Of a stretch of DNA of 26,027 nucleotides, positions 1 to 26,027 are shown piece after piece. The stretch's first letter is position 1, and each line of letters begins with the position of its first letter. The position numbers were made by a program, and so were the translations under genes. This DNA is from Takakia lepidozioides (taxonomy: Eukaryota; Plantae; Bryophyta): assembly GCA_030704615.1 (NCBI GenBank), contig JAKLZA010000044.1, forward strand, positions 1 through 26,027, in the 5' to 3' direction. Below the pieces are notes generated by a model. The model ran no database searches. It was not told where the DNA came from and saw only the letters and a list, made by a program, of their open reading frames with translations.

Positions 1-96
1 GATGCTAACACTGTGTTGCGCGTGCTCTGTTATCGTTGTGATGACACAGCATCAAAATTTTTGAAGAAGAGCTACCATTTGCCAAAGAAGGTGTAG
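1..96 (+). CDS. 3' end of Unc-13/MUN-domain (DUF810) protein, PATROL1-like (partial, last exon)
   Basis: Frame 1 translates to DANTVLRVLCYRCDDTASKFLKKSYHLPKKV* (TAG 94-96). This matches the recalled C-terminus of plant unc-13 homologues (NTxLRVLCYRNDxxAxKFLKKxYxLPKKL). Confidence 0.85.
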   Translation, partial: DANTVLRVLCYRCDDTASKFLKKSYHLPKKV

Positions 97-790
97 TAGC
101 TCTGTAATTGGTGTCAGGCAGTCAGGTTAAGTGTTGGTACCAGAAAAGCTTTTCCCTCCATAGGTATGTAGGACTCTGTATATTCTAGTGCCCTCTTTGT
201 ATAGGCAGACCGGGTTTTGTCCACCTCGAAAACACATTGCTGGTGGAAGTTGTATTGGAGGTGTTTTATTAGCTTTATTCTATTTAAGTGCAGTTGATCC
301 TCACTGGATAATGTCAATACAGAGTTTGTTCAGGGCTTGCTGCAAATTTTTTTCCCTTGTTCTGGCGGATCCAATTCCTCGAAGCAATTGAATCACAAGA
401 CAATTCAAATTTTTATTGGGAAGTGCCATATTACACAGAAAATGGTTGTCTCAAAGTAGCAGAACGTGTGCTGACTACAGATGGAGAGTTAGAATATCCC
501 GGTTAGAGGTTTGACTAGTCCTTCTGGTGCAATTTCACTAGGGTGAAAAGACGAGTTCCAGAGTCAGCATAATGATATGAGCAGATGTCTACCATGTTTT
601 TCTGCGATTGGGGATGTGTAAGTTACAATGGATCTTGCAGGACTGGAGTGGGCAAGATTGTAACCATTTAGTGAGCTGCGAGATATGGTGCAAAACACGA
701 TTGAGACTGGGATGAATAACAATTGAGCAACACCAATTTGATTTTCATTGTTTTGAGTAGAATAGTGTCAACACATTTCTGTTGTGCAAC

Positions 791-1120
791 CCCACAGGAA
801 CAAGTCCATCTGGAAGTGTTGGGAGCAGGTTGGTATCTCCACCAACAATTGCCCACCCAACCACCGCTAAAATGAAGTTTGTGGCAGGGTGGTGGCATTG
901 CAATCACCACACACCCAAGGGTTCTTGATAATGCCAAGTAGCCTTCTTGGGGCCGGCTTCTCATTGTAGCTGAGAGAATTCTAGTTGCTCATCCTCCACA
1001 GTTCAGGTTCGGATTGTCAGTTGTTTATCAACAATTGTATGTACCTGGAGGTCGACATCAATGCTGCTCTCTGGCTCATATCTGACACCACCGTCCTCCA
1101 TCATTTTTCTCACCTATTCT
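791..1120 (-). pseudogene. Decayed E2-end/PG-box/DYW deaminase domain remnant of the adjacent PPR gene
   Basis: Pieces in shifting frames, in the expected order: VRKMMEDGGVRYEPESSIDVDLQVHTIV (E2 end/PG-box region), NEKPA (about 952-966; HSEKLA-like), IIKNPWVCGDC (VCGDC 914-900), TNFILAVVGWAIVGGDTN (TKFISK..GR.I..RD.N-like), HF.DG, CSCG (802-791). Confidence 0.8.
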
Positions 1121-4100
1121 TTACCGCCCCACACCAGTGGCAACATATATGTTTGATAGCGGCTTATAAGTTGCTGCGTCCTGTGAATCCCCCTTGAGGA
1201 GGGATTTTGCTGCACGTTCTGCTAGCTCTACATTCCCATGTACTCTGCAGGCACCAAGCAAGGCCCCCCAAACCGAAGCATCTGCTTCCATTGGCATTTT
1301 ATTGATAAAATCCTCTGCCTCATTCAATCGCCCCCCACGCCCAAGAAGATCCACCATGCAGCCAAAATGCTCCACTGTAGGACTGAGGCCATAATCTTGA
1401 CTCATGCATGCAAAATAGTGATAGCCTTCATTCACTAGCCCCACATAGCTACATGCACAGAGAAGAGAAACAAAGGTGATACCATCTGGCTTGAACCCTT
1501 CCTGTTGCATTTGATCAAATATTTGGAGGGCTTCTCTAGCACAGCCATGCTGACCATATCCGGCGATCATTGCATTCCATGAGACCACATTTCGTTCAGT
1601 CATACTATCAAACACTTGACGTGCGTCCTTTACGCTCCCACATTTGGCATACATGTCAACAAAGGTATTCTCCAAATTAATATATGAGGGTTCTCCAGAT
1701 TTAATGATGTCAGCATGGACTTCCTTGCCCTTTTCTAGAGCTCCGAGGCTGGCGCACACATTGAGAACACAAATAAATGTGACCTTGTCCGGGGTCATCC
1801 CTACATGTATCATTTGCTCATACATCTCCAAAGCCTCCCTACCACACCCATGCTGAGCATATCCTGCCATCATCACGTTCCACGAGACCACATCTGGTTC
1901 AGCCATATTGTCAAAGACTTCATGTGCATCCTTGACACTCCCGCAATTGGCATACATGTCAGCAAGGGCAGTCTCCAGGATGGTATCTGGCGCTGTTCCA
2001 ACTTTGATGATATCAGCATGGACATCCTTGCCCTTCTCCAGGACGCCTAGGCGCGCACACACATTGAGAATGCAAATGAAAGTGACTTTGTCTGGTGTCA
2101 CCCCTTCCCGTATCATTTGCTCATACATCGTGAAAGCTTCCCTGTCACACCCATGGTGAGCATATCCTGTGATCATTGTGCAGAATGAGACCACATCTCG
2201 TTTAGTCATAGTGTCAAACACTTGACGTGCATCCTTTATGCTCCCACATTTGGCATACATATCAACGAGGGCAGTCTCGAGAACGATATCTTGTGCAATT
2301 CCCGCTTTGACTATGTCACCATGAACCTCTTTGCCCTTTTCCAGGGCTCCTGAGCTGGCACACACATTGAGAGCACAAGTGAACACAATGCTGTCAGGCA
2401 TCACACCTTCCTGCATCAATTGCTTATACATCTCAAAAGCCTCTTCACTATGCCCATGCTGAGCATATCCTGTGATGATCGTGCTCCATGAGACTATATT
2501 TCGTTCAGCCATATTGTCAAAAACTTGACGTGAGTCTTCCATGCTACCACATTTGGCATACATGTTAACGAGAGTATTCTCCAAATTTACATATGACACA
2601 ATTCCAGCTTTGATGATGTCAGCATGGACCTCTTTGCCTTGATCCAGGGCTCCTAGATTGGCGCAGACATTGAGAACACAGAGATACGTCACCCTGTTGG
2701 GTGTCACTTGGTCGGAACGCATTTGCTCGTAGATACTTAAAGCCTCCTTATCAAATCCAAGCTGAGTATATCCAGAGATCATCGTGTTAAATGAGATCTC
2801 ATTTCGGTGAGCAATATTGTCGAACACTTGACAGGCATCCTTCATGCTCCTGCATTTGGCATACATGTCAACAAGGGTATTCTCCAAATTTACATACGGC
2901 GCAATTCCAGCTTTCATGATGTCAGCATGGACCTCTTTCCCCTTTTTGAGGGCTCCTAGGCTGGCACAAGCATTGAGAACACAAATGAATGTGACCCTAT
3001 CAGGTGTCACCCCATCTTGTTGCATTTGATCATAGGTCTCCAAAGCCTCCTTACCACACCCATGTTGAGCATAGCCTGTGATCATGGTGTTCCATGAGAC
3101 CACATTTCGTTGCGCCATATTGTTGAAAACTTGATATGCATTCTTCATGCTCCCACATTTAGCATACATGTCCACAAGGGTATTCCCCACATTTATATGT
3201 AACACAGTTCCAGATTTGATAATTTCAGCATGGACCTCTTGGCCCTTTTCAAGGACTCCTAGGCTGGCACACGCATTGAGAACACAGATGAATGTGACCC
3301 TGTCAGGTGGGACCTGTTCCTGTTGCATTTGCTCGTAGATCTGGAGAGCCTCCCTACCACACCCATGTTGTGCATATCCTGCGAGCATAGCATTCCATGA
3401 GACAACATTTCGTTTAGCCATATTGTCGAACACTTGATGTGCATCCTTCATGCTCTCACATTTGGCATACATGTCTATAAGAGTATTCTCCAGATTTATA
3501 TATGATACAATTCCAGATTTGATGATGTCAGCATGGACCTCTTTGCCCTTTCCCAGAGCTCCTAGGCTGGCACATGCTTTGAGAATGCAAATGAATGTGA
3601 CCTTGTTGGGTGGCACCCCTTTCAGTTCCATTACCTCATAGATCTGGAAAGCCTCTCTACAACACCCATGCTGGACATATCCTGCAACCATGGCATTCCA
3701 TGAAACCACATCTCGAGTAGTCATTTTGTCGAACACTTCATGCGCATCCATCATGCTCCCGCATTTGGCATAAAGGTCAACAAGGGCAGTCTCCAGGATG
3801 ATATCTGGTGCAACTCCAGCTTTGATGATGTTGGCATGGACTTCTTTTCCCTTTTCCAGGGCTCCTAGGCTTGCACATGCATTGAGAACACAAATGAATG
3901 TAACTTTGTCGGGTGTCTCCCCTTCATGTATCATTTGCTCATAGATCTCCAAAGCCTCCCTACCAAATCCATGCTTGGCATATGCTGCTATCATTATAGT
4001 CCATGTAAACACGTTCCGTTCAGGCATTTTGTCAAACACTTGGCGTGAATCTTCCACACTCCCGCACTTGGCATACATGTTCATAAGGGTGTTGAGTAGA

Positions 4101-4414
4101 AAAATATTTGGCTTGAATCCAGTTTGGATAATGTGGTCATGCACCTGCCTTCCCTCTGCTAGCCCTTTCATATCGATGCACTCCTGCAAGACATGGACGT
4201 AGGTCATGGAGCCGACTCGACTGCCTTGTTGATTTAAAATGTGCAGCGCCTCCTTCGGCTGTCCCAACTTACATAGTATCCTCATATCCCTAAAATTGCC
4301 AGAGGAGGTCTGGTTGACTCTGTCTCGTGGTCCTCTAGAAGCAGCGGAGGCACTGGAGGTTTGACTGCTAGTCTGATGTCCAACAAACAACTGTGCCTGA
4401 CTCAACCCTGCCAT
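1121..4414 (-). CDS. PLS-class pentatricopeptide repeat protein (1097 aa) ending in E1/truncated E2; organellar RNA-editing-factor type
   Basis: Intronless ORF with nine YAKCGS-type S motifs at a 101-aa/303-bp period (PLS triplets). Ends in P2-L2-S2 (EHFGCMVDLLGRGG) and E motifs (SVWGALLGACRVHG; AATYKPLSNIY). The Ser/Ala-rich N-terminus is compatible with a transit peptide. Confidence 0.95.
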   Translation of the reverse strand: MAGLSQAQLFVGHQTSSQTSSASAASRGPRDRVNQTSSGNFRDMRILCKLGQPKEALHILNQQGSRVGSMTYVHVLQECIDMKGLAEGRQVHDHIIQTGFKPNIFLLNTLMNMYAKCGSVEDSRQVFDKMPERNVFTWTIMIAAYAKHGFGREALEIYEQMIHEGETPDKVTFICVLNACASLGALEKGKEVHANIIKAGVAPDIILETALVDLYAKCGSMMDAHEVFDKMTTRDVVSWNAMVAGYVQHGCCREAFQIYEVMELKGVPPNKVTFICILKACASLGALGKGKEVHADIIKSGIVSYINLENTLIDMYAKCESMKDAHQVFDNMAKRNVVSWNAMLAGYAQHGCGREALQIYEQMQQEQVPPDRVTFICVLNACASLGVLEKGQEVHAEIIKSGTVLHINVGNTLVDMYAKCGSMKNAYQVFNNMAQRNVVSWNTMITGYAQHGCGKEALETYDQMQQDGVTPDRVTFICVLNACASLGALKKGKEVHADIMKAGIAPYVNLENTLVDMYAKCRSMKDACQVFDNIAHRNEISFNTMISGYTQLGFDKEALSIYEQMRSDQVTPNRVTYLCVLNVCANLGALDQGKEVHADIIKAGIVSYVNLENTLVNMYAKCGSMEDSRQVFDNMAERNIVSWSTIITGYAQHGHSEEAFEMYKQLMQEGVMPDSIVFTCALNVCASSGALEKGKEVHGDIVKAGIAQDIVLETALVDMYAKCGSIKDARQVFDTMTKRDVVSFCTMITGYAHHGCDREAFTMYEQMIREGVTPDKVTFICILNVCARLGVLEKGKDVHADIIKVGTAPDTILETALADMYANCGSVKDAHEVFDNMAEPDVVSWNVMMAGYAQHGCGREALEMYEQMIHVGMTPDKVTFICVLNVCASLGALEKGKEVHADIIKSGEPSYINLENTFVDMYAKCGSVKDARQVFDSMTERNVVSWNAMIAGYGQHGCAREALQIFDQMQQEGFKPDGITFVSLLCACSYVGLVNEGYHYFACMSQDYGLSPTVEHFGCMVDLLGRGGRLNEAEDFINKMPMEADASVWGALLGACRVHGNVELAERAAKSLLKGDSQDAATYKPLSNIYVATGVGR

Positions 4415-5067
4415 CCTGCATGACTGACTCTTGTTACAGACCTTTACACTCTTAACTCATGTACTTCATCCGGGTGGGGGGGGGTTTGGGGGTCCTAGAC
4501 ACCTCAAAAAAAGATCCCTCCATGAGGACACACATTATACTCCCAATTTTAAGGGTCAGGAAACACTCTAATTATCCAATCTCAAAATAAACTAGTACCA
4601 AGTCTCCTTGTTTGAGTTGGAATCCTTGAATCATTGTCAAAACAATACCCCAATAATTCGCAAACTGGGGCTGCATAGTGGACATCCACATTAGAATCAT
4701 CACTAGATTGTGGCTGATGTGGCTCTGCTATCATCCAAGGACGGTTTGACCAGCCCTCAATCCAGAGGACCTCCATTGTGTGCGAAGTCTGGATTTCTTG
4801 GACTTCCCTGTGACAACCACCACCCTGCAGTTGAGCAGCCATAGCAACCTTGCAAAGATCAGGCTACAAGCACCAAAGCTCCAAGCATCTTTCAATTCAC
4901 TCGGTAAGAGCTAACAGGGAGAAAGGCCCTTGTTGCTGAATCTTAATGGTAAAGCATAGGAGGCAATTTGTCTCTCTTTCTCTATTGGAAGCTTATCATC
5001 GATTGCTTAGAGTTTGATATGCCGTGTCGAGGCTATAACCAGAACCAAACATCAGTGCTACGCAGCA

Positions 5068-5695
5068 TCTGTGCAGACATGCACCTTACATGATTGCCTC
5101 CCACTTGTCTTCTTCTCATTGCCACATGGCGACTGGAACTCTCACATTAGAGTGAGACTGGAACTCTCAGATTATGCTTCCTGTGTCTCAGCAGATAATG
5201 TTAGTACCTTAAAGCTCACTCTAATGATCGATACCTTCCGAACGGCTGCTCGGAGGCTCCTTAATGCATACACTCCAGGCACGCGGCATGGGTCACTCTG
5301 CTTCCTCACTCTTGCCCTTAGCCCCTCGGTCGTCAGTCACAAGTTCTAAAACATGCCCGCCGCTATTCAGAAGACGCTCCTTCAATCTGAGCAGGCATGC
5401 ACCTACATGATTGCCTCCCACTTGTCTTCTGCACATTGCTTTTCCACATGCCGGCGGCTGAAACTCTCAGACCATGCTTCATGTGTCTCAACAGATAATG
5501 CTAGTACCTCAAGCTCAGTAAAACGATCGATACCTTCCGAACGGCTGCTCGGAGGCTCCTTACTGCATACACTCCAGGCACGCAGCATCGTCACTCTGCC
5601 TCCTCACACTTTTGCAGACAATGTTATCAGCCCCTCAGCCGTCAGTCACAAGTTCGATAACATCATAGCGGCCGCTCCCCCGAAGGCTCCTTCAA
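5068..5695. repeat. Diverged tandem duplication, two units of about 318 and 310 bp
   Basis: 5068-5385 and 5386-5695 share long blocks such as TACATGATTGCCTCCCACTTGTCTTCT, GATCGATACCTTCCGAACGGCTGCTCGGAGGCTCCTTA and CGTCAGTCACAAGTTC. Confidence 0.9.
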
Positions 5696-5875
5696 ACTTA
5701 AATCAACCAAAGATCAGAGTTTCACGCTCAATTCGTAGCCGCAATCCATAGCCAGGTCTGCAGTAATGATACATGCTTGAAACTCGGAGCGATGGTCCAC
5801 AGTACATAGTTCCCTAGACACATCAACCACACCAGTGTCGGCGTATATGTTGTTTGATCCGTTTCGTTAGACGAC

Positions 5876-5924
5876 GATGACGTGGCTACGATGTGGCTAC
5901 AATGATGTGGCTACGATGACGTGG
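5876..5924 (+). promoter_or_regulatory. Cluster of ABRE/bZIP-like ACGTGG motifs in a short tandem repeat
   Basis: Four degenerate GATGACGTGGCTAC units; TGACGTGGC at 5878-5886 and TGACGTGG at 5917-5924. About 350 bp upstream of the ATG at 6269. Confidence 0.4.
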
Positions 5925-6268
5925 ATTGGAACTAACATTACCACGCCGAATCCAGCGCATGAAACCATATGGCATGCAATGTGATCGAGGGGACAAGCAT
6001 GAGCGCGCGCCGATGACGAGCAGCGATCGTGGCGTGATCGATCTGAGAGCGAGACTCGTGTGCTCCGACGCAGCGACCACGAAGAGAGAGACGCAACCGC
6101 CTATAGCCGGTCACCAGCCGGTGGCGAAGCGTGGGAACTCCACTTCTGGCCTGCTGCTGTCTGCGGACTGCTGTGAGAGAGTTTGTTGCATTCTTGGTGG
6201 AGGAGTCGGAAGAGTTAGTATCGGGAGAAGTAGAGGGATACTTAGGGTGATCGAAGGGGATCCCCGCC

Positions 6269-6856
6269 ATGGAGAATGTTGGTTGCAAGCAGGCCATTAT
6301 GATGGTTTCCATTATAGTACTTGTACTTCAGCAGAGAAGACTTACAGTGGGAGCTCAAGGTCCAGGTGCTGCACCGTCTCTTGCTGTAGGGCCGGTGGCT
6401 TCCTCGCCAGCATTGTCACCTACATTGAGGGGTGGAGGTGGAGCTCCAGTGTCAAGCAGAGGACCGTCCCCTGCAGGCCAACCTCGAGTGTCGTCAGGTC
6501 CAGTTCAGGCGCCATTGGCTACTAGTGCAGGTGCATCTCCTAGTTCACCTCCGGTTGGATCTCCAAATGCGGTACGCAACCCAGTATCCGTCACCCCCAC
6601 CGCAGCAACGCAAGCTATCTCTCCACCTGCTCCTCCCTCTACCTTTCAGCCCGTGTCAGGTCCAGCTTCGCCGATCGGCACAGCAGTAGCGGAGACATCA
6701 AAGAAGAGTAGTGGGTTAAGCGGAGGAGCAAAAGCAGGGGTAGCTGTTGTCGTGATCGGTGCGGCTTTGTCTGCAGCAGGCGGCATTTTCATCTACAAGA
6801 AGAGGCAAGAAAACCTTCAACGGGCGAGCTATGGTGGTCGGGGCTTTGAACTTTAA
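6269..6856 (+). CDS. Arabinogalactan-protein-like single-pass membrane protein (APAP1/AGP57C-like family)
   Basis: Hydrophobic N-terminal signal and a Pro/Ala/Ser/Thr-rich body with AP/SP/TP dipeptides. These are followed by SGLSGGAKAG, a transmembrane helix and YKKRQENLQRASYG, the recalled C-terminal signature of this family. Confidence 0.85.
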   Translation: MENVGCKQAIMMVSIIVLVLQQRRLTVGAQGPGAAPSLAVGPVASSPALSPTLRGGGGAPVSSRGPSPAGQPRVSSGPVQAPLATSAGASPSSPPVGSPNAVRNPVSVTPTAATQAISPPAPPSTFQPVSGPASPIGTAVAETSKKSSGLSGGAKAGVAVVVIGAALSAAGGIFIYKKRQENLQRASYGGRGFEL

Positions 6857-8755
6857 AGACTCTGTTTGTACCTTAGAAGCTGTCTCCATTTGAGGAGATC
6901 CAAATATTGTTGAGGGAATTGTCATCTCCGAGAAGTTTGACCATCACCATTCAGCCCCATCTACAGCTTCGAGCTCTCGATGGGGCACAGAGTGCCAGAT
7001 CCGTCCCAGGACTGGTAATAGGTAGGCTTTCCTACTTTACATGCATGTAGGTGATTCTGTGGTGTGGCAGAAATGCATGTTCATTCTGGCACCACTTTAT
7101 TCTTTCTCGTGGCTTTGAAGACACGTTTAGGCTCTGATAGACTCCTGCCTTAGTGTGGGGAACTTAGCCGCAGATGCAAGTTTCTGCTTGGCTACTTGGT
7201 ACACATTTATTTCGAGATTAAATGTCCACTCATCGATCATTGGACCATCTCCTTGGCATCAAATAAAGAACACTTCAGATTTCATAAAAGGCTGTATGGA
7301 CTACAGTCTAGCAGCAGCATGTAACCATTACTGTGTGTGGGGAACACTTTATAGATGGTCTGCAATGTGTGTTGCTTATTCCAATAGCTTGGGTGCTAAA
7401 ACGTTTTCATTTACCTTCATCAGATTGCAGGACTCTCTATGTTCTAGTCCCTTTTGGATTCATAAAGATTCATCTTGTATATGCCAAGAGATTAACTGCG
7501 GATGAGTGCACATCCCTGTCATTGCTGAGAATCTGAGGGTTTCACAGAACTTCTACACTTGCAAGTGTTGTGAGCCCAGATACTTGAAGAAAACAGGGAA
7601 GCTCACAAGAGTTCATAATACCCTCAGCAACCTCTGAACACGCCAGTGAGGTAAGGTCACTTCTTACAGGCAGATTTGTTATCCAACAGCCTGTCGGAAC
7701 TCTGGGCATTCCACTCTTGTAGACCGCCCTCTGAGTAGGCTCAATGGTCTCTCATAACATCAAAGATGATGCTGCGTCGTGCTTCTCTACTTCTAGTCAA
7801 GCCTTGTACTGCAGTTCTACAGTCAGACATTGTCACTTGATTGTGGTTTGATGTATGTGGAGCAGTTGTAATGCACTGTCAGGGTGAAGTTTCTGTGTGT
7901 TTGCAATGAGGTTACCACATGTAACATTCCCACATCAAGGTCATCAACAAACCAGTATATTTAGATTGACATGACAACCTCTGGGACTTTGACAACCTTT
8001 GGAACTCTGAAATTGTCCATCTTTGGAACATACATGGGATAGTAGCCTATCTGAGCAGACAGTGAGACCAAGTGTAGAAATCAATTTGTGGTGGCCACAC
8101 TCCCATTTGTCTTGGCAATAGAAACACATTGTGACCATGGGAATAAAATCAGTATAATAATTGAATTGAATAGACATCTTTTGGTGGGGAGCTCATAAGA
8201 AGAGATAATCTTCCAGATAAAAATGAGCTTCTGTTGTTCCAGCCACACCACATTCAGATATCTTTCTGCAATGACACCCTGTCCGTAAAATGAACTAGCT
8301 CTGAAAGAGAGCTAGATATAAAGAGCAAGGGCTTTGTAAATGGGTAAGAAAGCACTAGGATGAGACAGTGCCCCGGAACAGTGACCATTAAGTGAAGGGA
8401 GGGTAAACCAGACAGACAGACACTACAAACCTGTTGTAGAGTTACACAACTAACAGTCTGCAGCTTGCACTGAGACAATGTTGACATCCACATGACACAA
8501 TCTTAGCATGGCCATGGTAGGTGACTACAACCTAATAGTGGACATACACAAGCAAAAAATGAATTTACATATGGTAAATGTGAAGCTCCCTCCAAATTGC
8601 CCCCACAGCAACCTGTTATGTACAGTCGGTTTCGAGCAAGAAGAAAATCTTGGGCCAGAGCGCTTCTTGCTATGAGGCAAGAATGCAAGTGACAAGACTG
8701 TCATCCTCTTACATGTACACTAGACGTCGAGAGAGAGTCAGCCAGCCACCCCATA

Positions 8756-11700
8756 TCAACCATTTACCATGCCAGATTGGCATACAGGAATGTAATTCCT
8801 AGAGAACTCAAGCTGGCCTGAACATGCTGATGGCATGGTCATGGATGCCCGAGATATGACATTACTAGATGAGAGACGGTTAACTGCCATGCCTGCTCCG
8901 AGCACTCCATTCTCCTCTGCTTGGCAACCAAGCCACACACATGAAAGGCGAGCCCAAGCAGCTGAGGCACGAGCGACACTTACTGCACTCACAACACTCC
9001 GGGCTGCAATGAAGCGCATTCTATAGACCATCCCAAGCTCGTTCCACATCTCATTTCCGATGAGCCCTGCATCCTGGATGCCCTCATAGCCAGCCAGGTC
9101 TGTACTGCTCACAAAAACTGGTGAGTCCTCGTTGTTCGTATGGCCTCCATCATCACTGTCAGTGTTTCCCATATTATCAGTGGTTGAAAATGTCATCAGG
9201 GAGGACGGGGGTGATAATGCAGGCAACGATTGTGCCATGATTGCCCCATGCATTTGTCTACTATACTCCTGAACAGCCTGCATCAACAGAAGGGAAGACA
9301 CAAGTGTGTCCATGAATTATACTCATAAACGCTTCCCTGCAAACATGACACTTCAGGGCAGGACAACAGTAGACTAAGATACATGTGCATCTTAAGAGAA
9401 TGTACTCATAAGACGTTGTGTGCTGTAGCCTTGTGGCCATTGACCCCGCGCCCAGTTTGGGCGGAACACAAAGGGACAGAACCTACCTTTGTCAGGGGCT
9501 GACGCTGGTAGTAAGACTTACATTGGAATAAACAATTGATAAACAACTGCATCTTAAGAGAGAAAGATGGAAAGAAGGCAGCCTCGAGGGCATCAGCTAC
9601 ATACATGCACGAGTCAGAAAACAGAACATGAAGAAAGAATTTACCCGCCATTGAGCAGTTGCCAGTAGCACACGAGGTCTCCTTGCCCGCACATACTGCA
9701 GAGCATCTAGAGGTGCCATTCCCCTATGCTTCACCTGCCAAACACACCCACACCATCTGGCTTTGAGAACTATGACAAATTCCACCAATGTCAGGACAGT
9801 GCTAGAAGCACCACATCCTGTGAGCATTGATCTCTAGCAACAACAATATGCCAGATCCACTTCAGACTGGCTTTGGACACAGGTAAACTTCCATCAGCCT
9901 TCTGGTTTAACAACTAGTAACATGTTAAAAATCAGTACAAAGATGCAATGGAGAGAGTGCTGATGGGGACACTCTAGGCCGTCAACTCACCAAATAGCAA
10001 AGCACAACAGTGGTGCTACGGCCACGGCCTGCCTTGCAATGTACATAGGTAGTCTCCCTTCGCTGCACATGATCTGTTCAACAAATAAAACAGCTGCATT
10101 AGCCAAAAGGAAAGCACTGTGTTTCAAGGTCATACACCATCTTCGTAGGGCTGGACAATCCTCACACTCATAACAAATGAGTTGGCTACAAGACTCTTCG
10201 ATCCACAAAGACCTGTCAAAACCAGAAACCCCAGTTTTCAAGAAGTATGTGAACTAATCCAAGTCCCAAAGACAGAAAAAAGGCGGTGAATCACCTATGT
10301 CTCTCCTCAGGAGGATGTGGGATCGGGAACACTTTAGTCCTTGCATGGAAATTAGTCCTTACATGGAAACTTATATAAACATACTGGGAACCTCCTGGAC
10401 CCAAGTAATGCCAGTAAGTTTTTTGCACTGCTGTGCCTCCCCTGTGGGGTAGACACAATAAACTCGCTATGACAGAAAACTGAGTATCTCAAGAGAAGAA
10501 TTGCTTCAATCCGGGTGTATATGTCCCTTTATAGAGGGACCCCTCTAGACCGTTCATTCAGCATTCAAAAGGTACTACCTGTTCCTAGGTATTACCAAAA
10601 AGCTATACCCACATGTAACTTTCACATCCCAACATTATCCAATTTTCTATGAACCCCACACTTAACATTGAAAGATGAATATCTTTACTGGACAGATTAA
10701 TTTCCAATAGCCGCCCGGGAGAGCACCTGCCAGGCCTCTTGCAACTGTCTGTGATCTGCAATTCTATGTTGGTCTAAATTGTTCTGGTCAACTGGCTAGC
10801 TCCTTAAACTTCTGCAGAATAACATAAAGAAAGAAGCTAACCATGGATGAAGTCCACAGCCCGTCGAATATCTGAAAAGGATGGAGCAAAAAGATAGTCC
10901 CTCGTAGGAATCACCAAATGCTTGATTGCATGCTCCTGGCCAAATTGACAATGGGAATAGATCATTAGCTACCACATGACCAACATACAAAATTGTAAGA
11001 GATGTTTCATGGGCAATAGCCTGCTAACTTGATCTATAATGTACCCTTGAGGGCACAGTCCTCAGAGCCCACAGTACACACTAATCCTACTGGACTGGCT
11101 GTGAGCAACGAGAGAGAGAGACAGACACAGATTTGTGCTCACCAAACAAATGCTTTACAATCACAACAGCTGCGCTAACCTTCCAGTCCATGCAATCTCT
11201 TCTGATTTCAATGAAAATGGAATGCCGTCACCCCTCACAGCCAGGCCATCCCAGTTAGGAGAGAGAGCGCAGGGAGAAAAGGGCACCTGGTACATGGAGG
11301 TAGGTACAAGGGTTTCATAAGACTCGTTGAGGGTAACCACAGCATGCACACCAATGCCCTTGAGCCGAACTACATCCCCTGGGAAAGGGACAGCGCCCAG
11401 CAACAAATACTGCACACCAGTTCCAACACTAGAAAACCTGTCAAAAATCGGCGAAATGTAAAATATGCATATCCTGACCTTATGAATAACATCGGACACC
11501 TAATCGCACAAAAACACAGGTCTACAACCATCAATGGGCAACTATTCTTCAGTGTATACACAGAATCTGCCAGAGATGGGGGCAATGCCAATTGTTACCA
11601 CCCGAAACGGCCACACTAGTAGCCCTTAATCCCAGCTTGAAAGACAGATTTGATTAGCCAAACCTTCACTAAAATCAATAACTCAATCTGTAATATTTGT

Positions 11701-12259
11701 TAAGGACCTTCTTCTGGAGACCTTTCCTTCATATTAGAACTCAGTCAATAAGATGCTTGCTTATTACATCACATTCTGATGAAGACCATTCCTCCCACTC
11801 GATCACATCACCTATTGCTTTGCTATTCCTGACTTCTCCTCATGTCCAGGTAGAGGTCGGGAAATGCTCTTAGAGAAAGCATCGTTGACTAAGAGAATCT
11901 AGCATAATTACACAGAGGATGGGGAGTACCTCCTGCAGAAAAAGAAAACATATCATGAAAGCTTAAGAAATAACCTCTTCCAGCTTAAATTTTAAAGACT
12001 TGTGGTACTCTGTGATTCCAAAGACAAAGAAGAAGGTTACCTGATCGATTTGATCCCACCACCGAAACTCAGACTGAAGTTTGTTTCGGACAACATTGTA
12101 GAGTAGAGTAGGATAGAAAAGCACTCTTGCTCCAGCTCCCACCACCACTCTTTTAGCCACCTTCTCCATGTTCTTCAGATCTTCCCCTGCTTTTGACACT
12201 GGAACCAGCATCCATCCAGACTTTTCTTGGTCGGCCTCCACAGCCACTTCTTCAATCAT
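8756..12259 (-). CDS. DSP8: Dual-specificity / phosphatidylglycerophosphate phosphatase (DSP8/PTPMT1-like), 6 exons, 376 aa
   Basis: Exons 12259-12041, 11409-11287, 10935-10842, 10073-9991, 9734-9645 and 9277-8756, all with GT-AG introns and consistent phase (1131 nt). Motifs GAGARVLFYPTLLYNV, LLGAVPFP, HLVIPTRDYLFAPS and catalytic CX5R YVHCKAGRGRS. Confidence 0.93.
10316..10634 (-). mobile_element. Possible solo LTR in DSP8 intron 3
   Basis: TG...CA ends with a short imperfect inverted repeat (TGTGGGAT / ATCCCAACA) and a TATA-like CTATAAA on the minus strand near 10530. No matching target-site duplication (GAGGA vs TTATC). Confidence 0.35.
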
Positions 12260-13626
12260 CGCTTCAATCGCAGCCAGCTTTCCCTTGTAAATAAACCCCA
12301 GCTAGGACAGAATTTGATGCTTGGTCACACTACTCTGAAAGCTAGTTCCCCTAATCCGTATCCCAGTGTTTGGCTTCACATCAACCGCAATACCTCATAG
12401 GTTGCACTGCAATGACTGCTCGGGGTCTTTCACAGCACTCGACATATGTATCCAACCTCTATTGGCATCAGAACACGAAACGGATTGCTCTGGCATCTGT
12501 AGATAAAGTTTTGACGCTCACGATCTAAGTATAGGAAATGGGACGGAACTCACAAGGTATGTTCGAACATCGGATCTCTCCTTAGCCAATGTTGCTTATT
12601 TTTGCTACACCTACTCTATACACTAACTGAAGGGGACCTAAGCCGTGTTTGCTCTCCTTAGTAGATCTGGTATCCACCACTTGGACTTGAAATGCCTCGA
12701 AGAAAAGGAAAGGAGAGGTCTACTCCGCATGCATTAAGTACGTATGAGGATCTTGTGTACCTATGCTCCTAACTCATGCTGACATTGAAGGGTTTGTACA
12801 TGATATGCCCTTCAATTGGAACGTTCTGTATAATTTTCCACTGTTCTTGCGCACCCCTTGAAGCACAAAGATCTCACGCCAACCGCCCTGGCTTCGTATC
12901 AAATGTAACACAGTCACTTCCACACATAAAATACATCAATGAAACACCGGTGCTTAACGAAGCGGGCAGTGTCTCAGTTTTCCTTTGCAATCCACCATAC
13001 TCCGCGGTTCCGCAACAACTTCACAGGGGAATTCGATTGACGAAACCTAGATTCTAGGTTGAGCTTAGAGCCTTGAAGAGACGCCCGTCCCCAAGCCTGA
13101 AACTGAAAATAAAAACACGGGCACCAACCTCTGATTCCCCGATCGATGCACAACCTGTCAGATTACCAAAGGCTGGAGCTTCAAACCGATGCTTAAGAAT
13201 GAAAGAACGCTCTGCAATGAGATCCCGCACTCAAAAAACCGAAATCGAGGATGGACGCCAATTGCGCGACACTCGCACGCCAAATTGCTACCAAGACCTC
13301 CCAGATCACCCCAACATCAAAATCATGCCGCCACAAGCATGAAATCGTTGCACCAGCGACGATTTCCACACACAAATGCGCAAGAAAAACATGGATGGCA
13401 GACCGGGGACCGGAGACCCGCTAAAGGGTGCTCCCACGTTCTTGAGGCATGGCATGGCATGGCATCCCATGTCATGCCCCCATCCATGCCCCATAGATGT
13501 GTGCCCCCCAATTATCCAGCAGATAACGAGAGGTCTGTCCTGGGGATAAACAAAGAAACCCCCGTTTTAAACCAGCGGACAAACTTTTAACCGTAGGTTA
13601 CAGCGGGGCGTCCTTTGACTAGACCC

Positions 13627-13665
13627 CACGTGCCGTACATGCAATCTGTCACCACAAGCCACGTG
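13627..13665. promoter_or_regulatory. Two G-boxes upstream of DSP8
   Basis: CACGTG at 13627-13632 and 13660-13665. Function is not demonstrable from sequence. Confidence 0.25.
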
Positions 13666-15530
13666 GGCGCGTTTACCGCCTCGATCTGACGAAGATGGAC
13701 TGACCTGAGCTACCGATCCGGAGGAGATCTCGGGGTCAATCTCCTTACTTATTAAATCTCAAATCGCCATAGTTTTATTTTGTTTTTCCCCATTGGTAGC
13801 GGAATCAGGGGTTGGCACGCACCCCATGCAAATCATCCACTTCACCACATCCGTTGCATTATTGTAAGAGCACTACCACCATTCATCCATCCTTCACTAT
13901 TACATTATTAGGGTTTGGATATCCGGAGGAGATGCGGAGGGTGTGTCAGAGTGCGGTGTGGGTCGTGGTCCCACAGGCAGAGTGATGGGGGCGAGATGGC
14001 GCAAAGGACAAGATCGACGCAGTGCGTGCTTCAATGGAAGAAGAGTCCAGGACTGATGCACCTGCTGGAATCATGGAGCACGAAAGATTGATGTATGTAA
14101 GGGCATGGAGATTGCATGGATGCAAGAGTTGTGAGGTTTTATTTAGTTAATGATATGAATTTCGGATAAGCCTCTGGATCCCACCAATCGTATTACGCAG
14201 ATGGGGCTTCTATCTACTTTGTGTGGACTTTGTGATGGATGACTCGCTTTCCCAGGTTGGTTTGAGTCGATTGAGATTTCCTAACAAGATGCTTGAATGT
14301 GTCTTCTTCCAGTTGGATCGTGCAAACGTGAAGAATCTGTATTTGAGGTTAGGTAGATGGCTTGTTCGCTTGAACTATGGAGATGCCAGAATGTGGTCCT
14401 ACTTAAAAAACACCATACAAGAGCTTCCGGCAGATAGCAAAGTGGTAGCCACACAAATAGAAAGAAAGTGGTTGACAGTTCTTATGGGAATCCAAGATCC
14501 GAATAACTACTCGAACAGTCTGCTGTGGTTTTGAGATCCAGGTTTGATGATGATATCATTTTGATGTGATAATTCATCTCTTCACCTACCTCAAAGCACT
14601 TAGGTAAAGAGTCTGCTCATGTGGTACAAACCTACTACTCCCTTCATAAGTGGAGTGATTTAAGTGGTGTGGTATGATGAGTATGACCACTGCACATAGC
14701 CACTCCACTCTTTAAGTTGTGTCTATCCTACTTGATGACTTGAATGAGTGCAATTGAAGGCACTACGAAATTCGTACTCTTTCTTTCTCCTATGCATGTT
14801 GTAGGAATGGTGCGGTTGTGGGGTGACTTGTTTCAGACATCATCACACGAAGTCACATGGATAATATGAACATGAACCTGCCAGCTGTTCGATTCAATGC
14901 CCCAGTAGAAAAATTGGTTCATTCCTGCATTTGGTTAACTGAGCAGCCAAAAGCTGAGCTTATAAGTCTTGATTTGGCAGAGATGATTATGTCTACATGT
15001 TTTCGAACACTATTTTTTAACAGTTTCAGTACTTGTTCTACTCGGGTTGGCCAGGGGTTTTGGTCGGACTCTCCCTCGTTTTTTCCTGTGTTTTGGGAGT
15101 GTGAAGAGAAGAATGTGGCACCGTGGATGATGATGGCCCAACCTTGTCTGCACCCTTTCTTTCAGACACGAATTTTGCGCAGGGATCGTCATGTTGACGG
15201 TTGCAGCGAACATCTTCGTTCGACCATCATTTTACATGTGTCTAGATAACGATCTCTTATTCGCATCCCAACCATTCTCAAGAAGCTAGCCTCAACCCTT
15301 GTCCTTCAATCTTACTGCAAGCTGTCAGATCTCATTGTGTTAAAGGCATATTCCCCCTCAATTGCAGAACTGCGATAAGCCCAAGGCAGGCAACCCATCA
15401 ACAAGGCACAAGAATAGAAAGGAGATTAGGGTTGGAAAGCCGGCAATAGATACAAGATAAACATGCAGCAAGGCCTCTCTATTCCCACCAGCCTATCCTG
15501 TGCAGAAGGCAGGTCTTTGTTGATGAACAC

Positions 15531-16261
15531 TTAAGTTACAAAACCAGATTCTCCAATGATATGCTGGCATGCCATGCACCTTTTTGATATGGGCCATGCA
15601 CTACACACAGCCAGGTTCAGAACAATGTCTCTGGTCAAGTAAGGTTGTAACAAGGGCAAGGACCTGTGGATGCAAGCATCTGCAGTCCTTATGTTCGTTA
15701 TGTTGGTGGATGCAAAGAGTCGCATGATGGGCTCCAGTAATACATATACATCATCCTCCAGCCAAGTGGGATCTCTGAACTCAATTGCCCACCGGTACAG
15801 TGGGAGAGCTTGTTCCAGAAACACTTCAATCGATCCATACTCCTATTAGATTTTGCAGGCAGCGGAAACAGACCCAATCGTCTGCTAGGCATGTTGTGTG
15901 CATGATATTTAGAGAGACTTGAACACATACAGAGGTCAATCAAAAACACCAAACGGAAAAGGTGAAGCAAGCAAGCTGCAGCAGCATGGGTCCAACCAAG
16001 GAACAGCCCAGGTGCAGCCTGGTCGAGAAACAGTGACATGGTCATGAAGGATCCTTCGGAAGCTTCATGTGGCGGCGGTCCCGTAGCTGTCCAATCCAAA
16101 CCCAAAACACGATCACAGAAAGAGAACAGTTGAATGTTGTCCAATATTGAGGTGACCAAGTGTCCAGAAGACGGCCAATATTTGTTGCTTGCATACATCA
16201 GCCTCACTGTGCAAATGCCATGCCATGCATCACCCCTCAACAAGCATGATCTAGTCTCCAA
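15531..16261 (-). pseudogene. Unassigned, possibly frameshifted ORF pair
   Basis: Overlapping ORFs 16261-15698 and 15824-15531 join plausibly at DRLKCF/LEQALPLYRW. No family recognised. Confidence 0.25.
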
Positions 16262-16363
16262 CTCGTCATAGAGAGAGAGCGGTGACAGAACTGCATTCTA
16301 CCAACTCTAAACTAGACCATGACCAACAGTCACTAGCTCAGTTGGATAGTGCACTCAGTGCCA

Positions 16364-16486
16364 CCCTAAGGTGACAATTGTCTGATTTTCCCCCTCAAGG
16401 CCCAGTAGTACCGTCGGTTGATGGACCTTGGTGTTCCTTGGGAAAAACAAAAGGAAAAAAGAAAAAAGAAAATTGTCGCCTTAGGG
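16364..16486. mobile_element. MITE-like element, 123 bp
   Basis: 16-bp inverted termini CCCTAAGGTGACAATT / AATTGTCGCCTTAGGG (15/16 match). Flanks are CCA and CCT, so the TSD is imperfect. Confidence 0.6.
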
Positions 16487-17594
16487 CCTCCGGGTGTCAT
16501 ACGAAACCATCGCAAGCAGCTGTTTGACGAGAAGGATAAATAGTGGAGACGCCTGCGTTTGTTAGGCCTCGCGAAGCTAACGATTGAGATGATGGCCGTT
16601 TAGTGGATTGAAGCACTTGTGTACAGCGGTTAGATCCATGGCCCACAAAATTATTCTTGGTGCAGTGATGAACCGTGTTAAAGTCTTTGCTGGAAAGGCT
16701 GGGTTGAAGGCAGTCATAGGACGGGTTGAGACGCAATTATTCACAGAAGGATGGGAATAGATACATAGCTAAAACTCAAGGGGCCCAGGTGAGCATAACA
16801 AGGTGGAGCACTCGATCAGATGTGGTGATCTTCTCATGTCTGTTTGTATTTGGGTTTTGAGGATCTGCCGTTACAAAACGACTGTTCTGTTCTTTGATAT
16901 GTGCAGCTGTCTTGTAATTGGAGCTTTTGTGTGTTTGTACTGAAACTGTAACAGGCAAGTGTGCAGGGTCCGCAAGAGAAGCCTGAGGTGACAGCTGGAA
17001 GTATTACATTGGGCCCTACTGCCAAGATGTACATTGCTTCTCCTGATCCAATTTCGTGGGTGGGGCCTTACCAAGCTGCGGAGATTCAGCTTCAGCCCTA
17101 CGCTTCGAGTTTTATGAACAACGTAAAATTTTGCATTCTACTGGAGTTTCTGTCAAATAGGAAAACAAAATCATTGAACTTCATGTCCCTTTGTACTTGG
17201 TGCATCTGAAGACCACTTATAGCAGTCCAGTGATGCATACATCGTCTGTCGAGTACATGTCGGGTACATTGCTGTATATAGGGCTTGGCTATCTCCTCTT
17301 GCTATTGTTCTCCTTGGTACATATCTGTGATGGCAATGCTGGAGATATGGAGCACGCACAAGCAGTTTAGAGGTTCGAGGGCTGCTACCTTTCCTGATCA
17401 AAAGATGGAGGTTGCTCCTCGTTTTCTCAAGGCAATTGCACCAGTTTCCATGTGTTCATGTTCATGTTAGCTCGGGTCTAATATCAAGCTGGAGTCTAAG
17501 CCCAATGTGTTATCTTAGCAAATGCTGTGATTTTGAGCCACCTTATTTTGCAATGTAAGCCATATCTACTTTCTGAACAACATAGTGGAGGCTA

Positions 17595-17723
17595 GTGGTT
17601 TAGCATGGCTTTGCTTGTCCATATATTTGACATGCATGGCGGTTATTATATTATTCTTTGTTGGATATTATATCTCTGGAGTTTAGTATGGCTTTGCGTG
17701 TCCACATATTTGATGTGCATGGC
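17595..17723. repeat. Short diverged direct repeat (about 45-bp core, two copies)
   Basis: GTTTAGCATGGCTTTGCTTGTCCATATATTTGACATGCATGGC and GTTTAGTATGGCTTTGCGTGTCCACATATTTGATGTGCATGGC. Confidence 0.75.
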
Positions 17724-17863
17724 TTAGTCTTTGAGACAAGCACATGACTATTGGCAGGATCAACTTGGTAATTATCCTCTGCCGTAAGCTCTCACAAAAA
17801 GCTCTTTCCTCGGACCATGCAGTTGCATTTGATGCATGACACTTTCTCTATATATGATCTCAG

Positions 17864-18602
17864 GCTGAGAAGACGGTGGAAGGTTGCAAATTGTATTGTT
17901 CAACAACCGTTCCGCTTTCATTGGAGGACGAAATAATACAAGAGGCAGCACTAACTGCCATTGAAAGTGCAGAACCAATATCATTCTTGGAATTGTTGAG
18001 CAGGGTAGCTGCCGAATACAAGTTGGTCTTTGAGGTTGTGCAAGGTCAGGTATGGTGGTTTGGGTTGTCGTCTGCGAGCCGTAATATGGCAGTTTCAGCC
18101 CTGATTTCCCAGATGTTTACTTTGCTAGATAGTGAAGGCTCAAAGCATGAAGTTTTGCTTAAAGCTGCAGTCCACTACGAGACTAGCGCTTATGTACATG
18201 ATTGGCAGTTTTGTGGTGCCTCCTGGACCTAATTTACAGCCAAGATCTACAACATGGATTGATGCAAAGCTGACTACTCTACTATTGGTAGTGGAATTCT
18301 TATCTCCCGACATGGGCAAAAAAATCGCATCCAGTGCAAAGCAGATTGTGCTGCAGCTGGTGTCCAATACTACTGGCTTGGTTGCTCCGTCAAAGGCTGG
18401 ATGGAGTGTTCAACCCTATCAAATATAGGGGCATATGAAACGGAGGGGACTGTCCATAGGAGCGATGGACAAGTTATTTTGGCGCCATTCAACATGCCTA
18501 TTGACTTTCAAATCCCTTCACAGCATCAATCTGAAGGATTGGTAGAGTGCAGGTGTACAAAATGCGGGAGGAGAAGTACTTGCTGGACCTGCAAAGAGTG
18601 GA
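17864..18602 (+). pseudogene. Degenerate coding-like segment of unknown identity, ending in a Cys-rich SAND-like piece
   Basis: Consecutive protein-like ORFs in shifting frames, a CAG acceptor near 17863 and a GTATGG donor at 18050. The last part reads EGLVECRCTKCGRRSTCWTCKEW. Confidence 0.35.
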
Positions 18603-18627
18603 TAGTCTCTGGCTATAACATGTGCAA

Positions 18628-18773
18628 GATTTCACTTCATAGCCAGATGTAGCTGATGACTGCTTTTTGATGGCTTCACGGTGCATCCGTTACTGCCCCA
18701 ACTTGCTTGTGCCCACAACAATGTTATCTCCACTCTTTGATTGTGCAATGACTGGCATCACTATCCAACACAG
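18628..18773 (+). pseudogene. MOS14: Isolated exon of transportin-SR/MOS14-like importin
   Basis: DFTS*PDVADDCFLMASRCIRYCPNLLVPTTMLSPLFDCAMTGITIQHR followed by a GT donor (18774-18775). Matches the recalled MOS14 segment RPDIADDCFLLASRCIRYCP...DCSMIGITVQHR. In-frame TAG at 18640-18642. Confidence 0.8.
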
Positions 18774-19069
18774 GTCTTTTGCCCTGCCATATTGTACCAA
18801 ACAGGATCCATGTTTCACTTGTAGCATTTCTCCTGAAACCTTAGTGACCTTTACAACCTTTTTAAATATTTTTGCCAGTGGAGGACGAAGATGTAGTCCA
18901 CGTTCCTGCTCCAGCGGATGAGGATATTTGAGTTTCACAGTTTTGTTGCTCTTCCGTAGTTCACTCTCTCCCAATTATGTGAATATTGCTACCTGCAATT
19001 CGATTGTGATCGTTTAATTGACGCAGTGGTGCTACTGTATGCAATGAGGTTGTCTTCTTTGCACACACA

Positions 19070-19545
19070 CACAAGGGGGGCTAATTCCAAGGGGAAAACA
19101 CCAACCGACCAAGATGAATGGATTAAAATGCATGGGGAAAACCTCAAAGGGGAAAACCCCAAGGCCTATCACTCAAGGGGAAAAAATCACACCAAAGAAA
19201 AACCACGGGAAAAAACCACAGGGGTAACCCACCAAAGAAAAACTGCAGAAGGGAAAAAACCACAAGGGGAACCCACCAAAGAAAAACTGCAGAAGGGAAA
19301 AAACCACAAACCACAGAGGGGAAAATCCCACAGTGGAACCCATCAAAGAAAAACCACAGAAGGGAAAAGGAACACACGGGAAAAAACCCCACGGAAAATC
19401 CACGGGGTTTTTTTCCCAAAAGGTTGCAAGGGAAAGCCCACCAAATTCCCTCCGTTGCAAGTTCCTGTGACTTGTTCTTTTCAAGCACTCTAAAAGGGGA
19501 AAAATGTTATTTTTCCTTTAGGGAATGTGCCAAAAGCTCCTTGTG
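19070..19545. mobile_element. Non-autonomous CAC-terminated (CMC/EnSpm-like) element with internal repeat array
   Basis: Termini CACAAGG / CCTTGTG with flanks ACA / ATA (3 bp, one mismatch). The interior is packed with GGAAAAAACCAC-like units and a hairpin at 19378-19417. Confidence 0.5.
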
Positions 19546-19566
19546 ATATATATCAGAAAGGAAGTT

Positions 19567-19973
19567 AGGTGACTTGTTTCCAGTTTGTGACATGGGTGAG
19601 GACCTTAAGGAGGATCGGAAGGGCGTACCTACCGTTGGCACTAGAATAAATTTCACTTAGGGCAGGGAGAAAACCTCTGAATAATAAACAGATGCAAAGC
19701 GGTCAGGTAACTTTTTTCCAGTTTGTGACATGGGTCATGAGGACCTTAAGGAGGACCGGAAGGGCATACCTACCATTGGCACTAGAATCAATTTCAAACT
19801 CAGGGCAGGGAGAAAACCTCTGAAGAATAAACAGATGCAAAGCGGTTAGGTAACTTGTTTCCAGTTTGTGACATGGGTGAGGACCGGAAGGGCGTACCTA
19901 CGGTTGGCACTAGAATCAATTTCAAACTTAGGGCAAGGAGAAACCCTCTGAAGAATAAACAGATGCAAAGCGG
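19567..19973. repeat. Tandem repeat, three units of about 138, 143 and 126 bp
   Basis: Units start at 19567, 19705 and 19848 and share TTTCCAGTTTGTGACATGGGT...TTGGCACTAGAAT...AATAAACAGATGCAAAGCGG. Confidence 0.95.
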
Positions 19974-20430
19974 AAAGGGAGACTGTCAAATACACTCTTC
20001 AGCACCATGAAGAACATAGTCATCCCACCTCTATTCACCAACTTTTAAAATGTCAAGACTAGGCCTAAAGCCCTGGCCTTACTGGGATTTGATCGCTGGG
20101 AAGATCTCACACAAAATGTTACCCCTTTCTAATCAATTTCGCTCTTTCTTTCCACCTGACAACACAAACTACCAAAACATCCTTTTAAGCCTATGTCATA
20201 ATCAGCCATTATCATATTGTTTGCATCCATGCAACAGCAACACACAGTGAGACCGGGTATCTTAAGAACCTCAATTCTACAATGGATTGTTCCCATCCAC
20301 AGCTGTATAGGTCACAATAGGATTGACCCCCCACCACCCAAGGAAACCACAAGGGACACTAACCACTGGGTTTTCTATAGGGAGCTTTAGACTTAGAGAT
20401 CACATAAGCGACAAGCTGGAACAAGCTTAC

Positions 20431-22983
20431 CTGAACTTCAAACTTGACAAGATTCTTTTCAACTCCTGCTCCGCTATCACTGGGCTCGAAACTCAACACT
20501 CATTGCCACCTCCTCGAGGGTCAGCTGTCCAGTGGACAGAGGACACCTTATAGACAGATCCTGCCATGGGCGAATCAGAAAAGCCATCACTTACAAGGCT
20601 TTTCACGCTTTGGGTTGGCACTGGTGCCACCCACCGGCACTTTATATTATAGGCCCCCATCTTCTTCCAGCCAATGTCCAGCTCCCGGAGTGCCTTTAAG
20701 ACCTCTGTCATTATCTCTTTTGGATCGGATTGGGACTGTGATTGATGGTTATATTCACAGACAGCCAAATCCAAAATGAAACACTTAGAAATGATGCTCA
20801 ATTCTTATAAACCAAACAGGCCATAAAGTTTCAACCTCAATTTTTTGGAACTAATATAACAACATGTTGGCCTGATCCACATGGTCCTTACTGGCATGTC
20901 ACCAGGTGTGAGTGATAGTGCACCCCTTGACCAGGATATTGACCACTTCTAGGACAATGACGAAGGATTATGTTATATTACCTTCCCAATTTTGTGGTGA
21001 CGAAAAGTCCAGGCTGTTGGGTGAAACATGGCCATCAAAGTGGCTCTCAGGACTCCCCATAGTGCGGCCATGGTATTACTAACCAACCACCAAGCTTATC
21101 TGCTGGAACCCTACTGTCTCTTAACGGTTACATGGTTCGGGTGTAGATAGGGAAATATTCCATCGCGCAGATAGCGACACTGCCTGTGCTTCAAGCGTGG
21201 GTCTTCAATTGAAATCCTAGACCAATAAATAGAACACCATCAACAAGTACATGAAATACAAGTACACTGGGAGAATCTACCCTTGCATTTGGTAAGTGAG
21301 ATACATGAGACAACGTCAAACGGTTTTAGGTCGACAATTACAGCCTCCTGGAATCAAACTGTCTTGCAGGTTTGGAGAAAACAGAGAGATAGTGGGAGTG
21401 GGAGGATATGAAGGAACCTGAAGACCCAAAGCCCACTTTCGCTCTGCGGCCACCCTATGTTGTAAAAGAGAAGGAGATGGACCCCGCCGATCCATACTAG
21501 CTGTATGCACTAGTACCTTCACTTAGGAAGGTCTCCCCAAGGGAGTTGAGCACATGAAATGCATGGGTAACATGGGGACCAGGTGTTCCTGCATGTCCAT
21601 CCTTCTCAAAACTGACATCCAGCTATCACCATAACCATCAAATTTCTTTAGACCTATCTTCCACTGACTAACATAAACATCATCACCTTCCCAAGGCTCA
21701 CGTAGGCACCCAACAAAACTGCAAAACCTGCCAAAAGCATATACAACCCAGCTTGAAAGGTTGTGTGACATCTCTGAAAGAGTACTACAAATTTTGAAGA
21801 GTCAAGGCAGGACATGTTGATGCAAAAGTTGTGCCAAACTAACAATAACTCGAATGCCCTGTATGCTTAGATTCCCTTTTGTTGCAGTGACCATGTATCA
21901 AGGACAGGCTGTCAGCCTCTTTGACAATAAGATAATTGCAGCCATAGATAGGCACAAGCTACTTACATGCCCCATGCCCATGCTAAATGTCCATAACGAG
22001 TTCCTCATTCAGTTCAACTGCAACTCACCTTGGCTTCTTCAAACTCAGCCCCAAGATAGCCATTAGATAGACGATGCCTGTTATCTAACATTAGATAATA
22101 TGCCACAGTTGCCTGCATCAGGCAAGCTAACTGTCAATGTTCCAACCTTTAATCCCAAAAAGATGCCAGTGCCCACTCGTCTGGTAAACTCCACACTTCA
22201 TACAGATGATCCAACTGCGAGCAAATATGGACCAGCAGACTGACCTGCTCAGGCATAATCAGAAATATACCAGCCTTTTCGACTACATCAGTCAAGCCAT
22301 GGAAATGGAACAACAGATAAAGATAAATCGAGAAATAGACCCTAGACTTAGTTGAGAAGCTAGTACAAGTAGCATGAGGAATCCATGGAAGCTGCTATTG
22401 ACAGGAGAAATATATAATCAAACTCAGATCTCAGTTTTGTACAACACCACAACAATCCACCGACTTGAAGCCATGTTATAAAGCCATGCCTACTGGAAAA
22501 AGTCAGTACATTATGTTGACACGATTAAGTCAGGAGTCAACAAGTTGAGATCGGTCGAACCCTAAAAGCACCACTTCCTCGAGAATGTCTTCATCGATCT
22601 GCACACATATTTCCGCACACGTCAACCACTACACATGTTCAAATTGTTTCTCATAAACCAGAACAAGAATTATGACTTCCACACATAGATAGACATGCAG
22701 GCTCTAGTATCATTTCTTTGCTCACCAGTGTTCTCTTCGAGCACAGATGAAATCAAGTTGATAGTAACTAGCCTGCTATGGATATGTGGACACTAGATGC
22801 AACATCTCAACTTCAGCTACTCTCAGAGAGAGTGTACCTGTTTAGCTTGTTGTATGGTATTAGGAGGAGGATAACGAGGCAAATGAGATTGAAACGAAGG
22901 ATGCTGGCAAACCTCGGGAATAATAATCCGCTTCATCGGGTCCACCAGTAGCATACGTGGAATCAGATCCCTTGCTCCCGGCA
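20431..22983 (-). pseudogene. SnRK1: SnRK1 catalytic subunit (KIN10-like) pseudogene, C-terminal exons
   Basis: Exons 22983-22838 (PGARDLIPRMLLVDPMKR), 22598-about 22510 (IDEDILEEVV, UBA, internal TGA), 22112-22029 (ATVAYYLMLDNR), 21588-21418 (ERKWALGLQ, internal TAA) and 20735-20431 (EIMTEVLKAL...KCRW...VKFEVQ, frameshift). The final exon was not found. Confidence 0.92.
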
Positions 22984-23022
22984 ACGTAAAACACTGGCAA
23001 AAAAAATTTCTTTGTAATTCAA

Positions 23023-23151
23023 GGAGCCTCCTTGGCCGCAAGGTTCCCCCGATTTACGGGAAGTACCCGCTTTTGGAAGGGTCCCCCAATTTGCGGGAAG
23101 TACCTTCCGCGCTTGGAAGGGTCCCCCGATTTGCGGGGGCAAGGAAGCTCC
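23023..23151. repeat. Left subterminal repeat array of the YR element
   Basis: Three AAGG(G/T)TCCCCC(G/A)ATTT(G/A)CGGG units (about 23040, 23077, 23117), bracketed by the inverted pair GGAGCCTCCTTG (23023-23034) / CAAGGAAGCTCC (23140-23151). Confidence 0.85.
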
Positions 23152-23348
23152 ACTACATTTATTTTAGGGTTAATCTTTTGAGAGGAATTTCTTTCAAAAA
23201 AATTCTTTCCAAGTTCCATCAATGTAGACAAAAAGGAACGCTAAGCAGAGAAACTAAAATCAATAGAAGGTATTTTTGGCTGTATTTGTGAGCGCCTCGT
23301 ACTGGCAACATTGTCTACAGTTCTAACTGACTCAGGCACATGGGATAA

Positions 23349-25540
23349 TCAGTTCCCCTTCAATTTCTTAAGAACATCAGCTGCGGTTCCGCTATCAAGC
23401 ACTTGCAGCGTGATGTTGCCGTGAACAACTCCAAAACTAGGTCCAATGTGTGTCACATTTCCTGTTGAGATAACCTGGTTATGACCTCCAAATATTCTCT
23501 CCAATTTATCGCTATTCTGGTTCAAGGCTTTGGTAATAGCATCTTGAGCTTCCTGACTCTCCCAGAATGAGTCGTCGTCGACTTGGGTAACATTACTCTT
23601 ACAAGGAGCCGTAGTAAGAGCCGATGATGAAGTAGAGTAGGATTTCTGGTTAACTTTGTCACTGACAGAGAGAATACCGCTTGAATGAATCGCTGGAACT
23701 TGAGAGTGCATAATATTTGAATTAACTGCTCCAGTAGATCCATTTCCCTGATAATCGCCATACTCAGATTCAATTACCCTTTTGTAATTCTCTTTCTCTT
23801 CTTCAAGAGCTTGTTCATATGAAAGAGGCTTTCCATTGCACACTTCACTAGATACAATTCGTTGCAGGGCACAATCTCTCACCATTTTGTTCATTTGATT
23901 GTATCTGCATACAAAAGAATAATAGCAATATATAAGTGTAAGATATTACCACCACAAAAGCAGGAAACATAGAGATCTAGATAGAATGTAACATACTTGC
24001 CATATGCCTTAGCACTCCTGTGACCTGTAAGCTCCATTCCATGTTCTTGTGGAACATAAGCCTCCTCCATCCGTGTCATTCCAACATCGCGACCAGTCTT
24101 GTTGGTAAGAACTTTGCCGGCTAATTCTGGCAGCTCCCTCATCATCTTGTTCGTGTAGGAGCGCAACGAATTTCTACATACAGGAATCTTCGAGAACCAG
24201 TCATCATCAGTAAACTTCCATTTCTGCCTTGGTGTAAGGAACATAGGGTGCGGCCCTAATTCCTGAGGAGTCCACGTAGGTCGTTTCTTGATCAGCAGTT
24301 TGTAGAGATCAATCACATGTGCATCCTGACAATCAACAGGTTTTCTATGATCTTCCGCACTGCAATGACTGATATCCAGTTGATAATTCTTGGAGATGCC
24401 CTGGCAAAACCTACAAAGAAAGTACAAAATGTCAAACCAATATAACTGTGAAGACCTGTACTTTGACTAAAAAGCATGTTAACATAATGGAATTCATGCA
24501 CTGATCATTGTATGTTGTGGCAAAACATGCAAAGAAAATACAAGATGTCAAGCCAACGTAAATCTGAAGGTATTTCCAAAAAGCATGAATTAACATAATG
24601 CAATTCGTGCACTCACCGCAGAACAACTCCCAACCGCGTCTCAACTAGAGTGAAATCCTCTTCGTCCACTTTGCGAAGCTCAGCGGAAGCTCTTACGAAG
24701 AAATTTCGAGTACACATGTAGCTAAACCGCATATTGAGACCAGATGGTGAGTCAGGCTGACAAAGTTTTTGGCTCAACATAAGGATTTCTTCCTGCTTAG
24801 TTAGCACATCGTTTTTTTTAACAACGCGTCCCAAACCTGCATTGCATGAGCGACGAACAGCCTTGTCCGCGGCCAGTTTCACTTGGCATATCTCGGATCA
24901 TTCATAATGTTGAAGGTGCAAGCTGGCGCTTCTGCAGACTCAACTATCCGCATCTCGCAACGTGCTCTGGGTACAAAGAGCCATCGCTCTTAGTCACCTC
25001 TAATATGAATAATGTTAGCATGTCTACCAACAATTTCACATCAGTTTCTGACAGGTCCGCCATGGATTTTTCTGTCGAGTAACCTTTATGCTCCCTCCAG
25101 CAGTCGAATGCTCGACGGGCCCATAACTCACCGTGCCTATTGCGACGCTGACCTCCTCCCAACACATTCTGCAGCTCACTCTCGTCAACCTCTCGGAAGC
25201 GCCTAACCAAATTAACATCACTTCTAGGCTGCGTTGAAGTACATGCTTGCGGATCCTTGTCATCACCGTTATTAGGCACATCATAATCATCATCAGGTAA
25301 TCTTCGACAAGAGGAATACACCTAACGACCTCAGAATTAGTGCTGGCTTCTACAAAATCTAGACTCCAAACCTGACTCATATGGTTGAGAGCTACAAGTA
25401 AGAGTAACTTCAGCTTCAGATATGATATCGTCAAAAGCTTGAGAGATATCAAGATCAAATGCAACAGAAGCATGATGTTCAACATGAATTCCCAAACAAA
25501 TTTTCTTCAGCGATGAATCTTGAAAATCCTCGACACTCAT
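23349..25540 (-). pseudogene. Tyrosine recombinase of DUF3504/Crypton type, intron-containing, frameshifted in its 5' half
   Basis: Motifs WARRAFDCW, FILEVTKSDGSLYP, GLGRVVKKNDVLTKQEE, PDSPSGL, NFFVRASAELR (catalytic R), SKN, KRP, TNKTGR (HxxR box) and TGHRSAKAYGK|Y (H and nucleophile Y). In-phase GT-AG introns at 24616-24411 and 23996-23905. Frame breaks near 25.35 kb, 24.96 kb and 24882. The start codon (25540) is tentative. Confidence 0.85.
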
Positions 25541-25840
25541 TGTTTACCAAAACGGCATGAAATAATTGCAACATGTCAATCAACCATTCTACGCCTGACG
25601 ACGCCATGTCGAAGATGAGGCACATATGATAATAGAATCCAAATTAAAAGCAATGCAAGGACGAGATCAGTATCTGCACGGGGACCTGACGTCTTCATCG
25701 CGACTGAGTGTAGAGAACACATGTAGGTTTAAAATAAGAAAGGGTGGAAAACGTGTCAACCCTAGAAAGAAATGGCCATCGAAAAGATGGCAGACTGGAA
25801 AGAAATGAGCGGGAAAGAAAAATTTCCCAGTTTTTCACGT

Positions 25841-25959
25841 TTGGGAAGGGTTGTTCCCACGGCCCTTCCTGAATTTTCGAGCACCCGGAACTCGGGCTCC
25901 GCCCTCGTTGCCGGTGCTCTCAAATTCAGGAAGGGCCTTGGGAACGACCCCTTCCCTAA
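25841..25959. repeat. About 120-bp foldback at the right terminus of the YR element
   Basis: Arms 25843-25876 and 25922-25956 (perfect 16-bp core GGCCCTTCCTGAATTT; two mismatches and one indel overall). Inner stems GAGCACC/GGTGCTC and GGGC-tcc-GCCC. Confidence 0.95.
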
Positions 25960-25960
25960 T

Positions 25961-25991
25961 ACAAATGGCTTGGTAGCGTGTAAATGCCACC
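25961..25991 (-). pseudogene. SnRK1: 5' part of the interrupted SnRK1 exon (GGIYTLPSHL)
   Basis: Acceptor TTTGTGCAG (26000-25992), then GGT GGC ATT TAC ACG CTA CCA AGC CAT TTG T. The rest of the kinase domain would lie beyond the window. Confidence 0.9.
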
Positions 25992-26027
25992 CTGCACAAA
26001 CAGGCACCCGCCATCTTCACCCCGCCA

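What the first reader, a model, noticed from the sequence alone, without database searches (positions are those of the whole stretch)
22984..25962. Complete tyrosine-recombinase-only transposon in a land-plant genome, with both ends mapped to the base
Seen: a 2975-bp insert splits the SnRK1 motif GGIYTLPSHL|SPGARD. The empty site reconstructs in frame as CAT TTG TTG CCG GGA, where TCG>TTG is one CpG-type change. The insert carries one spliced gene with the R...(K)xxR...H...Y tyrosine recombinase signature, no recognisable RT, gag, DDE or HUH domain, and no inverted repeats at the extreme termini. Established: YR-only DNA transposons are Cryptons, described from fungi, animals, stramenopiles and some algae, and DUF3504 is the Crypton-derived YR domain of ZMYM2-4/KCTD1/QRICH1. 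Inference: a Crypton-like family has been mobile in this plant lineage. To my knowledge this is little described in land plants, but I cannot verify that here.
Basis: partly seen in the sequence, partly recalled or inferred. Interest (0 to 1): 0.9.

Follow-up and report, generated by a model that had tools for sequence, protein, structure and literature searches.

The report
Land-plant recombinase transposon with self-pairing ends
This is a full-length but broken copy of a small jumping gene, in a likely moss genome, that carries the gene of a predicted Cre-like DNA-cutting enzyme (a kind of element I found no description of in land plants), and its two ends match one internal stretch side by side, so it likely moves by copying out one DNA strand as a circle.

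Summary
Real transposon; this copy is dead. Public DNA contigs show the empty SnRK1 site, other copies with the same ends, and much deeper ~314-bp non-autonomous derivatives. The single gene is a DUF3504-related tyrosine recombinase with two introns. Its catalytic half is open, but the 5' half has at least three frame-breaking deletions. Relatives occur in liverworts, a moss, a lycophyte and ferns, share Lys in place of the HxxR His, and one models as a Cre fold. New here: a 55-bp-arm hairpin opens the element, and the 13 nt behind it complement the far end, so the joined ends form one stem like a DIRS internal complementary region. Distant families share the terminal motifs. Likely mechanism: single-strand copy-out circle, then recombinase insertion. 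I found no paper on land-plant Cryptons; Repbase/Dfam unchecked. This scan noted fossil remnants of the family on two other genomes before. New variant of the Crypton kind.

The parts
22985..25962 (-). Whole element, 2978 bp counting the single C (G on the gene strand) present at both ends; one copy of that base belongs to the target
   Evidence: Loose ends of other copies pile before 22985 (3 contigs each in X3 and X4) and behind 25962 (3 contigs in X3, 2 in X4); empty-site joint 22982->25961
25843..25955 (.). 5'-terminal hairpin, 55-nt arms, 82% complementary, starting 7 nt inside the end; holds 4 CCCTTCC heptamers
   Evidence: I1; fold z = -9.8, 0 of 200 shuffles
25827..25839 (+). Internal complementary site ('splint'): inverted copy (11 of 13 nt) of the far terminus, directly behind the hairpin; pairing extends to about 25816
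   Evidence: no hit with 2 or fewer mismatches in the 22,984 bp outside, both strands; the true end is the best partner among 25,835 windows, narrowly
22985..23011 (-). 3'-terminal motif (T-run, then AGTG and the terminal G), conserved in distant families
   Evidence: Best matches among 169,988 positions of 14 loci are L005/L006 and L007, where L006-L007 homology ends
23040..23137 (.). Subterminal 40-bp tandem repeats (2.5 copies) with small stems and 2 CCCTTCC heptamers; candidate recombinase-binding sites
   Evidence: 6 of the 11 heptamers in the window lie in the two element ends
24617..25540 (-). YR gene exon 1 (acidic N-terminus, core-binding domain, first catalytic Arg); broken at 24882, about 24960-24968, 25299 and about 25365-25375; start codon uncertain
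   Evidence: tblastn of homologues, other copies, translation
24411..24616 (-). Intron A, GT-AG, phase 2, with an internal ~116-bp duplication
   Evidence: (D2, D4); homologues run straight across
23997..24410 (-). YR gene exon 2: catalytic Lys, NKTGR (KxxR), TGH
   Evidence: Pfam DUF3504 E = 2e-4, below the curated cut-off; 146 homologues at E <= 1e-3
23905..23996 (-). Intron B, GT-AG, phase 2, in the codon before the catalytic Tyr
   Evidence: same position in 7 of 9 related loci printed
23349..23904 (-). YR gene exon 3: catalytic Tyr, conserved helix, low-complexity tail, stop
20493..22984 (-). Target, downstream part: decayed SnRK1 kinase copy (stop at 22531; adenylate-sensor exon at 20493-20804)
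25963..26027 (-). Target, upstream part: start of the interrupted SnRK1 exon (GGIYTLPSHL) and intron

Best explanation
This is a full-length, frameshifted copy of a tyrosine-recombinase-only DNA transposon of a Crypton-like lineage of seed-free land plants, which likely moves by peeling off one DNA strand whose two ends are predicted to be held together on an internal complementary stretch, would be joined into a circle by the recombinase, and would then be inserted at a single shared G:C pair. SHOWN: the ends, the one-base overlap, empty sites, multiple copies, internally deleted derivatives that keep both ends, the YR gene with introns and its breaks, the hairpin, and the complementarity of nt 124-136 to the far end. 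INFERRED: (1) an intact copy elsewhere supplies the recombinase in trans; (2) the CCCTTCC repeats at both ends are its binding sites; (3) a displaced single strand folds so that the 3' end and the 5' start lie side by side on the splint, with the shared G paired in the stem, as in the DIRS ICR model; (4) strand transfer by the recombinase closes the circle and later inserts it; (5) the donor strand is re-synthesised, so copy number rises. My odds are about 0.92 for the identity of the element and about 0.5 for the single-strand splint mechanism.
For: Mobility: empty-site joints, loose ends at both termini, and derivatives joining 23138->25807 at depth 292-864 against about 35 for the window-type contig, also seen in a second study's run. 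All 5 internal-deletion joints listed keep at least 143 nt of the hairpin end, splint included, and at least 53 nt of the far end. Enzyme: DUF3504 hits in 14 of 27 homologues scanned, 4 above the cut-off; a family profile finds QRICH1 at E = 2.5e-7; the model of intact member P0107 matches Cre (Foldseek E = 2e-8; VIA Z 18.3, rmsd 5.1, 293 aligned). DNA-only route: introns kept, intron B shared by 7 of 9 loci printed, no joint that skips either intron, no Pfam family in 32 frames scanned from 6 related loci. Splint: the joined ends fold into one stem at -64.3 kcal/mol against -55.6 +/- 1.3 with a shuffled 3' end, 0 of 300; the true end ranks first as partner in 26 kb. Conservation: L003/L004 open with GTATAGGG plus a perfect 43-bp hairpin upstream of their YR; L006 has GTATAGG plus a decayed hairpin, the same 3' motif, and a junction fold beaten by 2 of 200 shuffles.
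Against: No circle, single-stranded form, transcript or intact copy of this family was seen. The window's own exon modelled alone gives only weak fold matches (best Foldseek E = 0.096; best Z 4.3); the Cre fold comes from a homologue 30-32% identical over that exon. In the end-position control the true end ranked 4th of 270 in the window and 6th of 465 in L006 by total fold energy. By duplex energy the window's margin is thin (-12.4 against -12.1), and the L006 end (-9.5) is not among its six best sites. No 3' end matching the L004 splint was found in L004. The same inverted sites could simply be double-stranded binding sites. The hairpin test in related loci was made after seeing the data.
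Confidence: 0.55

Rival explanations
1. Same element, but the classical Crypton route: double-stranded excision by the recombinase, a circle, and re-integration at a short matching target. The hairpin and inverted site are duplex binding or regulatory sites, not a single-strand splint.
For: This is the standing model (PMC3212892, PMC13565253 passages), and clean excisions were seen for CryptonF-1_cRei (PMC9977147 passage). The second empty form carrying the window's G>A change could be an excision product. Repeated CCCTTCC heptamers fit duplex binding.
Against: Only one base is shared by the ends, not 4-6. The hairpin is kept as structure while its sequence differs between families. The splint lies exactly in register with the junction. 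Cut-out alone does not explain the deep non-autonomous derivatives.
Confidence: 0.33
2. A Helitron2/Helentron-like element moved in trans by an HUH RepHel enzyme, carrying the YR gene as cargo.
For: On the + strand the layout (terminal repeat, subterminal inverted copy, hairpin, end; no TSD) resembles the asymmetric terminal inverted repeats and hairpins described for the second Helitron type (PMC8969392 passage).
Against: That type has a 5' T and inserts before T; here the ends are C/G. The same end motifs flank YR genes only about 40-50% identical in other loci, as expected of the element's own transposase. Catalytic residues are conserved family-wide. No HUH frame was found.
Confidence: 0.07
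3. An internal deletion of a DIRS-like retrotransposon that kept its YR and ICR and lost gag and RT.
For: An internal region complementary to both joined termini is the DIRS1 hallmark (PMC3266345 passages).
Against: Spliceosomal introns are kept and shared across families. The YR is DUF3504-related. There is no ITR pair, the complementary region is at the 5' end, the overlap is 1 bp not 3, and no RT was found in the element or the related loci scanned.
Confidence: 0.04

Closest known systems
CryptonA elements (Kojima and Jurka 2011, PMC3212892) and their fungal subfamily Glomhopper (PMC13465315)
   Same: Single DUF3504-related YR gene, introns, no TIR, no C-terminal GCR1_C domain, abundant non-autonomous derivatives sharing both ends, no clear terminal direct repeat.
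   Different: Land-plant hosts; Lys instead of His in the HxxR motif; a separate clade from the His-type DUF3504 proteins in my tree (99/96); ends mapped to the base with a 1-bp overlap, a long 5' hairpin and an internal complementary site. Glomhopper ends were not identified in the section I read.
CryptonF-1_cRei of Chlamydomonas (PMC9977147)
   Same: YR-only DNA element in a green-lineage host; insertion through a short match between one terminus and the target; copy number rises.
   Different: 5-bp CAYCG target against a single shared base here; CryptonF class (GCR1_C domain) rather than DUF3504 type; alga, not land plant.
DIRS1-like retrotransposons (PMC3266345)
   Same: Internal region complementary to the joined termini, overlapping at the circle junction; YR insertion without TSD.
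   Different: No gag, RT or MT; introns kept; no ITR pair; complementary region at the 5' end; 1-bp rather than 3-bp junction.
Helitron2/Helentron (PMC8969392 passage)
   Same: Asymmetric terminal inverted repeat plus terminal hairpin, no TSD.
   Different: Encodes a YR, not RepHel; ends in C/G, not T; the hairpin is about 113 nt long.
Integron attC sites with IntI (recalled, not from a call)
   Same: A YR acting on a folded single strand, with the crossover in the base of an imperfect stem that has unpaired bases.
   Different: Bacterial cassette system; no closer structural match than Cre or XerA (Z 15.4 against 18.3 and 17.3).

Membership tests
Crypton (YR-only DNA transposons) | Encodes a tyrosine recombinase | tested here: met
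   Motifs; Cre fold of member P0107; Atlas feature hits to Phage_integrase and DUF3504 clusters at 0.91-0.93
Crypton (YR-only DNA transposons) | No RT, gag, DDE or HUH gene | tested here: met
   0 such families in 26 frames overlapping the element and 0 families in 32 of 48 long frames from 6 related loci
Crypton (YR-only DNA transposons) | No TIRs or long direct repeats at the termini | tested here: met
   only a 3-bp GTA/TAC match inside the shared C
Crypton (YR-only DNA transposons) | 4-6-bp terminal direct repeats (CryptonF, CryptonS) | tested here: not met
   One base is shared across copies. Animal CryptonA/I also lack terminal repeats (PMC3212892 section 8), so this excludes F and S only
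Crypton (YR-only DNA transposons) | Interspersed copies with common ends and empty sites | tested here: met
   tables 5 and 7; one sample of organism A plus one derivative joint in a second study
Crypton (YR-only DNA transposons) | Circular DNA intermediate | not testable with these tools
   Only assembled contigs were available; no end-to-end joint is listed
CryptonA / Glomhopper | DUF3504 (PF12012) domain | tested here: inconclusive
   Window exon 21.8 bits, below the cut-off of 29.7; 2 close relatives just pass (31.7, 30.1 bits)
CryptonA / Glomhopper | R-H-R-Y tetrad | tested here: not met
   Lys replaces the His: NKTGR in the window; 48 Lys-type, 13 His-type and 85 without a scorable motif among 146 hits. 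Lys at this place in topoisomerase IB and telomere resolvases is recalled, not tested
CryptonA / Glomhopper | Nests inside the CryptonA clade | tested here: inconclusive
   31 plant-type rows split from 13 His-type or animal rows at 99/96; unrooted, no named CryptonA or Glomhopper sequence on hand
DIRS1-like retrotransposons | gag, RT/RH and MT genes | tested here: not met
DIRS1-like retrotransposons | Internal region complementary to the joined termini | tested here: met
   (at the 5' end, 1-bp overlap)
DIRS1-like retrotransposons | Inverted terminal repeats at both ends | tested here: not met
Helitron2 / Helentron | Asymmetric terminal inverted repeat plus hairpin | tested here: met
Helitron2 / Helentron | RepHel gene; 5' T; insertion before T | tested here: not met
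   features as given in PMC8969392

The most novel reading that the evidence does not exclude
An undescribed group of tyrosine-recombinase DNA transposons, spread through mosses, liverworts, lycophytes and ferns and possibly as old as land plants, transposes replicatively: a Lys-type (topoisomerase IB-like) recombinase circularises one peeled-off strand on a built-in splint. That would supply the missing copy-gain mechanism for Cryptons and a DNA-only forerunner of the DIRS ICR design.
Probability: 0.38. Interest if true: 0.88.

Novelty: new variant of a known kind. Interest (0 to 1): 0.74.

Why it matters
A 2022 review of land-plant transposons does not contain the word Crypton and excludes DIRS from land plants (PMC9033089, passages), so a recombinase-only family that has multiplied in a moss-like genome and has relatives across seed-free plants fills a gap in plant TE catalogues, where these genes now sit as 'hypothetical proteins'. 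How Cryptons move has not been shown experimentally (PMC13565253), and why their copy number rises is open (PMC9977147). Base-exact ends, a ~314-bp minimal derivative and a predicted end-pairing splint make that question directly testable. A compact plant recombinase that seems to need only one shared base at the target could also be of use in genome engineering.

Tried and rejected
No whole genome is held for the window, so copy number and intact copies could not be counted; contig depth is not a copy number. A word-index homologue search with exon 2 found nothing, and one with alignment A1 returned only 6 hits; the full HMMER scan was needed. No RNA holder listed; nothing laid from the guessed RNA run X6. 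No other copy of the ends lies elsewhere in the window and the exact 15-nt 5' end is in none of the 14 loci. No Rfam family. The exon-only model gave no clear fold match. Alternative splicing to rescue exon 1 is rejected, because other copies carry the missing bases. The loose end at 23007 in X5 looks like sequencing adapter (recalled) and was set aside. The best match to the L004 splint inside L004 (6977-6990) lies in coding sequence with homology running on, and was rejected as an end; the top site in L002 (near 1296) is an unverified lead. Literature searches were uninformative because non-Crypton papers filled the lists.

Full report
OBSERVATION. The minus strand reads GGIYTLPSHL up to 25963 and LPGARDLIPRMLLVDPMKR from 22984, an interrupted SnRK1 exon. 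No genome is held, so I used public runs. Five of 10 listed runs hold the stretch: four from one sample of organism A (share 0.57-0.60) and one plant metagenome from a second study (0.06). Laying X1, X3, X4 and X5 gave four results. (i) An empty site joins 22982 to 25961 with one G between, reading H-L-S-P-G, at depth 126 (X3) and 189 (X4). A second empty form in X1, X3 and X4 already has the G>A change. (ii) Loose ends from other insertion sites pile before 22985 and behind 25962; 20 of 69 loose-end rows were shown. The C at each end is constant, while the neighbouring base varies. The element is therefore 22985-25962 with one shared C, a net insertion of 2977 bp. (iii) Summed depth over the ends is roughly 1000-2400 against about 60-440 inside. 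(iv) Five joints skip the interior; the deepest, 23138->25807 (a 314-bp element), has depth 292-864 against about 35 for the window-type contig and also occurs in X5. Depth is not a copy number, but the derivatives clearly outnumber the long copies. The flank contigs differ from the window at 10-14 of about 455 bases and lack its stop at 22531, so the empty sites are probably paralogues, and the element landed in a decayed SnRK1 duplicate.

THE GENE. Introns lie at 24616-24411 and 23996-23905, both GT-AG and phase 2. Spliced, the frame is open for 411 codons from 24882 to the stop at 23349 and carries R (FFVR), K (ISKN), NKTGR, TGH and the Tyr nine residues on. The 5' half is broken. Other copies have an extra base at 24882 and 10 more bases at 25299, homologues show about 13 residues missing near 24965, and one more frame change near 25365-25375 is unresolved. 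This copy cannot make a full-length enzyme. No RT, gag, DDE or HUH family was found in 26 frames overlapping the element.

RELATIVES AND HOST. Exon 2 hits Pfam DUF3504 below the cut-off (E = 2e-4) and 146 of 1.84 billion representatives at E <= 1e-3. I looked up 30 of the 146. Eleven carry an organism name, all seed-free land plants: Riccia sorocarpa (3), R. fluitans (3), Adiantum (3), Ceratodon (1), Selaginella (1). DUF3504 is hit by 14 of 27 homologues scanned, 4 above the cut-off. A model of intact member P0107 matches Cre (E = 2e-8; Z 18.3, rmsd 5.1, 293 aligned); the window's exon alone gives only weak matches. Of the 146 hits, 48 have NKxxR, 13 NHxxR and 85 no scorable motif. A 44-row tree (43 chosen proteins plus the window; short fragments not included) splits 31 plant-type rows from 13 His-type or animal rows at 99/96 and places the window in a 24-row group with Riccia and Ceratodon at 100/99. 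The tree is unrooted and holds no named CryptonA or Glomhopper, so origin and age are not shown. A host phosphatase exon has Sphagnum (75%) and Physcomitrium (69%) as its best named hits, so the host is likely a moss.

END ARCHITECTURE. The gene-strand 5' end is GTATTA followed by a hairpin with 55-nt arms (z = -9.8). Directly behind it, nt 124-136 (window 25827-25839) are the inverted complement of the last 13 nt of the element at 11 of 13 positions; no such match occurs in the 22,984 bp outside. Joined in silico, the ends form one continuous stem with the shared G paired in it: -64.3 kcal/mol against -55.6 +/- 1.3 for shuffled 3' ends, 0 of 300. By duplex energy the true end is the best partner of this site among 25,835 windows, by a thin margin; by total fold energy it ranked 4th of 270 positions. 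All five derivative joints keep this site. Six of the 11 CCCTTCC heptamers in the window lie in the two ends. Fourteen metagenome loci with related YR genes were fetched. L003/L004 (one locus) have GTATAGGG and a perfect 43-bp hairpin of different sequence upstream of the YR. The best matches to the window's 3' terminal 27-mer among 169,988 positions are L005/L006 and L007, on the gene strand, where their mutual homology ends. L006 also has GTATAGG and a decayed hairpin at 1639; its junction fold is beaten by 2 of 200 shuffles, but its end is not a top duplex partner. Most other loci show no recognisable ends. Intron B is shared by 7 of 9 loci printed, and 32 of 48 long frames from six loci were scanned with no Pfam hit.

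MECHANISM. An internal stretch complementary to the joined termini is how DIRS1-like elements are thought to circularise (PMC3266345, passages), and asymmetric inverted repeats with a hairpin mark one Helitron type (PMC8969392, passages). Both are thought to pass through single strands (recalled). Here the introns are kept and no RT or RepHel is present, so I infer that the recombinase, supplied in trans, frees one DNA strand, the ends meet on the splint, the circle closes at the shared G and is inserted at a G:C pair, and the donor is restored. The rival is ordinary double-stranded excision. My odds: identity as a YR-only Crypton-like transposon 0.92; single-strand splint route about 0.5. No circle, transcript or intact copy was observed.

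LITERATURE. Ten searches (16 and 40 uninformative; only 40 of 69 and 40 of 89 papers listed) showed no title or abstract opening on Cryptons in land plants. What I saw: PMC3212892, passages and sections 5 and 8 (hosts: fungi, animals, stramenopiles); PMC13465315, passages and results sections (DUF3504 in Opisthokonta; 'Viridiplantae' absent; ends not identified); passages only of PMC9977147, PMC11630846, PMC13565253, PMC8969392, PMC12130899, PMC9033089, PMC6681497, PMC3537659, PMC4157794, PMC3266345 and three preprints. Two earlier notes of this scan describe fossil remnants of the same family on other genomes; they are unchecked AI notes, not support.

VERDICT. A real, once-mobile YR-only transposon family; this copy is full-length but dead. 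It works like a Crypton. I do not file it as CryptonA because the His of the tetrad is replaced and it forms a separate group. New variant of a known kind, with a newly seen, testable end design. Interest 0.74.

Noticed in passing
window 20493-22984 and 25963-26027 (-): The SnRK1 copy hit by the element is decayed, and contigs over it run about five times deeper than the window-type element contig, with two different empty forms; this suggests several SnRK1 paralogues or captured fragments in this genome.
   Followed up: partly
window 1121-4456 (-): Single-frame 1111-aa PPR protein with an E motif and no DYW hit, typical of land-plant RNA-editing factors.
   Followed up: partly
window 11161-12301 (-): Exons of a PTPMT1-like dual-specificity phosphatase; best named hits are mosses.
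   Followed up: partly
window 19134-19973: Unexplained repeat block: 15-, 44- and 128-bp tandem units; three CCCTTCC heptamers, the motif repeated in the element's ends, lie in the 128-bp array. No BLAST similarity to the element.
   Followed up: no
window 24402-24613: Intron A contains a ~116-bp internal duplication that includes an acceptor-like copy (D2 and D4).
   Followed up: no
L006:1639-7617: Candidate full-length ~6-kb element of another family with the same 5' motif, hairpin and 3' motif; about 3.4 kb between hairpin and YR is unexplained.
   Followed up: partly
L010:6563-6662: Near-perfect ~100-nt hairpin downstream of a related YR gene, absent from the window's layout.
   Followed up: no
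L002:1284-1301: Best partner in L002 of the sequence behind the L004 hairpin; possible 3' end of that family.
   Followed up: partly
window 6251-6856 (+): 201-aa Pro/Ser/Ala-rich frame with a hydrophobic C-terminal stretch, no clear Pfam family.
   Followed up: no

Follow-up and report, generated by a model that had tools for sequence, protein, structure and literature searches.

A CryptonA-like transposon of Takakia lepidozioides with a conserved terminal hairpin and an internal segment complementary to its far end

The CryptonA transposons described by Kojima and Jurka in 2011 (PMC3212892) and the fungal Glomhoppers (PMC13465315) carry, according to the portions of these reports on which we drew, a single DUF3504-type recombinase gene with introns, lack reverse transcriptase and long terminal repeats, and have abundant short derivatives. 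In the same portions, their ends are described as lacking terminal repeats or as poorly defined, no hairpin or internal copy of the junction is mentioned, and the hosts mentioned comprise animals, fungi, stramenopiles, and a green alga, with land plants not among them. DIRS1-type retroelements likewise have a tyrosine recombinase and make no target duplication, and near one end they carry an internal stretch that can pair with the two termini over the junction of the circle; the available sections of PMC7192593 and PMC3266345 describe these regions as exact complements. The attC site of integron cassettes is defined by a stem, unpaired bases, and a variable tip (PMC7439510 and PMC8946536, in part), and IS608, a member of the IS200/IS605 elements, has a single-stranded circle intermediate (PMC3201880, in part).

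The stretch of DNA analyzed here (the window) comprises 26,027 nucleotides of contig JAKLZA010000044.1 in the Takakia lepidozioides assembly GCA_030704615.1. Contigs of four public runs (X1 and X4, which represent one sample, X5, and X6, which comes from a different study) were compared with positions 22800-26027. In contigs of X1, X4, and X6, position 22982 or 22959 is joined to 25961 with the letters of an empty site between them, which bears out the termini guessed in the first-pass annotation of this locus. Removing 2977 bases restores the frame of an interrupted kinase exon; other joins also restore a frame, but the removal of 22986-25962 yields the observed empty site, and the ends of the element are thus fixed by the empty sites together with the restored frame (Table 1). 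The top PDB sequence matches of the host exon are SNF1-like kinases (E 3.7e-6). This kinase copy (22530-22983 plus 25963-26027, minus strand) has a 9-base gap relative to an X6 contig and a stop in its next exon, and several empty paralogous sites exist, so that, judging from these sequences, it is likely a decayed duplicate. Elsewhere in the window are a PLS-class PPR frame of 1111 aa with 303-bp (101-aa) repeats and an E motif at its end (1121-4456, minus strand), which identifies a land-plant host, tandem arrays of 15, 44, and 128 bp (19134-19973), and a weak DUF72 match under its cutoff (15534-15842, minus strand, E 8.7e-4).

Table 1. Positions of the element, its parts, and the interrupted host exon in the window
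Feature	Position	Strand	Remarks	Basis
CryptonA-like DNA transposon	22986..25962	.	2977 bp, in kinase exon	Empty-site joints, host frame
Interrupted host exon, 3' part	22848..22983	-	SNF1/AMPK-like (SnRK1-type) kinase	PDB sequence match, frame
Interrupted host exon, 5' part	25963..26027	-		Frame; X6 contig 25 spans empty site
Left terminus	22985..23006	+	Pairs with 25818-25839; other copies diverge from flank here	
Subterminal tandem array	23040..23137	+	2.5 copies of 40 bp, carrying GGAAGGG	
Last recombinase exon	23349..23904	-	Catalytic Tyr codon completed by splicing; C-terminal region then without known family	
GT-AG intron splitting codons at catalytic Tyr	23905..23996	-	Same position in relatives	
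Exon with DUF3504-like catalytic core	23997..24410	-	K-x-x-R and G-H-R-S motifs	
GT-AG intron with internal duplication of ~110 bp	24411..24616	-	Without counterpart in relatives	
Exon with first catalytic Arg region	24617..24897	-	Atlas DUF3504 clusters at 0.97	
5' part of recombinase gene	24898..25558	-	Frameshifts and stops in window copy (three-frame translation)	
Internal segment complementary to left terminus	25818..25840	+	Counterpart kept in 5 relative groups	
Terminal hairpin	25841..25959	+	Arms about 25841-25897 and 25901-25959; variable tip	
Two unpaired bases beside joint in folded circle junction	25960..25961 (about)	+	Best offset is 2	

The base common to both junctions is a C, at 22985 and at 25962. 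The dinucleotide AC that had been proposed for both ends holds for the insertion in the window, whereas other insertions share only the one C: among the four loose ends listed, a C always precedes the first G at the left flank, the base before that C is C, C, C, or T, and at least one other right flank follows the same terminal C. Because the A on the left flank varies among insertions, the family-wide base is one C rather than AC, and the core reads TTTAC|G on the gene strand. The direct repeats of 4 to 6 bp of the CryptonF/S model are absent, two bases being common in this insertion and one family-wide; this does not exclude CryptonA, since such repeats were not found in animal CryptonA either, according to the part of PMC3212892 consulted. 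At least three short derivatives lacking the gene are present, with the right part resuming at 25807, 25815, or 25820; all three resumption points listed lie just outside the internal segment and none within it. The commonest derivative (23138 to 25807) is also found in X5 and X6, and its joint has a depth of 627 in X1 and 864 in X4 versus 92 to 300 in interior bins of X4, where depth is no copy number. Empty sites, different flanks, and deletion derivatives, all features of mobility, are therefore present. The motif GGAAGGG occurs twice at the left end and four times at the right end, in the hairpin, and the sites in the subterminal array are possible protein-binding sites, as far as a repeated motif suggests.

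The element consists of one spliced minus-strand gene with two GT-AG introns, and the spliced frame, running from 24790 to the stop codon, stays open over 381 aa. The Arg, second Arg, His, and Tyr of an R-H-R-Y tetrad stand at the expected motif places, with Lys at the His of H-x-x-R, the places being assigned by motif. The core exon matches PF12012 with an E value of 1.2e-4 and 22.7 bits, below the curated cutoff of 29.7, and its atlas neighbors include a phage-integrase cluster; a single-sequence structure model of the recombinase has a pLDDT of 40. The intron at the catalytic Tyr is seen in all eight relative loci inspected by eye, where the frame breaks after the same codon and a later AG is followed by Y-N codons. 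The other intron may be a recent gain, because the relatives lack it; a duplication of ~110 bp (24402-24613) overlaps this intron and its acceptor. No Pfam family of reverse transcriptases or DDE transposases was matched in the scanned frames of the element, and its frames show no gag, reverse transcriptase, or RNase H. The reverse transcriptase and DDE families are also absent from all 43 longer frames of 18 relative loci, a weak result in decayed copies. The layout is, as the first-pass annotation proposed, that of a DIRS-type internal complementary region in an element without reverse transcriptase.

On the basis of domain matches and element features, the element is best filed as CryptonA-like and not as DIRS. 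It shares with CryptonA the gene type, the introns, the missing reverse transcriptase and long terminal repeats, and the abundant short derivatives, and it differs from the CryptonA descriptions available to us in having ends defined to the base and a conserved end structure. With DIRS1-type elements (PMC7192593, PMC3266345, in part) it has in common the internal stretch near one end, the recombinase type, and the missing target duplication. Unlike them, it has no gag, reverse transcriptase, RNase H, or inverted terminal repeats, its complementarity is imperfect (3 mismatches in 17) with a conserved bulge, its core is one base instead of three, and its gene is antisense to the DIRS orientation and keeps its introns. 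The joined ends also differ from the usual tyrosine-recombinase site, given in the consulted part of PMC3212892 as two inverted arms around a core of 6 to 8 bp, in that the double-stranded joint has no dyad symmetry (5/21).

The internal segment was first recognized by an ungapped match of 15 of 18 bases between 25823-25840 and the reverse complement of 22984-23001, which is correct and is the best of its kind in the window, the next best being 13. With the ends fixed, the left end and 25823-25839 agree at 14 of 17 positions, a value that only 9 of 200,000 shuffles of the left end reached at this fixed position, well clear of the shuffled-sequence null, and that was equalled at the expected place by 1 of 51,934 17-mers of the window. 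The position of the match matters, because when the whole window is searched freely, 42 of 3000 random queries reach 15 of 18 somewhere in it. At the left end of other copies, AAATTTT replaces the A-run at 22999-23006, and the match, compared by hand, is five bases longer and extends to 25818. The 54-base stretch regarded at first as a copy of the junction is thus mostly hairpin arm, and its informative part is the 17 to 22 bases that match the far end. The three mismatches persist, as 25842 and 25852 are the sole positions at which X5 contig 24 departs from the window, and X6 contig 26 has four differences that, as far as counts show, are compatible with the A-run. A joint with an AA core, taken from the best ungapped fit (23/27), was ruled out by the empty sites. 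The best inverted alignment of the two ends was equalled by 61 of 300 shuffles, which gives no sign of inverted terminal repeats, and the direct likeness between the left subterminal repeats and the right arm is not significant (19/300). A local hairpin of 6 bp at 25811-25828 covers some of the left-matching segment while the element is integrated and is displaced in the predicted fold of the circle.

Folded as DNA, the terminal hairpin has a predicted energy of -53.7 kcal/mol and a z score of -10.56, none of 200 shuffles being equally stable, and its tip differs among copies. When the two ends are joined in silico, the circle junction is predicted to fold as a single stem, with energies of -58.4 and -63.6 kcal/mol for the two strands. 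Shuffling the left end gives -53.2 and -55.1 kcal/mol, and none of 200 shuffles is as stable as the true junction; on the top strand, 1 or a few of 500 random genomic 30-mers equal the true left end in fold stability (minimum, -60.4). As had been claimed, the rest of 25823-25876 pairs with the right terminus, but the pairing is not contiguous across the joint, where two bases stay unpaired. The listed common variants (25842, 25852, 25948, and 23002-23006) lengthen the pairing, and the majority variants, if they occur together, would make the predicted fold of the circle ~9 kcal/mol more stable on either strand. Each arm (25843-25871 and 25929-25955) is itself a small inverted repeat, GGAAGGG ... 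CCCTTCC, which is also seen in relatives and permits an alternative fold. A search of Rfam returned only a chance match to a microRNA precursor under its threshold. A telomere-resolvase site was considered for the palindrome and rejected by inference, as its center is the variable part. Neither a circle junction running from the right end back to the left end nor a strand-change joint is among the 12 contig joints listed, and contigs drop rare forms.

A metagenome scan yielded 52 relative loci with 26 to 56% identity in 16 groups, mostly one and the same old insertion shared by related hosts, and genes of plants (PsbP, NB-ARC) lie close by. The copies are decayed and contain many stops. No relatives were found in viral contigs, prokaryote genomes, phages, or PDB sequences, and an exact 24-base search of metagenomes gave no match. 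A blind hairpin scan detected the layout in the window and in none of the 52 loci; arms and segments in the relatives were located by aligning shared element ends, followed by profile searches seeded by eye. Both hairpin arms were found in six groups (L018, L003, L009, L049, L036, and L030), and the internal segment together with the far end was found in five (L016, L042/L011, L003, L005 with L006, and L030), the two parts being taken from different loci of the group in groups 2 and 3. The other 9 of the 16 groups have no testable pair, some contigs being too short: an internal remnant only was found in group 1, a far end only in group 6, a 5' arm only in group 11, and nothing in groups 4, 5, 8, 10, 14, and 15.

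With the window included, the pairing of each set's own arms was equalled in 2 of 5040 permutations and that of its own far ends in 4 of 720, counts that are not clean probabilities, as the sequences are related. A two-base offset at the joint is the best in all seven sets, window included, despite differing arm sequences, with 11 to 13 of 14 matches versus at most 9 for other offsets. Among the windows of its own locus, the true far end ranks 1 of 8411, 1 of 10,406, 2 of 5125, 1 of 7869, and 11 of 10,396 as the partner of the internal segment, and 16 of 6007 for the decayed A-run 20-mer of the Takakia window; the segment thus tracks its own far end over a distance of 3 to 6 kb. In the arms, 21 columns have at least two pair types (7/720 permutations), and 28 of 44 pairs changed on both sides across five sequences. 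For the far ends, the paired-cell count exceeds permutations (84 of 120 cells, 5/720), and changes on both sides do not, with 9 columns (84/720) and 4 transversion columns (156/720). Over the full 21 bases, the own partner is the strict best in only two of six rows, versus four to five of six in the variable part, and the 3' arm of L030 is poorly paired. Conversion between inverted repeats can produce co-variation of arms without function. In diverged relatives, the segment and both ends are kept and co-vary, by arms and far ends measured against permutations.

Several relatives show individual features. In L030 (3365-3600, minus strand), a gene-less relative of 236 bp with a 5' arm, a junction copy, and a far end is nested upstream of a larger recombinase copy. 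In L002/L003 (about 1340-2310), an insertion of ~830 bp in the loop separates the arms, and the repeat also occurs in several other loci. In L042 (about 2186-2250), a deletion between repeated motifs reduced the hairpin to a short stem and left the junction copy in place. L049 has a second hairpin of 110 bp (about 8535-8647) with GGAAGG arms and weak likeness to the family profile (E 0.24-0.97), which is perhaps another element. At the stem top, the tandem mismatch of L018 (167-295) and L030 is on the opposite strand relative to the window, L003, L009, L049, and L036; read from these alignments, the hairpin tip of the two groups has been inverted while the joint has not, and the mismatch provides no strand cue, because it is flipped in two groups.

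The stretch is real and conserved and is unexplained by the literature searched. We consider it probable that the junction segment is an end structure and that the junction of the ends is recombined as a folded strand in the manner of attC. One strand of the joined ends is predicted to fold on the segment as a single long stem from which two bases bulge out at the joint, and this bulged joint would be where the recombinase likely cuts and inserts. If the DNA is single-stranded or extruded as a cruciform, the internal segment would hold the left and right ends side by side, and one strand exchange would then release a circle. In the circle, the junction would lie within the stem and behave as the attC site of an integron does, with exchange of a single strand with the target next to a C:G pair, and replication would resolve the product, so that no matching core of 4 to 6 bp would be needed. 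The predicted folds place the crossover point inside the stem of one circle strand. The conserved pair of unpaired bases (7/7), the free stem sequence, and the differing tips are attC-like features. Of the three readings first suggested for the arrangement, a splint, in which the internal strand physically pairs with the two ends, is supported by the conservation and co-variation in relatives. A terminal inverted repeat pair with an additional hairpin is a descriptive label that might stand for protein-binding sites; no copy ending at 25840 is among the 20 loose ends listed.

By analogy, the attC site of integron cassettes is a closer working counterpart than the DIRS region. In a cassette, an imperfect palindrome lies at one end, and its outer pairing partner comes from the other end once the cassette is circular. 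Other features of attC (PMC7439510, PMC8946536) are conserved unpaired bases, a free stem sequence, a variable tip, a tyrosine recombinase, and a very short common core, all as seen here, where recombination of a single strand is a prediction from folds. Unlike attC, the window element encodes its own, unrelated DUF3504-like recombinase, has no attI platform or array, pairs 17 to 22 far-end bases instead of ~6, and has no RYYYAAC box as such. The enzyme type is also that of bacterial elements in which a single strand is copied out to give a circle; in the partial account available, these elements differ in having four genes and a 6-bp crossover, with no imperfect inverted repeat at their sites. 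The guides of IS200/IS605 elements are four bases. As predicted for the element in the window, a sequence at the foot of a subterminal hairpin pairs with the cleavage site in IS608 (PMC3201880, in part), but these elements have an HUH transposase and hairpins at both ends, whereas the window element has a tyrosine recombinase and one long hairpin. In the literature searched, the main text of open-access papers, we found no description of Cryptons with an attC-like site or an internal copy of the junction, and the same texts (including PMC3212892, PMC13465315, PMC5753468, PMC9345347, and PMC11630846) yielded no report of CryptonA in land plants.

Alternatively, the internal segment might be a second duplex binding site for a protein and the hairpin an array of motifs kept alike by conversion, with folding of the strand incidental. 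The segment would then repeat the left end asymmetrically, in inverted form and at a subterminal position, which agrees with the occurrence of GGAAGGG at both ends (2 left, 4 right) and with tolerated mismatches between segment and left end. Co-variation by family would also be expected of sites bound by one enzyme, and the nonsignificant both-side changes of the far ends fit this reading as well. However, it leaves unexplained why the segment abuts the foot of the hairpin at a fixed two-base offset in all seven sets, why the complementary arms are 30 to 40 bp long and family specific, and why the core is one base, and we regard it as unlikely.

Two further explanations borrow from the DIRS cycle. 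A segment that acts as a DNA repair template, from which ends trimmed at excision are rebuilt by copying the internal strand, would follow the DIRS model without RNA; the topology is the same as that of the DIRS region (PMC7192593, in part), and co-variation of the far ends would be expected if one were occasionally copied from the other. Copying would nevertheless erase the three mismatches that persist in the window's family and the two extra bases found in all sets, which makes this explanation improbable. A shade less probable still is a DIRS-like retroelement that has lost gag and pol and moved through RNA by means of another element's reverse transcriptase. The available part of PMC7192593 reports that the DIRS reverse transcriptase acts in trans, some X6 contigs (RNA by automatic guess) carry the short derivative, and an antisense genomic RNA would escape the argument from introns. 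Opposed to this are the retention of the catalytic-Tyr intron by the window copy and by all eight relatives inspected, the lack of any listed joint that skips either intron in DNA runs, the missing inverted terminal repeats (see the shuffles above), and a DUF3504-like enzyme. The DIRS function, in which ends are rebuilt by copying the internal region, is unlikely here because DIRS regions are exact complements, whereas three mismatches and a bulge are fixed in this element; fixed mismatches and an ancient intron together speak against RNA-mediated copying of the DIRS kind.

An inverted recombination site able to flip the terminal 120 bp, also raised in the first-pass annotation and read here as a switch, is very improbable even though the segment resembles the joint and the hairpin tip has two orientations among relatives, since no strand-change joint is listed, a core flip would move the two extra bases inside whereas they are terminal in 7/7 sets and internal in none, and the flipped piece is nearly palindromic, so that little would change.

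The favored reading, a junction recombined as a folded strand, bears on how Cryptons move. Their movement has been an untested circle model since the first description, and CryptonA ends have been described as lacking features. A folded junction that is conserved together with its fixed bulge provides a precise substrate and mutations for testing the Crypton mechanism; it would also explain the missing core of 4 to 6 bp and offers a rule for finding the ends of CryptonA elements. Tentatively, and with somewhat more doubt than confidence, we suggest that CryptonA elements across plants and animals are eukaryotic tyrosine-recombinase transposons acting on single strands, with a junction site that assembles itself, is defined by its structure, and is the eukaryotic counterpart of attC, and that the DIRS region descends from it after the capture of gag and pol. 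The finding would extend CryptonA to land plants and connect the end structure of DIRS with a DNA-only ancestor. If the proposal is true, the enzyme, a eukaryotic recombinase guided by structure and requiring a single matching base in its target, would be of interest as a tool.
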